NCBI GenBank assembly: GCA_041660745.1
Contig: JBAZVT010000004.1
Coordinates: 1-40,860 of the forward strand
Origin: Minisyncoccota bacterium
GTDB lineage: Bacteria > Patescibacteriota > Minisyncoccia > Phycocordibacterales > JBAZVT01
Length of the DNA stretch: 40,860 bases
Reading direction: 5' to 3'
Part shown: positions 1 through 40,860 of the stretch, piece by piece
Numbering within the stretch: position 1 is the first letter of the stretch
Layout of the letters: every line of letters starts with the position of its first letter
Translations under genes and position numbers: made by a program
Notes under the pieces: generated by a model
Seen by the model: the letters and a program-made list of their open reading frames with translations, nothing else
The model's database searches: none
Told to the model about the DNA's origin: nothing

Positions 1-58
1 AATCCTCATGTAACCAGCGTATCACATCAGAATGTTATACGTATACGGTTCCATTCAT

Positions 59-100
59 CCCCGCCCTCCCAGGGAGACAGGGGGCGGGGTTTCCTGGTAT
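59..100 (+). terminator. GC-rich hairpin with a weak T-run; possible terminator of a + strand gene lying before the window
   Basis: ccccgccc (59-66) pairs with gggcgggg (82-89), followed by tttcctggtattt. Confidence 0.3.
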
Positions 101-102
101 TT

Positions 103-139
103 AAAAATCGCGAGGTCGGCTTGAAGCCAACTTCGCGAT
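103..139 (-). terminator. Rho-independent terminator of the small ORF 176-466
   Basis: atcgcgaggt (107-116) pairs with acttcgcgat (130-139) with one G.T, plus an inner ggc/gcc. On the - strand the stem is followed by ttttt (complement of 103-107). Confidence 0.6.
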
Positions 140-175
140 TATGAAACCGAAATTTCCAGTCTTTAAACCAGACAC

Positions 176-466
176 CTACCGCACAAGGACAGCGGCGCCA
201 TTGCATGGAGTCCTTTCTACAGCAAACTCTTCGTCCACAATCACTTGCACTACAAGTCTAACCGGCCTGCCCACAGGATCCAGATTCGCTGTGTAGCCCT
301 GGAACTTCCTAGGATCTGCTGGATCTCCAAGAAACCAGGACACTTCTTCCATCCCGGGAATTGAAGCCAGAAGTTTCGGATCAATCACACCGACGTGAAT
401 TCGCATAGCAGTCTCTATCCGAACAGACCTCGGACGTTTCGGAACGCGTTTTTGACAATTTTTCAT
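176..466 (-). CDS. Hypothetical small protein (96 aa), G+C-rich, no family recognised
   Basis: Start trimmed to the ATG at 466 (MKNCQKRVPK...), preceded by AAGGAGG (471-477). Has its own promoter and terminator. Confidence 0.45.
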   Translation of the reverse strand: MKNCQKRVPKRPRSVRIETAMRIHVGVIDPKLLASIPGMEEVSWFLGDPADPRKFQGYTANLDPVGRPVRLVVQVIVDEEFAVERTPCNGAAVLVR

Positions 467-488
467 GTTGCCTCCTTTTCTGAAAGGG

Positions 489-517
489 ATTTTAGAATAA
501 AAAAATAGAAAAGTCAA
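489..517 (-). promoter_or_regulatory. Sigma70-like promoter for ORF 176-466
   Basis: On the - strand TTGACT (512-517), 17 nt, TAAAAT (489-494). This leaves about 16 nt of leader containing the SD. Confidence 0.5.
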
Positions 518-518
518 G

Positions 519-571
519 AAAAAAAGCAAAAAAAGACTGTGTAGGTATCTGAAAATACCTCACAAAGTCTT
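519..571 (-). terminator. Rho-independent terminator downstream of ORF 592-816
   Basis: aagactgtg/aggtat (533-548) pairs with atacct/cacaaagtctt (555-571). On the - strand it is followed by a long T-run (complement of 519-532). Confidence 0.6.
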
Positions 572-591
572 CGGTTCACAATACACAACAA

Positions 592-816
592 TCAAACCAC
601 GCTCACGCAACACCTGATCCTGATACGCGGACCGACGCACTCCTCCCTTGCGTTAAGTCCCTGCCAGATAGTTTCTCCACACCCCCTATCATCAAAGCGG
701 AATGAGACAGCTTCGGACCAGCGAATATTCTTTCCGACAGGTAGCTTGTCTCTGCCACCAATCTCATCCGCGAATATTGACGCATCGATCGATTGTCCAA
801 GACGAGCACCCAGCAT
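592..816 (-). CDS. Hypothetical small protein (74 aa); coding status uncertain
   Basis: ATG at 816 lies 6 nt after GAGAGAGGAG, and a terminator sits 20 nt after the stop. No recognisable family. The overlapping frame 603-821 starts at a TTG too close to the SD. Confidence 0.3.
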   Translation of the reverse strand: MLGARLGQSIDASIFADEIGGRDKLPVGKNIRWSEAVSFRFDDRGCGETIWQGLNAREECVGPRIRIRCCVSVV

Positions 817-894
817 AACAAGCTCCTCTCTCTAGTTAATTGCTCTGATGGTTTTTACGACACGATTCTTAATTTACATTAATCCTTTCCCAAC

Positions 895-933
895 AAAAAG
901 CAAGCGGGTGCCAATGGCACCCGCTTGCTTTTT
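895..933 (-). terminator. Terminator after pth (A/T-flanked, so potentially bidirectional)
   Basis: 13-bp stem gcaagcgggtgcc (900-912) with ggcacccgcttgc (916-928), flanked by A5 and T5. Confidence 0.7.
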
Positions 934-937
934 GTTC

Positions 938-1531
938 TTAATTCGTATTCGCCACCGCAGTCGCACGTTCTCGTCCGTCAGCACACAATGTTTCCAAAAC
1001 TTCTGTGATTTTCTTACCAACTTTCTTTTTCATGATATCCAATTCCGGAGTTTTAAATTTCCCGATAATAAAATCAATGACTTTCTCCCCTGTCGGTTTT
1101 TTCAACTTTCCGCCCGGTGTTGTTGGGGACACCCCCACCTTGATACGTAGAAACCCTTCTGTTTTTGCAGCTCTCATGATTGATTCCACACCCTTGTGTC
1201 CGCCTGATCCGCGATTAAAAACCATTTTGATTGTCCCTATTGGCAAGTCTAAATCGTCATGAACAACAACAAGTGTCTCCGCCTTTTTTGCGCTTGTCAC
1301 GAGAGGCTTTACAGCCTCACCTGATTTATTCATAAATGTTTCTGGCAGAAGCACCACGACAGATTCTTTGCCCACTTTCCCTTTGGCCATAAGTGACTTT
1401 GTCTGTTTGTTCGGTTCCAACACCAAATCATACTCTTTTATAAAACTAGCAAGCGCAATACGCCCTGTGTTGTGTCGTGTGTTTTCGTATTCCTCTCCCG
1501 GGTTTCCCAATCCAACAATAATGTATGACAT
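938..1531 (-). CDS. pth: Peptidyl-tRNA hydrolase
   Basis: Start trimmed to MSYIIVGLGNPGEEYENTRHNTG (ATG at 1531), which is the canonical Pth N-terminal signature GLGNPG..Y..TRHN.G. Length 197 aa. Confidence 0.93.
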   Translation of the reverse strand: MSYIIVGLGNPGEEYENTRHNTGRIALASFIKEYDLVLEPNKQTKSLMAKGKVGKESVVVLLPETFMNKSGEAVKPLVTSAKKAETLVVVHDDLDLPIGTIKMVFNRGSGGHKGVESIMRAAKTEGFLRIKVGVSPTTPGGKLKKPTGEKVIDFIIGKFKTPELDIMKKKVGKKITEVLETLCADGRERATAVANTN

Positions 1532-1730
1532 GAGTAGTTTTTTAAATTGCGGTTTAACACATACATAATAAAGGGTATTAGAATTAGGAGCAAGCCTTAA
1601 TTTAATTCTCAGAAAGAACAAAAAGGCGATGAAACACTTTTTCTCCTTGTGTCAAATAGGCCTTTGTAATACAATTCAGTGCATCTAAAGCCCATTCCAC
1701 GTCTAATCACTTAAAAAAATTATCTACACC

Positions 1731-2315
1731 ATGGACACACAACCATTAGAATTTAAAAAAGAGCACGTTGTCTGGGAAACAATAAAATTCATTATTATTG
1801 CGCTTGTTATTGTCATACCAATCCGTATGTACGTCGCTCAACCTTTTATTGTGAGCGGGCAATCCATGGAACCAACCTTTGATGACAGACAATATTTGAT
1901 CGTAGACCAGCTCACCTACCACTTCCAAAATCCCCAGCGTGGTGATGTTGTTATATTTAAGTACCCCAACGACACAACAAAATATTTTATTAAACGAGTC
2001 ATCGGATTACCCGGTGAAAAAGTGGAGGTTCGCGCGGGCCACGTAACAATCTTTAACACAGAAAACCCTACTGGAGAACTTCTTGTTGAACCCTATGTCG
2101 GAACAACACTCAATGATGCAGATCGAATAACAACACTTGGAGCTGATGAATACTTTGTTATGGGAGACAATAGAAGTAATAGTTCTGATTCACGGGTCTG
2201 GGGACCTCTCAAACAAAAATTTCTTGTTGGCAGACCAATCCTTCGCCTCCTTCCTCTGAATACAATATCCGTATTCCCAGGAAAAGAAGTACCTCAAGAA
2301 AACAAAGTAAACTAA
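1731..2315 (+). CDS. lepB: Signal peptidase I
   Basis: N-terminal TM segment, catalytic-Ser box SGQSMEPTF, KRVIGLPGE, GDNRSNSSDSR box. Confidence 0.9.
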   Translation: MDTQPLEFKKEHVVWETIKFIIIALVIVIPIRMYVAQPFIVSGQSMEPTFDDRQYLIVDQLTYHFQNPQRGDVVIFKYPNDTTKYFIKRVIGLPGEKVEVRAGHVTIFNTENPTGELLVEPYVGTTLNDADRITTLGADEYFVMGDNRSNSSDSRVWGPLKQKFLVGRPILRLLPLNTISVFPGKEVPQENKVN

Positions 2316-2382
2316 TCCGCATATCAACTTAATATAGGAAGCCTGTTTAAAATCTAACCGCAATATTTAATAAGTTTAGAGT

Positions 2383-3594
2383 ATGCACAACCACACCACC
2401 ACAAAAAAAGATCCTGAAACAATTCTGGAAACAAATATTGAACATTTCAAAGGTCTTGAACGCGCGTTGGATATGGCCGAATATTACGGGTTCATTGGCA
2501 TCAAAACACCTCCAATAGAAAAAGCTGATATCGCTGTGGCAAAAGGGTTCCATGGGGAAATAAACACAGGGAGCGATTTCGAAAAGCATGCGATTCGTCT
2601 TGATTTGGATCAGCGAGCAGCTCTCTTACGTATGTATACTGAACATCACAACATACTTGGTCAACCAGCGATGGTTTTTTACAAAACAGTAGGTGCCAAG
2701 AAACCTTCCTTTAATCTTGATATTATTGGCAACTCAAAAAGTATTTCTGAAGCGCTTATCATAAAAACAATCCTTGCAATTGCAGAAGAGGAAGGTTATA
2801 AACATCTTTCGGTTCGCATCAATAGTACGGGTGACCGTGACTCCTTCTCACGATTTGAACGTGAGGTGGCCCACTACTTCAAACAACATTTAAACAAGCT
2901 CCCCGCCGCACACAGGCAAGTTTTCAAGAAAAATCCACTCGGACTCTTGGAATGCACCGACGACGTATGCTTGAGCGTCAATGCTGAAGCACCTCAAATG
3001 ATGTGTTTTCTTTCAGAGCCAAGTCGTATCCACTTCAAAGAAACTTTAGAATATTTAGAAACACTAGATATTGAATATACAATCAGCAACACTCTTCTCG
3101 GCAATGCAAGCTTCGCTTCACAAACTGTATTTGAAGTATATGGAAGCCCAACAGACAACACGAAGGACTCCCAGTTGATTGCAGTCGGAACACGATACAA
3201 CACACTTGCAAAAAAAGTTGGTTTAAAAAAGGAGTGTTATGCAGTAGGTGCAACAATTGTATTAGACAAATCCCCCAAGTGTGCAAAAAAACACGTCTAT
3301 AAAACAAAGAAACCCCAATTCTTTTTCATCCAATTCAGCACAGATGCAAAATTAAAAAGTCTCATGGTAATTGACACCCTGCGATGTGCGCGTATTCCTG
3401 TTGAGCACGCTATTACAAAAGACAAACTTGGTGCCCAGATGGCTGAAGCAGAAAGCATTAAAACTTCCCATATTCTGATCATGGGCCAGAAAGAAGCTTT
3501 AGAAAATTCCGTCGTTGTTAGAGACGTTATCACCCGCTCCCAAGAAAGTATTGATATGAAAGAGTTGGGTGGGTACCTGAAGAAGTTGATGTAA
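2383..3594 (+). CDS. hisS: Histidyl-tRNA synthetase family protein, strongly divergent (class II motifs 2 and 3 and the His-binding loop are degenerate)
   Basis: Colinear with HisRS: INSTGD ~ NSIG, NPLGLLE ~ NPLRVLD, VGTRYNTL ~ GGGRYDGL, and a C-terminal anticodon-binding-like domain (HILIMGQKEALENSVVVRD). However FRYERPQ/RYRQF and RGLDYY are missing. Confidence 0.7.
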   Translation: MHNHTTTKKDPETILETNIEHFKGLERALDMAEYYGFIGIKTPPIEKADIAVAKGFHGEINTGSDFEKHAIRLDLDQRAALLRMYTEHHNILGQPAMVFYKTVGAKKPSFNLDIIGNSKSISEALIIKTILAIAEEEGYKHLSVRINSTGDRDSFSRFEREVAHYFKQHLNKLPAAHRQVFKKNPLGLLECTDDVCLSVNAEAPQMMCFLSEPSRIHFKETLEYLETLDIEYTISNTLLGNASFASQTVFEVYGSPTDNTKDSQLIAVGTRYNTLAKKVGLKKECYAVGATIVLDKSPKCAKKHVYKTKKPQFFFIQFSTDAKLKSLMVIDTLRCARIPVEHAITKDKLGAQMAEAESIKTSHILIMGQKEALENSVVVRDVITRSQESIDMKELGGYLKKLM

Positions 3595-3600
3595 AAATAC

Positions 3601-3634
3601 AAAAAACTACACATTTAAAATGTGTAGTTTTTTG
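3601..3634 (+). terminator. Terminator after the HisRS-like gene
   Basis: aaaaaa-ctacaca ... tgtgtag-tttttt palindrome. Confidence 0.65.
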
Positions 3635-3660
3635 TATTGATATATTGAGCATTACAGGGC

Positions 3661-3689
3661 TTGCTTACTCTATTTTCCTATGCTAATAT
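3661..3689 (+). promoter_or_regulatory. Promoter of rpsU, probably giving a leaderless or near-leaderless mRNA
   Basis: TTGCTT (3661-3666), 17 nt, TAATAT (3684-3689) preceded by TGC. The ATG at 3698 is only 8 nt after the -10 and has no SD. Confidence 0.45.
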
Positions 3690-3697
3690 ATCCCGAT

Positions 3698-3943
3698 ATG
3701 ATAAACGTACATGTAGAAAGAAACGGGACAGAAAACAACATGAGTCTTCTTAAGAGATTTACCAAGAAGGTTCAGGGTTCTGGTGTATTGCCAAAAGTCC
3801 GATCACTTCGCTATAGTCTTCGCAAACAATCAAAGCGTTCAAACAAGGTTATGGCCATGATGAAACTTCATCGCAAGGACGAAGTGGAAATGCTTATGAA
3901 AATGGGTAAAATGCCTGAGAAAAAAGCGGGATATAGTAGATAA
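3698..3943 (+). CDS. rpsU: 30S ribosomal protein S21
   Basis: Start trimmed to MINVHVERNG..LLKRFTKKVQGSGVL..R...Y.......KRS, which fits the S21 pattern (V.V..N....ALRRFKR...K.G.L). Basic C-terminal tail. Confidence 0.75.
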   Translation: MINVHVERNGTENNMSLLKRFTKKVQGSGVLPKVRSLRYSLRKQSKRSNKVMAMMKLHRKDEVEMLMKMGKMPEKKAGYSR

Positions 3944-3947
3944 GATA

Positions 3948-4340
3948 ATGACAGTAGGACAGGAAAATATATCAATTACAAATACTACAAAAGGCAAGCT
4001 TCCACGCTTGCCTTTTGTGGAGTACAAAAATAAAATTCTTGGTAAAAAATATGAACTCGGAATTATTTTTGCATCCTCAACGCTCTCTCACAAACTCAAT
4101 TTGGAATATCGCAAAAAAGATAAACCGACAAACATTCTCAGTTTCCCACTTTCCAAAACAGAAGGGGAAATTTACATCTGCCCCGCTGTCGCACGCACCG
4201 AAGCGAAGAAATTTGGACGCACCTATGAAAAATTTGTCGGCCTATTAGTTATCCACGGTTTACTGCATTTGAAAGGATTCACACATGGTAGTACAATGGA
4301 GAGCGAAGAAGCGCGGTATAGGAAAATATTTGACATCTAA
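3948..4340 (+). CDS. ybeY: Endoribonuclease YbeY (rRNA maturation factor)
   Basis: NILSFP and the zinc motif HGLLHLKGFTHG (H..LHL.G.DH). Confidence 0.88.
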   Translation: MTVGQENISITNTTKGKLPRLPFVEYKNKILGKKYELGIIFASSTLSHKLNLEYRKKDKPTNILSFPLSKTEGEIYICPAVARTEAKKFGRTYEKFVGLLVIHGLLHLKGFTHGSTMESEEARYRKIFDI

Positions 4341-4425
4341 CATTTCCATTTTTTGAAATCCTGTTTTTGTGTAATTATATTCTAAACAGGATTGATAATT
4401 TTGCCACGCTTTTCAAATTCTTTTT

Positions 4426-5598
4426 ATGGCACGAAATATCGCCGTTGGCATTGATATCGGAACATACCAAGTAAAAACAGTTATCGCTGAAGGAGTCAGG
4501 GATAATGGTATTTTTGCAGCCCATATTTTGGGAACAGGTATTGCTGAATCTCGCGGTATGCGTCACGGCTGTATTATCAATCAATCCGATATTGTTCAAA
4601 GTATAGCATCCTCCATTGCACAAGCCTCTAAAACAGCAGATATGCGCGTTCGAAGTGCTTACATTTCCATTGGAGGTCTCGGACTTGGTGGAATCATTTC
4701 TCAAGGCTCAACGATTATCACGCGTGCAGATTCAGAAATTAGTGCCTTGGATGTTGAGAAAGCGATAGAAATCTGTGAAAGCGAAATCCCCCAGAATCTT
4801 TCCGTCAATAAAAAAATAATTCATAACATCCCCCTTCAATACAAGATTGATGGCAAAGCAGTGCTTGGTCAACCAGTCGGTATGAAAGGTATGAAACTCG
4901 AAGTTCGATGCCTATTCATCACCTGCATAGAACGTCACCTCTCAGATATTATTGATGCAGTAGAACAAGCAGGTATCGAAGTATTGGATGTTATGGCATC
5001 ACCACTCGCTGCAGGGCTTGTTACACTTTCCAAAACACAAAAAATTGCCGGATGTGTACTTGCCAATATCGGCGCAGAAACAGTTTCTATCGTTGTCTAT
5101 GAAAACAATATTCCCATATCACTTGAAGTATTCCCTATCGGTTCTACAGATATCACAAATGACATTGCTCTTGGTCTTAAAATTTCTCTGGAAGAAGCAG
5201 AAAGTATCAAACTTGGCGGACAGACAACGGTCCAATTCCCACGCAGAAAACTTGAAGAAATTGTTGAGGCTCGCCTTTCAGATATGTTTGAACTGATTGA
5301 AGCACATTTAAAAAAGATTGGCCGCAATGGTTTGTTACCCGCAGGTATTGTCATCACGGGTGGCGGTTCTGGTATTGGCAGTCTTACTGAATTAGCAAAA
5401 GAGACACTCAAGCTCCCTTCGCGCCTCGGCACACTATATTCTCCACAGGAACTTAAAGGTATCAAGGATTCAACATGGTCTGTTGCATACGGCCTCTGTA
5501 TCTTTGGTTTCAGTTCTGATTCTGACAGACCCATCTCTCAAAACTTTTCTCGTTTTATTAAAAAATCCCTCGGTTGGTTTAAGCAGTTTTTACCCTAA
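4426..5598 (+). CDS. ftsA: Cell division protein FtsA (actin-like ATPase)
   Basis: GIDIGTYQVKTVIAE phosphate-1 motif, VITGGGSGIGSL adenosine motif, position directly upstream of ftsZ. Confidence 0.9.
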   Translation: MARNIAVGIDIGTYQVKTVIAEGVRDNGIFAAHILGTGIAESRGMRHGCIINQSDIVQSIASSIAQASKTADMRVRSAYISIGGLGLGGIISQGSTIITRADSEISALDVEKAIEICESEIPQNLSVNKKIIHNIPLQYKIDGKAVLGQPVGMKGMKLEVRCLFITCIERHLSDIIDAVEQAGIEVLDVMASPLAAGLVTLSKTQKIAGCVLANIGAETVSIVVYENNIPISLEVFPIGSTDITNDIALGLKISLEEAESIKLGGQTTVQFPRRKLEEIVEARLSDMFELIEAHLKKIGRNGLLPAGIVITGGGSGIGSLTELAKETLKLPSRLGTLYSPQELKGIKDSTWSVAYGLCIFGFSSDSDRPISQNFSRFIKKSLGWFKQFLP

Positions 5599-5616
5599 AA
5601 TTTTCATTCAAAAAAG

Positions 5617-5648
5617 AAAAGCCGCGCCCTCTGGGCGCGGCTTTTTGA
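5617..5648 (+). terminator. Terminator after ftsA
   Basis: gccgcgcc (5621-5628) pairs with ggcgcggc (5635-5642), followed by ttttt. Confidence 0.8.
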
Positions 5649-5694
5649 ACACACAACAGTCCCTATCGCAAGGTGTTTCATTTTATACCCCATT

Positions 5695-5703
5695 TGCTAT
5701 AAT
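5695..5703 (+). promoter_or_regulatory. Extended -10 element TGCTATAAT upstream of ftsZ
   Basis: tgctataat at 5695-5703, about 80 nt before the ftsZ ATG. The same 9-mer recurs in front of gyrB and the NDK-like gene. Confidence 0.4.
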
Positions 5704-5785
5704 ACCCTACATTACTCAAGCAGTCCGTGTGCAATCTTCATAAACGGTTTTCTGCTAAAAATTTATTAATCTAGAGCGCTGTATT

Positions 5786-6979
5786 ATGCCCCAAATCAAA
5801 CCAGAAGTAGAAGCATTCGCACGCATTAAAGTCATTGGTGCTGGAGGTTCCGGAAAGAATGCGATAAACCACATGATTAATTCCAAAGTAAAAGGGATTG
5901 ATTTTATCGCAGTTAATACAGACGCCCAAGATTTGCACCACTCTCTTGCAAAGCGTAAAGTCCACATCGGCAAAAACCTCACTCGAGGACTTGGCACAGG
6001 TATGAATCCTGAACTTGGCAAACGTGCAGTTGAAGAAACAAAGGAAGAAGTTCAGGAAGCAATAAAAGGTGCTGATATGGTTTTCATTGCCTGTGGTCTC
6101 GGTGGCGGAACTGGCTCTGGCGCAAGTCCTGCAATCGCCCGTATCGCAAAAGAGCTCGGCGCTCTCACGGTGGCAGTTGTAACAAAACCATTTTTCTTTG
6201 AAGGTATGCAGCGTGTCCGTGTCGCAGAGCAAGCACTTGAAGAACTTCGCAAAGAAGTTGATGCTATTATTGTTGTTCCAAACGACAGACTCTTGAGCAA
6301 CATCACTAAAGAAACTACTGCAAAGGCAGCTTTCGCAATGTGTGACGACATCCTCAAACAAGCTGTGGAAGGTATTTCTGACCTTATCACTACCCCAGGT
6401 ATCATTAACATAGACTTTGCTGACATTAGAGCTGTCATGGCAAATGCCGGTTCAGCACTCATGGGTATTGGTTCCGCATCAGGCGAAAAACGTGCCGAAG
6501 AAGCAGCAAAAGCCGCAATTAACTCACCCCTACTTGAACTTTCTATTCATGGAGCAAAAGGTGTTCTGTTTTCAATCGCCGGCGGTGAAGATGTTACTAT
6601 GTTTGAAATCCAGGATGCAGCAAAAATCATCACCGAATCTATTGATCCAAATGCAAAGGTTATCTTTGGTACTGTCTATGATGACAAACTAAAAAAGAAC
6701 GAAATAAAGATCACAGTGATTGCTTCGGGTTTCCCAGAAATAGCCCAAAAGAAAAGCCTCTTCCATACCGAAGAATCAAAACAAATAAATCAGGATCAGC
6801 AGAAAGGTAAGATTTTTAATTCAGTACCAACCCAACAGAAAGAAGTGAAAGTCGAGGAAAAGAAATCAGAACCAGTTTTCACCCAACAGCCCGTCCGACA
6901 AGCTCCTCCTGTCATAGAAGATGAAAGTGATGATTGGAGTGCGGTACCCGCATTCTTGCGACGATCTAAATTGAAATAG
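5786..6979 (+). CDS. ftsZ: Cell division GTPase FtsZ
   Basis: GAGGSGKNAINHM, tubulin signature GLGGGTGSGASPAIA, NDRLL, conserved C-terminal peptide DDWSAVPAFLRR. Confidence 0.97.
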   Translation: MPQIKPEVEAFARIKVIGAGGSGKNAINHMINSKVKGIDFIAVNTDAQDLHHSLAKRKVHIGKNLTRGLGTGMNPELGKRAVEETKEEVQEAIKGADMVFIACGLGGGTGSGASPAIARIAKELGALTVAVVTKPFFFEGMQRVRVAEQALEELRKEVDAIIVVPNDRLLSNITKETTAKAAFAMCDDILKQAVEGISDLITTPGIINIDFADIRAVMANAGSALMGIGSASGEKRAEEAAKAAINSPLLELSIHGAKGVLFSIAGGEDVTMFEIQDAAKIITESIDPNAKVIFGTVYDDKLKKNEIKITVIASGFPEIAQKKSLFHTEESKQINQDQQKGKIFNSVPTQQKEVKVEEKKSEPVFTQQPVRQAPPVIEDESDDWSAVPAFLRRSKLK

Positions 6980-6985
6980 AAAGCT

Positions 6986-7015
6986 AACGGGCGCGAAAGT
7001 CGCGCCCGTTCTTTC
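6986..7015 (+). terminator. Terminator after ftsZ
   Basis: aacgggcgcg (6986-6995) pairs with cgcgcccgtt (7001-7010), followed by ctttc. Confidence 0.75.
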
Positions 7016-7051
7016 AAAATTATAATTTTTCTTAATCTTATATCCTGAATC

Positions 7052-7993
7052 ATGAATCTAGAATCTATTCAGTATGACTTGGCAATTATTGGTGGCGGTC
7101 CCGGCGGAGTCTCTGGTGGTATTTATGCTGCGCGCAAACGCCTAAAAACAGTTTTTATAACCGAGAGTTGGGGTGGTCAAAGCACTGTATCCGATGAAAT
7201 ACAAAACTGGGTTGGAACAATTGCAATATCTGGTCAAAAACTTGCCGACGACCTTAAAGCACATTTAAAGCATTACGCAGGTGAATCACTTTCTATACAA
7301 GACAATACCCGTGTTAAATCTGTTGAAAAAATTGAAGGCGGATTTTCTATACAAACAAACAAAAATACTTTTACAGCAAAAACAATCCTTATTACAACAG
7401 GAAGTCATCGTCGAAAATTAGACATCCTTGGTGCAAAGGAATTTGAGAACCGTGGTATCACCTATTGTGCTACCTGCGACGCTCCACTCTTCGGTGACAT
7501 GGACGTTGTGGTCATTGGTGGAGGCAATGCAGCCTTTGAATCAGCTATCCAGCTCACCGCATACGCAAAAAGCGTGACGCTTCTCAATCGCGGCGAAGAT
7601 TTCCGTGCTGATTCAGTAACGGTTGAAAAAGCCCTAAAAAATCCACGCTTCCGGGCAATACTGAACGCAGTACCAAAAGAAATAAAGGGTGAAAAATTTG
7701 TTTCTTCAATTATATATACCAACAAAGAAACTGATCAAGATATAGAACTTCCCGTCAGTGGTGTCTTTGTGGAAATTGGACTATTACCAAGTACAGATGC
7801 TTTTGAAAAAATAGTTGAACTAAATCAGTTTAAACAAATCATAACTGATCCCCGCACCCAACAAACAAAAACTCAGGGAATCTGGGCAGCTGGGGATTGT
7901 ACGGACGGCTACTACCACCAAAATAATATTGCAGCTGGGGACGCCGTAAAAGCTCTGGAAGACATCTATATTTATCTTCATAAGAATTCATAA
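7052..7993 (+). CDS. trxB: Thioredoxin reductase-like FAD/NAD(P) pyridine nucleotide-disulfide oxidoreductase
   Basis: DLAIIGGGPGG FAD fold, redox CATCD, VVVIGGGNAAFE NAD(P) fold, GIWAAGDC. Confidence 0.85.
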   Translation: MNLESIQYDLAIIGGGPGGVSGGIYAARKRLKTVFITESWGGQSTVSDEIQNWVGTIAISGQKLADDLKAHLKHYAGESLSIQDNTRVKSVEKIEGGFSIQTNKNTFTAKTILITTGSHRRKLDILGAKEFENRGITYCATCDAPLFGDMDVVVIGGGNAAFESAIQLTAYAKSVTLLNRGEDFRADSVTVEKALKNPRFRAILNAVPKEIKGEKFVSSIIYTNKETDQDIELPVSGVFVEIGLLPSTDAFEKIVELNQFKQIITDPRTQQTKTQGIWAAGDCTDGYYHQNNIAAGDAVKALEDIYIYLHKNS

Positions 7994-8010
7994 AATCTCT
8001 CTGATTGTAA

Positions 8011-8046
8011 AAAAGACTCTCTATTTTATAGAGAGTCTTTTTTTGT
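8011..8046. terminator. Bidirectional terminator between convergent trxB and the membrane-protein gene
   Basis: aaaagactctct ... agagagtctttt perfect palindrome flanked by A and T runs. Confidence 0.75.
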
Positions 8047-8053
8047 ATTACAT

Positions 8054-8590
8054 CTACGCCACGAGCGCAATAATATAGAGACCGACGAAATCAAGAACAA
8101 AAAGAAGGGTCGCAATATTTTTTCTTTTTAGACGAGACACCCCCATCAAAGCGATTCCAAGCTCGTCTGGAAATGGAGACATAATAACGAGTGCTCCAAA
8201 AATTCTCGTAAAAAATCTCACTATGGGTATCTTGAAAAGGCGAATTATTTTTGATTGACCTATTTTTTTTAAACCAATAATTAAATATTTGCCAATTTCA
8301 TCTTTTATAATGCTCAAAATAACCATATCACCGACAAGAGAACCGACGGTTGCAGCAAGAACAACATCAAAGGTGCTTCCCACTGAAAAGATCTTCAAGA
8401 GAATCACCAGGGCTGGAGTTGCTGTAAAAATAGACACAAAAAACATTCCTGCAAAAAATGCAGTGACGAGTCGCATACCCTCTGTGTATTGAAATATTAC
8501 ATTAAGCGCATCTGTCTGAACCAAAAGTACAGATATCATAATACTCAAACCAACAAGAGCAATATCTCTCAAAAAACCTAAATGCTTCAT
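8054..8590 (-). CDS. Multi-pass membrane protein, function unknown
   Basis: 178 aa, several hydrophobic segments. Its start overlaps the stop of the upstream transporter gene (ATGA at 8587-8590). Confidence 0.6.
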   Translation of the reverse strand: MKHLGFLRDIALVGLSIMISVLLVQTDALNVIFQYTEGMRLVTAFFAGMFFVSIFTATPALVILLKIFSVGSTFDVVLAATVGSLVGDMVILSIIKDEIGKYLIIGLKKIGQSKIIRLFKIPIVRFFTRIFGALVIMSPFPDELGIALMGVSRLKRKNIATLLFVLDFVGLYIIALVA

Positions 8591-9990
8591 ATGAAGAAAT
8601 CTTTAATTATTAAATAGGAAAAATAGATGTAGAACATTGCAGTAAGCCCGAGCATGCATGACATGAAGATACTTGGACGTGCATACCTCGGCAAAAAACG
8701 ATTATTAGCATACAGTAATATCGGCGTATATATTGCCATTGTTACCCCACCAAGAACAGAACTGATAAGAAGAAAGCCGAGGGGCTGATTGAACGGTACC
8801 AATATTGCTGCGACTAAAATAAAGCATGTCATAAGCCCGTAATACAAATGATGGACCGAGATAGGTTCCAACCAATGGAACATTTTAACAAGTGGTCCAA
8901 CGCGAGAGTTAGTATGAATAATATCTGTAACCATTCTTGTTAGAGCATCAAACACAGTCCACATAACAGAAAAGAGCATAAGATATGCCATAACAAGATA
9001 AATTTTTTCTCCCCAAATTCCCCACTCTGACCCAAAAATAGCTGCTTGTGCCACCGCAACGTGGGTACCTTCTGGAATAATGCCCTGTGGTGCCAGTACG
9101 ACTTGAGCATTTGCAGCAAGAAGAACCATTGAGATCAAACCTGTAAACCAAAAGATAACAACCTGATCAATACGCATAAAACGCATCCATCCATGCCAAT
9201 TTTTCATATTTTCAGGTGTATGCTCAAACGTAAACGAAGAAACGGCAATCGCTTCGTGTTTTCCTGTAACAGGATTTTCTATTCTCCCCACATACGCACC
9301 CATACCCGCCTGCTTGTCTCGATACCACAAACTAACACAGAGATTCAACATTCCACCCGCACCGGAAAAAACGACGGCACCAAGGAGAACTTTCATATCA
9401 ATACCCTCTGGTATCCACCCAAAATTAATCAAACCTTTAAACACATCCACAAGGTGGTTGCCTCCAAGTGTTTGAGTGCTAATAGCTATCAACATGAGGA
9501 GAAATAGCGGCACTATGATTTTAAGACTCCTTTCAAGCATTACGTATGCCACCTTCCCCTTTAAAGTAAGCAGTAGAACAAGACCAAGAGATATCCATGA
9601 CCACATCACATAACTTCCAAAACCAAATAATTCAGTAAGAATTGTTCCGAGAGCAGTTGCCCACCCTGGCCACACATACAGCAATACCGCTGATAGAAGC
9701 CAAAATATCGGAGACCACTTTAACACTCTGCCAGATGTCGTAAAAAAACTTTCCCCCGTAGCGAGTGAATGTCGAGCAACTTCATGGTTGATAATTAGTT
9801 GAAGTGTAATACCGACAAGCGCAAGCCATAAAATCCCTAGACCATACTTTACTACTAAGTGAGGCCACATGATAAGTTCTCCAGTTCCCATTGCCATTCC
9901 CATGACAACAATACCAACACCAATGGCAGTCCAGAGACGCGGGGCTGGGGGAAAATTTCTTTTTTCATGTGTTGGATATTGAGAATTCAT
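8587..9990 (-). CDS. Nramp-superfamily-like membrane transporter (divergent; lacks the DPGN and MPH metal-site motifs)
   Basis: Start trimmed to MNSQYP (ATG 9990). About 11 TM segments. GTGELIMWP...YGLGILWLALVGITLQLIINHEVARHSLATGESF parallels the Nramp TM1-TM2 block (GPG...DPGN...FGY.LLW....Q..ARLG..TG). Confidence 0.6.
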   Translation of the reverse strand: MNSQYPTHEKRNFPPAPRLWTAIGVGIVVMGMAMGTGELIMWPHLVVKYGLGILWLALVGITLQLIINHEVARHSLATGESFFTTSGRVLKWSPIFWLLSAVLLYVWPGWATALGTILTELFGFGSYVMWSWISLGLVLLLTLKGKVAYVMLERSLKIIVPLFLLMLIAISTQTLGGNHLVDVFKGLINFGWIPEGIDMKVLLGAVVFSGAGGMLNLCVSLWYRDKQAGMGAYVGRIENPVTGKHEAIAVSSFTFEHTPENMKNWHGWMRFMRIDQVVIFWFTGLISMVLLAANAQVVLAPQGIIPEGTHVAVAQAAIFGSEWGIWGEKIYLVMAYLMLFSVMWTVFDALTRMVTDIIHTNSRVGPLVKMFHWLEPISVHHLYYGLMTCFILVAAILVPFNQPLGFLLISSVLGGVTMAIYTPILLYANNRFLPRYARPSIFMSCMLGLTAMFYIYFSYLIIKDFFI

Positions 9991-10111
9991 ATTTTTAATT
10001 ATATCAGATTTTACTGGAAAAAAAATAATAATTCTGCTAGACTGTCTCATAGTTGGGCGGTTAACTGTTTTGGCTGATAACATCAAATTGGTACTTTTTA
10101 AAATAGATAAT

Positions 10112-10184
10112 GGGCGGTTAGCTCAGTTGGTAGAGCGCAACATTGACGTTGTTGATGTCAGAGGTTCGAATCCTCTACCGCCCA
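10112..10184 (+). tRNA. tRNA-Val (anticodon GAC), no encoded CCA
   Basis: Manual cloverleaf: gggcggt/accgccc acceptor, gctc/gagc D stem, caaca-ttGACgt-tgttg anticodon arm, agagg-ttcgaat-cctct T arm. 73 nt. Confidence 0.93.
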
Positions 10185-10223
10185 CAGAAAAAATCCCCTC
10201 TAGGGGATTTTTTGCTGGGCGGT
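10177..10223 (+). terminator. tRNA-Val trailer hairpin/terminator whose stem reaches into the acceptor 3' strand
   Basis: aaaaaatcccc (10188-10198) pairs with ggggatttttt (10203-10213). The outer pair is accgccca (10177-10184) with tgggcggt (10216-10223). Confidence 0.7.
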
Positions 10224-10248
10224 AAAAAATCTCCAGGGGAGATTTTGT

Positions 10249-10339
10249 GAGGATTCGAAAGCCGGAGCGCGACGGCGCGAGGCGGGGTCGCGAGATTTTT
10301 CAGTAGAAAAATACTCGTGACCGAATCCTTTACCCCCGC
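10249..10339 (+). ncRNA. Candidate structured RNA module in the tRNA-Val trailer (three-way junction closed by an anti-T / T-prime stem)
   Basis: gaggattcgaa (10249-10259) is the reverse complement of the tRNA-Val T-loop plus 3' T-stem. Hairpins at 10262-10285 and 10287-10321. cgaatcct (10322-10329) pairs with aggattcg (10250-10257). A G.T pair in the long hairpin is legal only on the + strand. Confidence 0.4.
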
Positions 10340-10433
10340 GGATAACCACAGTAAGTGATACTCCGAGCGTTTCTACCCCTTTGCAACTCTCATGTAAAAA
10401 ATTGCACCTTCCCAGGTATCACCCCACTGGCGT

Positions 10434-10547
10434 CACCACAGGAGTACTTCTATTTCCCTAATTCGTAAAACTCATAAGGGAAATAAGTTGCACCACAAGA
10501 GTACTTCTATTTCCCTAATTCGTAAAACTCATAAGGGAAATAAGTTG
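10434..10547 (+). repeat. Tandem direct repeat, 2 x 57 nt (56/57 identical), each unit a bulged hairpin
   Basis: Unit caccaca[g/a]gagtacttctatttccctaattcgtaaaactcataagggaaataagttg at 10434-10490 and 10491-10547. Internal stem tatttccct/agggaaata. Confidence 0.95.
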
Positions 10548-10643
10548 TACACAGTTTTCACTTGCAGTTCATGAAGACCAGCGTAAAATTATTATTAGGT
10601 CAGTACCACTTCGCTTCTTTCACTTTTAGCAGGGAGGATGGTC

Positions 10644-10937
10644 ATGTCACAACAGCAAGTCCGTGACACCCGAGGTAAGTTCCTCATCGTAGGCGTCTCC
10701 GGGCACAGCCTGAAGGAACTCAATGAAAGGCCGGATGTTATCATCTGGAAAAGTGATAAGAATACTCGAACGCAGAAACGAGTAGTCCCTTCATCGGTCC
10801 AGGTGATTATTGCTACAAAGACTCTCAGTCACGATGCATTCATACAGCTCAGAAAGGAGGCTCGACGAATCAAGGCAAGTTTTGACTTCATGTCAACCGG
10901 CCGCATCCGGGAAACTTTGGCGGGCTTCGGCGTTTGA
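10644..10937 (+). CDS. Hypothetical small protein (97 aa), G+C-rich; weak resemblance to DUF2325-type proteins
   Basis: GGGAGG lies 6 nt before the second ATG (10644), and a terminator follows. The pattern FLIVGVSG...VIIATKTLSHDAF...K resembles DUF2325 from memory only. Confidence 0.5.
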   Translation: MSQQQVRDTRGKFLIVGVSGHSLKELNERPDVIIWKSDKNTRTQKRVVPSSVQVIIATKTLSHDAFIQLRKEARRIKASFDFMSTGRIRETLAGFGV

Positions 10938-10955
10938 AAAGTGCATGGGAAGAAT

Positions 10956-10993
10956 GGGGCTCGCACCGTGCGGACCCCTCTTTTTTTATTTTT
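10956..10993 (+). terminator. Terminator after the small ORF (overlaps the 3' end of the convergent DUF1653 gene)
   Basis: ggggctcgcac...gtgcggacccc imperfect GC stem followed by tctttttttattttt. Confidence 0.6.
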
Positions 10994-11219
10994 CTCTCAC
11001 CCACTGAAATCTCTCAACCTTCTTTCCCTCAATTAAAACCTCCTCAGTAAACATTGCCGCCGGACGTACCCAGATTGCATCTTTACCAAAATCAGAAGAT
11101 TCGTAAAGTGCCCGATACACTACCAACTCTTCCAAAGTCTCACTGTGATGTGCAGTTCCAACTAGTTCATATTCCTTTCCACTTTTAGAATGTTTGTAAA
11201 TTCCTTTTTTAAGTTCCAT
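10986..11219 (-). CDS. DUF1653 domain protein
   Basis: Start trimmed to MELKKGIYKHSKSGKEYELVG. HSETLEELVVYRALY....WVRP..MF matches the DUF1653 core. Confidence 0.8.
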   Translation of the reverse strand: MELKKGIYKHSKSGKEYELVGTAHHSETLEELVVYRALYESSDFGKDAIWVRPAAMFTEEVLIEGKKVERFQWVREK

Positions 11220-11226
11220 ATATTTT

Positions 11227-11781
11227 TTACTCAAACCTATCAAATGTTAACCACCGCATTGTTCCCATCGGTATGTGATAAATATTCTCAAGCACATATC
11301 GAGCGTCCTCAAACATTACTTTAGTCCACTCAAAACCGAGCGATTCTGTAAACTCCTTTAGCGCGTCATGCGAAGGTCCTTCAAATTCTACATATGTTGG
11401 AACTCTAGGCCACGTATCAATATCAATAACAAATTTCCCCAAAGTTAACTTGTGACGTTTCTTTTGCTGTCTTCTATAGGCGACATAGCCCAACTTTTCT
11501 AACAACAAAACTCCTTTCTCAAGATCCCCCACAACAAACTCAATTTCTTGTGCGCCATCCAGCACATTTGACGCGTGCTCTTTATAGGTAATTTTTACTA
11601 TATCACCTGATTTTCGAAGTCTAATAAAACGTCGCTGGTTAATCCACGTAAGTTCCTTGTCATACAAAATAACTTCTTCAAGCACCACCTCACCGTGATC
11701 AACAGCTCCTTGTGCAAGAAGTTTCTGTACAAGGTCACCTTTGTTTATTTCTAAAAAACGCACTTCGGTTTCTTTTTCCAT
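11227..11781 (-). CDS. CYTH-domain protein (triphosphate tunnel metalloenzyme / class IV adenylate cyclase-like)
   Basis: Start trimmed to MEKETEVRFLEI (the EXEXK-like N-terminus of CYTH), 184 aa. The longer ORF extension overlaps the NDK-like gene and is rejected. Confidence 0.75.
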   Translation of the reverse strand: MEKETEVRFLEINKGDLVQKLLAQGAVDHGEVVLEEVILYDKELTWINQRRFIRLRKSGDIVKITYKEHASNVLDGAQEIEFVVGDLEKGVLLLEKLGYVAYRRQQKKRHKLTLGKFVIDIDTWPRVPTYVEFEGPSHDALKEFTESLGFEWTKVMFEDARYVLENIYHIPMGTMRWLTFDRFE

Positions 11782-11787
11782 AAGGAA

Positions 11788-11796
11788 ATAATAGCA
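11788..11796 (-). promoter_or_regulatory. Extended -10 (TGCTATTAT) 6 nt upstream of the CYTH ATG; possible leaderless transcript
   Basis: - strand reads tgctattat-ttcctt-ATG, with no SD. Confidence 0.3.
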
Positions 11797-11820
11797 CAAA
11801 AAAAAGGGCGCGGGACCCTT
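11797..11820 (-). terminator. Weak terminator after the NDK-like gene
   Basis: - strand aaggg-tcccgcg-ccctt followed by T8; the stem is only 5 bp. Confidence 0.4.
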
Positions 11821-12277
11821 AACGAATAAGTCCCAGCACCTTAGCGATCTGCAAATGTCGTACCGCTTCCTCTTCATCTCTCGGTCGATGGATAACGTTA
11901 GGATGATACCAAACAGGTCGTCCATCAGACCAACCAACAACCCTAGACAGCTCATCTCCGAACCGTCCTCGGATTGTCTTATAAGGACATTGTGCAGGGT
12001 TGATGTTGCGCCCACACACGGTAACGAGTTTGTGGACCGCGTCATTGCCCTCCACAATTCCGACCTCACACTCCTTTCCAGCCATATGATCGAGGATTGC
12101 ATCCCAGAGACATGTTGGCGTAGAAATGGGATAGAGAGCTCTCAGCTCACTCTCAGTAAGCCTGACAGTCACTTCATCAACAATGTTAAGGCCGGAAAGC
12201 ATTAACATGTCCCGTATCGCCTCACGCCGAGACAACCATTCGGGCTTGATGATATACATACTTTTTCGTGATGGCAT
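11819..12277 (-). CDS. ndk: Nucleoside diphosphate kinase-like protein (divergent)
   Basis: YIIKPEW (~ IKPD), IRGRFG (~ IRGDF), NVIHRP with the catalytic His (~ N.IHGSD). ATG at 12277 preceded by AGGAAGG. Confidence 0.7.
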   Translation of the reverse strand: MPSRKSMYIIKPEWLSRREAIRDMLMLSGLNIVDEVTVRLTESELRALYPISTPTCLWDAILDHMAGKECEVGIVEGNDAVHKLVTVCGRNINPAQCPYKTIRGRFGDELSRVVGWSDGRPVWYHPNVIHRPRDEEEAVRHLQIAKVLGLIR

Positions 12278-12299
12278 TTTCACCTTCCTTTCTATTCTT

Positions 12300-12328
12300 A
12301 TTATAGCATTTTATATAAAGAATGTCAA
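12300..12328 (-). promoter_or_regulatory. Consensus sigma70 promoter of the NDK-like gene
   Basis: - strand TTGACA (12323-12328), 17 nt, TATAAT (12300-12305) with TGC extension. Confidence 0.65.
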
Positions 12329-12340
12329 AAAATTTTACTT

Positions 12341-12374
12341 AAAAATTACCCCACCAGTCTCCTAACTGGCGGGG
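12341..12374 (-). terminator. Terminator after the PurM-like gene
   Basis: - strand ccccgccagt pairs with actggtgggg (one G.T), followed by taattttt. Confidence 0.65.
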
Positions 12375-12397
12375 CTTGTATTTGACCTGCGGTTTGA

Positions 12398-13522
12398 TCA
12401 TCGGACCTTGAGAGTGTCACCTTCGAACGTAATACCGAGCGGCAAGATCTCGACAGCCTTCATCTCGGCCCCTTCAACACGGCCGGCATTTATAGCACCG
12501 AAACCATATGAACCAGAATTCAAAACATCGAACAACTTCTTGACATGCTGCTGTGGAACCATGAGACAGTATCCGGCGCCCATATTGAAGGTGCCATACA
12601 TATCCTTGTCGCTCATGGCCTGGCCGATCGTACTGGGTGCGCAGTTCTTGATAAAATTGAAGACAGGCTGCGGTCGTGGAAGCTTGTCGATCACATACCG
12701 ATATGGGTGTTTGTCGCGCATGATTTTCCGGAAACCATGCCCGGTAATGTTGACCGCGTAGTGAATATCCACACCAGCCCTCAGGCAATCCTCCACAAAC
12801 CCACAATAAATTGGCGTGGGATCAAGGAGGGACTCACCAAAGGTTCTACCGTCAGAAAGCTCGGACCTGTACCCATGCGCCTTGCCGATTTTCCTTGCTA
12901 GGGTTAATCCATTGGCGTGAATTCCGGTGCCCTCCAATAAGATGATTGCATCACCGTGTGAAAGAGTCCAGGGATTGATAATCAGCTCGCCCAACGAGAC
13001 ACCGACGGCCGATCCAGAAAGCAGAGAAGCCCCCGGAATGATGATGTCGAGCAGTGTGGGAGTCTCACCACCAGTCCAACCAGCACGAGCCATCTCACAG
13101 GCCTTTGCCCAGCCTTCAATGAGATCGCTTACACGTTGGTCGTCTTTAAACCAACTGCTGTCGCCGACAGCAAGATGCATCTGAACAGAGATCGGAAAGA
13201 TGCCCAGCGTCGTCAGATCGTTTACAGCCATAGCCACCGCATCTTGAGCAATCTGATCGTAATACGTCTTGCCCGACGAACGCAGCGCGTCCGCGACGAG
13301 ATTCTTCGTACCCAGACCCTCTTCCACGTGGCCAAGCCGAAACTGCTTGTCGATGCGGAATTCATATGCGCTTTCACCGCGCGACGCTTCAACGGGTTCA
13401 ATAAACGGGAAACGCGTGACGGCGGACATTGTTCTTGCTGCCCGCTTTTGGCAGGCAACCTTGAAAGGATCCATAGAACTGTAATCGACGCCAGCCAACT
13501 CATAAGCACTCTTCTGGGGCAT
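12398..13522 (-). CDS. purM: PurM-family (AIR synthase-related) protein
   Basis: Colinear PurM blocks: YELAGVDY ~ YKDAGVDI, EEGLGTKNL ~ TDGVGTKL, AVAMAVNDL ~ LVAMCVNDL, GGETP ~ GGETA, GIHANGLTLARK ~ GPHSNGYSLVRK, NITGHGF ~ HLTGGGF, MYGTFNMGAG ~ MYRTFNCGVG. ATG at 13522 follows GGAGGG. Confidence 0.8.
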   Translation of the reverse strand: MPQKSAYELAGVDYSSMDPFKVACQKRAARTMSAVTRFPFIEPVEASRGESAYEFRIDKQFRLGHVEEGLGTKNLVADALRSSGKTYYDQIAQDAVAMAVNDLTTLGIFPISVQMHLAVGDSSWFKDDQRVSDLIEGWAKACEMARAGWTGGETPTLLDIIIPGASLLSGSAVGVSLGELIINPWTLSHGDAIILLEGTGIHANGLTLARKIGKAHGYRSELSDGRTFGESLLDPTPIYCGFVEDCLRAGVDIHYAVNITGHGFRKIMRDKHPYRYVIDKLPRPQPVFNFIKNCAPSTIGQAMSDKDMYGTFNMGAGYCLMVPQQHVKKLFDVLNSGSYGFGAINAGRVEGAEMKAVEILPLGITFEGDTLKVR

Positions 13523-13645
13523 AATGCCCTCCTTCAAAAAGAAACCTGAGTCAAAACAGTAAAGAACACTAAACTCATACTACTTAAATATACCGAAAAA
13601 ACAAGCTAAACTTTGGTTTAATTAAAAAAATAAAATTGAAAAACA

Positions 13646-13674
13646 TTGACATAAAATACTGCTCCAGCTATATT
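13646..13674 (+). promoter_or_regulatory. Near-consensus sigma70 promoter of the adenylate kinase-like gene
   Basis: TTGACA (13646-13651), 17 nt, TATATT (13669-13674). Confidence 0.6.
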
Positions 13675-13727
13675 AACGGCTGGTTCTTTTTCAAATTCAG
13701 TCATTTTTTAGAGAGGCGGGCGGGACA

Positions 13728-14366
13728 ATGCCAATAGCATTAAGTATTATCGGCCCTCAAGGGTCGGGTAAGTCAACCCAACTGGAAATACTCCGAGCGC
13801 TCGGTTATGCCGCGATAGACATGAGTCAGGTGTTGAGTCCATCAGGATTCATCGCCTGGACAATGAGCTGGATCACGAGATTCAGCGAAAAAGGTCGTAA
13901 GCATGCACGAATAAAGCGCTGCATGAAAAAGGGATTGCTTGTGCCGGACGAAGATGTCCTGCAAATCCTTGAAGAGTATTTGAGCAAAATCCCCGCCGGC
14001 AAAAATCTAGTCTTTGTCGGCATGCCACGCAACGCCACACAAGCTCAGTACCTCGAGGCGCTTCTTCGGAAACGAGGGGTTACCCTTTATTACGTCATCC
14101 TTGAGATGCCAGAAGATGTCGCCCGCGAACGCATTGCCAAACGCGTTGAAGAAATGCGTGCAAAAGGTGAGGAACCGCGTGAGGATGACCTTGATCCGGA
14201 GACAGTCTCCAGGCGCTTAAGGAAATACTACGAGAACCTCGCCCTGATCAAGAAACACATCGCGTCTACCAACACTTCTTTCGGTAGCATAGACGCCCTG
14301 CTTTCTAAAAAAGAAGTAGCTCGAAGAATTTCGGAATTCATTCGCCCATTCTCCCTAGCTGCCTAA
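13728..14366 (+). CDS. adk: Adenylate kinase-family nucleoside monophosphate kinase (divergent)
   Basis: P-loop GPQGSGKSTQ, GLLVPDEDV, GMPRNATQA (~ DGFPRT..QA), short LID region, R.DD..E.V..RL..Y. Confidence 0.72.
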   Translation: MPIALSIIGPQGSGKSTQLEILRALGYAAIDMSQVLSPSGFIAWTMSWITRFSEKGRKHARIKRCMKKGLLVPDEDVLQILEEYLSKIPAGKNLVFVGMPRNATQAQYLEALLRKRGVTLYYVILEMPEDVARERIAKRVEEMRAKGEEPREDDLDPETVSRRLRKYYENLALIKKHIASTNTSFGSIDALLSKKEVARRISEFIRPFSLAA

Positions 14367-14391
14367 TGCACTGAACAACAAAATCATTAAT

Positions 14392-14420
14392 GCGACCCTT
14401 GGAAAAGGTCGCGTTTTTTT
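14392..14420 (+). terminator. Terminator after the adk-like gene
   Basis: gcgacc (14392-14397) pairs with ggtcgc (14407-14412), followed by gttttttt. Confidence 0.7.
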
Positions 14421-14543
14421 ATGCATAAATTTTCACAGGGAATAACTGTTGCTACTCGACCAGTACAGGTTTCCCATTTTTTCAGATTCAGAAATCATCA
14501 AAAACACGGGAGAACCTTTTCGATTCTGCGTGGGGACTACAAA

Positions 14544-14640
14544 TACCCAATGGGGAATCTCTCCTTACAGGAGCGGTACACCTCTTCCATTTTCTGTTCG
14601 GAACAACTCCAGAAAATTATCAGAGGTCTTCGATTCCCCG
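14544..14640 (-). ncRNA. Candidate structured RNA module in the tRNA-Glu trailer (junction closed by an anti-T / T-prime stem)
   Basis: - strand cggggaatcgaa (plus coordinates 14629-14640) is the reverse complement of the tRNA-Glu T-loop plus 3' T-stem. Hairpins at 14580-14627 and 14561-14573. gattcccc (14552-14559) closes the junction. Confidence 0.4.
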
Positions 14641-14664
14641 ACGCAACATTTTCCAAATGTTGCT

Positions 14665-14718
14665 TGAGGTCACAAAATAAAAACCGCCCAAAAGAGCAGT
14701 TTTTATTTTGTGACCTCA
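14665..14718 (-). terminator. tRNA-Glu trailer hairpin/terminator: 19-bp perfect inverted repeat that includes the acceptor 3' strand
   Basis: tgaggtcacaaaataaaaa (14665-14683) pairs with tttttattttgtgacctca (14700-14718); the right arm overlaps the tRNA 3' end. Confidence 0.7.
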
Positions 14719-14782
14719 CGGGGAATCGAACCCCGATTACAGCCTTGAAAAGGCCGTGTCCTAACCGTTAGACGATGAGGCC
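14711..14782 (-). tRNA. tRNA-Glu (anticodon UUC), no encoded CCA
   Basis: Manual cloverleaf on the - strand: ggcctca/tgaggtc acceptor (one G.U), cggcc-ttTTCaa-ggctg anticodon arm, cgggg-ttcgatt-ccccg T arm. 72 nt. Close to the E. coli tRNA-Glu layout. Confidence 0.9.
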
Positions 14783-14900
14783 AGAATAATTTACATTCGG
14801 ATGACTACTTTATCAGATAAAGTTGTTTAACCGAAACTAACTGCAATACTATAGCATTTTTTGTAAAAAACGCAAAAAAATGTTAACATTCGGGCTTAAT

Positions 14901-14987
14901 GGAGGATTGGCTGAGCGGTTGAAGGCACCGCACTCGAAACGCGGCAAGGGCGAAAGTCCTTCGGGAGTTCAAATCTCCCATCCTCCG
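14901..14987 (+). tRNA. tRNA-Ser (anticodon CGA), type II with long variable arm, no encoded CCA
   Basis: ggaggat/atcctcc acceptor, tggctgagcggttgaaggc D arm typical of tRNA-Ser, anticodon loop ctCGAaa (A31.C39 mismatch), variable arm agggcgaaagtccttc, gggag-ttcaaat-ctccc T arm. Confidence 0.88.
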
Positions 14988-15012
14988 CAGGAATTTAAAA
15001 CGAAGTTTTAAA

Positions 15013-15128
15013 GGGAGATTTGAAGACCTTGAGTATATCGCACGGACGATTGAGCACTATCGTGGCTTGGCCTCGGAGCGAGTAGGATACGAAAGGTGTA
15101 CAGAAACTGTAAGTTTCAAATCCCACCA
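15013..15128 (+). ncRNA. Candidate structured RNA module in the tRNA-Ser trailer / tsaD leader (anti-T / T-prime closed)
   Basis: gggagatttgaa (15013-15024) is the reverse complement of the tRNA-Ser T-loop plus 3' T-stem (14968-14979). ttcaaatccc (15115-15124) is a degenerate direct copy that can pair back. Small hairpins (acgat/atcgt, ctcg/cgag, taca/tgta) lie in between. Confidence 0.35.
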
Positions 15129-15150
15129 AATAATGAATTGATAAAATATT

Positions 15151-16374
15151 ATGATTATCTTGAGCATAGAGACATCTTGCGATGAAACCGCGGTAAGTAT
15201 TATAGAAGCTACGGGTGATCAAAACGCACCAGCTTTTACTGTACTTGGAAATGCTCTCTATTCTCAAATAGAACTCCACAAAGAATTCGGCGGTGTCTTC
15301 CCTGCAATGGCACGCCGAGAACATGCCCGAACACTTGTTCCCCTTTTTGTTGCAGCACTGAAAGAAGCCGGTCTATATAAAGAACGAGAATCAACATATA
15401 CCATTCCTCCAAATATTGAATCTTCCATCCGAATGACCATGGAAAAAGAACCTGTCATGGCGGAAGCATTTCTCGCACTTATTTCTAAACTAGAGAAACC
15501 CGCAATAGATGCAATTGCAGTAACTCAAGGACCGGGATTAGAGCCAGCACTCTGGGTTGGTATCACCTTCGCCAAGGCCCTTAATACGCTCTGGGGCATC
15601 TCTGTTATCCCCACAAATCACATGGAGGGTCACATCGTATCAGTGCTCACAGAGGGCAAAAATGGCCTAAAATCAATCCAATTCCCTGCTATTGCCCTTC
15701 TCATCTCCGGAGGTCACACGGAGCTTGTGTGCGTAAAGGGGTGGGGTGAATACGAGGTTGTAGGTTCTACCAGAGATGATGCCGTCGGCGAAGCTTTCGA
15801 CAAAGTCGCTCGTATGCTTGGACTCCCATATCCTGGCGGTCCTGAGATTTCCAAACTCGCACACGAAGAGCGTACGGCTTTCCCAATCTCTCGTCTCCCC
15901 GAACTCATTCCACAAACAATAGAAGAAAGCCCCTACGGTGCAATGATAACCAAACTTCCCCGTCCCATGATCCATTCTGCTGATTTAGATTTTTCCTTCT
16001 CTGGAATAAAAACGTCAGTGTTGTATATGATCAAAAAACTTCCAGAACTCACGCCTGATTTAAAAAAGGCAATCGCCCGAGAGTTTGAAGATGCTGTAAG
16101 TGAAGTACTTACAGGGAAAACTCGCCGAGCAGTAGAACAATATGGAGCCGAGACAATAATTGTTGGCGGAGGTGTCAGTGCAAACACGCTCATCTGTGAC
16201 TCAATAAAAAACTTACAGAAAGAATTTGAAGGACTTGAGGTTCGAGTTCCAACACGCAACCTCTCCACAGACAACGCCGTAATGATTGCAATTGCAGGCT
16301 TCATGCGTATCCTCCGAGGCAACGAACACTCTGTAGATTTCAGAGCAAAAGGTACGATGGGAATTAAAGAGTAA
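15151..16374 (+). CDS. tsaD: tRNA N6-adenosine threonylcarbamoyltransferase TsaD (Kae1/Gcp family), with two insertions
   Basis: ILSIETSCDETAVS, HMEGHI metal site, LLISGGHTEL, DFSFSGIKT, VGGGVSAN. 407 aa, where typical TsaD is about 340 aa. Confidence 0.92.
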   Translation: MIILSIETSCDETAVSIIEATGDQNAPAFTVLGNALYSQIELHKEFGGVFPAMARREHARTLVPLFVAALKEAGLYKERESTYTIPPNIESSIRMTMEKEPVMAEAFLALISKLEKPAIDAIAVTQGPGLEPALWVGITFAKALNTLWGISVIPTNHMEGHIVSVLTEGKNGLKSIQFPAIALLISGGHTELVCVKGWGEYEVVGSTRDDAVGEAFDKVARMLGLPYPGGPEISKLAHEERTAFPISRLPELIPQTIEESPYGAMITKLPRPMIHSADLDFSFSGIKTSVLYMIKKLPELTPDLKKAIAREFEDAVSEVLTGKTRRAVEQYGAETIIVGGGVSANTLICDSIKNLQKEFEGLEVRVPTRNLSTDNAVMIAIAGFMRILRGNEHSVDFRAKGTMGIKE

Positions 16375-16386
16375 TTTATGATCCAA

Positions 16387-16418
16387 GAAAAAAGCGCGCC
16401 AAGGGGGCGCGCTTTTTT
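16387..16418. terminator. Bidirectional terminator between convergent tsaD and the surface-protein gene
   Basis: gcgcgcc (16394-16400) pairs with ggcgcgc (16406-16412), flanked by A7 and T6. Confidence 0.8.
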
Positions 16419-16435
16419 CTTTTTAATAATTATGT

Positions 16436-19400
16436 TTATTTATTTTCTTCTGCAGTCTCTTCTCTAATCTTCAACACGAGATACGTGATTGCAACCACAA
16501 GCCCAACAATGATAAGTGGCAACAAAATTGTTAAAAAGTTAAACAATATAGCGAGAACAATGGCAATAGCAATTCCTGCCATGTAGAACATAATCCTACG
16601 GAAACGACGAGTCTTCTCATCGAGACCAACATAATTGGTTCGATCAATTACAAGAGTAATCACGTAGATAATAATGAGAATGATCAGGAGTATTGCAAGG
16701 GATCGTGCTCCAGCAGAAGGGGTTGCAGGTAAGGCAAACAAAGCAGCAGCAACGTTTCTAAAGTTCTGAGCAAAGAAGCTCGGAGTTGTTGAAGCTGTGG
16801 TGGTACTTATAGGCAAAATACCTATTTCACCATTGTTTATATCAATATTTTGCTCTTCTTCAGAAGGAACTGTTGGAATTTGTCCTTGAGTACCATTATT
16901 TTGTCCTTGAGGAACTGCGATACCTTGAGCTTTAAGTGAGTTCAAAAATGTCTTATATGCCGCGATTTCTCCCTCCTGTTGCACATTCAATGGAAAGGCC
17001 TTTTCGCAATATATCTCATTAACCTTTTTCTTGGTCAATATATAGACATACCCAGTACCTGTATTCCCATCGTAGCCCCATGGTTTAAGAATATCGTTTC
17101 TAAAGCCCTTTTGGAACTCCTTAACTGCGTCATATGTAACCTGGTCATAGAAACCAGTTACGGGAACATTTGTATATCCCATGAGATCGTGGAGGAATAT
17201 CTGTAATTTACGAACTTCTGTGGGATTGTTTTGTGCACCAAACTTAATGTATTCCAAAAGATAATTACATGTCACAGCAGTTGTTTGTGGAGCCAAGGTA
17301 AGCTCTTTGCCGAGCGCAGTTAAACTACCAGCTGTTGAATAGGGTTTGAAATAGTATGTTGAACCTGTTTTAAGGCCAAACACAAGCATTGAGTGGGTTG
17401 TAGAAGCAGCTGTCAATGTAACTGTTCCTGTTTCGTAACCAAAGTAAGGTGCTGACCCTTTTGTTGACTGAGAATTAAGTCCGTACACAACCTGTCGGGT
17501 TGCAGCACGGTTTGTTGTCCAACGAACAAGCGCGACTCCTGGGGCGAGCTCTTGAATTTGCTCGTTTGAAATCACCAATGATGCGCTGCCGCCACGGCCA
17601 CCGCCACCACCTCCATTACCACCAGATGTTACTGAAAAAGTAAGTGTCTTTGAGTCAATTCCGCAGGTTGAACTTGCTGCAATACCGATAGAATAGGTAC
17701 CCGCTTGCGTTGGTGTTCCCGAAATTACTCCTGTTGTACTTGCAAAAGATAATCCGGAAGGAAGTCCTGTTACAGAAAGTCCGAGGGTTGATGTTGAATT
17801 ATTTGTTGCAGTCAATGTGTATGAAAATGCAGTTCCAATCTTAATAGATGCCGAGAGACTACTTGTAATAACGGGAGTGGGACATGAAGAGATTGTTGTA
17901 ACAATCACCGTACGTGTCACGGGAATAGCTGTAGCACCCTGAGAATCTGTTACGTTATATGTGATTGTGTATGTCCCAACAGTCGTTGTGGCAACAGTAC
18001 TTGAGGCAATAATCTGTGATGTGATATCTCCATCTTCAGGGTCGGCAGCTGTAGCGCCTGGATCAGTAAAATTTGTTCCAACATTTATTGTCATCGGTGT
18101 CGTACCGAGAAGAGTTATAACTGGACGCTGGTTAGAACCGCCATTATTAACAACTGTTACGGTTCGAGTAACTGGATCTGCCGCAAGACCTTGAGAATCA
18201 GATACATTGTATGTAATTGTATATACTCCAAGAGTATTTGTTGCTACTGAACCCGTAACGACGATGTCCGATGTGATATTCCCATCTTCAAAGTCGAGAG
18301 CGGTAGCACCAAGATCGATAAAGTTTGATCCGACGGAAATAGTAGGTGCTGCAGAGCCAATTAATGTAATAACAGGCTTCTGGTTTGCAGCTGGTGATGC
18401 AGAAAATGTATTCAAAAGCACAAGAGTGCGATGGGTGGAACTAGCTGTGAGCGTTATTACGCCATCAGCATTATCAATGGTTTCATAAGGGAAAAAATTG
18501 GAAACCGAACTAACGGGTATAGTAAATTGATCGTTATATTTACCCGCTGCCCAAGAACTTCCAACAACAGTTTCTCTTGTGTAATTGTACTGACCAAGAG
18601 GAACAACAAAATCAACACAATCCGCATCATTCGTGCCAAGAATTATGGAACGATCTGGGGAAAAGGCTGAAGCAGTCAATGACCACTGGGCTGAAAATGC
18701 AGATGTATTAGCTGCGTTACTGAGACTAATTGAAAATGTACCTACAGGAAGACCTGTAGCACTCGTCTTCAAAACGTTATTTGAATCAGCAATCATCTTA
18801 CAAACAGATAATGTACCTGTGCCAGATGGAGTTGTTGTTGATCCATCTGTGGTTGCAGACGCTGAAGCCGATGCATCTACGTTTGAATTGGAACTCGAAC
18901 CAATACTTCCCCCCATAACAAAAGCTGTGGAAGAAGCTGAAGCGTCAGCTGATGCTGATGCAGATGCACTTCCTGCTGGCGAGGTTGTAGTCGCTTGCGC
19001 GAGAGCTGAAGCAAGAGCTTCTGCAGATGAATCTGCGAATGGTTCACCCGATGAGTTTATTCCTGCAGTACTTGCAGAATTTGCAGATGCATCCGCACTA
19101 GATGATCCAGACACAGTGGTTGGAATGGTTGTTGATGTAAGAGAAGCTTGCGCTGTTGAATTCGTATTGGCATTTGTTCCCGCGCCAGAAGCTACTGTCT
19201 GAGTACCAGTATCTATAGAACCAGAAGCATTACTATTAGCACCTGTTGAACCAGAAGCGGAGCCCGTTGCTGGAACACCGTCTCCAGAACCAGTAATAAC
19301 TACGGAAGATTGTGTGGAGCCATCAGAATTAGATGTTGATGTCGTAACTGTACCAGAACCTGTGTTTGAAGAATTATTAGAAGAAGAGGATGATGAGGAA

Positions 19401-19561
19401 GAAGATGAAGAAGAACTAACTACCGCAGCATACGCAGTGAGTACTGGAGATATATCGGCAGCAATAAAACCAAGAAGAAGAAGTGCAGAAACGGAAAAAG
19501 AGAGAAAATTATTTCCCCTGGAATATCGTCCTGTTTGAGTTTTGATTCTGAATAAATGCAT
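16436..19561 (-). CDS. Large secreted/cell-surface protein (1041 aa): signal peptide, Ser/Thr/Ala-rich region, tandem Ig-like domains, FN3-like domain, peptidoglycan-binding-like domain, C-terminal TM anchor
   Basis: N-terminal hydrophobic segment ending AYA. Poly-Ser run. Two ~78-aa repeats PVITL.G....I.VG..F.D.GATA.D.EDG.IT...........G.YTITYNV.DSQG......RTV.V. GLPSGLSF...GVISGTPTQAGTY Ig-like motif. G-rich linker. VRKLQIFL....GFYD..T..AVK.FQ PG-binding-like motif. Two C-terminal TM helices. Confidence 0.85.
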   Translation of the reverse strand: MHLFRIKTQTGRYSRGNNFLSFSVSALLLLGFIAADISPVLTAYAAVVSSSSSSSSSSSSSNNSSNTGSGTVTTSTSNSDGSTQSSVVITGSGDGVPATGSASGSTGANSNASGSIDTGTQTVASGAGTNANTNSTAQASLTSTTIPTTVSGSSSADASANSASTAGINSSGEPFADSSAEALASALAQATTTSPAGSASASASADASASSTAFVMGGSIGSSSNSNVDASASASATTDGSTTTPSGTGTLSVCKMIADSNNVLKTSATGLPVGTFSISLSNAANTSAFSAQWSLTASAFSPDRSIILGTNDADCVDFVVPLGQYNYTRETVVGSSWAAGKYNDQFTIPVSSVSNFFPYETIDNADGVITLTASSTHRTLVLLNTFSASPAANQKPVITLIGSAAPTISVGSNFIDLGATALDFEDGNITSDIVVTGSVATNTLGVYTITYNVSDSQGLAADPVTRTVTVVNNGGSNQRPVITLLGTTPMTINVGTNFTDPGATAADPEDGDITSQIIASSTVATTTVGTYTITYNVTDSQGATAIPVTRTVIVTTISSCPTPVITSSLSASIKIGTAFSYTLTATNNSTSTLGLSVTGLPSGLSFASTTGVISGTPTQAGTYSIGIAASSTCGIDSKTLTFSVTSGGNGGGGGGRGGSASLVISNEQIQELAPGVALVRWTTNRAATRQVVYGLNSQSTKGSAPYFGYETGTVTLTAASTTHSMLVFGLKTGSTYYFKPYSTAGSLTALGKELTLAPQTTAVTCNYLLEYIKFGAQNNPTEVRKLQIFLHDLMGYTNVPVTGFYDQVTYDAVKEFQKGFRNDILKPWGYDGNTGTGYVYILTKKKVNEIYCEKAFPLNVQQEGEIAAYKTFLNSLKAQGIAVPQGQNNGTQGQIPTVPSEEEQNIDINNGEIGILPISTTTASTTPSFFAQNFRNVAAALFALPATPSAGARSLAILLIILIIIYVITLVIDRTNYVGLDEKTRRFRRIMFYMAGIAIAIVLAILFNFLTILLPLIIVGLVVAITYLVLKIREETAEENK
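17897..18379 (-). repeat. Two tandem copies of an Ig-like (DUF5011/HYR-type) domain coding repeat
   Basis: aa 395-472 and 479-555 of the surface protein align without gaps over most of their length (hand alignment). Confidence 0.8.
18812..19429 (-). repeat. Low-complexity Ser/Thr/Ala/Gly-rich coding region, including a 13-residue Ser run
   Basis: aa 45-250 of the surface protein; it generates mirror acidic ORFs on the + strand. Confidence 0.85.
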
Positions 19562-19703
19562 ATGATAATTTATTATTTTGTTATATCCGCGGCCAAGACC
19601 ATTCCTTAGATGAACTCACACTACTCACATTTCAAACTTTGTCAAGGGTATTGCACATTTTCAAATTCTACATACCCCTATATTTTAAGCCATTTTATTA
19701 AAA

Positions 19704-19795
19704 TGTCCTTTATAAACTATAGATTGTCCTTTATAATTTTCACTTAAAGCATACCCTGCCTAATAAAAACGTTAATTATTTTAAAAGGACATTTT
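19704..19795. promoter_or_regulatory. Repeated motif in the 490-bp divergent intergenic region (possible operator)
   Basis: tgtcctttataa at 19704-19715 and 19725-19736 (21-bp spacing), plus an inverted half-site aaaaggacattttt at about 19783-19796. Confidence 0.3.
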
Positions 19796-20054
19796 TTTAC
19801 ATAGAAATTCTTATTCGCTTCTTCCACTAAGTAGGCCATCAGACACGACGACACTAAATCTGTGATTACAAAAAATCAAAAACATCTTTTGTATAATCAC
19901 TTACTTTTTACCTTAACCGACAATACAGGTCGAAGATGTTAACATCATGAAGAAATGAACTTTATTCATGAACAACATTTTATCAATACAGACAGAGAAA
20001 CATATGCAGATTAAATTCTCAAATTCATACAAGCTATGATATAGTTTACATATT

Positions 20055-22253
20055 ATGGACAAATTACTTAAACCCTATAATTCACAAGACACCGAAGACC
20101 GCATATACGCCTCTTGGGAACAAGGTGGTTTCTTCAACCCGGACGTGTGTATTCAAAAAGGATATACTGCTTCTGATGCAGATTATTTTTCTATAGTTCT
20201 CCCTCCCCCAAATGTCACCGGGACACTCCACATGGGTCATGCCGCAATGCTCGCAATAGAAGACATTGCCGTTCGCTATAACCGCATGTGCGGCAAACGC
20301 ACCCTCTGGCTTCCCGGCACTGATCACGCAGCTATTGCAACACAGTCAAAAGTTGAAACTATCCTCTATAAAGAAGAAGGTAAACGTAGACACGACCTCG
20401 GCAGAGAAGAACTTTTGAAGCGAGTTGAAAAGTTTGCGCAAGATAGCCACGACACCATCGTCAATCAAGTTCGAAAAATGGGGTCCTCTATAGATTGGTC
20501 CCGCGAGGCTTTTACCTTGGATGAAAAACGCAACCTCGCTGTCCGCACCGCCTTCAAGAAAATGTTTGATGACGGACTCATCTATCGAGGCTACCGAATC
20601 GTGAACTGGGACCCAAAAGGCCAGACGACTATCTCCGACGATGAAATTGTATATAAAGAATCTAAAACAACACTCTATACGTTCCGTTATTCAAAAGACT
20701 TCCCCATTGCAATATCCACAACTCGCCCCGAAACAAAAGTTGGGGACACAGGCGTCGCCGTAAACCCTTCAGACGAAAGATATAAGCATCTCATAGGAAA
20801 AGAATACGATATTACGTTTGCTGGTGTACCCATTCATGTAAAAATTGTTGCCGATGAAGCTGCAGATCCCGCTTTTGGAACTGGCGCTGTCGGTGTTACA
20901 CCTGCCCATAGTCAAATAGACTGGCAAATTGCACAGCGACACAAGCTTCCAATAGTTCCTGTTATAAATGAATATGCGAAAATGGCCGATAGCACAGGAA
21001 CACTTGCTGGGAAAAAAGTGACCGACGCACGTATAGAAATTGTAGAATGGCTTAAAAAAGAAGACCTCCTAGAGAAAGAGGAGGATGTTGCACATAACAT
21101 TGCCACGGCTGAACGCACTGGAGCAACAGTTGAACCACTACCAAAACTTCAGTGGTTCATTAATGTCAATAAAGAATTTACTCTTCCTTATTCCAATATC
21201 ACTGGGATAGCGAGTGGTTCGGTTACAACACTCAAAGAACTTATGCGAGCGGTTATTAATAATGGACAGATAAAGATTATCCCCGATCGTTTTGAAAAAA
21301 TATACTTCCAGTGGGTAGATAATCTGCGTGACTGGTGTATCAGCCGTCAGATATGGTACGGTCACAGAATCCCTGTTTGGTACAAAGGAGAAGAAATTTT
21401 CTGTGGAATGGAAGCCCCTACAGGCGAAGGCTGGGTACAAGATGAGGATACTTTGGATACATGGTTCTCGTCTGGGCTGTGGACATTTTCAACACTCGGC
21501 TGGCCTGATATGAACTCTGCTGATTTAAAAAACTTTCATCCAACGTCTCTCATGGAGACCGGGTACGATATTATATTCTTCTGGGTTGCTCGCATGGTCC
21601 TCATGACAACATATCTTCTCGGCGAGATTCCCTTCAAGACCGTATACCTACATGGCCTTGTTCGGGATGCCAAGGGTCAGAAAATGAGTAAGTCCCTCGG
21701 AAACCTTATAGACCCACTAGAAATGATAAAAAAATACGGCGCCGATGCCACCCGCATGTCCCTCATCATCGGCACAGGACCAGGCAACGATATGAAGCTA
21801 TCAGAAGATAAAGTTCGCGGATACAAAAACTTTGCCAACAAAATATGGAACGCAACCCGATTTGTCTTGGAAAATGTAAAGGACTGTGACTATAGCCAGA
21901 AACCAATTCTTACTGAAGGAGACGAAAAGGCTATCGCAGAATTTGAAATAACCCTCAAAGATGTAACGGCGGATATAGATAACTACAGATACTACCTAGC
22001 GGGGGAAAAACTCTACCATTATTTCTGGCACACCTTTGCAGATGTATATATCGAACAATCCAAATCTCGTCTCAGCGCAGATAAGAATAGTACAGACCAC
22101 ATCTCCGTCCAGTGGACATTGCTCTATATATTAGAAAACTGTATTCGCGCGTTACATCCTTTTATCCCCTTTGTCACCGAAGAACTCTGGGCAATGCTCC
22201 CCACACACAATAAGAAAATGTTGATTGTGGAGTCCTGGCCTGTTGTGAGATAA
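20055..22253 (+). CDS. valS: Valyl-tRNA synthetase (short form, no C-terminal coiled coil)
   Basis: PPPNVTGTLHMGHA (HIGH), TRPET, WCISRQ.WYGH, DTWFSS, KMSKSLGN. 732 aa. Confidence 0.96.
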   Translation: MDKLLKPYNSQDTEDRIYASWEQGGFFNPDVCIQKGYTASDADYFSIVLPPPNVTGTLHMGHAAMLAIEDIAVRYNRMCGKRTLWLPGTDHAAIATQSKVETILYKEEGKRRHDLGREELLKRVEKFAQDSHDTIVNQVRKMGSSIDWSREAFTLDEKRNLAVRTAFKKMFDDGLIYRGYRIVNWDPKGQTTISDDEIVYKESKTTLYTFRYSKDFPIAISTTRPETKVGDTGVAVNPSDERYKHLIGKEYDITFAGVPIHVKIVADEAADPAFGTGAVGVTPAHSQIDWQIAQRHKLPIVPVINEYAKMADSTGTLAGKKVTDARIEIVEWLKKEDLLEKEEDVAHNIATAERTGATVEPLPKLQWFINVNKEFTLPYSNITGIASGSVTTLKELMRAVINNGQIKIIPDRFEKIYFQWVDNLRDWCISRQIWYGHRIPVWYKGEEIFCGMEAPTGEGWVQDEDTLDTWFSSGLWTFSTLGWPDMNSADLKNFHPTSLMETGYDIIFFWVARMVLMTTYLLGEIPFKTVYLHGLVRDAKGQKMSKSLGNLIDPLEMIKKYGADATRMSLIIGTGPGNDMKLSEDKVRGYKNFANKIWNATRFVLENVKDCDYSQKPILTEGDEKAIAEFEITLKDVTADIDNYRYYLAGEKLYHYFWHTFADVYIEQSKSRLSADKNSTDHISVQWTLLYILENCIRALHPFIPFVTEELWAMLPTHNKKMLIVESWPVVR

Positions 22254-22296
22254 TATAAGGAGCATATTCACAATTACACTACGAGTATGCTCACCT

Positions 22297-23004
22297 ATGG
22301 ATTTCTTCAATTTCTCTACCATTACAATTAGTATTCTCAGCGGACTTTTGCCAGCGCTTGTATGGCTGTGGTTTTGGTTACGAGAAGATAGTGAACATCC
22401 CGAACCACGAAGGATAATTATTTTTACCTTTCTCGCCGGAGCCCTTGCGACATTGCTTGCCATCCCTTTAGAAAAAATGGTGATAGATACAACAATGGGA
22501 CTTAGTGTAGGAACCTTCCTCCTTGCAGGAATAGAAGAGGCACTCAAATTTTGTGCAGCGTACATTGTTGCGCTGACAAGTATTAATGACGACGAACCGA
22601 TTGACCCTGTGATTTACATGATTACAGCAGCGCTTGGTTTTGCTGCGCTTGAAAACATACTTTTCTTCGTCTCGTCACTCATGGAAAACCAAGGAATTCT
22701 ACAAAGCCTTATCACAATCAATATCCGCTTTGTCGGAGCAATGCTTCTCCATACGGCATCCTCAGCGGTTATTGGAGTGGCACTCGCCCTGACATTTTAC
22801 AAGCGCATGAGAATACGAATACCCGTCATTATAATAAGTCTTTGTGGAGCAATCATATTGCATGCTTTCTTTAATTTCTTTATAATTAAAGGACAAACAC
22901 ACGCATTTTTTACTTTCTTCGTTCTCTGGTGCGTAGCAATACTTCTCATGCTTATCTTTGAGAAAATTAAACATATTTTTTGGAATCGAGAACAAATACA
23001 ATAA
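22297..23004 (+). CDS. PrsW-family intramembrane metalloprotease-like protein
   Basis: Multi-TM. EEALKF, FAALENILF and LHTASSAVIG correspond to the PrsW EE..K / F...EN / H motifs. Confidence 0.7.
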   Translation: MDFFNFSTITISILSGLLPALVWLWFWLREDSEHPEPRRIIIFTFLAGALATLLAIPLEKMVIDTTMGLSVGTFLLAGIEEALKFCAAYIVALTSINDDEPIDPVIYMITAALGFAALENILFFVSSLMENQGILQSLITINIRFVGAMLLHTASSAVIGVALALTFYKRMRIRIPVIIISLCGAIILHAFFNFFIIKGQTHAFFTFFVLWCVAILLMLIFEKIKHIFWNREQIQ

Positions 23005-23027
23005 CCCTATCAATAATCAACAAATCT

Positions 23028-23510
23028 ATGTTTGGAATTAAAAAGGATAGAAGAACATTTTTTGAAAAAATCAGCGGAGCATCAACTATTCAAGATGCAG
23101 GCCTCCGAACCACAACAGACGAAGACGAGGAATCTGATGTCGTTGCGGTCGAACGTGATGTAGAAGATTCAGATTCCGAAGGCCAACTCACGGTAGATGT
23201 ATACCAAACACCTACGGAAATTGTTATAAAAACAATGGTAGCCGGTGTTGATCCTGATGACCTTGACGTCTCTATTAATCGCGACATGGTAACTATCCAC
23301 GGCAAGCGAGAAATGGAGCATACAGTCACTCGAGACGATTATTTTTACCAAGAATTATATTGGGGTTCTTTTTCACGAACAATCCTTCTTCCACAAGAAA
23401 TTGACGACACTGCGGCTGAAGCAATCACCAAACACGGCTTGTTAATCCTAAAACTTCCAAAGCTTAACAAAAACAAGCGCACAAAGCTCAAAATAAAATC
23501 TCACGAATAA
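23028..23510 (+). CDS. Small heat-shock protein (Hsp20/alpha-crystallin family)
   Basis: Start trimmed to MFGIKKD. alpha-crystallin core DVYQT..EIVIK..VAGVDPDDLDVSI....VTIHGKRE....GSF.R...LP.EID......A....GLLILKLPK. Confidence 0.85.
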   Translation: MFGIKKDRRTFFEKISGASTIQDAGLRTTTDEDEESDVVAVERDVEDSDSEGQLTVDVYQTPTEIVIKTMVAGVDPDDLDVSINRDMVTIHGKREMEHTVTRDDYFYQELYWGSFSRTILLPQEIDDTAAEAITKHGLLILKLPKLNKNKRTKLKIKSHE

Positions 23511-23512
23511 TC

Positions 23513-23542
23513 AAAAATCCCCTTCTCTGTGGGGGATTTTTT
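23513..23542 (+). terminator. Terminator after hsp20
   Basis: aaaaatcccc ... ggggatttttt. Confidence 0.7.
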
Positions 23543-23566
23543 AAATACGACAACCCCACATCAAGC

Positions 23567-24202
23567 CTATTGTTGTGATATATGAAAATCTTTTTTGAAT
23601 AACTTCAATGATATTTTATAAATACCATACGTAATAAAATATGCCGCAAAAACATCAATAGAATAATGGTAATGACCGAGAAGAACAATAACTGCGAAAA
23701 ATATTGAAACTGAAAAGAAAATCGGTCGAAGCCACTTCTCATCCCAAAATAATAACATCATAAGAAATGGCAGACCTGTATGACCAGAAAAAAATAAATC
23801 TCCCCCGAAGAAAAAGCTACTACCGAATCTAATCGGATCAACAGGCAGTTGATTTAACGGCTGGCCAATATGAGTCAAGACAGTAAACAAAGAGCGTACT
23901 ACTATAAATAATGAAATAGTTTTTAAGGCAAAGGGAAAATGCTTTGGCTGCACAATAACCAAAAAGAAAATAAATGCAACTAATGCATACGCGCCCCACA
24001 CAAAAATAACATCAACATCAAACGTTTTAATACTATCTAACACGATATCATTTACCGAATTACTCACCCACATTGTTGAATATAAAACAGCAATATGATT
24101 TGAAAGAAAACCCACAACAAGAAACAATACACCTAGAGCGGTAGAGATTACGAATTCTCTATTACCAAACAGTATTTTATATTTCTCAATAAGAGTTTTC
24201 AT
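23567..24202 (-). CDS. PAP2-superfamily (PAP2_C / sphingomyelin-synthase-like) integral membrane protein
   Basis: 6 TM segments; FFSGHTG and GHYHYSIDV match the SGH ... H..D phosphatase motifs. Confidence 0.65.
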   Translation of the reverse strand: MKTLIEKYKILFGNREFVISTALGVLFLVVGFLSNHIAVLYSTMWVSNSVNDIVLDSIKTFDVDVIFVWGAYALVAFIFFLVIVQPKHFPFALKTISLFIVVRSLFTVLTHIGQPLNQLPVDPIRFGSSFFFGGDLFFSGHTGLPFLMMLLFWDEKWLRPIFFSVSIFFAVIVLLGHYHYSIDVFAAYFITYGIYKISLKLFKKDFHISQQ

Positions 24203-24261
24203 GTGTGAAGATTAAAAAATATCAAGGTGAACAGAGTATTAAAACAATCACGTCTCTAAAG

Positions 24262-25272
24262 TTAAATTTTAAGCAGATTTATGTACACACCTTTCAGTTT
24301 TACAGCAAGAACCTCAATACTCTCACTCTGCGCAAGCTGTAACGCCTGAACACCAAGATCCTCTCGCAATTTCACATTTTCAACCAGTTGTCTAACATAC
24401 AACACAAATTCTTCATCGGTTTTTGCCTTCAGACAGTTCTTTCCATGTACAAGCCACCCCTGATACACAGGAATGTCACGCACAACAATAGGCAATCCAA
24501 CTGCCGCAGCCTCTAGTATTGCCATACCTTGGTTTTCTTCATAAGAAGGAAAAATAAAAATATCCAGAGAATTGTAACATTCAAAAATATTATCGATAAA
24601 ACCTGTAAATTGCACATTGGGTGGTAATATTTTAGGTAGTGTCTTTACAAGGAAACCACTGTAAATTTTACCGAACCATAAAAACTGAGAAGACGGTAAG
24701 GCTCGTGCGACTTTCAAAAAAGAGTCAATTCCTTTACGTGGAATCACCAATCCAACAGTACCAACGGTAATTGTGTTTAATTTGTATTTTTCTCTACCAT
24801 CACAACGCAGTACCTCATCTGCAAAATATTTTTTAATATCAACAGCGTTTGATTGCACGTGCAATTTTTTCGGGTTAATTCCATATGCAATAAGTAATGA
24901 CTTTGTGTATTCACTCGGACAAAATACTATATCTGCCAATCCATATGCATATATAAGATACTTCTTAAACAGCGGTGCTATATGTGGCATAAATCTAAAC
25001 ACCTGCATAGCATCCTCTACAGTCACATGTGACCAAACAACAACCTTAACGCCCTGTCTGTGAGCTTTTTTCATAAGGTACACTGATTTAAGCCAGGGTG
25101 TATTAATCTGCAAAATATCACAAGAATTATCCCATTTTTCAGTATATGCAATATTAAGATGTTCCAATATTCGTTTCTGGTTTTTATACGACGTCAACAA
25201 ACCCGTTCCTATTTTCTTAAACAGAATTCCCTTCCAAAAATGGAAAAACTCTAAATACAGACATACTTTCAT
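24262..25272 (-). CDS. Glycosyltransferase family 4 (GT-B fold)
   Basis: C-terminal EX7E-type block FPSYEENQGMAILEAAAVGLPIVV. Confidence 0.8.
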   Translation of the reverse strand: MKVCLYLEFFHFWKGILFKKIGTGLLTSYKNQKRILEHLNIAYTEKWDNSCDILQINTPWLKSVYLMKKAHRQGVKVVVWSHVTVEDAMQVFRFMPHIAPLFKKYLIYAYGLADIVFCPSEYTKSLLIAYGINPKKLHVQSNAVDIKKYFADEVLRCDGREKYKLNTITVGTVGLVIPRKGIDSFLKVARALPSSQFLWFGKIYSGFLVKTLPKILPPNVQFTGFIDNIFECYNSLDIFIFPSYEENQGMAILEAAAVGLPIVVRDIPVYQGWLVHGKNCLKAKTDEEFVLYVRQLVENVKLREDLGVQALQLAQSESIEVLAVKLKGVYINLLKI

Positions 25273-25276
25273 GATG

Positions 25277-26443
25277 TTATTTATTTATTACTTCATGATA
25301 AATATCTTCCAGCTTTTTAATAACATTTTCTTCAGAATATGTAAGGGCGCTTTCACGAGCACCGCTTGAAAGCATACTTAACAATTTTTTATCAGCAAGA
25401 ATCACACGTACCTTTTCCGCCATTTCTCTCGGGCTATCGGGAGTAACGACGTATCCATTTACATTATCTTTTACAATTTCTGGAATACCCAACGACCTCA
25501 CCCCAACCACAGGCAAACCAACCGACATGCCCTCTAACACTGACAAAGGCATATTTTCACTTTTACTCGCAGTGAGAAAAATCTCATTTGACTGAAGTGC
25601 TCGAACAAGATTTTTTCCGTACAAAAAACCAGTAAAGAGAACTTTCTCAGTAACCCCTCTTTCTCGGGCATATTTTTCAATTTTTTTTCTTTCTGGACCA
25701 TCGCCAATAAGCATCAATGTCACGAACTTCTTGATCTCTTTTAAAATAACGAGCGCATCAATAAGCTGATTAATATCTTTCTCATAGCTCAACCTCCCCA
25801 TATAAACAACAGAATCTCCAGTAATCCCCAGCAAAGCTTTCTGTTTCTTTTTCTCCTTTTCTGAAACGACGGGACTAAACAGTGTGGTGTCAATTGAATT
25901 TGCCATAATCCTCGTGGGTGTAATCAATTTATGATTTCTAATATCATCCAACACGGCGCGCGAAGGACCAAGAACCAGCGAACAGCGATTATAATAAAGT
26001 GACACAAATCTCCACGAGAATCTTTTTGCCCAATCGAAATCCAACCAAACATGTTTTAAATAGTGGTCGAAAAAGGTATGATGGGTTCCAATAATTGGTA
26101 TAGAAAATAATTTTGATGCTAACACCGCTTCCCACCCGAGAGCAAATGGCGTGTGAGCATGGATAATATCAGGCCTAAACACATACACACTTCTTAAAGT
26201 GAAACCGAGAGGTAACGTTAAACGTTCATCGGGATAGCCCCAAAATGGTATTGAAAAAACGCTCTTAATATCTAATTTTTTACTATATGATGTTTCTGAA
26301 ATATTTTTTAAATGTTTCCTTGATACAGTAAACACACGAACGTTGTGACCACGCGCGCAAAGAGCAATCGCTGTTCTATAAGCTGTGTTTGCTACTCCAT
26401 TTACTTGAGGGAAAAAAGTATCGCTAAAGATTGCTATTTTCAT
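25277..26443 (-). CDS. Glycosyltransferase family 4 (GT-B fold)
   Basis: MKIAIFSDTFFPQVNGVA N-terminus, ASKSENMPLSVLEGMSVGLPVVG. Confidence 0.85.
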   Translation of the reverse strand: MKIAIFSDTFFPQVNGVANTAYRTAIALCARGHNVRVFTVSRKHLKNISETSYSKKLDIKSVFSIPFWGYPDERLTLPLGFTLRSVYVFRPDIIHAHTPFALGWEAVLASKLFSIPIIGTHHTFFDHYLKHVWLDFDWAKRFSWRFVSLYYNRCSLVLGPSRAVLDDIRNHKLITPTRIMANSIDTTLFSPVVSEKEKKKQKALLGITGDSVVYMGRLSYEKDINQLIDALVILKEIKKFVTLMLIGDGPERKKIEKYARERGVTEKVLFTGFLYGKNLVRALQSNEIFLTASKSENMPLSVLEGMSVGLPVVGVRSLGIPEIVKDNVNGYVVTPDSPREMAEKVRVILADKKLLSMLSSGARESALTYSEENVIKKLEDIYHEVINK

Positions 26444-27297
26444 AATAATTTTTTAAATTTATTTAAAAATTGTAAAATAATTAACTCTACTTGTTCCTGT
26501 GCATCCCTTGCTACATAATGACCATTTATTTGTGGAGTAACGATGTAGGCGTTCTGCATTGCATCTTTCATATCATCTATTTCTTTTTGAGTAAGAAAAG
26601 GATCGCCCAGCCCCCCAACAAGAACTGTCGGTATGGCAATCTGACAAATTGTCTTCCTGAAATCAAGGAACGCCATTTGCGTTAACATCCACAAATTTAT
26701 AGATATAGGCATCGTCATAAGACCACCAAACACAGACCGCCAGTACCCCGCAACTTCACCATACTGATAATAATGATAGGACTTGCGATATTGCCAGAAA
26801 AAAAACATGGCGACAATAAGATAAAAATATCGTGCAACGGGTGTCAAAAAACTAACATGTCTATACACAAGCGGGTTCACCATATTCGTACTAATTAACA
26901 CAAGCCCAACAACAGCGTCCTTAAATGTGATCGTATACTCAAGTGCAACTTCACCGCCGTATGAGTATCCAACCAGCACACATCTTTGAATGTTTTCTTT
27001 CAAAATAATCTGGCGTAAATCTTTTGCAAATTGGGGGAAAGTATACAAGGACCTTTTTTTTCGCTTATCAGAATACCCATGACCTCTCATATCAACAAGC
27101 ACAACCCCGTATCCATCGCCCGCACATTTTTTTCCTACAGATAGCCATGTTGTGTGATTGGAAGAAAGTCCATGCAAAAAAACTAACGTTGGTTTCCCAT
27201 TGCATGCTGGTTGGGTAAAATAAAAAATCTCTCCATATGTTGTTTGAACATATTTTTTCTCAAACTCTCCTTCTGCATGTATCAAGGATTCTTTCAT
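26440..27297 (-). CDS. Alpha/beta-fold hydrolase
   Basis: LVFLHGLSSNHTTW oxyanion region and GYSYGG nucleophile elbow. 4-nt overlaps with both neighbours. Confidence 0.8.
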   Translation of the reverse strand: MKESLIHAEGEFEKKYVQTTYGEIFYFTQPACNGKPTLVFLHGLSSNHTTWLSVGKKCAGDGYGVVLVDMRGHGYSDKRKKRSLYTFPQFAKDLRQIILKENIQRCVLVGYSYGGEVALEYTITFKDAVVGLVLISTNMVNPLVYRHVSFLTPVARYFYLIVAMFFFWQYRKSYHYYQYGEVAGYWRSVFGGLMTMPISINLWMLTQMAFLDFRKTICQIAIPTVLVGGLGDPFLTQKEIDDMKDAMQNAYIVTPQINGHYVARDAQEQVELIILQFLNKFKKLL

Positions 27298-27884
27298 ATT
27301 TTATTCAGCCCTTTTCGATGTGCATACAAGAAAAACCCGATAAAAACCATCACAATAAAAACACCGGCTGTGAGATAGGCAATAAATTCCATGATAGAGT
27401 TTATTTTAGAAATAGCTGTCCCAAAATAAAACCCGATAAGAATTAGAGCAAGAGATTTAATAATTGTAGCTACAAAGTTGTACCACACAAACTTACCAAA
27501 ATGCATATTAGCCGCACCAGCAGCAAACAAAAACATACCCCCAACGCCATGAGAAAGCTTTCCTAAAATAAGAGTTCTACCACCCTTTTCTATAAAAAAC
27601 CTTTCGATATTTTCTACATGTGTCTCATGAATACCAATATAATGTCCCCATTTCTCTACAAAACCCCGTCTACCCCATCGACCTAATATGTAATAAATCA
27701 CATCACCTACCAAATCCCCGACAATAACAATCACATACGTAACGATAAAATTCATCAACCCGAGAGACACCACGAAACCCGCAACTACAGAAGCTACCGG
27801 ACCTTCAACAACCATTGCTGGAAATAGAATCAGATATTTATACTGTAATAATAATTGTGTTAGTTCTTCTATAGTAAAACTCAT
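27294..27884 (-). CDS. DedA-family membrane protein
   Basis: 196 aa, multi-TM, GGRTLILGKLSHGVGGMFLFAAGAANM region resembles the DedA core. Confidence 0.7.
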   Translation of the reverse strand: MSFTIEELTQLLLQYKYLILFPAMVVEGPVASVVAGFVVSLGLMNFIVTYVIVIVGDLVGDVIYYILGRWGRRGFVEKWGHYIGIHETHVENIERFFIEKGGRTLILGKLSHGVGGMFLFAAGAANMHFGKFVWYNFVATIIKSLALILIGFYFGTAISKINSIMEFIAYLTAGVFIVMVFIGFFLYAHRKGLNKI

Positions 27885-27968
27885 ACATCACCACCGTATC
27901 AGCCCCTCATTAAGGAACCATGTACTTGTATTTTCCTCTCACACATTCTTCAAAAAGTATCCACAAAA

Positions 27969-28003
27969 CAAAATACCAGCCCCTAGAGGGGCTGGTATTT
28001 TGT
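27969..28003 (-). terminator. Terminator after gyrB
   Basis: aaaataccagcccc-taga-ggggctggtatttt perfect palindrome. Confidence 0.8.
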
Positions 28004-28023
28004 TAGTTGCCTTTAACCATCTC

Positions 28024-30075
28024 TTACATGTCTATATTCGCCTTATGTGCGTTTGACTGAATAAATGATTTACGAGATGGAACATCAGTACCCATAAGGA
28101 TGTCAAATACTTTATCTGCTTCTTGGACATCGACAACAGTTACCTGTTTCAAAATACGATGCTCTTGACTCATGGTTGTTTCCTTAAGCTCTTCAGCATT
28201 CATTTCTCCAAGACCTTTATATCGTTGAATAGAAAACTTAAACGATTTCTTTCCCCCTTTTTCTTCGTCGGAATCCTCTGTAGATTCTTCTACTTCTCCC
28301 GCTTGTTCTACTTCTTCAACAGGAGCATCCTTACCCACAATTTTATTTTTTTCTTCGTCTGAATATGCGTAATGCACTTCTTTACCTCTTCTAATTTTAT
28401 AGAGTGGCGGCTGCGCAATGTAAATATATCCGCCATCAATAAGTGGTTTGAAAAAACGGAAAAACAGAGTCAAAAGCAATGTACGAATGTGTGCTCCGTC
28501 AACATCAGCATCGGTTGCAATGATGATTTTATGATAACGAAGTTTTGCTATATCAAATGTATCTCCAATGGCAGTACCAAGTGCAAGTACAAGATTTTTA
28601 ATTTGCTCTGATTCAAGCATACGGTCTAAACGAGCACGTTCAATGTTCAAAATTTTACCACGCAACGGAAGCACTGCCTGCGTACGGCGGTCACGTCCCA
28701 TTTTTGCGGTACCACCTGCAGAATCTCCTTCCACAATAAAGAGCTCTGATTCTGAGGCATCTTTTGTCTGACAGTCGGCGAGTTTACCTGGAAGTGTCAT
28801 ACCTTCTAAAACACCTTTACGTAGAACACTTTCTTTAGCTGCTTTTGCGGCCTTACGTGCCTTGAGGGCCAATACCACCTTACTAATAATCGCCCGTGCA
28901 TCCTCAGGGTTTTCCTCCAGGAAAGCATCAAAACCCTCACTAAAGGCATTTTCAACCAAACTACGGGCTTCCATAGTACCAAGCTTAGCTTTAGTTTGAC
29001 CTTCAAACTGAATATCACGAATTTTAACAGACACAACAGCAGTAAGACCTTCCAAGACGTCGTCACCTGTAAAGTTATCCTCACTATCTTTTATGAGATT
29101 GTTTTTACGTCCATAATTGTTAAGCGTACGTGTAAGAGCGGCTTTGAAACCAGTAATATGAGTTCCACCTTCGGAATTGTAAATGTTGTTTGCAAATGGC
29201 AATATGCGAGATGACATATCATCTACATACTGAAGAGCAATCTCTACAGACTCGTACTCGTTACTGTCTTTTTCTGTGTAAAAAACATTTTTATGAATTG
29301 CTTTTAATGCACTGTTGTAAAATTTCACAAGCGACAAAAGTCCACCTTCAAAATAGAAGGTCATGGATGGCGCCTCCAAACGCTCCTCCCGTAGATACAT
29401 TGCATCCTCCACATTAATCTCGCCCTTGTATTCGCGTGCATCAATAACCGTAATACGAAGACCCTTTACAAGATACGCCTGTTGACGAAGATGGTTAATG
29501 ACCCTCGTAACATCAAACGTTGTTCCTTCCTTAAAAATTTCTGCATCAGGTTTAAATGTAACAATGGTACCGTTGAGTTTTGAAGAACCCATTTTCTTGA
29601 CTGGCGCTTTTTTCTTACCGCACGAATACTCCTGCATAAACTTACCACCATCACGATGGACTTCTACCTTCATGTAAATAGAAAGCGCATTCACAACAGA
29701 TGCACCGACACCGTGGAGACCGCCGGAAACTTTGTACCCTTCACCGCCAAATTTTCCTCCGGCATGGAGCACCGTCATGATTGTTTCCAAAGCACTAACC
29801 TTTGTCTGCTTGTGCATATCAACAGGAATACCGCGACCATTATCCACGACGCGAATCATTTCCCCGGGAAGCAGTGTAACTTCGATATCATTAGCAAAAC
29901 CACCCATCGCTTCATCACGAGAGTTGTCAAAAATTTCCCAAATCAGATGGTGAAGACCATCTGGACCGGTAGTACCAATATACATACCCGGACGTTTTCT
30001 AACCGGTTCTAGGCCTTCCAGGACGGTTATATCCTCGGCACCGTAATGTGACTTCTTTTTCTCATCTTTAGCCAT
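28024..30075 (-). CDS. gyrB: DNA gyrase subunit B
   Basis: YGAEDITVLEGLEPVRKRPGMYIG, GGLHGVG, EGDSAGG, PLRGKILN, DADVDGAHI, RYKGLGEM. Confidence 0.97.
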   Translation of the reverse strand: MAKDEKKKSHYGAEDITVLEGLEPVRKRPGMYIGTTGPDGLHHLIWEIFDNSRDEAMGGFANDIEVTLLPGEMIRVVDNGRGIPVDMHKQTKVSALETIMTVLHAGGKFGGEGYKVSGGLHGVGASVVNALSIYMKVEVHRDGGKFMQEYSCGKKKAPVKKMGSSKLNGTIVTFKPDAEIFKEGTTFDVTRVINHLRQQAYLVKGLRITVIDAREYKGEINVEDAMYLREERLEAPSMTFYFEGGLLSLVKFYNSALKAIHKNVFYTEKDSNEYESVEIALQYVDDMSSRILPFANNIYNSEGGTHITGFKAALTRTLNNYGRKNNLIKDSEDNFTGDDVLEGLTAVVSVKIRDIQFEGQTKAKLGTMEARSLVENAFSEGFDAFLEENPEDARAIISKVVLALKARKAAKAAKESVLRKGVLEGMTLPGKLADCQTKDASESELFIVEGDSAGGTAKMGRDRRTQAVLPLRGKILNIERARLDRMLESEQIKNLVLALGTAIGDTFDIAKLRYHKIIIATDADVDGAHIRTLLLTLFFRFFKPLIDGGYIYIAQPPLYKIRRGKEVHYAYSDEEKNKIVGKDAPVEEVEQAGEVEESTEDSDEEKGGKKSFKFSIQRYKGLGEMNAEELKETTMSQEHRILKQVTVVDVQEADKVFDILMGTDVPSRKSFIQSNAHKANIDM

Positions 30076-30121
30076 AAAAATAGGTAGAAAACGTTAATAA
30101 ATAATTGAATTTAACCTATAT

Positions 30122-30150
30122 ATTATAGCAAAAATTAGGGTAAATAACAA
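30122..30150 (-). promoter_or_regulatory. Promoter of gyrB
   Basis: - strand TTGTTA (30145-30150), 17 nt, TATAAT (30122-30127) preceded by TGC. Confidence 0.55.
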
Positions 30151-30175
30151 ACAAAAAATGAGCACTCGAGACATC

Positions 30176-30739
30176 CTAACGCCTCCAAATATGCCCCAAA
30201 ACAAGATCAATTTTAGCATGCAATTCTGCCAAACTCCCGTCATTAGAAAAAACAACATCGGCAGACTTGATACAGGCTGACAAATTACCACGCCATGGTT
30301 CTATATTATTGTTTTCCTTCTGTTCATCCTCAAGAAATTTTTCGAACGAAACATAATCCGTACTACTTCCCCGCAAACAAACCCGCTCAAAACGAGTTTT
30401 AGGATCTGCATCAACAGCAATAAAATAACCGTCAGGGACCATCATCCTGAAAAGATCAACCTCATTAATTGATCGTATTGATTCAACAATCGCAGGACTG
30501 CCAGATCTTTTAGCGCGACTAATCAATTCTCCAATCATAAATTCTGGTCCACGCTCTCGACGAAACTCATCAGCAATAAAAGTCATAGTGTCTCGTACAG
30601 GCGGCATGCCTCGGCGGAGAATCTCCTCCAATAAAAATTGTCTTGCGGAAAAATGCTTGAAACCTTTTGTTATAAGATAATCAACAATCGCTCCCTTACC
30701 CGCACCAATTGTACCTGTAATGCCTATAATAGCTGCCAT
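30176..30739 (-). CDS. P-loop nucleotide kinase family protein (dephospho-CoA kinase / dNMP kinase-like)
   Basis: Start trimmed to MAAIIGITGTIGAGKG (Walker A), 187 aa. Confidence 0.6.
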   Translation of the reverse strand: MAAIIGITGTIGAGKGAIVDYLITKGFKHFSARQFLLEEILRRGMPPVRDTMTFIADEFRRERGPEFMIGELISRAKRSGSPAIVESIRSINEVDLFRMMVPDGYFIAVDADPKTRFERVCLRGSSTDYVSFEKFLEDEQKENNNIEPWRGNLSACIKSADVVFSNDGSLAELHAKIDLVLGHIWRR

Positions 30740-30749
30740 GGGAATATAG

Positions 30750-33140
30750 CTATCTGACGTTCCACCCCTCCTGGCCATTAAGTGCAACAGTCACCTTCTC
30801 CATAACAGAAACAAGTTCTTCCTCAGACAAGGTTTTCTCAAATGACTGGTACACGAGACGAAAAGCATATGACGTTTTTGTTTCACCCTCTCCAAATTTC
30901 TTCGTAAACACATCAAACAGCTTCGCCCGAACAAGAAGCGGGCCTGCACTTTTTGAAATAACATCTAACACATCCTCTGCCGACACCCCTTCAGGCACAA
31001 ACACTGCCACGTCACGCACCGCATAAGGATATGTTGAAATCGTTCTGTACTTTGGAATAGCACTACTTGTTACAAGCATTTCTTTTTCGTATTTTTCTGC
31101 ATCAGGTAATTTCTCTAAGAGTGCGTCAAAAATAATTTCAACAACAGAATTCTTTTGTTGAATAAAAGGCTTCAAATCAATTCCCCACACTCTAGAAAGA
31201 CCTTCTATCACACAAGCAAGTTCCTCGTCTTCCTTGGACCCCTTATACCCCTTCTGATTTTTAACACCGAATGCAAATCGTACTGATTCGCCCTTTTTAG
31301 GAAACACTGCCCCAACCTCGAACAACTTGATTTGATCAATACCAACAAGATCAGCATTACGCGCGTTAAAGTCCAGGGAGGACGCTAGTGCATCAGAGAG
31401 GTTCGTACGAAGATGGTTTTTGTCAGACGCAAGTGGCTTTAATACTTCTATGTCGCCCTTAGGAACAAACACGTACGTGTACACCTCCGAAAAACCTTTT
31501 TCCAAAAGTACTTCTCGAGCACGCAACATATAATAATACCGTTTATTGACCGAAGGCTTTCTGTCTATATGAGAAAGAAGTTTTGTCTCTATTTTTTCAT
31601 ACCCATGCAATCTACCAATTTCTTCAATAATATCTTCTGGTCGCGTAATATCAAGTCTCTCCACAGGGACAGTTACAACAAAACGTCCAAGATTAATACT
31701 TGGAAGACGTCTAAAGCCGACAATATGCTGAAAAGAAGTACTCTTTGAAATTTCTTCAACAACAACACCCTTACCCTCATGGGCTGTAGCGTGGATTATT
31801 TTTCCCTCACCAAGATATATGCCGACATGATCAACACCCTCAGGAACCTTTACCCCTTTCATGTATTCCTTAGACTCAAAATGAATATTTCCAACCCCGC
31901 TATTAGAAAAAACTAAATCGCCAGGGGTCAACTCTTCCTGTTTTATTTCATCAGTATATATATACTGATCAACGGAAATTCTGGGAATCGTGTACCCCAC
32001 CTGAGAACAGATGTACGAAACAAAAGACGAACAATCAAAAAGACGTGGAGCATCGCGGCGGACGGAAGCACCACTTTTGTATGGAGCACCAACAACAGTG
32101 GGTGCGAGACTCAAAATCTTTGATTTGGGATCAACATACTCACACACAATTCCTAATTTCAAAAGAGTATCAACAACATCTTTCTCTGATATATTCAAAC
32201 CGAGGACGGAACGTATTTTTTCAAGAGTCACGCCTGTCTTAAAAGGAGAAGCCGGGCGAGGATAAACATCAACAGTCCCCTCAACAGTTGTATCACCACT
32301 GCCTGCGATTTCCATCAAAATTTTTACAACAAGAGCCATGGCTTGTTCTGCAATTTCCGGGGCTATACCATTCTCAAAACGAACAGAGGCATCGGTTCTG
32401 ATACCAACCTTCTTGGAAGTAAGTCGTGTGGTAATCGGATTGAAGTTTGCAGATTCAACAATAATATTTTTTGTTTCAGAATCAATTTCCGCTTTCTTGC
32501 CACCTTTAATACCAGCAATACCTAATGCATCACCGGAATTACCGTCACAAATCAGTAACGTCCCCTGAGGAAGTTCGTGTACAGCACCATCAAGAAGTGT
32601 TATCTTCTCACCCATATCAGAACCACGTACAGCAACACTCCACACACCTTCGCGGCCCTCCATCTTATCCATATCAAATGCATGTAATGGCTGCCCGAGG
32701 GAAAACATGACAAAATTTGTCGCATCCACGATATTATTGATAGATCTCTGTCCCATCGATTCAAGCTTCTTCATGAGCCACTCTGGAGATGGCCCAACAC
32801 GAACATTTTTTATCACGGTGCCAACATATCGAAGACATTGAGTCTCGTCTTCAATATCAACTCTGAGAATTTTCGAAAGTGGTGTATTAAATTTCGAAGA
32901 AAAAAGATCTTTTTTTACATCCAGATTACATATCGCACCGACTTCACGCGCCATTCCAAAATATGATAAACAGTCATGATTACGATTCGGTAGTACTTTT
33001 ACATCAAAAATAATATCATCCTTCACCTCATCCACCGATTCAATCTCAAAAGACTTCATGGTGATAGTCTCGACGAGTTCCTTAGGTGTCGGTAATGAAC
33101 CACCGAAATATTCTTTAAGCCAATTATAACTAATTTTCAT
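30750..33140 (-). CDS. pheT: Phenylalanyl-tRNA synthetase beta subunit with an inserted NlpC/P60 domain
   Basis: MKISYNWLKEY N-terminus, B3/4 block INNIVDATNFVM..GQPLHAFD, B5 block, DIIEEIGRLHGYEKI, C-terminal FDX-ACB-like region. Confidence 0.93.
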   Translation of the reverse strand: MKISYNWLKEYFGGSLPTPKELVETITMKSFEIESVDEVKDDIIFDVKVLPNRNHDCLSYFGMAREVGAICNLDVKKDLFSSKFNTPLSKILRVDIEDETQCLRYVGTVIKNVRVGPSPEWLMKKLESMGQRSINNIVDATNFVMFSLGQPLHAFDMDKMEGREGVWSVAVRGSDMGEKITLLDGAVHELPQGTLLICDGNSGDALGIAGIKGGKKAEIDSETKNIIVESANFNPITTRLTSKKVGIRTDASVRFENGIAPEIAEQAMALVVKILMEIAGSGDTTVEGTVDVYPRPASPFKTGVTLEKIRSVLGLNISEKDVVDTLLKLGIVCEYVDPKSKILSLAPTVVGAPYKSGASVRRDAPRLFDCSSFVSYICSQVGYTIPRISVDQYIYTDEIKQEELTPGDLVFSNSGVGNIHFESKEYMKGVKVPEGVDHVGIYLGEGKIIHATAHEGKGVVVEEISKSTSFQHIVGFRRLPSINLGRFVVTVPVERLDITRPEDIIEEIGRLHGYEKIETKLLSHIDRKPSVNKRYYYMLRAREVLLEKGFSEVYTYVFVPKGDIEVLKPLASDKNHLRTNLSDALASSLDFNARNADLVGIDQIKLFEVGAVFPKKGESVRFAFGVKNQKGYKGSKEDEELACVIEGLSRVWGIDLKPFIQQKNSVVEIIFDALLEKLPDAEKYEKEMLVTSSAIPKYRTISTYPYAVRDVAVFVPEGVSAEDVLDVISKSAGPLLVRAKLFDVFTKKFGEGETKTSYAFRLVYQSFEKTLSEEELVSVMEKVTVALNGQEGWNVR
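31683..32129 (-). other. NlpC/P60 papain-like cysteine peptidase domain inserted in the PheT B5 region (aa ~338-486)
   Basis: GAPYKSG....FDCSSFV (Cys370, codon 32031-32033) ... PGDLVF ... DHVGIYLGEGKIIHA (His438, His450). Confidence 0.8.
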
Positions 33141-33149
33141 AAGTATTTT

Positions 33150-33902
33150 TTAGAACTGATTTACAACACGGAGATCTCCTGAATAAAGCTGTCGAATATC
33201 GTCAATACCATATTTAAGCATTACAAGCCTGTCTATACCATATCCAAACGCAAAACCCTGATATTTTTCTGGGTTAATACCGACTCCCTCAAGCACCTTG
33301 GGATGCACCATTCCCGATCCACCCAACTCAATCCAACCAGTTCCTTTACAGACATTACAACCAGCTCCCTCACACTTGAAACATTGCATATCAAATTCAA
33401 AACCAGGTTCAACGAAAGGAAAATAACTTGGTCGAAAACGAGCAACAACTTTCTTCCCAAAAAACTTTTCAAAAAATTGTTCAAGAGTTCCTTTAAGATG
33501 TGCTACTGAAATTTCTGTATCAATCATCAAACATTCAATCTGATGAAACTGAGCTTCATGGGTTGCATCGGTAGCTTCATTTCTAAAAACCTTGCCGGCA
33601 GAGATAATCTTGATCGGTGGTTTATGTTTTTCCATATAACGAATCTGGACGGACGACGTATGTGTTCGAAGTAATTTACGAGACGATTCAGGCTTCAACC
33701 AAAACGTATCTTGCATATCTCGTGCAGGGTGAAACGAGGGCACATTAAGTGCATCAAAGTTGTACCATTCTTCTTCCATTTCTGGACCATCAACACTTTC
33801 AAACCCCATTTCGTTAAAAATAGAGACGATATCTTTTATAACAATAGAAAGCGGGTGCAGATGTCCTTCGTTCTTCTCGGGCGTTGATTCATTTGTATTC
33901 AT
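33150..33902 (-). CDS. pheS: Phenylalanyl-tRNA synthetase alpha subunit (short, catalytic core only)
   Basis: HPL..., SFHPARDMQDTF, FRNEATDATHEAQFHQIE (motif 2), GGSGMVHPKVL, GFAFGYGIDRL (motif 3). 250 aa. Confidence 0.93.
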   Translation of the reverse strand: MNTNESTPEKNEGHLHPLSIVIKDIVSIFNEMGFESVDGPEMEEEWYNFDALNVPSFHPARDMQDTFWLKPESSRKLLRTHTSSVQIRYMEKHKPPIKIISAGKVFRNEATDATHEAQFHQIECLMIDTEISVAHLKGTLEQFFEKFFGKKVVARFRPSYFPFVEPGFEFDMQCFKCEGAGCNVCKGTGWIELGGSGMVHPKVLEGVGINPEKYQGFAFGYGIDRLVMLKYGIDDIRQLYSGDLRVVNQF

Positions 33903-33949
33903 ACGTCTATAGTACAGAAAAAAGGCGCTCTTTTCAATGTAACCTTATA

Positions 33950-34852
33950 TTAAAATGTTAATCCAAAATACTTCCCATCAGATTTTATATATACCGTCTC
34001 GGCATTGTCTACACGAAAATCAGCACCGGGAACCGCATAGACCGATTGTTTATTCTGACCTCCACGCCAGTCTACTTCTATTGCAAATACACCGCCGGGA
34101 ACTGTTACAAGCACAACATCCTCACGTCCTGGGAAAAAATCAAAGCTACCCACCTGCATAGTTTGTGGTGTCACGAGAATTTTATCCTGACAGATAGTTC
34201 CGTCACAGAAAAAAGGAGGTAAGGAATCAGGTCCACCCTTCCACTCAGCAAAAATAGAACCTTTCTCTTTCCAAATTCTCATTTTCTGACGAATGAGTTC
34301 GTCGGTTGTAGTAGCTGTACTTGTTGCCTTTACCTGAACAACTTTTTGTGAGACCAGTTTCTTTTGACTCGTAGAAGCAAAAAGTGAAATCACTTGTGGA
34401 TACAGCGAATTCTCATCCCTCCGAAGAAGACGTGGTGTTGTTGAAGCATCAACGTCTGTTTCAATATATTTTGTAATCTCAACTGCTTTCGGCACTACCG
34501 GAAACATGAATGACCCCGCCTGAGTCACTTCTTTTTCATATACACTAAGATTCTTCTTCCATGATTGCAAACCCTCCTTACGAACTTCGATAGAATACAA
34601 TGCGGGACTTAAATTTTGCAGGAAAAAGTTCTTTTGGAAAAAGCTCGTTTGTTTTATTAATTTATTATTAATAAGCACATCAGATCCAGAGACATCTACA
34701 GCAATAAAAATACCTCCCGTTTGTTTAAGAGAAAAACCGTCGCCAAATCTATACCCCGTTGCGTACAAAATCAAAAAAGGAATTGTTACAAAAAAAATAA
34801 TAACAACTGCTATGAAATATACCCAACGACGCCTCTCTGAAAGTCCTTTCAT
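33950..34852 (-). CDS. Membrane-anchored PEGA-domain protein
   Basis: N-terminal TM segment; DVLINNKLIKQT.....NLSPALYSIEVRKEGLQSWKKNLSV resembles a PEGA domain. Confidence 0.55.
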   Translation of the reverse strand: MKGLSERRRWVYFIAVVIIFFVTIPFLILYATGYRFGDGFSLKQTGGIFIAVDVSGSDVLINNKLIKQTSFFQKNFFLQNLSPALYSIEVRKEGLQSWKKNLSVYEKEVTQAGSFMFPVVPKAVEITKYIETDVDASTTPRLLRRDENSLYPQVISLFASTSQKKLVSQKVVQVKATSTATTTDELIRQKMRIWKEKGSIFAEWKGGPDSLPPFFCDGTICQDKILVTPQTMQVGSFDFFPGREDVVLVTVPGGVFAIEVDWRGGQNKQSVYAVPGADFRVDNAETVYIKSDGKYFGLTF

Positions 34853-34888
34853 TGAAATGAATTATATCACACTAGTAAAACAAATTTT

Positions 34889-36439
34889 CTAATCAACCGC
34901 CTGAACCCGATGCTTTGGTGTTACCCAGAACCCCATATATTTACCAAGCATCAGGCGTGTTTGTGCATCAAGTCCAGGAAATGCTCCAAATAACGTAATC
35001 GTAAGTGGGACAAATACCCACTGCGCAATCATCCAAAAAAACTTTGTTCGAGATACATGAGACGGGCGTGGCGGTAACAATGACATAGAAATCAATGCTG
35101 ATGCAACAAGCCCTGTCATAGCGAAAATCATCAAATCACGAGTAACGACAGGAAGGTTATGTGAAAGTAATGTGGAATTGAAACGAGATCCGCCAAGAGC
35201 AAGAGGAAGCCATCCGAGCAAGAATATCATGATAGGGTTCGTTGAAAGAGACCAAAATCCTTCTAACTGGGTAAACGCAAAGCCGAGTTTTTTCCTCAAA
35301 GGCATTTTTTTATTCTTAACAAATCCAAAGAGAATGTATGGAATATTCTCAACACCCCACATCCAACGACGATGCTGTTTGTAAATATTTTGTGAAGTTT
35401 GGAAGAGTGTTGGTGCAAGGTTTGCATCCATTGATACTGGATACGATATTGGAATCACAGAATAGTCTCCATCGTGAGCAAGGAGCAAGTTCCAGAAGAT
35501 ACGTGAATCTTCTGATACCATATTTCTCTGCCAGTACCCTATTTCGTGTAACGCTTTAAAACTGACCGCATGAGAAGAAAACGTCGCAAGCTTTTCTGGA
35601 CGCTCTTGTTGAATCATTTGCCAAAACGTACTTGAAGCCGCCATAACACGAGAAAGAGCTGGTGCATTCCAAATATTGTTATTATAAAGAGGCACAGGCT
35701 GAAAAGAAACCTTGTATGGATTAGGTGCTGTGAGAAAGTGCCATGTCAAACAAAGAAAGTAATCTGGGTAGGCAACAGTATCAATATCAAAGGCAGACAC
35801 AATAACATCCTCGTAAGGAATTAGCTGTATGTCTAAAGAATGAGTGCGCGCATATTCTGCAGCATACGAAATATTTGATCCTTTGCCAGGCATATCTCCA
35901 GGGATATCTTTTGGATGAACAGAAATAATAAAGTCAGCAAATACAGAGCCGTATTTCTTTTTCATTTGTTCGGCAACCACAAGAGCTTCACGACCAGCAC
36001 GCTCTTCAGCAGCCAGAACTACAATCATTCTTTTCTTATCCCACCGAGTTACCTTGAGAGCTTCAATACTTTGTTCCACAACTTCAATTCCCTCTTTATA
36101 AAACGGCAGCAACACCATGTGGTAGAGGTGTTCATATTTCATATTGAGAATAAGCTGTGACCAATCCACCGACATGTTGTATTTCATTCGCTTCCAATTG
36201 TGACGAAGATGAATAGACATGTATATGGTCTTCAAAAGCCAGTACAAGTCAAAGATAATAATGAAATATGCAACAGCAACAGGTGCCCAGTATGAAAAAG
36301 CGATGGTAGCAAAAATAGTACCCCACGCAAGGAACCCAGGGATTATCTCAAAAAAACGGTATAACAGCCTATCAGTGCCAGAAAGGTCCGATGCACGGCC
36401 AACGTGAAAATATGGGGATCTTGAATATTCTAGGGCCAT
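34889..36439 (-). CDS. Membrane-embedded processive glycosyltransferase family 2 (cellulose/chitin-synthase-like)
   Basis: Multiple TM segments flank a GT-A domain with FDIDT, SEDSRIFW (ED) and QHRRWMWG (Q..RW). Confidence 0.8.
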   Translation of the reverse strand: MALEYSRSPYFHVGRASDLSGTDRLLYRFFEIIPGFLAWGTIFATIAFSYWAPVAVAYFIIIFDLYWLLKTIYMSIHLRHNWKRMKYNMSVDWSQLILNMKYEHLYHMVLLPFYKEGIEVVEQSIEALKVTRWDKKRMIVVLAAEERAGREALVVAEQMKKKYGSVFADFIISVHPKDIPGDMPGKGSNISYAAEYARTHSLDIQLIPYEDVIVSAFDIDTVAYPDYFLCLTWHFLTAPNPYKVSFQPVPLYNNNIWNAPALSRVMAASSTFWQMIQQERPEKLATFSSHAVSFKALHEIGYWQRNMVSEDSRIFWNLLLAHDGDYSVIPISYPVSMDANLAPTLFQTSQNIYKQHRRWMWGVENIPYILFGFVKNKKMPLRKKLGFAFTQLEGFWSLSTNPIMIFLLGWLPLALGGSRFNSTLLSHNLPVVTRDLMIFAMTGLVASALISMSLLPPRPSHVSRTKFFWMIAQWVFVPLTITLFGAFPGLDAQTRLMLGKYMGFWVTPKHRVQAVD

Positions 36440-36507
36440 AATTGAATACGGACAGTATATATGAAAATGAGGAAAAAGGAAGGAGAATGCTCAAAATACA
36501 CAGGGCC

Positions 36508-37503
36508 TTACGGACGCTGGGAATGTTGATACTGAGCTAGATAATCTTGATAATTTTGTATAACCTGCGATTTTCCCTTCTGGTGCTGATACGGCAACTT
36601 GTAAACGATATTCAGAATTATTGCGGCATGCAGAACTTTTTCATCTAAAGCACCGCCTTCGATATAACCGCCCACAAGCTGTTTTGGGTAGGTCCCGAAA
36701 ACCGCTATGTAATTTACAAGGGTACGACCCAAATCAACATAACCATTATTAAAAAGTGGATTTGGATCAAACACTGTTAGGGGCTCTGTGGCAAACAAGT
36801 GTCCAGCACTATAGTCAAAATGGCAGTAACTACTTTTATTACTGTCGCCAATGTAATCAACAAGAATATCTCTTGCTTGATCGAAAGTACCCTGTTCTTG
36901 AGTTAATAAATTATTTTCTTCAATATACTTTACTCTGTTTGCCATTTCTGATGAGTCGATCCACTCTTTGAATGAGACAAATTCTCCCTCACCGTCAACA
37001 ACCCGACCAAAACCTTTCGACTCCGGTATGTGCATGGCACGCAAAATTTTACCAGCCTCAAAATACATATTTTGCTTAGCATTTTCGTCTCCTTTGTATT
37101 TTGCTTCTGCAGTAGGCGCATCAATGTATTCCATCAAAATATACGGGTTGTCAGCAAATTTCCCCTCTTTATACACATGAGGCGTTGAAATACCAGCAGC
37201 CTCCCACGTCTTCAAAAACAAGGCTTCACTGCCGTCCGATACAGTATTATTTAATGCAATTTTGAGAACAAATTTTTCATCTCCAACCTCAACAAAACAA
37301 ACCAGAGAAGAAACACCTTCATGAGAAAATTCAACTTCAACTTTTTTTCCTTTAAATAATTCGTCAGTGGACAAAAAATTCTCAACATGAGGAATTAGCG
37401 CCAAACGCCGATCATCTCTTTTTTTATCTATCTCTGCACCAGAAAGCTTCGGTTGATTTTTAAAATGTATCATTGATGGTTCTCGTTCAAAATTAGATTC
37501 CAC
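36508..37503 (-). CDS. Aminoglycoside phosphotransferase / choline kinase-family kinase-like protein
   Basis: CHFDYSAGHLF (H.D catalytic loop) and VFDPNP. Start uncertain: GTG at 37503 or ATG at 37473. Confidence 0.65.
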   Translation of the reverse strand: MESNFEREPSMIHFKNQPKLSGAEIDKKRDDRRLALIPHVENFLSTDELFKGKKVEVEFSHEGVSSLVCFVEVGDEKFVLKIALNNTVSDGSEALFLKTWEAAGISTPHVYKEGKFADNPYILMEYIDAPTAEAKYKGDENAKQNMYFEAGKILRAMHIPESKGFGRVVDGEGEFVSFKEWIDSSEMANRVKYIEENNLLTQEQGTFDQARDILVDYIGDSNKSSYCHFDYSAGHLFATEPLTVFDPNPLFNNGYVDLGRTLVNYIAVFGTYPKQLVGGYIEGGALDEKVLHAAIILNIVYKLPYQHQKGKSQVIQNYQDYLAQYQHSQRP

Positions 37504-37564
37504 AATTTAAGTATAACAGATAGGCGGATTTTAAAAATATCTCACGCGTGGTTAAAAAACTTAT

Positions 37565-37987
37565 TTACTGATTTTTAATATATTTATTCATTCGCCACTT
37601 CCTACCATTTCCCCTGTTGAGGTTCTTATAAAAAGGAGTGAGAGCGTGACAATTTGGACATAGTAGTTTGAGATTATCTTCTTGATTATTTTCTGAATTA
37701 CCATCTACATGTTCTATTTCTAACGGAACAACACCTGTAACTGGATGGTGTTTAGCCCAACTGCATTCAACACATTTATTATTAAATTTCTCTATAAAAT
37801 ATCGTTTTAAATGTTTAGAAATATTTCTTGTCGCTATACCCCTATTGCCCTGCAATAATCCATTTTTCCATAACCCTATCCATTTTTTATATTGAAAATC
37901 CATCTGACACTTGTTGGAACAGAATTTTATTTTATGTCTTTCTGTCAACAGAGACTCGCAACCAATACAAAATCTATCTTTTTTCAT
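37565..37987 (-). CDS. HNH endonuclease with an N-terminal Cys-rich zinc-finger-like segment
   Basis: C.EC...........LEIEHVDGNSENN..DNL.LLCPNCHA beta-beta-alpha-Me motif; CIGC....C..KC at the N-terminus. Confidence 0.85.
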   Translation of the reverse strand: MKKDRFCIGCESLLTERHKIKFCSNKCQMDFQYKKWIGLWKNGLLQGNRGIATRNISKHLKRYFIEKFNNKCVECSWAKHHPVTGVVPLEIEHVDGNSENNQEDNLKLLCPNCHALTPFYKNLNRGNGRKWRMNKYIKNQ

Positions 37988-38050
37988 AAGATAAGTATAC
38001 CACAGTAATTCCTCTCTATGGTCTACAGAAAACGCGAAATTTTACAAATC

Positions 38051-38108
38051 AGATGGCTCACAAAATAAAAACCGCACCTTTGTGCGATTTTTATTTTGTG
38101 AGCCATCT
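38051..38108 (-). terminator. tRNA-Thr trailer hairpin/terminator: 21-bp perfect inverted repeat that includes the acceptor 3' strand
   Basis: agatggctcacaaaataaaaa (38051-38071) pairs with tttttattttgtgagccatct (38088-38108); inner cgcac/gtgcg stem. Confidence 0.7.
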
Positions 38109-38173
38109 GTCAGGATCGAACTGACGACATCTACTTTACAAAAGTAGTGCTCTACCAACTGAGCTAAGATGGC
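38101..38173 (-). tRNA. tRNA-Thr (anticodon UGU), no encoded CCA
   Basis: - strand gccatct/agatggc acceptor, gctc/gagc D stem, ctact-ttTGTaa-agtag anticodon arm, gtcag-ttcgatc-ctgac T arm. 73 nt. Confidence 0.92.
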
Positions 38174-38243
38174 TTAAACTAACTCCAAAAGGATAGCAAA
38201 AAAAACGAAGAGACACAAGAGCAAAAATACAATCTTTATAATA

Positions 38244-38636
38244 CTATTTTATCTCATGCCGCGCAGAAAGATGTTGCTTAAACTTCGCAATATCCTTAAA
38301 GTAAAACGATACCGCTCCGCGACGGCGTAATATCTGACGCCCCTTCACATAGTTTCTTATTGCTGTGTACTGAACAGATGAAGCATGCCACACATGAGCA
38401 ATCCACATCTTCACCGTCACCTGCATAAACACATTTATTTTTGATTTTACAACTGCGCGACGGGTACGTAGTGTAATTTTCCAATCATGCACTTTTTGTC
38501 TCAAAGAATAATCTAATCGTCGAGTTATACAGTGAAAAAAGAGATCTCGATCAACCCACTCTTGATACATCTTCATTAGCAACGTTCCAATAACGCCAGC
38601 AAGTGAGATATAAAAAGTTGTGATGAGAAATGTCAT
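38244..38636 (-). CDS. Hypothetical protein with an N-terminal TM helix, basic
   Basis: 130-aa ORF starting 3 nt after the tsf stop; no family recognised. Confidence 0.45.
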   Translation of the reverse strand: MTFLITTFYISLAGVIGTLLMKMYQEWVDRDLFFHCITRRLDYSLRQKVHDWKITLRTRRAVVKSKINVFMQVTVKMWIAHVWHASSVQYTAIRNYVKGRQILRRRGAVSFYFKDIAKFKQHLSARHEIK

Positions 38637-38639
38637 AAA

Positions 38640-39227
38640 TTACTTCGTCCCAACCGCAAAACGAACGAATCGTACAAGCTCCATTTTCTCTCCAAATTTC
38701 TGAACAGCACCATCTATGAGGGCCTGAATTGTAAGTTCTGGATTTTTCACAAATGGCTGTTCGAGGAGAATTTTATCCTGGAAAAATGCATTGACCTTAC
38801 CTTCCAATATTTGTGCCTTGAGGTTCTCTGGTTTACCCTTTACCTCTTCCTCAAACACGTCAGTAGCAGCCTTCTTTGCTTCTTCACTGATATCTTCCTT
38901 ACGGATAAATTCAGGGTTTGTAGCAGCAATATGCATCGCAATATCACGAGTAAGTTTCTTGAACTCCTCGTTATTACTGACGAAATCAGTCTCACATGCG
39001 AGTTCCACCATAACACCGACGGTGCCCGTACTGTGAATATATGACTCAATGCATCCAGCCCCAAGAGTGCGGTCTGCCTTTTTACTTGCAGCCTCTTTAC
39101 TCTTCTTCTGTAAAATGATAAGAGCCTTTGCAGCATCTCCATTAGCCTCTTCAAGAGCCTTTTTACACTGCATGACAGAAATACCTGTCTGATCTCGCAA
39201 TTCTTTGATTTGTTCTGTAGTGATCAT
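38640..39227 (-). CDS. tsf: Elongation factor Ts (short form)
   Basis: ITTEQIKELRDQTGISVMQCKKALEEANGD UBA-like N-terminus, CETDFV block. Confidence 0.92.
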   Translation of the reverse strand: MITTEQIKELRDQTGISVMQCKKALEEANGDAAKALIILQKKSKEAASKKADRTLGAGCIESYIHSTGTVGVMVELACETDFVSNNEEFKKLTRDIAMHIAATNPEFIRKEDISEEAKKAATDVFEEEVKGKPENLKAQILEGKVNAFFQDKILLEQPFVKNPELTIQALIDGAVQKFGEKMELVRFVRFAVGTK

Positions 39228-39317
39228 GAGCTTAAAAAAGTTAATGCCTACTTAAAAGATAATAGATATATTATACAAGAGAAAGCAACTGTCTGCCACG
39301 TCAAACGTAATGAAGTT

Positions 39318-40052
39318 TTAGGCAACAAGTTTCTTCTTTGCAGCGAGTGCAACACCCTCTCGGTATGCACCGACGATTTCATCGACAAAAAGTTTAACAC
39401 TTCGTAGTGCTGAATCGTTAGCGGGAATAGCGTATTTAACAGCGGTCAAATCACAGTCTGAACCAGAAAGACTAACGACAGGAATATTGATTGTGTTTGC
39501 TTCAGCAAGTGCATTGTGTTCACGCTTTGCATCAATAATGAAAAGTGCTTTTGGAGCAGACTTGAGCTTTGAAAGACCTGAAAACATTTCTTTCAATTTA
39601 TCAATTTCGCGATCGATTATGAGACGCTCTTTCTTGGTGTACTTTGCAAGTTCACCCTTTTCTCTCTTGGAAATAAGATCTTCCATTTTCTCAACACGGC
39701 CACGGATAGCAGAGAAGTTTGTAAGAGTGCCACCAATCCAACGTCCAGCAACATACGGCATACCAATGACGTCTGCACCAGCCTTAATAGCATCTTTTGC
39801 TTCATTCTTTCCACCAACAAAAAGGAGGACAGTACCAGCCTCACCTAGAGAACGGACGTAATCCTTTGCAATATTGAGCTGCTCTACTGTTTTTTCAAGG
39901 TCAAAGATTTCAACGCGATTCTTAACGCCAAAAATAAATGGCTTTGCAGATGGGTGTCTGCGGGTCTTTGAGTATGCAAAATGAGCGCCTGCTTTAAACA
40001 TCGCGTCTATCATTGGGTTCATTTCTTTGTTTGCTTCCGTTCCGTTAGTCAT
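39318..40052 (-). CDS. rpsB: 30S ribosomal protein S2
   Basis: MFKAGAHFAYSKTRRHP, ILFVGGK, RWIGGTLTNF; position upstream of tsf. Confidence 0.95.
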   Translation of the reverse strand: MTNGTEANKEMNPMIDAMFKAGAHFAYSKTRRHPSAKPFIFGVKNRVEIFDLEKTVEQLNIAKDYVRSLGEAGTVLLFVGGKNEAKDAIKAGADVIGMPYVAGRWIGGTLTNFSAIRGRVEKMEDLISKREKGELAKYTKKERLIIDREIDKLKEMFSGLSKLKSAPKALFIIDAKREHNALAEANTINIPVVSLSGSDCDLTAVKYAIPANDSALRSVKLFVDEIVGAYREGVALAAKKKLVA

Positions 40053-40151
40053 TATTATTTTTATTTTATGCGTTATAAATCAACAAAATTCCTTTTGCCT
40101 TCTTATAGCTCGCCAGTGTACTAGAAAAAGGGAAAAAAGGCAAGCACGACT

Positions 40152-40248
40152 AGCCGTTAGTCTTTAGCTGAAAATAAATACGGACGACACCCGCAGGGTG
40201 CCGTCCGTATTTATTTTGCTAGTAGCCAAGAGCTAAAGACTAACGGCT
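40152..40248. repeat. Nested inverted repeat (18-bp perfect outer arms, about 29-bp inner hairpin); terminator of the VOC gene and/or a MITE-like element
   Basis: agccgttagtctttagct (40152-40169) pairs with agctaaagactaacggct (40231-40248). Inner aaaataaatacggacg (40171-40186) pairs with cgtccgtatttatttt (40202-40217), with caccc/gggtg at the tip. Confidence 0.8.
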
Positions 40249-40265
40249 AATAGCTTTTTGTTTTT

Positions 40266-40649
40266 TTACATCCCGATCTTGGTCTCCCACAACCCAACCA
40301 CATTCCCTTCTGTGTCCTGAACAAAAGCATATATACCCATTCCCCCCATATCTTTTGGCTCCATCACTACCTTGCCACCAGCATTTTTTATCTTACCCAA
40401 CGACGCTGTAATTGATTCAACTGTCATATATATACATATCCCTGGGACGTTCGGATTTCTTTTTACAATCCCTCCACCAATATAGCCTGGTTCCTTTGAC
40501 ATACCCTTTTCATCCAATGGTCCCGTTGTTATCATGGTGTATTGCATTTTGGGATCATCCACAATCCTCCAGCCAAACACATCCTTATAGAATTTTTTTG
40601 CACGCTCTATGTTATCTGTTGGTATTTCAAAATGTTGTACTTTGTCCAT
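40266..40649 (-). CDS. Glyoxalase/bleomycin-resistance (VOC) family protein
   Basis: VQHFEIPTDNIERAKKFYKDVFGW and a ..F.D.EGN..GLW C-terminus, typical of single-domain VOC proteins. Confidence 0.85.
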   Translation of the reverse strand: MDKVQHFEIPTDNIERAKKFYKDVFGWRIVDDPKMQYTMITTGPLDEKGMSKEPGYIGGGIVKRNPNVPGICIYMTVESITASLGKIKNAGGKVVMEPKDMGGMGIYAFVQDTEGNVVGLWETKIGM

Positions 40650-40860
40650 ACAATTTAGATATTACTATTAAGGGGAAAATTGTAAGGAAAGAGGATGAAA
40701 AATGGGTGGAGGGGAAACAAATTTTGCATTTCAATGTTGAATCTACCCAGAGCCATACGTATTCTAGTCAATAGCTTGGACGGGATTTGTAATTAATTGC
40801 ATTGGCGCGCGAAGTAAAATTCCCATGTGTAACCGTTCGTTGTTGTAGTGTTGTAAATAT

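Follow-up and report, generated by a model that had tools for sequence, protein, structure and literature searches.

The trailer of a tRNA-Val gene in a 40,860-nt stretch of Minisyncoccota DNA, hereafter the window, holds at positions 10186–10338 one copy of a widespread family of folded non-coding elements that lie behind tRNA and tmRNA genes; full-text literature searches found no description of such an element. We favour tentatively, and as something near an even prospect, that the element is an intron-like passenger of tRNA genes, co-transcribed with them and self-sequestering.

The tRNA-Val(GAC) gene does not encode its CCA and has a promoter-like site upstream, at 10077–10104. Its 3' segment X, made up of the T-loop, the 3' strand of the T stem, the 3' acceptor strand and the discriminator, is copied twice downstream (Table 1). 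The anti-acceptor and anti-T segments read together as a single uninterrupted reverse complement of the tRNA's final 20 nt (positions 54–73), into which a 24-nt hairpin, hp2, with A and GT as its flanks, has been placed so that it separates the complement of tRNA position 65 from that of position 64. There follows the core E, a three-way junction with a closing helix, P2, in which anti-T, as the inverted copy of T-loop plus T stem, pairs with X', the direct copy starting at C56. In the window copy, 10250–10257 of anti-T form the 5' strand of P2 and the first 8 nt of X' its 3' strand, with the terminal AA of anti-T overlapping the junction AAA. An earlier sequence-only reading had listed six elements in this trailer, and all six were recovered where it had placed them, including an X' with the reported number of matches, with some corrections of detail. 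The anti-acceptor, rightly called an exact complement, is 9 nt long and not 8, and hp2, which had been called near-identical to hp1, is like it in composition only. What had been missed was that the two G+C-rich hairpins are a conserved core occurring in at least two phyla, that hp2 is itself a part of the family, that X' begins at C56 and that tmRNA genes are hosts as well.

Table 1. Features of the tRNA-Val gene and its trailer in the window.
Feature	Position	Strand	Description
tRNA-Val(GAC) gene	10112–10184	+	ARAGORN; Rfam RF00005, 71.1 bits
X	10165–10184	+	tRNA positions 54–73; direct read of the sequence
hp1 hairpin	10188–10213	+	A6-GC stem-T6, AAAAAATCCCC/TCTA/GGGGATTTTTT
Anti-acceptor TGGGCGGTA	10216–10224	+	exact reverse complement of tRNA positions 65–73; 9 nt
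hp2	10225–10248	+	9 bp, 10226–10234 with 10238–10246, loop AGG
Anti-T GAGGATTCGAA	10249–10259	+	exact reverse complement of tRNA positions 54–64
Core E, 65 nt	10258–10322	+	covariance model R1, 106.1 bits (this copy is itself a seed sequence of R1)
Junction AAA of E	10258–10260	+	
P3 of E	10261–10283	+	G-N-C/G-N'-C base, GGA/GA internal loop, 4-bp stem, loop GACG
Junction GGG of E	10284–10286	+	
P4 of E	10287–10321	+	GGUCG../..GUGAC, conserved G.U pair, A/UA internal loop
X' CGAATCCTTTACCCCCG	10322–10338	+	direct tRNA copy from C56, 14/17 positions match

The layout of X, its inverted copy and X' is not a product of chance, as the sequence-only reading had argued. The anti-T 11-mer was expected 0.01 times in the window and was observed twice, in the tRNA itself and in the trailer copy, and the split inverted pattern was expected 0 times. 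The recurrence reported for the tRNA-Glu and tRNA-Ser genes of the window was confirmed as well, with tRNA-Thr conforming in part; it shows an extended terminator palindrome only. The proposed scan of other tRNA genes gave a 10-nt exact match to anti-T and/or X' downstream of 123 of the 212 tRNA genes of related loci, as compared with 3 of 197 in an upstream control and 29 of 959 when each tRNA was paired with the trailer of another tRNA, and the layout was found to recur at many tRNA loci of both the window genome and related genomes.

At least 120 metagenome contigs contained the core pattern. With the covariance model, 852 kb of fetched DNA yielded 163 hits, which puts the family at 160 copies or more. 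The elements are non-coding, about 100–250 nt long and always oriented with the tRNA strand; 122 of 161 copies follow a same-strand tRNA gene by no more than 450 nt, at a median distance of 57 nt, and the neighbouring genes cover nearly every isotype. Genes for tmRNA also carry the element, as confirmed with RF00023 for loci L106 and L128. Within one genome only part of the tRNA genes have it, and the genes downstream are unrelated from copy to copy. The hosts include Parcubacteria/Minisyncoccia (Patescibacteria) and Elusimicrobiota, and thereby at least two bacterial phyla, in a list of few named hosts to which a tRNA-Val-anchored scan of genome contigs added only 2 species.

Copies of E have about 25 near-invariant junction bases beside variable peripheral stems, the conserved columns being in part a product of the search pattern used. 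The three-way junction deduced in the sequence-only reading proved to be real and covarying: 91.9% of cells were paired, as compared with 68.9% after shuffling, changes on both sides were seen in 28 of the 30 pairs of E, and the covariation score was 0.552 against 0.159 for shuffled data and 0.06–0.09 with slid partners. The N:N' pair of P3 was C:G in 42, A:T in 26, G:C in 17 and T:A in 6 copies, with 1 mismatch. Because the 77 G.U pairs of P3 and P4 (plus 123 at one conserved pair) so clearly outnumber the 13 A.C pairs, the tRNA-sense strand is the folded strand, as that reading had held for the + strand; a folded single-stranded DNA stage would be expected to give the same asymmetry. A module encoded on the opposite strand, that is, a convergent gene whose product, an acceptor/T-arm minihelix, would end at the shared hairpin, is ruled out by this asymmetry, and its fold is also weaker (-54.7 kcal/mol as compared with -63.7 for the + strand). 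C-GNA-G triloops and tandem G.A pairs are very frequent in the family.

The flanks of E were compared across the family. About 35 of 92 copies show hairpin hp2 in the form A-GCRAG-NNNN-CUGC-NNNN-CUYGC-GU, 43 different stems being represented, and in L001 the stem has a wholly different sequence with complementarity kept. Kissing of the CUGC loop of hp2 with GCAG apical loops was considered and, by inspection, found to be inconsistent across copies. Anti-T matches at 8 or more of 10 positions in 64 of the 92 members, being only 8–10 nt long in most copies, and about 15 of the 92 have 7 nt or more of anti-acceptor, whose partner is the real tRNA end and not X'. The outer acceptor-like stem between anti-acceptor and X', which the structure of the sequence-only reading would need for its closure, is weak in the window copy and lacks conservation across the family. 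In every copy X' begins at C56, and in 45 of 92 it follows the tRNA without a mismatch as far as the gene end; the duplication comprises 8–21 nt of tRNA sequence, and in many intact copies X' has been reduced to a stub that serves P2 only (a run of 7–10 nt in 18 copies). A full X' accompanies a long anti-acceptor in 2 of 10 copies, as against 43 of the 69 others (p=0.016). Near-identical cores occur at a tRNA-Ser (L066) and a tRNA-Leu (L079), and at two different tRNA-Leu genes of L079, with each set of flanks fitting its own tRNA.

Where X and X' differ, anti-T followed the one or the other in a raw 57 versus 13 cases, a count contaminated by indels and inserted hairpins in X', and a position-wise recount placed X' overall nearer to X than anti-T is. 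A CCA occurs in X' in 8 of 40 cases where the gene has none, a frequency that is far above random (p=2e-7) but does not differ from that of CCA-encoding tRNA genes, 13% (p=0.23); this hints at a separate history of X', an RNA origin not being proven by it. The X' of the window tRNA-Ser fits the T arm of the tRNA version in L005, and X' does seem to have a history of its own.

Comparison of orthologous copies bore on the maintenance of the element. Between L072 and L112 the flanks are 89.5–90% identical, whereas the tRNA (72/72) and E (88/88) are unchanged and hp2 shows a compensatory change from G-C to A-U; L018 and L115 gave the same pattern. From these two orthologue pairs, among only three useful related pairs found by all-against-all blastn of the loci, E is seen to be under a purifying selection that equals the tRNA's in strength. 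Turnover was evident at the same time. Tandem units occur at L012, L014, L024 and L010-His, the last being an array of different subtypes, and decayed copies exist. At tRNA-Val and tRNA-Ser the closest relative (TsaD 88% identical) carries another core type, its tRNA-Glu, in L001, has no element, and a more distant relative lacks the element at 7 tRNAs. Insertion polymorphism was sought among L001–L003, the contigs of which were identical. Identity over variable columns was 0.52 for copies on the same contig and 0.43 for copies on different contigs; since same-contig copies are scarcely more alike, there is no sign of a recent intragenomic burst. Each copy looks old and individually maintained, which suits a host function equally well as a passenger.

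These observations can be set against the possible roles named in the sequence-only reading. The best fit is an element targeting tRNA 3' ends, in view of the target-matched flanks on near-identical cores, the tandem arrays, the tmRNA targets and the gain and loss. The tRNA- and tmRNA-integrated genomic islands and prophages likewise use the segment from the T-loop to the 3' end, keep the tRNA intact, leave a direct repeat on the far side and accumulate in tandem; in contrast to them, the element has a length of only 100–250 nt, no integrase, an exact inverted copy of its target, a covarying strand-specific three-way junction and resident copies under purifying selection. The textbook footprint of such islands is a pair of direct repeats spanning T-loop and tRNA 3' end, and an island-type repeat with an intact tRNA, or tmRNA, is present here. 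X and X' might be attL/attR leftovers of deleted integrase islands, the inverted copy a template-switch terminator palindrome and the hairpins incidental, as the 5.3-kb serine-recombinase island at such a site in L058 and the bare extended palindrome at the window tRNA-Thr would suggest. One 65-nt core with 28 covarying pairs would not, however, be common to passive scars of two phyla, nor would these stay identical at 88 of 88 positions while their flanks diverge by 10%, so that plain scars or att sites are too weak an account of a core whose purifying selection equals the tRNA's in strength. We find this explanation scarcely credible as a whole; it is contradicted for the core and could apply to the anti-acceptor extension and to some X' copies.

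The suggested tRNA mimic found no support either, since the acceptor-like stem is not conserved and the T-loop bases are paired in a P2 of about 10 bp instead of 5 bp. Compared with tRNA-like RNAs (the tmRNA domain, YrlA, mascRNA and viral 3' structures), the element has in common the T-loop sequence and acceptor 3' strand of a real tRNA; it differs in burying that T-loop sequence within a helix, and the tRNA, tmRNA and YrlA models fail to match it.

Transcription of the element together with its tRNA is plausible from the arrangement of the DNA, with a canonical terminator between the tRNA and E in just 11 of 92 copies and, in the window, no promoter-like site found between tRNA-Val and E. 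Hairpin hp1 of the window copy looks like a strong bidirectional terminator, which a simple terminator scan did not flag because the T run sits inside the stem, and E would therefore be transcribed there only by read-through. Across the family hp1, which forms the apex of the long hairpin of X with anti-X, is highly variable. For the read-through transcript, RNAfold preferred X paired with anti-X (-113 kcal/mol), that is, the real tRNA end with the tRNA misfolded; X-hp1-anti-X is predicted to form a 20-bp hairpin with hp2 as a branch. The two alternative partners of anti-T, the real T arm and X', gave nearly equal energies. The sequence-only reading had proposed that anti-T can pair with either of them, and this agrees with our calculations, in which the real tRNA end is favoured in the read-through transcript.

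According to the intron-like passenger explanation that we favour, the element would enter the DNA, or be copied, at the segment from the T-loop to the 3' end, leaving the tRNA intact and X' behind; the direct repeats X and X' would drive tandem amplification and clean loss, and the inverted flank would stay matched to the real tRNA. At the RNA level the tRNA promoter would transcribe the element, with read-through in the window copy, and anti-T and X' as P2 would close E and keep anti-T off the T arm, whereupon the tRNA would fold and be excised normally. The invariant junction would be the working part, as a recognition site or a small catalytic core by which the element RNA is processed or propagated. 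That the read-through transcript is predicted to misfold the tRNA through X and anti-X counts against a harmless passenger, which should avoid such misfolding. Further points against it are the terminator-like hp1 of the window copy, the equal fit of the strand asymmetry to a folded single-stranded DNA stage, the individually maintained copies and the failure to find a transposase, integrase or reverse transcriptase consistently nearby. Known passenger RNAs, namely group I introns of tRNA genes and the HDV-like ribozyme of R2, are similar in being structured RNAs on the transcript of a stable RNA, in pairing with the host gene, in their patchy and mobile-like distribution, and in being conserved because misbehaviour would harm that gene. 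They differ from the element in that it follows a complete tRNA, has a core of 65–135 nt, matches no intron or ribozyme model and has no homing endonuclease or reverse transcriptase linked to it.

Control of pre-tRNA folding or processing is another role suggested earlier that the element may have. The element might be a regulatory or quality-control switch of the host in the pre-tRNA trailer, with E as an aptamer-like or protein-binding junction that tunes stable-RNA output: with E bound and P2 stable the tRNA would mature, and with P2 open anti-T and anti-acceptor would unfold the tRNA, which would be discarded. This notion we rate as unlikely, although several observations favour it. The alternative pairing of nearly equal energies is of the classic 1:2 versus 2:3 kind, the near-invariant junction bases beside variable stems are as in aptamers, purifying selection on E equals that on the tRNA, the copies within a genome look old and individually maintained, few terminators separate the tRNA from E, and tmRNA genes are equipped too. 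Against it stand a dispensable element that is swapped between close relatives (none at tRNA-Glu of L001, differing core types at tRNA-Val and tRNA-Ser), its presence at only a fraction of the tRNA genes of a genome, the existence of tandem arrays and decayed copies, and the position of the sensor downstream of its target, which therefore allows no co-transcriptional action. No aptamer or riboswitch model of Rfam matched E, despite its conserved junction and mutually exclusive pairings. Riboswitches, attenuators and T-box leaders share with the element the invariant junction and a closing helix with an alternative partner, the partner being a tRNA; the element differs in lying behind the tRNA on one common transcript and in using the T arm and the acceptor 3' strand for pairing, not the anticodon and the CCA end, and no gene is obviously controlled by it.

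It was also considered whether X' could be a spare part, such that the 5' strands of the tRNA pair with X' and anti-X sequesters X, giving a domain-swapped tRNA with E as an insertion in its T-loop, or, alternatively, such that E catalyses or assists an exchange of the segment from T-loop to CCA, like a T-loop intron or repair cassette. In the approximately 75% of copies that have no anti-acceptor, the acceptor part of X' has only the tRNA 5' strand as a partner, and X' is nonetheless perfect to the gene end in 43 of the 69 copies concerned; it is also perfect at two tRNA-Leu genes of L079 despite diverged cores, and it often encodes CCA. The whole transcript has precisely the swapped form as its minimum-free-energy fold, and the layout recalls engineered trans-splicing ribozymes, which consist of a guide, a structured core and a copy of the 3' exon. 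Yet the upstream tRNA is always complete, and splicing is therefore not needed; X' decays to the P2-only stub in many intact copies; a perfect X' could as well arise from unequal crossing-over of X and X', given the tandem units; and a 65-nt core that matches no group I model is far below the size of any known self-splicing intron. We hold this proposal, in either form, to be very improbable. A related idea, quite improbable in our estimation, is that E, as a small RNA with catalytic or ligand-responsive activity, switches the transcript between two near-equal folds, one of which uses the duplicate from C56 to the 3' end as a replacement part. This could amount to a T-loop 'intron', whose removal would join U55 to the downstream copy, or to a spare-part exchange renewing the damaged 3' end of a tRNA or tmRNA, and if true it would represent a novel type of tRNA maintenance or control, acting at the RNA level and found at many tRNA genes in uncultivated phyla.

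Searches for known relatives were carried out in parallel with several collections. The earlier reading's suggestion to search Rfam was followed with release 15 (4227 families), and tRNA was the sole match at the gathering threshold; at E<=10 the region 10000–10700 gave just noise (<= 19 bits), and at E<=1 none of the matches in 20 carrier loci overlapped E. No match was obtained with the Rfam models of self-cleaving ribozymes (hammerhead, twister, twister-sister, pistol, hatchet, HDV-like and hairpin), and the junction strands (AAA, GG, none), compared by eye, do not fit the hammerhead core, CUGANGA/GAA. Group I intron models gave no match to E, the upstream tRNA being complete and not interrupted. 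As for mobile DNA, the strict core pattern had 0 hits in IMG/VR, and 2 hits of a relaxed pattern were both due to chance, with no model hit and no adjacent tRNA; blastn against phage and plasmid collections gave no hits. No transposase, integrase or reverse transcriptase was consistently near the element, and serine recombinase homologues were confined to 4 of some 125 loci. The large enzyme of this kind in L058 was rejected as the recombinase of the element, its island being a separate one between the tRNA and a pre-existing element. Flanks that vary with the host tRNA, a duplication of 8–21 nt and same-contig copies that are 52% identical (variable columns) do not fit a MITE or IS.

Those results also bear on whether the element could be a recombination site of folded single-stranded DNA belonging to a tiny integrative element, in the manner of CTX-phi attP(+) or integron attC. 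In a single-stranded copy of the tRNA-sense strand, the hairpin of X with anti-X would then imitate a double-stranded tRNA gene end that a host or helper recombinase joins to the T-loop, replication would fix the insertion and leave X and X' as direct repeats, and E and hp2 would be structures for protein recognition or replication. This route accounts for the exact inverted target copy beside a direct repeat pair, for strand-specific folding with tolerated G.T pairs, and for the frequent C-GNA-G triloops and tandem G.A pairs, which are motifs of very stable DNA mini-hairpins. The fixed orientation, the tandem array of different subtypes at L010-His, the use of both tRNA and tmRNA targets, an hp1 that would block transcription in the window copy and the association of a long anti-acceptor with a short X' also speak for it. 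We nevertheless regard this route as distinctly unlikely, with no linkage to a recombinase or rolling-circle Rep gene found, nothing found in the IMG/VR, phage or plasmid collections, an anti-T that at its usual 8–10 nt is too short to mimic a full att site, and purifying selection on resident orthologous copies, which is unexpected for an integrated att site. CTX-phi attP(+), attC and the palindromic mini-elements derived from IS200/IS605 do resemble the element in their strand-specific hairpins with conserved mismatches, in being non-coding and multi-copy, and in containing inverted target copies; the element differs in targeting the tRNA end with tRNA-specific flanks, matching enzymes and a single-stranded stage not being in evidence.

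If the family is as it appears, a conserved structured element has gone unrecognised behind many tRNA and tmRNA genes of Patescibacteria and Elusimicrobiota, one in part made out of the 3' end of the neighbouring tRNA and just as constant as that tRNA. It would then be a new class among the few widespread bacterial structured RNAs without an assigned function and a candidate ribozyme, aptamer or recombination structure, with bearing on tRNA genes as landing sites for mobile DNA and on how pre-tRNA trailers are handled where the RNA-processing machinery is reduced. For genome annotation, such elements would explain many 'empty' gaps of 100–300 nt behind tRNA genes and many partial tRNA hits, and the 65-nt core is small enough for direct biochemistry. 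Some copies, finally, were found behind tRNA genes having group-I-intron-like inserts, which are located in the tRNA body and not in E.

Direct inspection of the sequence confirmed that the trailer of tRNA-Val(GAC) holds every element that the sequence-only reading had listed for it, each at its assigned position. Anti-acceptor and anti-T, the inverted copies of the acceptor 3' strand and of the T-loop plus T-stem, add up to one gapless reverse complement of the final 20 nt of the tRNA (positions 54–73, here denoted X), split in two by the trailer hairpin hp2; the chance count expected in the window was 0.01 for the 11-mer and 0 for the split pattern. The proposed recurrence of this layout at two further genes was likewise borne out, with tRNA-Glu having a split inverse copy, also carrying a 24-nt hairpin, and tRNA-Ser having both anti-T and X', the direct downstream copy of X. 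The tRNA-Thr of the window (38100–38173, − strand) has an inverted acceptor copy only, which spans 10 nt of the tRNA 3' end and lengthens the terminator stem, and is without the three-way-junction core, denoted E; an HNH endonuclease ORF (37565–37987, − strand) lies just 3' of this gene.

Features of the tRNA-Val(GAC) trailer in the window.
Feature	Position	Description
tRNA-Val(GAC)	10112–10184	
hp1	10188–10213	Hairpin
Anti-acceptor	10216–10224	TGGGCGGTA, reverse complement of tRNA positions 65–73
hp2	10225–10248	24-nt segment with a 9-bp hairpin within
Anti-T	10249–10259	GAGGATTCGAA, reverse complement of tRNA positions 54–64
P3	10261–10283	Hairpin
P4	10287–10321	Hairpin
X'	10322–10338	CGAATCCTTTACCCCCG, 14/17 compared to the tRNA 3' end

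The element is a family that extends beyond one locus. The window resembles Parcubacteria by its TsaD homologues, and its closest relative (loci L001–L003, TsaD 88% identical) shares the layout at tRNA-Val and tRNA-Ser, with an hp2 stem of wholly different sequence in which complementarity is kept; the G+C-rich core is found behind tRNA-Val in the window and behind tRNA-Ser in this relative. A more distant relative (TsaD 57%) had no trailer element at 7 tRNAs. Among 185,579 species genomes scanned, the tRNA-Val-anchored layout was found in 2 further genomes, one of these being from Minisyncoccia and having a trailer element on all four tRNA genes of an 8-kb locus. The grammar shared on the tRNA strand runs from a tRNA ending in X, through a variable hp1, an optional anti-acceptor, A-hp2-GU, anti-T and the core hairpins, to an X' starting at C56. 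The core pattern AAAG-N-CGGAG ... GAG-N-CGGGGTCG ... GTGACC, derived from the window tRNA-Val copy, matched at least 120 metagenome contigs, and a covariance model of the core (R1, alignment A1) built on 14 copies detected 163 copies over 852 kb of fetched sequence, many of them outside the literal pattern, in a census skewed by the use of that pattern for fetching the loci.

Of 161 copies, 122 followed a same-strand ARAGORN tRNA within 450 nt, at a median distance of 57 nt, with almost all tRNA isotypes represented. Several of the remaining copies lie behind tmRNA genes (L106 and L128, confirmed as RF00023, and L067 and L074, judged by sequence), and others are found after tRNA genes containing a group-I-intron-like insert, at the edge of a contig or as a later unit in a tandem array. 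The tRNA genes with such an insert (..GATATAGTCC..) in L093 (~6150–6350), L107 (~880–1090) and L124 (~1600–1800) are missed by ARAGORN, and core E comes next in each. Downstream copies at other tRNAs were also found independently of the core, as a 10-nt exact anti-T and/or X' was present at 123 of 212 tRNAs, compared to 3/197 for upstream sequence and 29/959 for mismatched tRNA/trailer pairs. Hosts, as given by a few named records, include Patescibacteria (the window and L010) as well as Elusimicrobiota; for L112, AlaRS is 66–76% identical to proteins named as Elusimicrobia. G+C contents of the loci span 30%–65%.

Core E consists of helix P2 (anti-T paired with X' from C56), junction AAA, P3, junction GG and P4. 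P3 has a G-N-C/G-N'-C base, a GGA/GA internal loop and a variable hairpin of 9–39 nt, and P4 has GGUCG../..GUGACC, in which a G.U pair is conserved and the next pair is C-G or A.G, and a variable apex. The N:N' pair covaries (C:G 42, A:T 26, G:C 17, T:A 6, mismatch 1). Covariation upheld the junction as earlier proposed: in a 133-sequence alignment, which is fitted to the model and has its invariance partly imposed by the search pattern, 91.9% of cells were paired compared to 68.9% when shuffled, changes occurred on both sides in 28 of 30 pairs, and the covariation score was 0.552, against 0.159 shuffled and 0.06–0.09 for slid partners. In P3 and P4 we counted 77 G.U/U.G and 13 A.C/C.A pairs, leaving out the conserved G.U, which was seen in 123 copies, and it is therefore the tRNA-sense strand that folds; this asymmetry overturned a first reading of the element as a convergent gene for a minihelix on the other strand. 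The hairpin hp2 is also part of the family, with A-GCRAG-NNNN-CUGC-NNNN-CUYGC-GU found in about 35 of 92 copies with 43 distinct stems. What these analyses show is a conserved structure, folded from the tRNA strand alone around tRNA-derived flanks, at the ends of tRNA and tmRNA genes in at least two phyla.

A second core type lies between anti-T and X' behind the tRNA-Glu and tRNA-Ser genes of the window (14490–14709, − strand; 14989–15135, + strand), having a long hairpin (GAA-RACCU..AGGU), then GUAC and then a small UGUAA-pentaloop hairpin with a covarying stem; it was also seen at tRNA-Val of L001 and of L009 and at tRNA-Arg and tRNA-Leu of L010. C-GNA-G triloops (ACGAAGT, GCGAAGC, ACGGAGT) with flanking tandem G.A pairs were unusually common in hp1 and in the P3 and P4 apexes of many loci (e.g. 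L012, L015, L027, L031 and L109), and could be either an RNA motif or a stable DNA mini-hairpin.

X' started at C56 in every copy, and in 45 of 92 copies it was identical to the tRNA as far as the annotated 3' end, CCA included where encoded by the gene. Identity extended at least 8 nt into the trailer in 7 copies, at least four of which (L012, L014, L024 and L068) have a visible repeat of the trailer or of the whole unit (X, trailer, anti-T and E). The length of exact identity was bimodal, with a P2-only stub of 7–10 nt in 18 copies, the full length in 48 and few intermediates. Of the 92 copies, 64 had an anti-T with at least 8 matches over 10 positions, and a subclass has GA in place of UC, giving tandem G.A pairs in P2. 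A long anti-acceptor was rare and came with an X' that was short or degenerate (X' complete in 2/10 such copies and 43/69 of the others, p=0.016), its partner therefore being the real tRNA end across hp1 and not X'; the tRNA-like outer stem that would close the structure of the sequence-only reading is not conserved in the family.

Upstream of tRNA-Val in the window there is a promoter-like site, with none between tRNA-Val and E in that copy. A canonical terminator between tRNA and E was found in only 11 of 92 copies, which suggests that most copies should be co-transcribed with the tRNA; the window copy is an exception, its hp1 being an A6-GC-T6 hairpin that resembles a bidirectional terminator. 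The element alone is predicted to fold as drawn, at −63.7 kcal/mol (z=−6.1), and the fold predicted for the transcript of tRNA plus element as a whole, in which X pairs with anti-X and X' with the 5' acceptor strand of the tRNA, has −113 kcal/mol (z=−8.8). On paper these two folds compete, and the outcome in the cell would depend on the order of folding and on processing. Competing folds could suit a host switch controlling tRNA maturation, which we consider unlikely; riboswitches have the alternative-pairing logic in common with the element, which however lies downstream and is without a known ligand. The predicted pairing of X' with the tRNA acceptor strand would also agree with a domain-swap or spare-part RNA, a reading that seems to us very improbable.

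The element was dynamic on longer times and strongly constrained on shorter ones. Near-identical cores were found at tRNA-Ser (L066) and tRNA-Leu (L079), and at two different tRNA-Leu genes in L079, with the flanks of each matching its own tRNA; different subtypes stand in tandem behind one tRNA, the tRNA-His of L010; and between the window and its 88% relative the core type differs at two tRNAs and presence at a third. Segments of tRNA plus element are inverted between the window and L001, with flanking genes in the same orientation, these being tRNA-Val with its element (window 10040–10340) and the divergent tRNA-Glu/tRNA-Ser pair (14490–15135), with L001 counterparts at 7040–7460 and 9380–10000. 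A 499-aa transporter ORF (window 8587–10086) is absent in the close relative. X' has CCA in 8 of 40 cases with a CCA-less gene, a rate similar to that of CCA encoding among all tRNA genes (13%), and the X' of tRNA-Ser in the window fits the T arm of the tRNA version in L005, hinting that X' can predate, or be foreign to, the current tRNA end.

The argument for purifying selection builds on two orthologue pairs, with L072 and L112 having flanks 89.5–90% identical, tRNA 72/72, E 88/88 and, within a 56-nt spacer, 4 differences of which 2 form a compensatory pair in hp2, and with L018 and L115 having nearly identical E and hp1 between flanks that are diverged or unalignable. That the elements should be passive scars, contradicted already for the core, is hardly credible. 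Identity at variable columns was only slightly higher between copies of the same contig (0.52) than between those of different contigs (0.43), and the copies appear to be old and individually maintained, with no recent burst. Directly behind the first element in L072 (1766–1865) and L112 (4857–4956, − strand) there is a second core E in opposite orientation, and after it the tRNA-Arg 3' end with its trailer appears for the third time; this block is likewise highly conserved between the two orthologous contigs, at 163/170 positions.

We tentatively favor an intron-like passenger of tRNA genes, which would reconcile mobility with constraint. Such an element would enter or be copied at the T-loop-to-3'-end segment and be transcribed together with the tRNA, whereupon its self-folding (anti-T with X', E closed) would have to persist, sparing the tRNA from unfolding, and the invariant junction of E may be the part serving the element's own processing or spread. 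The X/X' direct repeats could allow tandem growth and clean loss, and unequal exchange at the common T-loop sequence would, we infer, re-template X' on the local tRNA and fix its start at C56. As for known systems, tRNA introns and the R2 ribozyme have the passenger logic in common with the element, but this lies outside the tRNA and gave no model match, and tRNA-integrating islands share the direct-repeat footprint, whereas the element is without a recombinase. Folded hairpins also link the element to attC and CTX attP, but it shows no sign of a single-stranded stage, and a folded single-stranded DNA recombination site seems quite unlikely to us. No Rfam 15 family matched the element, no copy was found in phage, plasmid and viral-contig collections, and full-text literature searches gave no description. 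For every family tested, the element lacked one or more of the defining features, and it was therefore filed as a new kind, any biochemical activity being putative.

In L058 (360–5900), a 5.3-kb island that encodes a Schlafen/AlbA_2 protein and a large serine recombinase lies precisely between tRNA-Tyr and the trailer element, and the 3' end of the recombinase gene is duplicated in inverted form, over 150 nt, upstream of that gene; L125 (1–480) is homologous to the right end of this island. In the window, a 57-nt unit occurs twice at 10434–10547 (98% identical), each unit being a hairpin of stem tatttccct/agggaaata and loop AATTCGTAAAACTCATA, and lies upstream of a 99-aa ORF (10638–10937, weak DUF2325 hit); in L001 a single copy (7545–7590), whose stem has changed in a compensatory manner, precedes the orthologous ORF, and the repeat may be a separate conserved leader structure. 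Partial copies of the tRNA-Val 5' end (GGGCGGTTA..) are found ~50–80 nt upstream of the gene in three genomes (window 10054–10066; L001 7440–7456; L005 8990–9065, there as two degenerate 5' halves in tandem), and tRNA 5' ends therefore also leave duplicates here. Finally, in L001 (9713–9925) 19 nt of the tRNA-Ser 5' end are copied at a distance of 115 nt upstream of the gene, and the intervening 115 nt hold hairpins that include an ACGAAGT apex resembling the short hp1 of many trailer elements; copy and hairpins together may correspond, on the 5' side, to the trailer element.

What the first reader, a model, noticed from the sequence alone, without database searches (positions are those of the whole stretch)
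10340..10637. Long ORF-free, G+C-rich, highly structured leader containing a 2 x 57-nt tandem hairpin repeat
From the tRNA-Val terminator to the ORF at 10644 there are about 450 nt with no ORF of 60 aa or more. G+C is higher than the genome background, which is unusual for intergenic DNA in an AT-rich, gene-dense genome. Besides the junction module, it holds a perfect-register tandem duplication (10434-10490 and 10491-10547, 56/57 identical). Each unit folds into a bulged hairpin (acttc-tatttccct / agggaaata-agt). There is also a possible long-range pairing of gtgatac (10355-10361) with gtatcac (10416-10422). Large ornate RNAs such as ROOL and GOLLD are known to lie next to tRNA genes, so a novel large or modular ncRNA is a reasonable hypothesis. 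Protein-binding iterons are an alternative.
Basis: partly seen in the sequence, partly recalled or inferred. Interest (0 to 1): 0.6.

Follow-up and report, generated by a model that had tools for sequence, protein, structure and literature searches.

The report
Tandem copy of dispersed hairpin repeat
The 2 x 57-base repeat is two adjoining copies of a small hairpin-forming repeat scattered between the genes of one order of ultra-small (CPR) bacteria, so this "leader" is a patchwork of repeat modules and not one large RNA.

Summary
It is not a single-locus ornate RNA or a leader. The 57-nt unit ("B") occurs at 10 places in this genome. It was found in 34 of 151 sampled genomes of the same order, with up to 17 copies per genome, and in 0 of 150 other genomes of the phylum. 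Its 8-bp stem shows strong compensatory variation, while a 5' arm (CACCACARGRGYACTTCT) and a 3' end (AWGTCGC) stay constant. Copies are intergenic. They lie in either orientation to neighbouring genes, have no recurrent partner gene, and are not coding. Some sit inside other hairpins, and one B-bearing block is missing at a collinear site in a congener. Tandem 57-nt arrays recur in other genomes. I read B as a new family of small interspersed, probably mobile, hairpin repeats that works like BOX or REP elements. The spacer is a mosaic: tRNA-Val, a terminator-like hairpin, a widespread tRNA-tail cassette (module "A", 10217-10340), lineage-specific filler, B x 2, and then the short 5' region of a near-orphan 97-aa ORF. 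The given interval is not G+C-rich (0.409 against 0.411 for the contig). No Rfam family matches it. No RNA data were available, so an RNA-level role remains open.

The parts
10112..10185 (+). tRNA-Val(GAC), preceded by a promoter-like site at 10077-10104
   Evidence: ARAGORN; Rfam tRNA 71.1 bits; promoter scan
10188..10213 (+). A-run / GC hairpin / T-run palindrome (AAAAAATCCCCTCTAGGGGATTTTTT), terminator-like
   Evidence: Read from the sequence and paired in the MFE fold. The consensus scan does not call it because the loop is shorter than 3 nt.
10217..10340 (+). tRNA-tail cassette. GGGCGGT (complement of the tRNA-Val acceptor 3' strand), a hairpin, AGGATTCGAAA, module A, then CGAATCCTTTACCCCCGC, a decayed direct copy of the tRNA-Val 3' end (14 of 19).
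10261..10322 (+). Module A core, a 62-nt two-hairpin junction RNA motif (GCCGGAG..GAGGCGGGGTCGCGAG..CTCGTGACC)
   Evidence: 7 copies in the own genome and 107 of 151 order genomes. 97.7% of cells paired, 13 of 22 pairs changed on both sides, G-T 89 against A-C 6. 31 of 45 copies have a same-strand tRNA within 400 nt upstream.
10341..10433 (+). Lineage-specific filler ('module C') holding the inverted repeat gtgatac (10355-10361) / gtatcac (10416-10422). Its last 34 nt recur with a B unit on contig C33.
   Evidence: No match in 40 relatives. In-genome partial copies: C33:5263-5315 (89% over 55 nt); C47 and C34 are weak, E 0.11.
10434..10490 (+). B unit 1 (57 nt): CACCACAGGAGTACTTCT, 8-bp stem, 17-nt loop, stem, AAGTTG
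   Evidence: TRF; cmsearch 84.9 bits
10491..10547 (+). B unit 2 (57 nt), 56/57 identical to unit 1
   Evidence: TRF; cmsearch 89 bits
10548..10643 (+). Unique sequence before the ORF, with Shine-Dalgarno-like GGGAGG at 10632-10637
   Evidence: Sequence. No in-genome or relative matches. No promoter called.
10644..10937 (+). 97-aa ORF (listed as 99 aa from ATG 10638), near-orphan, with a weak sub-threshold DUF2325 match

Best explanation
The 2 x 57-nt array is a recent local duplication of one member of a previously uncatalogued family of small interspersed hairpin repeats ('B'). The family is confined, as far as sampled, to one order of CPR/Patescibacteria. A unit has three parts: a constant 18-nt 5' arm (CACCACARGRGYACTTCT); a hairpin of 4 bp, a CT bulge and 8 bp, whose 8-bp stem is free to vary as long as it pairs; and a constant 3' end (AWGTCGC). 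The first 8-9 nt of a unit (GTCGCACCA) repeat its last ones, so tandem units share one copy of this short direct repeat. Shown: the family, its structure, its copy number, its dispersal, its lack of gene association and its presence/absence between congeners. Inferred: B is a non-autonomous, selfish or mobile DNA element. It is recognised as a hairpin on one strand, most likely as single-stranded DNA, by an enzyme encoded elsewhere. It lodges in tolerant intergenic DNA, often in the loops of other hairpins and in the variable DNA behind tRNA genes. It is amplified locally by slippage or recombination between its terminal direct repeats. The 450-nt 'leader' is therefore a junkyard-type mosaic: tRNA-Val, a terminator-like hairpin, the tRNA-tail cassette with module A, filler, B x 2 and the ORF's short 5' region.
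For: (1) Multi-copy and dispersed. There are 10 covariance-model hits in the own genome on 8 contigs, and hits in 34 of 151 order genomes at E<=1e-3, with up to 17 per genome. None was found in 150 other genomes of the phylum at E<=1e-6. (2) Structure is kept by compensation. On 41 copies, 95.8% of cells pair, 7 of 12 pairs change on both sides, and the covariation score is 0.409 against 0.114 in shuffles (0 of 500 reach it); slid registers give 39-53% pairing. (3) No fixed relation to genes. Among 29 copies outside the window with both flanking ORFs called, 6 are co-directional with both, 8 are antisense to both, 9 lie between convergent genes and 6 between divergent genes. No flanking protein family recurs in more than 3 of 38 loci. 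(4) Not coding: the best frame is open in 12 of 36 copies. (5) Nested in other hairpins. Three own copies (C2, C6, C47) sit inside 11-20-bp perfect stems with T-runs. Flanks pair more strongly than the 5th percentile of mismatched controls in 7 of 36 copies. By eye, in the sequences printed, B lies inside the loops of module A's two hairpins (L045, L037). (6) Presence/absence. At a collinear intergenic site, G030 has a block of about 215 nt with B that G142, of the same genus, lacks; imperfect 8-9-nt direct repeats flank it. At tRNA-Lys, G022 has B where its congener G136 has other hairpins. (7) Recurrent recent tandem arrays with the same period: own C33, G039, G142:C155. (8) One strand folds: in the stems G-T is 11 against A-C 1. 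Copies close to tRNAs are mostly antisense to them (13 of 17), which fits DNA-level better than co-transcribed RNA-level recognition.
Against: No transposase or other partner was identified. Y1 transposase genes occur in 89 of 151 genomes, in 23 of the 34 with B, and G001 has 11 B copies and no Y1 gene. B has no terminal inverted repeats and no clean target-site duplication. The single empty-site case involves a composite block of about 215 nt, not B alone, and could be a deletion. The 5' arm and loop ends are conserved across families of the order more tightly than a passive repeat needs. The G-T over A-C asymmetry, and a possible 4-bp pairing of the 5' arm with the loop (90.4% of cells pair), would also fit a folded RNA. 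No RNA data exist to exclude transcription. Half of the copies (17 of 34) lie within 500 nt of a tRNA gene, which may mean more than 'tolerant DNA'.
Confidence: 0.6

Rival explanations
1. B is a multi-copy small RNA or RNA-level element, for example a stabiliser, a processing signal or a protein-binding RNA hairpin. It would be transcribed on the CACCAC strand, and the tandem pair would give two RNA units.
For: Strong covariation. G-T 11 against A-C 1 in the stems. The putative 5'-arm/loop pairing is full of G-U and pairs in 90.4% of cells against 31-57% in slid registers. The single-stranded arm is highly conserved. Three own copies sit in terminator-like stems.
Against: Orientation to flanking genes is mixed. 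Next to tRNAs, 13 of 17 copies are antisense. The 8-bp stem has 1 G-U in about 320 cells. The pseudoknot is no better than partner-shuffled sequences, 90.9% against 92.0%. No complementary target of the 18-nt arm exists in the genome at up to 3 mismatches. Short variants lack the loop. No promoter was called.
Confidence: 0.2
2. B units are mini-cassettes joined by site-specific recombination at the shared core GTCGCACC. This would parallel the tRNA-tail cassettes next door, and the tandem array would be a two-cassette array.
For: Units are bounded by the same 8-9-nt direct repeat and share one copy in arrays. B is enriched in the cassette regions behind tRNA genes, 17 of 34 within 500 nt. The own genome encodes large serine recombinases of 543, 560 and more than 437 aa, and tyrosine recombinases.
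Against: No recombinase is linked to B. The core belongs to the conserved element and is not a locus-specific site. A 57-nt cassette with no cargo has no precedent that I know of.
Confidence: 0.1
3. The two units are iterons or operators: double-stranded DNA sites for a regulator of the downstream 97-aa ORF.
For: In three own loci (C4, C33 x 2) B ends 70-100 nt before a same-strand start codon.
Against: The consensus scan calls no promoter here. B occurs at 10 own loci and in 33 other genomes, and no protein family recurs beside it in more than 3 of 38 loci. The ORF's only relative found is one cluster at 63% identity. Compensatory stem changes and the G-T/A-C asymmetry are not expected of a duplex binding site. 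Downstream genes are as often on the opposite strand.
Confidence: 0.05
4. The whole 450 nt is one large structured ncRNA or leader (ROOL/GOLLD-like), co-transcribed with tRNA-Val or with the ORF.
For: The spacer folds better than shuffles, and module A is an RNA-like structure on the tRNA strand.
Against: No Rfam match. Only the modules are conserved, each on its own and with different phyletic spread. The filler 10341-10433 and 10548-10637 has no relatives. A terminator-like hairpin follows the tRNA.
Confidence: 0.03
5. A type III toxin-antitoxin locus: tandem RNA antitoxin repeats followed by a toxin gene.
For: Tandem direct repeats lie just upstream of a small ORF.
Against: The ORF has no ToxN/Abi-type domain, only DUF2325 at 16.5 bits against a cut-off of 33.6. 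B is dispersed as single units without such an ORF.
Confidence: 0.02

Closest known systems
BOX elements of Streptococcus pneumoniae (boxA-boxB(n)-boxC), described with RUP and SPRITE in PMC3049150. I saw the search listing and the start of the abstract only; the details are recalled.
   Same: Small, non-coding, intergenic, hairpin-forming modular repeats. An internal module of about 45 nt (boxB) occurs in variable tandem number. No transposase of their own.
   Different: Unrelated sequence and host. B has a constant single-stranded 5' arm and a freely covarying stem. There are no flanking A and C modules. Copy number is lower (1-17 per genome).
REP/BIME elements and their RAYT (Y1) transposases (recalled)
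   Same: A short imperfect hairpin with a conserved 5' tail, recognised on one strand. Units cluster in tandem or inverted groups and lie in extragenic DNA.
   Different: No GTAG tetranucleotide. No co-occurrence with Y1 transposase genes. Far fewer copies. Stems differ between copies within one genome.
NTS/SRM hairpin repeats cut by Ssn GIY-YIG single-strand nucleases (PMC11893778; passages read)
   Same: Constant flanks around a hairpin, multi-copy, and function at the single-stranded DNA level.
   Different: The published SRM search pattern does not match 10186-10643 on either strand. No small GIY-YIG gene recurs beside B. B is longer, 57 nt against 20-50 nt.
RtT / tRNA-linked repeats behind E. 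coli tRNA-Tyr (Rfam RF00391). This name comes from earlier notes of this scan and from recall. It concerns the neighbouring module A cassette, not B.
   Same: A structured unit behind a tRNA gene, bounded by a copy of that tRNA's 3' end.
   Different: No RtT match at E<=10. The module A core has a different sequence. Here the layout affects 16 of 44 tRNA genes.

Membership tests
Rfam large or ornate RNAs (ROOL, GOLLD, raiA, HEARO) and any other Rfam 15 family | A match to the family covariance model at or near its gathering score | tested here: not met
   Only 4 tRNAs reach gathering score in the window. At E<=10 on 10050-11100 nothing falls inside 10340-10637. tRNA-tail cassettes on L006 also gave only tRNAs and sub-threshold noise.
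REP / RAYT system | A conserved GTAG 5' of an imperfect palindrome | tested here: not met
   No GTAG or CTAC in 10420-10550. The 5' arm is CACCACARGRGYACTTCT.
REP / RAYT system | Co-occurrence with a Y1 (RAYT) transposase gene | tested here: not met
   PF01797 is in 89 of 151 genomes and in 23 of the 34 with B. G001 has 11 B copies and no match.
MITE | Terminal inverted repeats and a target-site duplication | tested here: inconclusive
   The unit ends are direct, not inverted, repeats. One filled/empty comparison shows imperfect 8-9-nt direct repeats around a composite block of about 215 nt, not around B alone.
Ssn-related motif (SRM/NTS) | A match to the published degenerate SRM pattern | tested here: not met
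   Zero matches in 10186-10643 on both strands; 8 in the whole genome (pattern taken from PMC11893778).
Type III toxin-antitoxin (ToxIN-like) | Tandem RNA repeats directly upstream of a ToxN/Abi-type endoribonuclease gene, found together | tested here: not met
   The ORF has only a sub-threshold DUF2325 hit. B is dispersed without any recurrent neighbouring gene.
CRISPR array | Repeats separated by unique spacers | tested here: not met
   The period equals the unit length, so there is no spacer.
Cis-regulatory leader or riboswitch | A fixed position and orientation upstream of one gene family | tested here: not met
   Mixed orientation and no recurrent flanking family.
Small interspersed hairpin repeats (BOX/REP/ERIC/SPRITE kind) | Multi-copy, intergenic, non-coding, hairpin-forming, and variable between close relatives | tested here: met

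The most novel reading that the evidence does not exclude
B is not passive junk. It would be the recognition hairpin of an unidentified single-strand-specific enzyme system of this CPR order. That enzyme would read a constant 18-nt arm plus a sequence-free stem, possibly with an arm-loop pseudoknot, and would place B into the loops of other hairpins. Those include the loops of the tRNA-tail cassette RNAs (module A) that follow about a third of the tRNA genes. In that case the spacer behind tRNA-Val records two interacting, undescribed systems that remodel tRNA-linked non-coding cassettes.
Probability: 0.15. Interest if true: 0.7.

Novelty: new member of a known kind. Interest (0 to 1): 0.4.

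Why it matters
The result removes a false lead: there is no large ornate RNA here. It adds a well-supported repeat family, with a covariance model and 41 aligned copies, to the little that is known about non-coding DNA in ultra-small CPR genomes, which are usually described as streamlined. My two literature searches on such repeats found no paper that joins Patescibacteria or Parcubacteria with MITE, REP or interspersed-repeat terms, and none on tRNA-linked mimics in these bacteria. Repeats of this kind break assemblies, since several copies lie at contig ends. They can also be mistaken for riboswitches or sRNAs because they covary. The one-strand folding signal and the nesting in hairpin loops point to an unidentified enzyme worth finding.

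Tried and rejected
- RNA evidence: no RNA holder is listed for 9800-11300, so expression is untested.
- Logan contigs of 4 DNA runs: no contig spans the spacer, and bins 10196-10232 and 10344-10417 have no cover, so no copy-number or empty-site information came from them.
- Pseudoknot of the 5' arm (GAGT) with the loop (RYUC): 90.4% of cells pair, but there are no changes on both sides, and it is no better than partner-shuffled sequences. It is left as possible only.
- Trans-acting seed: no complementary site of the 18-nt arm in the genome at up to 3 mismatches.
- Outer closing stem as a general feature: only 7 of 36 copies.
- Viral origin: 4 IMG/VR contigs hold the 18-nt arm pattern, but 3 of them score only 16-18 bits with the model and the fourth gave no match at E<=0.01, so none is a real B. 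A fixed-spacing pattern for module A found nothing and was probably too strict.
- Orthologous spacer: the ORF has no relative in the species-representative genomes and one cluster at 63% identity in the protein collection. No flanking-gene synteny was found with other tRNA-Val + A loci.
- My by-eye promoter TTGCAG-17-TAAAAT near 10563-10591 is not called by the scan, so I dropped it.
- One search was a mis-specified alignment and gave nothing.

Full report
**The observation**

The window places tRNA-Val(GAC) at 10112-10185. An A-run/GC-hairpin/T-run palindrome follows at 10188-10213. No ORF of 60 aa or more occurs before the ORF that begins at 10638/10644.

Tandem Repeats Finder reports 10434-10547 with period 57, 2.0 copies and 98% matches. 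This is the highest-scoring array in the window. The two units differ at one base. Each unit contains ACTT-CT-ATTTCCCT ... AGGGAAAT-AAGT, that is a 4-bp helix, a CT bulge and an 8-bp helix.

The claim of high G+C holds only for the part left of the finding:

| Interval | GC | Source |
|---|---|---|
| 10186-10340 | 0.523 | |
| 10340-10637 (the finding) | 0.409 | |
| Tandem repeat itself | 0.360 | |
| Contig mean | 0.411 | |

ORF-free gaps of 450 nt or more are common in this genome: 60 of 616 gaps between ORFs of at least 100 aa.

**What the 57-nt unit is**

A search of the window's own 1.03-Mb genome with the spacer showed that it is a mosaic of sequences repeated elsewhere. The unit, called B here, recurs on contigs C2, C6, C47 and C33 (twice). 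The copies keep CACCACARGAGTACTTCT and AAGTYG, but their stems differ in a compensatory way: ATTTCCCT/AGGGAAAT, ATTTCTCT/AGAGAAAT, TGTTTTCT/AGAAAACA, TATTTTCT/AGAAAATA and TGTTGTCT/AGACAACA.

A covariance model built from six copies gave these hits:
- 10 in the own genome.
- Hits in 34 of 151 sampled genomes of the same order at E<=1e-3, with up to 17 per genome.
- None in 150 other genomes drawn across the phylum at E<=1e-6. That sample held 1 genome of the same order, 5 of the same class and 144 others.

On 41 copies aligned from 35 sources, 95.8% of cells pair and 7 of 12 pairs change on both sides. The covariation score is 0.409 against 0.114 for shuffles (0 of 500 reach it). Sliding the partner by 1-3 columns drops pairing to 39-53%. 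The hairpin is therefore a selected structure.

**What B is not**

- **Not coding.** The best reading frame is open in 12 of 36 copies.
- **Not a known RNA family.** No Rfam family matches.
- **Not tied to a gene.** Among 29 copies outside the window with both neighbours called, 6 are co-directional with both genes, 8 are antisense to both, 9 lie between convergent genes and 6 between divergent genes. All-against-all comparison of 156 flanking ORFs from 38 loci found no family present in more than 3 loci.
- **Not specific to the downstream ORF.** That ORF is nearly an orphan, with one cluster at 63% identity among 5.8 billion proteins and only a sub-threshold DUF2325 hit.
- **Not linked to Y1 transposases.** Their genes are in 89 of 151 genomes, in 23 of the 34 with B, and G001 has 11 B copies and none.
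- **Not an Ssn-related motif or a REP.** The published Ssn-related motif pattern does not match, and there is no GTAG.

**How B behaves**

- **Nested in other hairpins.** Three own copies lie in the loops of long perfect hairpins with T-runs. Seven of 36 copies have flanks that pair more strongly than the 5th percentile of mismatched controls.
- **Close to tRNA genes.** Half of the copies outside this genome (17 of 34) lie within 500 nt of a tRNA gene, and 13 of those 17 are antisense to it. In the sequences printed I read B, by eye, inside the loops of module A's two hairpins (L045, L037), next to A (L036, L055), or as the main content of a tRNA-tail cassette (L035, L048).
- **Variable between congeners.** G030 has a block of about 215 nt with B between flanks that are collinear in G142. 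Imperfect 8-9-nt direct repeats stand at the joints. G022 and G136 differ in what follows the same tRNA-Lys.
- **Tandem arrays recur.** Near-identical units with the same 57-58-nt period are seen on own C33, in G039 and at G142:C155. The unit begins and ends with the same 8-9 nt (GTCGCACCA / GTCGCNCA), and arrays share one copy of it. This gives a simple route to duplication by slippage or recombination.
- **One strand folds.** In the stems G-T pairs outnumber A-C 11 to 1, so one strand is the folded one. The 8-bp stem is almost purely Watson-Crick.

**Interpretation**

The best reading is a new family of small interspersed hairpin repeats. The family is probably mobile or at least unstable, and is recognised as a hairpin on one strand by an enzyme not yet identified. 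The window carries a recent two-unit array of it. I give this 0.6.

An RNA-level role gets 0.2. It is kept alive by the tight conservation of the single-stranded arm and by a possible arm-loop pairing that is rich in G-U. That pairing is no better than partner-shuffled controls, and no complementary target exists in the genome. No RNA data were available.

Smaller shares go to a cassette-by-recombination variant, to operators or iterons, to a single large RNA and to a type III toxin-antitoxin locus.

**The rest of the spacer**

Its 62-nt core, called A here (10261-10322), was found in 107 of 151 order genomes, with up to 27 copies per genome, and in 3 of 150 other genomes of the phylum.

On 45 copies, 97.7% of cells pair and 13 of 22 pairs change on both sides. 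G-T pairs outnumber A-C 89 to 6, so A is an RNA-type structure on the tRNA strand. Of the 45 copies, 31 have a same-strand tRNA gene within 400 nt upstream, mostly 53-77 nt away. Six more have only a same-strand tRNA downstream.

The sequence just 3' of A copies the 3' end of that tRNA, from the T-loop to the discriminator. The mean best ungapped match is 14.6 of 22 against 10.3 for other tRNAs, and seven loci reach 19 of 22. The 5' flank is often the reverse complement of the same tRNA end.

In this genome 16 of 44 tRNA genes carry such a direct copy (at least 13 of 16) of their last 16 nt, 115-270 nt downstream. None of the 44 has one upstream, and 12 of 1802 mismatched pairs do. Two kinds of content lie between the tRNA and the copy. 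Earlier notes of this scan describe the same layout in other Patescibacteria.

The stretch 10341-10433 has no relatives outside this genome and only partial copies inside it. The stretch 10548-10643 is unique.

**Novelty and interest**

B is a new member of a known kind of element. I found no description of it, and neither of my two literature searches on such repeats returned one. The finding as posed, an ornate RNA or leader, is not supported. Interest is moderate (0.4). It rests on the clean covariation, the one-strand folding signal, the nesting in hairpin loops and the link to the tRNA-tail cassette regions.

Noticed in passing
window 10217-10340 (core 10261-10322); own genome C41:634-705, C14:22516-22587, C7:26164-26235, C7:19631-19726, C36:1439-1511: Module A is a 62-nt two-hairpin junction RNA motif set in the 'T-loop' of a mimic of the upstream tRNA's 3' end. 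It was found in 107 of 151 order genomes, with up to 27 copies each. 31 of 45 copies lie within 400 nt downstream of a same-strand tRNA. There is no Rfam match.
   Followed up: yes
own genome, 16 of 44 tRNA genes (e.g. C2:28403-28474 Met, C6:5814-5898 Leu, C34:5518-5589 Gly): A direct copy (at least 13 of 16, six of them 16 of 16) of the tRNA's last 16 nt lies 115-270 nt downstream. None of the 44 has one upstream, and 12 of 1802 mismatched tRNA pairs do. In congeners G022 and G136 both arms follow each genome's own T-stem variant, while the content between them differs.
   Followed up: partly
own genome cassettes behind Leu-CAG (C6), His (C14), Pro (C26), Gly (C34), Arg-CCT (C2), Arg-CCG (C14), Asn (C22), Ser-TGA (C14), Asp (C2): A second cassette content type: GCCCGATTGAGATTTT..AAAATCCAATTGGGGTACTGA, followed by a 5-bp stem that varies in a compensatory way, with a constant TGTAA loop that looks like an anticodon loop (YUGUAAR).
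   Followed up: no
own genome contigs C1 (97 kb, GC 0.511) and C44 (4.6 kb, GC 0.598): GC is far from the 0.38-0.48 of the other 49 contigs, so these two may be mis-binned.
   Followed up: no
ends of most contigs of the own genome (about 100-130 nt): Contig ends match other contig ends or internal repeats in a self-BLAST. This looks like assembly-graph overlaps at repeats, and several B and A copies in relatives also lie at contig ends.
   Followed up: no
window 10077-10104: A sigma-70-like site (ATAACA-16-TAAAAT) ends 8 nt before tRNA-Val, so the tRNA seems to have its own promoter.
   Followed up: no
own genome C8:20042-20479, C16:3836-4279, C7:75-512: Three large serine-recombinase genes (open frames of 543, 560 and more than 437 aa). 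They are candidates for moving tRNA-end cassettes, and none is near the window.
   Followed up: no
window 11227-12283 (- strand): A CYTH-domain ORF (291 aa) overlaps an NDK-domain ORF (154 aa) in another frame by about 280 nt. This may be a start-site or frameshift issue.
   Followed up: no

Follow-up and report, generated by a model that had tools for sequence, protein, structure and literature searches.

The 3' ends of tRNA genes are the classic landing sites of integrases. Islands and prophages that enter tRNA or tmRNA genes by Campbell-type recombination through a tyrosine integrase insert in the T-loop region, restore an intact 3' end with its terminator, leave a displaced direct repeat of that 3' end, and can accrete in tandem with older copies lying distally. 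Here we describe short modules behind tRNA genes that share all of these traits, including the use of tmRNA, but contain no integrase gene (or any plausible ORF), form units of 110-200 nt, carry the reverse complement of their target and have a core conserved as a single-strand structure. Whereas any one integrase family uses one tRNA or a few, a single core family of the modules occurs with essentially every tRNA species. Two features expected of a tyrosine-integrase element, entry within the 3' part of the tRNA and a flanking direct repeat, are both found, although the repeat at the tRNA-Glu gene examined here is degenerate (80%).

Integron attC sites and the attP(+) hairpin of CTX phage, the latter served by XerCD, are folded recombination sites in which inverted arms some 70-110 nt apart mimic a duplex site, structure counts for more than sequence, and G·T pairs are tolerated on one strand; they also form arrays that separate cargo genes. 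The modules resemble them in their imperfect inverted arms, covariation, one-strand G·U (G·T) pairs, core of 70-110 nt and, at one related locus (L103), cargo-separating array. Their arms, however, are the local tRNA 3' end, and the loop is itself a conserved three-way junction. Neither the recombinase consensus (R''/R', RYYYAAC...GTTRRRY) nor dif-like XerC/XerD sites are present, GTTCGAA being a misfit to GTTRRRY, and no intI gene lies among the ORFs flanking the window modules or among the L103 cassettes. We know of no link between such modules and IntI or Xer.

MITEs, REP/BIME, Correia and RUP elements are, like the modules, short, non-coding, hairpin-rich, multi-copy and non-autonomous. 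The modules differ in lying strictly 3' of a tRNA or tmRNA gene on the same strand, and their inverted segments are target-derived and tRNA-specific; they lack the terminal inverted repeats and fixed short duplication of a MITE, their duplications ranging from about 14 to 50 nt. In the bridge (seek) RNAs of IS110/IS1111 elements and in H/ACA pockets, as in the modules, two variable guides on a conserved scaffold lie on either side of a hairpin and pair with one uninterrupted target. The modules nevertheless have no recombinase or Cbf5-type gene in cis, and no DEDD or serine recombinase ORF occurs near the window modules or the related loci. Moreover, the halves of a bridge RNA address opposite strands through two guide loops, whereas the antisense halves of a module pair with one strand, leaving no target nucleotide unpaired, in one continuous tRNA-sense pairing around a hairpin (hpA).

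Primer-binding sites of LTR elements also hold an 18-20-nt complement of a tRNA 3' end that reaches into the T-arm, but the modules have no CCA complement, reverse transcriptase or LTR. Past the tRNA 3' end, their complement extends along the genomic trailer (tgtgacctca against tgaggtcaca), and TGG appears only where the gene encodes CCA. A binding site for a mature tRNA primer was rejected because the CCA complement is absent, and the palindrome extends into the trailer. Tandem inversion duplications and quasi-palindrome switching yield the same direct-inverted-direct layout, hairpin junction and perfect Watson-Crick inverted copy; they are sporadic, whereas hundreds of tRNA genes carry modules with a core that is conserved and covaries.

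The region examined surrounds a tRNA-Glu gene in the window, by which we mean the whole stretch of 40,860 nt analysed, from a Minisyncoccota bacterium (Patescibacteriota).

Anatomy of the tRNA-Glu trailer

The trailer of tRNA-Glu(UUC) is made up of two tandem modules, a fairly intact proximal one and a decayed distal one (Table 1). Every element that the original prediction had listed lies on the minus strand where it had been placed. The source copied by the module, here called X, is the last 20 nt of the tRNA (14711-14730, T54 to A73). Immediately behind it stands the structure first described as a terminator with a 19-bp stem that includes the acceptor 3' strand. That strand is indeed included, but the length was too short: the palindrome exceeds 19 bp because its arms (14665-14687 and 14696-14718), which also contain the A/U-rich trailer, take in both the acceptor 3' strand and the discriminator, and they reach 23 nt. 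A simple terminator scan of 14300-15200 returned zero sites and did not call this palindrome.

Hairpin hpA, 21 nt long as predicted, has a 9-bp stem and a 3-nt GGA loop and is flanked by A and GU. It interrupts the antisense copy of the tRNA 3' end and leaves a gap of exactly 24 nt between anti-acceptor and anti-T, the split that had been claimed. The anti-T is the exact reverse complement of T54-G65 (T-loop and 3' T-stem) of its own tRNA, and its 3' end (GAA) marks a sharp boundary with the core. Scored with R1, a covariance model built from 42 unrelated metagenome modules and no window sequence, the proximal core reaches 53.7 bits (E 7.6e-11). Its helices are P1 (14632-14639 with 14552-14559), P2 (14580-14627) and P3 (14561-14573), with GUAC at the junction (14576-14579).

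The proposal that anti-T and T-prime close a junction with two inner hairpins is borne out by RNA folding, which returns precisely these elements: the fold of 14544-14664 consists of hpA, an 8-bp closing helix, a nested long hairpin and a short hairpin, at -44.7 kcal/mol (z = -4.8; 0 of 200 shuffles equal it). When tRNA and module are folded together, the minimum free energy structure pairs the trailer with the tRNA 3' half (-112 kcal/mol, z = -9.9); in the module folded alone, P1 is closed by T-prime instead. T-prime, which supplies the 3' strand of P1 and matches 14713-14727 over 14545-14559, had been called a degenerate direct copy of the tRNA 3' end. The identity agrees with this description, but by comparison with intact relatives the segment is better read as the decayed remnant of a direct repeat that in those members is exact over 14-26 nt. 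The octamer gaagacct (inverted repeat I5) is common to the Glu and Ser modules, as noted before.

The remaining ~120 nt had been described as ORF-free, which holds, yet the stretch is not featureless: it contains the second copy of the module, matched by R1 over 14448-14530. In this distal copy the inverted copy of the tRNA 3' end and trailer is contiguous (14519-14545; 27 nt, 74% complementary), P2 is kept and P3 is nearly all deleted. Farther out, a third copy of the tRNA 3' end is possible from the look of the sequence.

Table 1. Positions of tRNA genes and module features in the window
Feature	Positions	Strand	Basis
tRNA-Glu(UUC), CCA not encoded	14711-14782	-	ARAGORN and Rfam tRNA model, 60.9 bits
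Terminator-like palindrome	14665-14718	-	Inverted repeat I1, 23 nt, 96% complementary, 8-nt loop
Anti-acceptor (complement of acceptor strand)	14665-14672	-	Distal arm of palindrome
Hairpin hpA	14641-14664 (hairpin proper 14643-14663)	-	Inverted repeat I13 and RNA fold
Anti-T cggggaatcgaa	14629-14640	-	Inverted repeat I6, 12/12 against 14719-14730
Type-B core, proximal copy	14550-14640	-	R1 model, minimum free energy fold, covariation
T-prime (gattccccattgggta against gattccccgtgaggtca)	14544-14559	-	Direct repeat D2, 80% identity
Second, degraded tandem type-B module	14448-14545	-	R1 38 bits, E 3.5e-7; I2; D1
Possible third, heavily decayed tRNA 3'-end copy ttattccctgtgaaaat	14428-14444	-	By eye, weak
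tRNA-Ser(CGA)	14901-14987	+	
Type-B module behind tRNA-Ser(CGA)	14994-15127	+	I8; R1 45.1 bits, E 7.7e-9
tRNA-Val(GAC)	10112-10184	+	
Type-A module behind tRNA-Val(GAC)	10186-10337	+	Read from sequence

Other modules in the window

The window holds a type-A module at tRNA-Val, a type-B module at tRNA-Ser and the two type-B copies at tRNA-Glu, while its tRNA-Thr gene has an extended palindrome only. R1 matches the three type-B copies (Glu proximal, Glu distal, Ser) and nothing further. The Ser module comprises an A/U hairpin, an anti-T (15013-15024) matching 14968-14979 as an exact reverse complement (12/12), the core and a truncated T-prime (15113-15127); neither a terminator nor an anti-acceptor separates it from its tRNA. 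It is more than 90% identical to a module at locus L008, whose TsaD is only 51% identical, and differs from it by a compensatory change in P3.

Behind tRNA-Val follow a terminator, an anti-acceptor (10216-10224), hpA (10225-10246), an anti-T (10249-10259), a type-A core nearly identical to the cores of loci L107 and L140, and a T-prime (10323-10337). The likeness of the Glu and Val modules asserted in the original prediction is one of flanking logic, which is the same; the core types differ. Architecturally, the Val, Glu and Ser modules form a single family. Pfam domains in the ORFs flanking the window modules are adk, TsaD, CYTH and AIR synthase-related.

A module family matched to its own tRNA

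Members of the family are widespread in Paceibacteria genomes and metagenomes, where they follow tRNAs for nearly every amino acid as well as tmRNA. R1 found 12 matches in 80 related genome loci and 122 in a set of 96 loci; 86 of the 122 directly follow a tRNA or tmRNA on the same strand, with no feature in between, and 11 stand in tandem behind another module. A pattern scan of metagenomes placed modules behind tRNAs of 16 amino acids, and they also follow tmRNA-like 3' ends. The order of parts is tRNA, acceptor-containing palindrome, hairpin, anti-T, three-way-junction core and direct repeat of the tRNA 3' end. With X extending from T54 to the discriminator, X' its reverse complement and t the trailer with the terminator, a locus can be written tRNA[1-53]-X-t / t'-X' / core / X-(t), where t'-X' is usually split by hpA; this places three copies of the tRNA 3' segment at the locus, in the order direct, inverted, direct. 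Upstream, the tRNA and terminator are kept intact, and the core sits at the inverted-to-direct junction, exactly at position 53/54. Modules measure about 110-200 nt, of which 90-120 nt are conserved and covarying, and have at least two core types, A and B.

Each antisense arm tends to match the tRNA beside it. Of 266 tRNAs in related genomes, 32 are followed downstream by 11 nt or more that exactly reverse-complement their own 3' end, compared with 5 for the upstream side and 3 of 1105 permuted pairings; allowing at most one mismatch in the anti-T, the counts are 34 downstream, 4 upstream and 1 of 847 permuted. In the metagenomes, 36 of 74 anti-T segments fit their own tRNA exactly and 49 of 74 with at most one mismatch. 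One core subtype (at least 80% identical) stands behind seven tRNA species, each time with the appropriate anti-T. Positions at which a tRNA stem holds a G·U pair or a mismatch are informative about the origin of the antisense arm: of 51 such sites, 45 carry in the arm the Watson-Crick complement of the 3' strand and just one repeats the 5' strand. By this measure, what the arm copies, in Watson-Crick complement, is the tRNA 3' strand. On the same counts, and with ARAGORN making no call, a tandem tRNA paralogue or pseudogene was rejected.

Direct repeats in intact members start at T54 or C56 and often run on into the trailer (loci L124, L117, L135 and L006). In some modules an optional hairpin splits the direct repeat, which confounded a test of whether the anti-T tracks the tRNA or the repeat. 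Antisense arm and repeat form a 12-21-bp helix in intact members, with the tRNA 3' end through the discriminator as its 3' strand; many modules, both window type-B copies among them, have lost or degraded the acceptor part of the repeat or the anti-acceptor. Mismatches run at about 0.10 per nt in the anti-T and the T-stem part of the repeat and at about 0.17-0.18 in acceptor-related parts. A terminator-like hairpin lies behind one in two intact direct repeats; for random windows the figure is 28%, a high background that makes the difference only suggestive. A hairpin of at least 7 bp serves as hpA in 39 of 46 modules, with 42 distinct stems, loops of CUGC, CUAC or UGGGA, and a CGU linker in 23 of 46; its position inside the antisense arm varies.

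Covariation of the core

For type B, RNAalifold gives three helices that match the proposed anatomy. Pairing is possible in 93.8% of alignment cells, against 68.4% in shuffled alignments, and double-change cells number 360 against 97.5; none of 500 shuffles reaches the observed covariation. G·U is tolerated in the covarying helices solely on the tRNA-sense strand, P2 holding 21 G·U against 4 A·C. In type A, compensatory changes affect 14 of 20 pairs, and all 22 sequences share one invariant G·U pair. Other conserved nucleotides are GAA and GUAC at the junction and a GGA/GA loop, and the base following GAA is never C in the 42 aligned modules. The conserved three-way junction, its junction nucleotides and the invariant G·U could be taken as indirect hints of a ribozyme.

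Among described motifs, three were rejected by eye: CUGAUAA lacks the G8 of a hammerhead, the type-A internal loop has a bulge of 1 nt and not the 3 nt of a K-turn, and the spacing to CUGA misfits the box D rule of box C/D RNAs. TIGR arrays, with 36-nt units and 9-nt spacers, are unrelated. An ordinary intrinsic terminator or trailer was also discarded, the palindrome being followed by a conserved, covarying module and the terminator scan being empty. Rfam 15, used at gathering and at permissive E-values on one type-A locus, five intact type-B loci and the regions in the window, passed only tRNAs; every other match scored well under its family's threshold. Viral contigs yielded no match to the type-A pattern and seven to the type-B pattern, none near a tRNA; the one inspected was coding sequence, and the seven were taken as chance. 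BLAST of the window modules against phage and plasmid records gave no match, full-text literature searches turned up no description of such modules, and the family is apparently undescribed.

Patchiness, turnover and arrays

Modules occupy 12 of 41 tRNA-Glu(UUC) loci, so the pattern is not absent from orthologous tRNA-Glu sites, an absence that the original prediction had named as grounds for its rejection. They also occupy 11 of 38 Ser, 8 of 55 Val, 6 of 46 Phe, 4 of 44 Arg and 5 of 33 Gly loci, leaving 70-90% of orthologous tRNAs without one. Close relatives sought in the protein collection through adk gave none; TsaD gave one, with 88% identity. In this relative, tRNA-Val is followed by a type-B module and the remnant of a type-A 3' end, tRNA-Ser by a type-A module, and tRNA-Glu by none, although this 'empty' site is confounded by an inversion with its breakpoint at the tRNA 3' end. 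The terminator and anti-acceptor of tRNA-Val are orthologous between the window and the relative, whereas hpA and core differ, a combination at odds with the simple idea that every insertion supplies a terminator of its own. The loci compared did not yield an empty and a filled site whose flanks could be aligned.

Tandem and degraded copies are common, and orphan modules without a tRNA occur. Locus L096 has four 88-nt units, and tandem copies are also present in L015, L059 and L099. In L103, four modules are separated by Fic/RhuM, MOSC and zeta-toxin genes, and in L075 the order is tRNA-Glu, 2 kb of cargo, module and a 21-nt direct repeat. L051 and L075 are cargo islands flanked by tRNA 3' repeats in the same genomes as modules, and homing-endonuclease genes were found beside tRNAs. 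Clustering of neighbouring ORFs returned only YraN, LAGLIDADG-like and ParB families, which recur mainly because of conserved synteny at tRNA-Arg/Gly/Pro and not because of the modules; no recombinase, reverse transcriptase or HUH nuclease lies in the modules or consistently beside them, nor do the L103 cassettes or the recurrent neighbours contain a recombinase.

Origin and possible roles

The anatomy, recurrence, match to the local tRNA, covariation with its strand bias, patchiness with turnover, and arrays are directly supported by these comparisons. The most likely explanation, to which we give a probability of about one half, is that the modules are non-autonomous, structured insertion or accretion elements targeting the T-loop of tRNA genes. 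The insertion mechanism is our inference: that modules move at all, in which direction they accrete, whether through RNA or single-stranded DNA, and by what enzyme. New units would enter beside the tRNA, pushing older ones distally, where they would decay. The core would be constrained as a folded single strand of tRNA sense, in its simplest form an RNA read through from the tRNA, in which the anti-T would pair with the direct repeat to close P1 and the 5' strand of P3 could pair with GGTTC, a sequence nearly universal in T-arms. Templated copying of the local tRNA 3' strand, either by hairpin or quasi-palindrome template switching or during insertion, would generate the antisense arm or keep it matched; the arm would not derive from duplication of the tRNA 5' half. 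The enzyme would have to work in trans. The variable positions of hpA inside the antisense arm are unexplained by a model of pure by-product copying.

The tRNA-Glu trailer was originally understood, by implication, as a pre-tRNA device, and a host cis-acting element deserves a hearing: the co-transcribed trailer would act as a switch for tRNA folding, 3' processing or decay, in which the tRNA 3' half is contested between the cloverleaf on one side and anti-T and anti-acceptor on the other, T-prime serving as a decoy. The alternative folds of tRNA plus module and of the module alone, the Ser module, with no intervening terminator, the slower decay of the anti-T and the T-stem part of the repeat, and the covariation with its G·U strand bias all fit such a switch. 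We nevertheless regard it as unlikely: most orthologous tRNAs have no module, and in the close relative tRNA-Glu directly abuts the tsaD start codon; the same tRNA holds different core types in close relatives; tandem and degraded copies are frequent, and orphan ones occur; and a terminator-like palindrome usually precedes the antisense arm. The structured, conserved cores, the long helix ending at the discriminator in intact members and the suggestive excess of terminator-like hairpins behind intact repeats could also point to an independent tRNA-like small RNA, excised by RNase P and RNase Z and acting in trans, perhaps as a decoy for a tRNA-binding protein or as a primer or tag for a retroelement; its acceptor/T-stem-like helix would be formed by anti-acceptor, hpA and 5' anti-T with the direct repeat. 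Its 5' arm, however, is a Watson-Crick complement and not a tRNA 5' half, and pairs with the T-loop as well, leaving neither T-loop nor elbow. The hpA loops are mostly tetraloops and not anticodon-like, ARAGORN and Rfam make no tRNA-like call, and the helix is incomplete in many modules, both window type-B copies among them. We rate this RNA slightly less likely than the cis-acting switch.

Passive scars without function, in which the direct repeats are attL/attR remnants of integrase-mediated islands, the inverted copies stem from template switching at terminator hairpins, in the manner of tandem inversion duplications, and the core is residual element DNA, would account for the cargo islands with tRNA 3' repeats, the homing-endonuclease genes and the lone extended palindrome of tRNA-Thr. 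Tandem inversion duplications reportedly have the form A-A'-A in Salmonella work from the Roth laboratory, and the direct-inverted-direct layout is the same. Compensatory substitutions in three helices, an invariant G·U, conserved junction nucleotides and near-identical cores behind many tRNAs across genomes would not arise in residual DNA, and we rank scars slightly below both RNA-based alternatives. An ordinary terminator with fortuitous short repeats has next to no chance of being the answer: the palindromic TTCGAA of the T-loop does inflate short inverted matches, but the 12/12 matches at Glu and Ser, the enrichment over permuted controls and independent R1 matches with E of 1e-7 to 1e-11 refute chance similarity.

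Returning to the insertion or accretion element, a bolder version of it, conceivable though doubtful, would be a new kind of mobile RNA-structured element: a core that is protein-free or served in trans would pair with the universal T-loop, insert at 53/54, template the inverted and direct copies and so be re-programmed at each tRNA, possibly as a ribozyme or guide scaffold. On that view, cargo arrays such as L103 would be cassette systems of ultra-small bacteria, comparable to integrons but anchored on tRNA genes. Here, in a bacterial radiation whose genomes are minimal, very small modules that encode no protein sit at sites classically used by integrases. If these modules are mobile, they would reveal a new way of targeting and regenerating tRNA genes, by self-matching arms or templated target triplication, and a new class of non-autonomous element for the Patescibacteria, whose mobile elements are, to our knowledge, poorly known. 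If they are host RNAs, they would form a new class of tRNA-linked regulatory or tRNA-mimicking RNA; the near-identity of the Ser and L008 modules (>90%) despite distant TsaD proteins would fit a host-beneficial RNA equally well. On either reading, modules account for much of the 'empty' intergenic DNA near tRNA genes in these genomes, and their covariance models are ready for use in annotation.

A family of structured modules behind tRNA genes

Repeat analysis of the sequence recovered every element that the original prediction had placed in the tRNA-Glu trailer, namely a terminator palindrome, a hairpin, a reverse complement of the T-loop and 3' T-stem (anti-T) and a direct repeat of its 3' end (T-prime). 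A 24-nt gap does indeed divide the complement of the tRNA's final 20 nt. Folded alone, 14544-14664 forms the hairpin, an 8-bp anti-T:T-prime helix as had been proposed, and two further hairpins, one long and nested, the other short (-44.7 kcal/mol, z = -4.8). When tRNA-Glu and the module are folded jointly, the minimum-energy structure has the tRNA 3' half paired with the trailer.

A covariance model of one of two core types (type B), termed R1 and built from 42 modules taken exclusively from metagenome contigs, gave three matches when searched against the 40.9-kb window with filters off, and no other below E = 2; its E-values are rough owing to a short calibration. One match mostly fills the ~120 nt below the Glu module, earlier recorded simply as ORF-free, and represents a second, degraded tandem module with its own inverted tRNA 3' end and a nearly deleted P3 hairpin; the better-preserved Glu copy is the one adjoining the tRNA. 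The claim that tRNA-Val carries the same architecture stands for the flanks (terminator, anti-acceptor, hairpin, anti-T and T-prime) but not for the core, which is of type A. The window thus carries four module copies of one family: two at Glu, one at Ser and one at Val. Behind tRNA-Thr there is an acceptor-containing palindrome only, without a module.

Features of the tRNA-Glu trailer and matches to the type-B model in the window
Feature	Position	Strand	Details
tRNA-Glu(UUC)	14711-14782	minus	
Palindrome (I1)	arms 14665-14687 and 14696-14718	minus	23 nt, 96% complementary; takes in acceptor 3' strand, discriminator and A/U trailer
Hairpin (I13)	14643-14663	minus	9 bp
Anti-T (I6)	14629-14640	minus	cggggaatcgaa; exact reverse complement of tRNA T54-G65 at 14719-14730
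T-prime (D2)	14545-14559	minus	degenerate direct copy of tRNA 3' end, 80%
Glu module	14550-14640	minus	R1 53.7 bits, E 7.6e-11
Second, degraded tandem Glu module	14448-14530	minus	R1 38 bits, E 3.5e-7
Inverted tRNA 3' end and trailer of the degraded copy (I2)	14519-14545		contiguous
Ser module	15013-15127		R1 45.1 bits, E 7.7e-9

Distribution in Patescibacteria and metagenomes

The window genome belongs to the Patescibacteria and is Paceibacteria-like, with a best TsaD identity of ~55% to species of the genome collection. Across 80 related loci and the window (266 tRNAs), 32 tRNAs are followed within 400 nt by a stretch of 11 nt or longer that exactly reverse-complements part of their own final 30 nt, the match nearly always starting at T54 and lying 45-80 nt away; the same test gave 5 upstream and 3/1105 in permuted tRNA/trailer pairings. 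Allowing the anti-T up to one mismatch gave 34 tRNAs downstream in the related loci and the window, against 4 upstream and 1/847 permuted. Chance similarity is excluded as an explanation of the pattern.

At least 120 metagenome contigs match the type-B P3 motif. Among the matches listed, a same-strand tRNA ends no more than 400 nt upstream in 81/125, the median tRNA-to-match distance is ~130 nt, the tRNAs cover 16 amino acids, and the 12-nt anti-T fits its own tRNA exactly in 36/74 modules and with at most one mismatch in 49/74; tmRNA 3' ends are likewise occupied. No family in Rfam 15 and no phage or plasmid record matched the modules, and a search of the full-text literature returned no description of them. 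That these structured modules form a new and widespread family, specific to the 3' ends of tRNAs, is well supported.

Anatomy and covariation

A locus generally reads tRNA[1-53]-X-t, then t'-X', then the core, then X-(t), where X runs from T54 to the discriminator, t is the trailer with its terminator, and primes denote reverse complements. The downstream X is exact over 14-26 nt in many members and often runs on into the trailer (as in the related loci L006, L117, L124 and L135); in some members, an optional small hairpin, NNN-UAMU-NNN-GG, divides this direct repeat between T-loop and 3' T-stem. X' is usually interrupted by a hairpin, hpA, with a stem of at least 7 bp in 39/46 modules, 42 different stems and loops of CUGC, CUAC or UGGGA; its position varies, following nucleotide 65 in the Glu module of the window and nucleotide 62 in L142 and L130. 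The junction of X' with the core is exact, and none of 42 aligned modules has C immediately after GAA (the complement of T54-C56). At G·U or mismatched tRNA stem sites, X' complements the 3' strand by Watson-Crick pairing in 45/51 cases and reproduces the 5' strand in 1/51, and so is a complement that was templated or selected; derivation from a tRNA paralogue was rejected on the same 51 sites. In L106, the annotated T-stem of tRNA-Arg(CCU) is mismatched (gtagg/cccgc), anti-T and direct repeat agree with the 3' strand, and the tRNA may have a chimeric, module-supplied 3' end.

The type-B core comprises P1 (anti-T with the direct repeat), a GAA junction, P2, a GUAC junction and P3, whose loop is UGUAA and whose 3' strand continues into the direct repeat's T-loop; metagenome members were found via the P3 pattern, so the invariant positions of P3 are partly by construction. 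In 121 distinct sequences, 93.8% of cells are paired versus 68.4% in shuffles, and two-sided changes occur in 360 cells versus 97.5; none of 500 shuffles reached this covariation, and slid controls collapse. Type A has a GNC/GNC P2, whose internal loop is GGA/GA, and a long P3 (GGUCG...UGACC), with compensatory changes at 14/20 pairs and one G·U pair invariant in 22/22 sequences. In P2 of type B, G·U pairs number 21 and A·C pairs 4. Since wobble pairs would become A·C on the opposite strand, the cores are constrained as single-stranded folds of the tRNA-sense strand, and the form that functions is probably either its RNA or its single-stranded DNA.

Occupancy, turnover and arrays

Occupancy of orthologous tRNAs is patchy (Glu 12/41, Ser 11/38, Val 8/55, Phe 6/46, Arg 4/44, Gly 5/33). 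Modules sharing one core subtype (identity of 80% or more) follow tRNAs for Gln, Tyr, Trp, Arg and Pro as well as two Glu isoacceptors, and each copy has arms fitting its own tRNA. The only close relative, L208 (TsaD 88% identical), is unlike the window at every site. Its tRNA-Val is followed by a type-B module and then the 3' remnant of a type-A module orthologous to that of the window; its tRNA-Ser carries a type-A module with a direct repeat exact over 17 nt; and only 2 nt separate the end of its tRNA-Glu from the tsaD ATG, an apparent empty site that is confounded because the divergent Glu/Ser pair (L208 5625-6003) stands inverted when compared with the window and with L002, L005 and L006. 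In L208, 18 nt of the tRNA-Ser 5' end are also duplicated in the Glu/Ser spacer. At Val, terminator and anti-acceptor are ~80% identical between window and L208, whereas hpA and core are unrelated, so the exchanged unit seems, from this comparison, to be hpA, anti-T and core. The Ser modules of the window and L008 share >90% identity despite a TsaD identity of 51%, with a compensatory change in P3 between them.

The 122 R1 matches include 86 standing first after a tRNA or tmRNA, 11 in tandem, 22 orphans and 3 at contig edges. Four tandem 88-nt type-B units, each bounded by an anti-T and a shortened T-loop copy, lie behind tRNA-Arg(UCG) in L096 (4655-5000). In L103 (2540-6640), a contig without a tRNA, Fic/RhuM, MOSC and zeta-toxin genes are separated by four type-B modules, each with a variant tRNA-Tyr 3' end copy upstream, a layout that resembles a cassette array. 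L075 has the order tRNA-Glu, 2-kb cargo, module and 21-nt direct repeat.

Possible origins and relation to known systems

We favour, at roughly even odds (about 0.5), a non-autonomous insertion or accretion element aimed at the T-loop. Under such a mechanism the tRNA 3' segment would end up as direct, inverted and direct copies, the tRNA would be regenerated upstream, and its displaced old 3' end would become the 3' strand of P1. The arms would be made or kept matched by templated copying, through template switching at a hairpin or quasi-palindrome or copying at insertion, which would account for their strict Watson-Crick character and extension into the trailer. Simple insertion fits poorly with hpA lying inside the antisense arm, with the orthology of the Val terminator between window and L208, and with the strong conservation of modules between distant genomes, as at Ser in the window and L008.

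A host pre-tRNA switch would suit the competing folds of the module alone and with its tRNA, as well as the better preservation of T-related segments, but patchiness, type swapping and decay make it unlikely. Slightly less probable still is a processed tRNA-like small RNA: intact members have an acceptor-like helix, yet they have no T-loop and acceptor parts are often absent. Passive scars of integration and template switching would explain the layout but leave the covariation over, and we consider them the least probable of these readings.

In its working the module most resembles a tRNA-targeting integrative element, and in its fold it comes closest to an integron attC site or the CTX-phage hairpin. 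However, it has neither the integrase of the former nor the recombinase consensus of the latter, its arms are derived from the target rather than the element, it has no CCA complement, and its guides address one strand only. Because the modules fail defining features of each known family tested, we group them conservatively with site-specific tRNA-gene insertion elements; that they are a categorically new RNA-based system has about one chance in four.

Neighbouring genes and related repeats

No recombinase, reverse transcriptase or HUH gene was found linked to the modules. YraN and a LAGLIDADG-like family recur as neighbours, mostly through synteny with conserved tRNA-Arg/Gly/Pro. LAGLIDADG-like ORFs of ~220 aa end a few nt before tRNA-Gly(GCC) in L142 (3729-4398), L164, L205, L127 and others, with YraN-family nuclease genes close by. 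HNH and GIY-YIG genes adjoin tRNAs in the window genome and its relatives. In L075 (733-1071), tRNA-Val is separated by an inserted GIY-YIG ORF from a 26-nt direct repeat of its own T-arm and 3' end, and a GIY-YIG gene directly follows a module in L036 (~6000-6130).

In the tRNA-Thr region of the window (38041-38173, minus strand, and 37565-37987), the palindrome has arms containing the acceptor 3' strand, cagatggctcacaaaataaaaa / tttttattttgtgagccatctg; an HNH endonuclease ORF follows it, and the trailer cacaaaataaaaa is common to tRNA-Thr and tRNA-Glu. Two 57-nt tandem repeats, 98% identical, lie 3' of the Val type-A module (10434-10547) and may be yet another module type; a related motif adjoins a type-B fragment in L024. 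In L095 (~400-700) and L180 (near the contig end), a tRNA 5' fragment (D-arm and anticodon arm) without the whole tRNA precedes a type-B core, and an intact tRNA of the same type lies just downstream, which may be a rearranged or intron-like configuration. Behind tRNA-Gly(CCC), L010 (~17700-18045) and L019 (~9190-9413) carry a different kind of tRNA 3'-half repeat, consisting of a hairpin, ccctcggttgag, a complete T-arm and the acceptor 3' strand, one unit of which is called as a tRNA by ARAGORN.

What the first reader, a model, noticed from the sequence alone, without database searches (positions are those of the whole stretch)
31683..32129. Intact NlpC/P60 cysteine-peptidase domain inserted inside phenylalanyl-tRNA synthetase beta subunit
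PheT is otherwise canonical, with its N-terminal region, B3/4 editing block, B5 domain, catalytic-like core and C-terminal domain. Between the first half of B5 (...DTLLKLGIVCEYVD) and its second half (FVVTVPVERLDITRPEDIIEEIGRLHGYEKI), about 150 aa are inserted. These carry every hallmark of the NlpC/P60 papain-like fold: GAPYKSG, the catalytic Cys in FDCSSFV (codon 32031-32033), PGDLVF, and His in DHVGIYLGEGKIIHA with a second His 12 residues later. NlpC/P60 domains are normally secreted cell-wall amidases/endopeptidases or acyltransferases, and I know of no aaRS subunit carrying one. The catalytic residues are conserved, so the domain is probably active. In the cytoplasm it could be an extra hydrolytic (trans-editing or deacylase) module, a peptidoglycan-precursor or peptide amidase moonlighting on the PheRS scaffold, or an acyltransferase. 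There is no frameshift or stop across the junctions, so this is a true in-frame fusion and not two genes.
Basis: partly seen in the sequence, partly recalled or inferred. Interest (0 to 1): 0.75.

Follow-up and report, generated by a model that had tools for sequence, protein, structure and literature searches.

The report
Cell-wall-type peptidase nested inside PheRS beta
The essential phenylalanyl-tRNA synthetase beta subunit of this candidate-phyla-radiation bacterium carries a complete, apparently active cell-wall-type cysteine peptidase inside one of its domains; the arrangement is real, shared by hundreds of related species, found in none of the papers I searched, and its function has not been tested.

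Summary
The 796-aa PheT (30750-33140, minus strand) holds a full NlpC/P60 (C40) domain at aa 338-486. It sits in the beta-hairpin turn of the B5 domain, in one ORF, directly after pheS.

It is not an assembly artefact. An 81%-identical ortholog lies on at least 20 contigs from several samples. At least 546 GTDB species genomes encode the module, all named ones Paceibacteria/Parcubacteria.

Cys370, His438 and His450 are invariant or nearly so. The insert is as conserved as the B3/4 editing domain (dN/dS about 0.07). Its nearest sequence and structure neighbours are all peptidoglycan DL-endopeptidases.

The canonical editing residues of PheT are intact, and the window encodes Pth.

In related lineages a mitochondrial-type monomeric PheRS replaces pheS-pheT at the same locus. 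There, only the B5[NlpC/P60] piece survives, as a 199-233-aa gene. Its triad is invariant while its B5 part is eroded. A small C39-like peptidase gene follows the module in most genomes, but not in this window.

Best reading: an active cytoplasmic peptidase whose job is separable from aminoacylation, probably acting on gamma-D-glutamyl-type peptides. PheT would be its carrier. The substrate is inferred, not shown.

Eight literature searches, seven of which returned results, found no description. Verdict: new variant of a known kind, interest about 0.6.

The parts
33150..33902 (-). pheS, 250 aa. Class II catalytic core only; the N-terminal coiled coil is absent.
   Evidence: Pfam tRNA-synt_2d E 2.7e-104. 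TIGR00468 317 bits, matching profile positions 63-322. Its stop lies 9 nt upstream of the pheT ATG.
30750..33140 (-). pheT, 796 aa. PheRS beta subunit with domains B1, B3/4, B5[NlpC/P60], CLM and B8. No B2 domain.
   Evidence: AF2 model: mean pLDDT 92.6, pTM 0.71. Foldseek matches PheRS beta chains at E about 1e-49.
32301..32840 (-). B3/4 editing domain (aa 101-280), with the canonical editing residues kept.
   Evidence: Pfam B3_4 E 5.3e-55. E. coli R244, N254, H265, G318, E334, T354 and A356 align to window R132, N142, H153, G213, E229, T249 and A251. N142, H153, G213 and E229 are invariant and T249 is at least 90% conserved in 120 homologs.
32130..32255 (-). B5 domain, N-terminal half (aa 296-337), ending in beta-strand VCEYV.
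   Evidence: AF2 strand 332-336.
31683..32129 (-). Inserted NlpC/P60 (MEROPS C40) cysteine peptidase domain, aa 338-486.
   Evidence: Pfam PF00877, 66 bits, full length. PDB 7cfl: E 3.6e-17 by sequence; TM 0.89-0.91, rmsd 1.6-2.1 A, 34% identity by structure. pLDDT 91-97 across the region.
32031..32033 (-). Catalytic Cys370 (motif FDCSS).
   Evidence: Conserved in 120/120 close homologs, 210/212 PheT-length modules and 20/20 stand-alone modules.
31827..31829 (-). Catalytic His438 (motif DHVGIY).
   Evidence: 120/120; 210/212 and 20/20.
31791..31793 (-). Third triad residue His450 (motif IIHA), 12 residues after His438.
   Evidence: 115/120, the rest Tyr; 201/212 and 20/20.
31833..31898 (-). 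Family-specific beta-hairpin sub-insertion (aa 415-436) between the GDLVF strand and the catalytic-His strand.
   Evidence: It appears as a gap of 14 to 23 residues in every printed alignment to free NlpC/P60 proteins and PDB chains. It is conserved in the fusions: E425, F/Y426, G429, G435. AF2 strands 420-422 and 431-436. It is about 17 residues longer in the main stand-alone clade.
31581..31682 (-). B5 domain, C-terminal half (aa 487-520): strand FVVTV plus helix PEDIIEEIGRLHGY.
   Evidence: Pfam B5 profile positions 35-67. Aligns to E. coli 447-475. AF2 strand 486-490 and helix 501-512.
31194..31547 (-). Catalytic-like module (B6/B7), aa 532-649.
   Evidence: Pfam PF17759, E 1.9e-08.
30753..31037 (-). 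B8 anticodon-binding domain (FDX-ACB), aa 702-796.
   Evidence: Pfam PF03147, E 2.1e-21.

Best explanation
This is the housekeeping PheRS beta subunit of a Paceibacteria (Parcubacteria, CPR) bacterium. A complete NlpC/P60 cysteine peptidase of the cell-wall DL-endopeptidase type is nested in the beta-hairpin turn of its B5 domain.

Shown:
- The architecture is ancient and lineage-wide.
- It is held by purifying selection as strong as that on the editing domain.
- It has an intact Cys-His-His triad and a confidently predicted papain-like fold.

Inferred:
- The domain is an active cytoplasmic hydrolase whose function is separable from aminoacylation and editing. PheT acts as a constitutively expressed carrier, and the B5 halves clamp the peptidase's two ends.
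- Its most likely substrates are small gamma-D-glutamyl-type peptides or amides, for example peptidoglycan stem peptides taken up or recycled by an auxotrophic cell. It would then work like the cytoplasmic NlpC/P60 enzyme YkfC.
- In most relatives it probably acts together with a small C39-like cysteine peptidase encoded immediately downstream.
For: Real and widespread:
- All 120 best homologs (44-81% identity) have the same five Pfam domains.
- The 81%-identical ortholog is on at least 20 contigs from several samples with the same pheS-pheT synteny.
- At least 546 GTDB species genomes encode the module. The best 80 are all fused PheT next to a short PheS.

Active enzyme:
- Triad and motif residues are nearly invariant.
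- Mean pairwise identity of the insert is 0.535, against 0.537 for B3/4 and 0.39 for CLM. dN/dS of the insert is about 0.07.

Peptidase type:
- Every sequence and structure neighbour is a peptidoglycan DL-endopeptidase: Acd24020, Acd33800, LytE, CwlO, MepS, YkfC-like 3h41.
- NlpC/P60 enzymes hydrolyse gamma-D-Glu-mDAP or MurNAc-L-Ala bonds (PMC8262956).

Separable from PheRS:
- The editing-site residues of B3/4 are kept.
- Pth is encoded in the window.
- In lineages where a monomeric CAM+B8 PheRS sits at the syntenic locus, only B5[NlpC/P60] survives, as a 199-233-aa ORF. Its triad is 20/20 conserved, but its B5 is shortened and C-terminally truncated, and the KEDL Asp is Asn in 10 of 20.
- The stand-alone protein is predicted to fold well: pLDDT 90.9, pTM 0.87.

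Partner gene: a Peptidase_C39_2 gene follows the fused pheT in 52 of 72 loci with enough downstream sequence, 43 of them within 250 nt. It also follows the stand-alone module in L005, L013 and L014.
Against: - No biochemical data exist. The substrate is inferred only from family resemblance.
- The family differs from wall endopeptidases: 'GAS' replaces the usual 'GG' after the PY motif, and there is a 17-to-40-residue hairpin next to the catalytic His. Specificity may therefore have changed.
- The module, fused or free, is always found at the PheRS locus. The free form has its start codon overlapping the PheRS stop codon in L005. This could mean a functional tie rather than inherited synteny.
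- Three of seven monomeric-PheRS contexts lack the module nearby, and this window lacks the C39-like partner. Neither element is indispensable.
- I could not obtain model coordinates, so the position of the active site relative to the tRNA path is unknown.
Confidence: 0.5

Rival explanations
1. PheRS-coupled hydrolase. The Cys-His-His site hydrolyses an ester or anhydride made by PheRS, such as mischarged, D- or N-blocked aminoacyl-tRNAPhe or a non-cognate adenylate. It would be a second editing or deacylase activity in cis. In lineages with the editing-less monomeric PheRS it would act in trans.
For: - The module never leaves the PheRS locus.
- The free form directly follows the monomeric PheRS, which has no B3/4 domain, with overlapping stop and start codons.
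- B5 neighbours the B3/4 helices and the alpha subunit in known PheRS structures (PMC12449066).
- PheRS here has lost B2 and the alpha coiled coil, so it is remodelled anyway.
Against: - The canonical editing residues are intact and invariant in the fused proteins, so a second editor would be redundant.
- Pth is present.
- All conserved motifs and all top-50 structural neighbours are those of peptide DL-endopeptidases. There is no resemblance to any known aminoacyl-tRNA deacylase family.
- Three monomeric-PheRS loci lack the module.
- The C-terminal helix of B5 is truncated in every stand-alone protein.
- The co-conserved partner is another peptidase.
Confidence: 0.2
2. Acyl- or aminoacyl-transferase. 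Cys370 forms a thioester with an acyl group (as LRAT/PLAAT members of the NlpC/P60 superfamily do), possibly with phenylalanyl from Phe-AMP or Phe-tRNA, and passes it to an amine or hydroxyl acceptor.
For: - The NlpC/P60 superfamily includes acyltransferases (my own knowledge: Anantharaman & Aravind 2003).
- A weak LRAT hit appears for one stand-alone protein: E 6.6e-4, 20.4 bits, below the 24.3 cutoff.
- The domain is physically joined to an enzyme that makes activated Phe.
Against: - No LRAT/PLAAT or CHAP structure appears among the 50 Foldseek neighbours listed in either search.
- The sequence motifs are those of the P60 hydrolase subgroup.
- The module persists after separation from PheT.
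Confidence: 0.08
3. Non-catalytic structural or RNA-binding module that compensates for the lost B2 domain and the lost alpha-subunit coiled coil.
For: - PheS lacks the coiled coil that normally helps bind tRNAPhe (PMC3275996).
- PheT lacks B2.
- Inactive NlpC/P60 domains exist, for example RipD (listed).
Against: - The triad is invariant or nearly so across more than 200 divergent sequences.
- Variants of about 900 aa keep B2 and still carry the insert (P0075 and P0100; L072).
- Free modules keep the triad while their B5 part erodes.
Confidence: 0.07
4. Assembly chimera, or two genes misread as one.
For: None found.
Against: - It is a single ORF.
- Composition is uniform across the junctions.
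- The same junctions occur in hundreds of independent assemblies, including the complete genome CP011215.1.
- The B5 halves flank the insert precisely, at profile positions 34/35.
Confidence: 0.01

Closest known systems
Bacterial (alpha-beta)2 PheRS beta subunit (PheT; TIGR00472; e.g. E. coli 3PCO, T. thermophilus 1PYS)
   Same: It has the B1, B3/4 (with editing residues), B5, CLM and B8 domains, sits in a pheS-pheT operon, scores above the TIGR00472 cutoff, and matches PheRS beta chains by Foldseek at E about 1e-49.
   Different: It has no B2 domain. A 149-aa NlpC/P60 peptidase sits in the B5 hairpin. The partner PheS lacks the coiled coil.
Secreted NlpC/P60 peptidoglycan DL-endopeptidases (C. 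difficile Acd24020/7CFL, B. subtilis LytE and CwlO, E. coli MepS)
   Same: Same fold (TM about 0.9), 34% identity to 7CFL, the same Cys-His-His triad and the same PY / DCS / PR..DQ / GD.VF / H.G.Y motifs.
   Different: It has no signal peptide and no SH3b, LysM or coiled-coil targeting domains. It is embedded in a cytosolic enzyme. It has 'GAS' in place of 'GG' and an extra beta-hairpin of 17-40 residues before the catalytic His.
YkfC-type cytoplasmic gamma-D-Glu-L-Lys/mDAP endopeptidase (B. cereus 3H41), a muropeptide recycling enzyme
   Same: It is an NlpC/P60 hydrolase working inside the cell, which is the functional precedent for the proposed role. 3H41 is a Foldseek hit at E 5.4e-7.
   Different: YkfC has two N-terminal SH3b domains that select the L-Ala N-terminus (my own knowledge). 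Here the accessory domain is a split B5, and the activity is untested.
Mitochondrial monomeric PheRS (FARS2; TIGR00469) and stand-alone PheT-derived proteins such as the B3/4 deacylase CtdA
   Same: These are precedents for dismantling PheRS-beta into pieces. The Paceibacteria relatives with CAM+B8 in one 375-385-aa chain match pheS_mito best (236 bits). CtdA is a free B3/4 domain (PMC12449066).
   Different: In this window PheRS is still heterotetramer-type. The surviving free piece in relatives is B5[NlpC/P60], not B3/4. TIGR00469 scores just below its cutoff of 258.

Membership tests
NlpC/P60 (Pfam PF00877, MEROPS C40) | Profile match above the curated threshold over the whole domain | tested here: met
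   66 bits against a cutoff of 23, profile positions 1-105 of 105.
NlpC/P60 (Pfam PF00877, MEROPS C40) | Catalytic Cys, His and a third polar residue aligned with those of characterised members | tested here: met
   C370, H438 and H450 align to FDCS, HVGIY and IHA of 7cfl. They are conserved in 210, 210 and 201 of 212 PheT-length modules and in 20 of 20 stand-alone modules.
NlpC/P60 (Pfam PF00877, MEROPS C40) | Papain-like alpha+beta fold | tested here: met
   AF2 pLDDT is 91-97 over the insert. Foldseek to 7cfl gives TMt 0.89-0.91 and rmsd 1.6-2.1 A.
NlpC/P60 (Pfam PF00877, MEROPS C40) | Hydrolysis of gamma-D-Glu-diamino acid or MurNAc-L-Ala bonds | not testable with these tools
   Needs enzyme assays.
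Secreted cell-wall autolysin subgroup of NlpC/P60 | Signal peptide or lipobox, plus wall-targeting domains (SH3b, LysM, coiled coil) | tested here: not met
   The domain is internal to cytosolic PheT. The stand-alone relatives start MSDLIYRVG... with no hydrophobic leader. No targeting-domain Pfam hits were found.
Bacterial PheRS beta subunit (TIGR00472) | Equivalog model above cutoff, with an adjacent pheS | tested here: met
   450 bits against a cutoff of 402.65. pheS lies 9 nt upstream.
Bacterial PheRS beta subunit (TIGR00472) | Full domain set B1-B8, including the B2 OB-fold | tested here: not met
   No PF01588 hit. Window residue 41 aligns to E. coli residue 154. B1, B3/4, B5, CLM and B8 are present.
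Bacterial PheRS beta subunit (TIGR00472) | B3/4 editing-site residues (E. coli R244, N254, H265, G318, E334, T354, A356) | tested here: met
   They correspond to R132, N142, H153, G213, E229, T249 and A251. N142, H153, G213 and E229 are invariant and T249 is at least 90% conserved in 120 homologs.
Known aminoacyl-tRNA deacylase or trans-editing families (free B3/4 such as CtdA, AlaX, YbaK/ProX, DTD, Pth) | Sequence or fold homology of the insert to one of these families | tested here: not met
   The Pfam and NCBIfam hits of the insert are NlpC/P60 families, plus one marginal sub-threshold pantothenate kinase hit (E 0.065). The 50 Foldseek hits listed contain none of these families (the same holds for the insert's hits). 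Pth is a separate gene at 938-1621.
LRAT/PLAAT acyltransferase branch of the NlpC/P60 superfamily (PF04970) | Profile match or structural similarity to LRAT-like proteins | tested here: not met
   The only hit is sub-threshold (20.4 bits against 24.3) and is on one stand-alone relative. None appears among the 50 listed Foldseek hits of either search.
YkfC-type cytoplasmic DL-endopeptidase | NlpC/P60 catalytic domain preceded by two SH3b domains; activity on L-Ala-gamma-D-Glu-L-Lys/mDAP | tested here: not met
   The catalytic domain is similar (3h41, E 5.4e-7), but there are no SH3b domains. Activity is not testable here. This is a 'works like' comparison, not membership.

The most novel reading that the evidence does not exclude
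The nested papain-like domain acts on a product of PheRS itself. It might capture the phenylalanyl group from Phe-AMP or Phe-tRNAPhe as a Cys370 thioester and transfer it to an acceptor, or hydrolyse it. That would make it a new, non-B3/4 quality-control or aminoacyl-transfer activity built into an aminoacyl-tRNA synthetase. In lineages that switched to an editing-less monomeric PheRS it would be kept as a trans-acting factor.
Probability: 0.15. Interest if true: 0.9.

Novelty: new variant of a known kind. Interest (0 to 1): 0.62.

Why it matters
- Aminoacyl-tRNA synthetases collect appended domains, but I know of no case, and the literature searches found none, of a catalytically intact cell-wall-type cysteine peptidase nested inside a synthetase domain. 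Here it is fixed across a whole class of ultra-small CPR bacteria.
- It adds a cytoplasmic peptidase activity, with a co-conserved second peptidase, to organisms whose nutrition and cell-wall economy are poorly understood. It also gives a small soluble stand-alone ortholog that could be assayed directly.
- The same locus documents step by step how a bacterial heterotetrameric PheRS can be replaced by a mitochondrial-type monomer. A 2010 review described that form as the only known monomeric class II catalytic module and as mitochondrial (PMC3275996).
- If the peptidase turns out to act on aminoacyl-tRNA or adenylate, it would be a new kind of translational quality control.

Tried and rejected
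They combined NlpC/P60, C40, PheRS, PheT, phenylalanyl-tRNA synthetase, Patescibacteria, Parcubacteria, Paceibacteria, monomeric and domain insertion. One further search was on the B5 domain and one on Acd24020. None found a description of this architecture. The two candidate papers checked were irrelevant.
- Misassembly: rejected.
- Degenerate B3/4 editing compensated by the insert: rejected. The editing residues are intact.
- Pth substitute: rejected. Pth is in the window.
- A free-living donor of the insert: the closest non-PheT relatives are ordinary secreted multi-P60 proteins at 30-36% identity that lack the hairpin. No close donor was found.
- Single origin of the stand-alone genes: a neighbour-joining tree of 260 modules split them into one clade of 11, one of 3 and six singletons (a seventh, P0204, is a PheT fragment). 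It is unresolved whether this means several independent origins or tree noise.
- PDB sequence search for the C39-like partner: no meaningful hit.
- Rfam: no leader or T-box near pheST, only four tRNAs in the window.
Full report
**1.

The region lies in a single 796-aa ORF, window 30750-33140 on the minus strand. Pfam finds these domains:
- B3_4, aa 101-280.
- NLPC_P60, aa 351-478: E 3.4e-18, 66 bits against a gathering score of 23, covering the whole profile.
- B5 in two pieces. The C-terminal piece, aa 482-514, matches profile positions 35-67.
- The catalytic-like module, aa 532-649.
- FDX-ACB, aa 702-796.

The bacterial pheT equivalog TIGR00472 scores 450 bits against a cutoff of 402.65. Cys370 is at 32031-32033 as stated, and His438 and His450 follow.

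A phmmer search of PDB gives C. difficile autolysin Acd24020 (7cfl) at E 3.6e-17. The FDCS, HVGIY and IHA motifs align residue for residue.

Alignment to E. coli PheT shows the insert replaces the turn of the B5 beta-hairpin (E. coli ...CEVTEGKDEWQAVAP...). No B5 residues are lost. GC content is uniform across the junctions.

- It lacks the B2 OB-fold. Window residue 41 aligns to E. coli residue 154, and there is no PF01588 hit.
- PheS (33150-33902) is only 250 aa and begins at position 63 of the TIGR00468 profile, so it lacks the N-terminal coiled coil.
- That coiled coil normally takes part in tRNAPhe binding (PMC3275996).

**2. It is not an artefact, and it is not rare**

- All 120 best homologs in the 5.8-billion-protein collection carry the same five Pfam domains. 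They are 44-81% identical and 773-903 aa long.
- Source names include Paceibacterota, Parcubacteria, Yonathbacteria, Campbellbacteria and Minisyncoccia. NCBI calls these proteins 'phenylalanine--tRNA ligase beta subunit-related protein' or 'C40 family peptidase'.
- The 81%-identical ortholog is on at least 20 contigs from several samples, with the same 250-aa pheS directly upstream.
- A phmmer search with the insert alone against 1.84 billion cluster representatives gives 95 hits at E <= 1e-30. Nearly all of the top 150 are about 770-810 aa, with the domain at residues about 330-480.
They include the closed genome CP011215.1 (Campbellbacteria) and MAGs named Lloyd-, Terry-, Taylor-, Nomura- and Zambryskibacteria.
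- The best 80 loci are all fused PheT of about 770-900 aa. In 75 of the 80 loci a short PheS ORF (229-323 aa where complete) lies on the same strand.

**3. The domain looks active and is under strong constraint**

- In the 120 close homologs, C370 and H438 are invariant. H450 is His in 115, and Tyr in the rest. Y354, D369, R387, D391, G407 and D408 are at least 97% conserved.
- Over 212 PheT-length modules the triad counts are 210, 210 and 201.
- Mean pairwise identity of the insert is 0.535. That equals the B3/4 editing domain (0.537) and exceeds the catalytic-like module (0.39).
- Against the 81% ortholog, dN/dS of the insert is about 0.07. dS is about 1.2, near saturation, so the value is approximate.
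- AlphaFold2 with the 120-sequence alignment gives mean pLDDT 92.6 and pTM 0.71, with 91-97 over the insert.
- Foldseek matches the whole model to PheRS beta chains at E about 1e-49. It matches the insert to 7cfl with TM 0.89-0.91, rmsd 1.6-2.1 A and 34% identity.
- The family has its own signature. 'PYKxGAS' replaces the usual 'PYxxGG'. A conserved beta-hairpin (aa 415-436) lies between the GDLVF strand and the catalytic-His strand.
- That hairpin is a gap of 14 to 23 residues in every printed alignment to free NlpC/P60 proteins. The closest free relatives are ordinary secreted multi-P60 proteins at only 30-36% identity.

**4. Evidence on what it does**

(a) Canonical editing is intact.
- E. 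coli editing-site residues R244, N254, H265, G318, E334, T354 and A356 align to R132, N142, H153, G213, E229, T249 and A251.
- N142, H153, G213 and E229 are invariant and T249 is at least 90% conserved in the family.

(b) The window encodes peptidyl-tRNA hydrolase at 938-1621.

(c) The module outlives the rest of PheT. This is the most informative result.
- Among the insert's relatives are 199-233-aa proteins. They start with Met plus the first B5 strand (YKxG), continue through the whole NlpC/P60 domain, and end shortly after the second B5 strand.
- They align to window PheT residues 300-509 at 41-42% identity.
- Their genes sit in the same neighbourhood as the window's pheT: rpsB, tsf, a GT2 glycosyltransferase, the PheRS gene, the module, then gyrB.
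- The PheRS gene there encodes a 378-382-aa single chain with the class II core plus FDX-ACB. This is the mitochondrial-type CAM+B8 architecture. Its best NCBIfam hit is pheS_mito at 236 bits. It is only 30-32% identical to the window PheS.
- In L005 the module's ATG overlaps the PheRS stop codon.
- In 20 such stand-alone proteins Y354, C370, H438 and H450 are 20/20.
- Their B5 part is eroded. A 10-12-residue deletion removes part of the N-terminal half in the main clade. The conserved Asp of KEDL is Asn in 10 of 20. The 'GRxYGY' end of the helix is missing in all.
- From my own knowledge, that helix carries the Mg2+ and alpha-subunit contact residues in canonical PheT.
- AlphaFold2 predicts the stand-alone P0273 as a compact fold: pLDDT 90.9, pTM 0.87. 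Its top 50 PDB neighbours are all NlpC/P60 proteins, most of them annotated peptidoglycan DL-endopeptidases or cell-wall hydrolases, including the YkfC-like 3h41.

(d) The module is not obligatory for monomeric PheRS. Three other monomeric-PheRS loci lack it nearby.

(e) A partner gene is co-conserved.
- A small (156-180 aa), leaderless Peptidase_C39_2 gene lies directly downstream of the stand-alone module in L005, L013 and L014.
- It also lies downstream of the fused pheT in 52 of the 72 GTDB loci with at least 500 nt of downstream sequence. In 43 of them it is within 250 nt on the same strand.
- The window itself lacks this gene. A 203-aa P-loop kinase-like ORF (30176-30787) occupies that place.

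**5. Interpretation**

Shown:
- A complete, conserved NlpC/P60 domain of the DL-endopeptidase subgroup is nested in B5 of the housekeeping PheT.
- It is ancient within Paceibacteria.
- Selection acts on its catalytic residues even after it is separated from PheT.

Inferred:
- The enzyme's job is separable from aminoacylation and editing. PheT is its carrier and B5 its structural clamp.
- By family resemblance, and by the precedent of the cytoplasmic NlpC/P60 enzyme YkfC (my own knowledge), the most likely substrates are gamma-D-glutamyl-type peptides such as peptidoglycan stem peptides. NlpC/P60 enzymes hydrolyse gamma-D-Glu-mDAP or MurNAc-L-Ala bonds (PMC8262956).
- It may work with the C39-like peptidase.

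I put about 0.5 on this overall. Confidence is higher that the function is separable and lower for the specific substrate.

Rivals:
- A PheRS-coupled deacylase or second editor (0.2). Persistent linkage to the PheRS gene, including the editing-less monomer, keeps this alive.
- An acyl- or aminoacyl-transferase (0.08).
- A non-catalytic structural role (0.07).
- An artefact (0.01).

**6. Comparison with what is known, and novelty**

- The protein passes membership tests for NlpC/P60 (profile, triad, fold) and for bacterial PheT (equivalog score, editing residues, operon), apart from the missing B2.
- It fails the tests for secreted autolysins (no leader or targeting domains), for known deacylase families, and for the LRAT branch.
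- Eight full-text searches, seven of which returned results, found no paper describing a peptidase inside PheT or any aaRS, and none describing the free B5[NlpC/P60] genes (checks).
- The sequences themselves are in public databases under automatic names.
- I therefore rate it a new variant of a known kind: real, lineage-wide, undescribed, with the mechanism still open.
- Interest is 0.62. A specialist in aaRS evolution or CPR biology would be surprised by the architecture and by its survival as a remnant gene. But it is a conserved clade trait rather than a singular oddity, and its function is inferred only.

Noticed in passing
L005:6862-8001; L008:6856-8004; L014:435-1580; L010, L011 and L012:5001-6140: A bacterial, mitochondrial-type single-chain PheRS (class II core plus FDX-ACB/B8, 375-385 aa) occupies the pheS-pheT position in many Paceibacteria. 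Its best NCBIfam hit is pheS_mito at 236 bits, and SrmL scores 231. More than 120 clusters are 71-86% identical to each other. A 2010 review called the mitochondrial enzyme the only known monomeric class II catalytic module (PMC3275996). I could not check whether these genomes lack any canonical pheT.
   Followed up: partly
L005:8001-8669; L008:8001-8681; L013:846-1505; L014:1606-2286: Stand-alone B5[NlpC/P60] genes (199-233 aa, about 20 clusters) look like remnants of pheT, with an invariant catalytic triad and an eroded B5. On a neighbour-joining tree they fall into several groups, so they may have arisen more than once.
   Followed up: yes
L005:8666-9172; L013:1560-2030; L014:2350-2886; about position 5460-6200 in 52 of loci L015-L094: A small leaderless Peptidase_C39_2 (papain-like) gene lies immediately downstream of the fused pheT or of the free module in most relatives. 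It is absent from this window. It has no PDB sequence homolog.
   Followed up: partly
window 33150-33902 and 33021-33140: PheRS is remodelled beyond the insert. PheS lacks the N-terminal coiled coil and PheT lacks the B2 OB-fold. A few relatives of about 860-900 aa (P0075, P0100, L072, L084, L052) are longer; P0075 and P0100 have a tRNA_bind (PF01588) hit together with the insert.
   Followed up: partly
window 20055-22253: The LeuRS-like class I synthetase is only 732 aa and matches only a fragment (profile positions 110-146 of 185) of the LeuRS editing-domain model. The CP1 editing domain may be reduced.
   Followed up: no
window 30176-30787: A 203-aa P-loop (AAA_18/AAA_17) kinase-like ORF overlaps the 3' end of pheT by 38 nt. 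It sits where most relatives have the C39-like gene. The 81% relative L001 has unannotated 213-aa and 90-aa ORFs there.
   Followed up: no
L020, L021, L025, L030 and many other loci: Many MAGs titled 'uncultured Candidatus Saccharibacteria bacterium' carry this Paceibacteria-type fused PheT at 45-53% identity. The record titles are probably generic or mislabelled, not evidence that the feature occurs in Saccharimonadia.
   Followed up: no
window 16436-19561: A 1041-aa protein with bacterial Ig-like surface domains and a PG_binding_1 domain, probably a cell-surface protein.
   Followed up: no
window 2383-3594: A 403-aa ORF with only an HGTP_anticodon hit and no class II core hit at E <= 1e-3. 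It may be a divergent HisRS-like synthetase. The syntenic relative in L005 has tRNA-synt_2b plus HGTP_anticodon.
   Followed up: no
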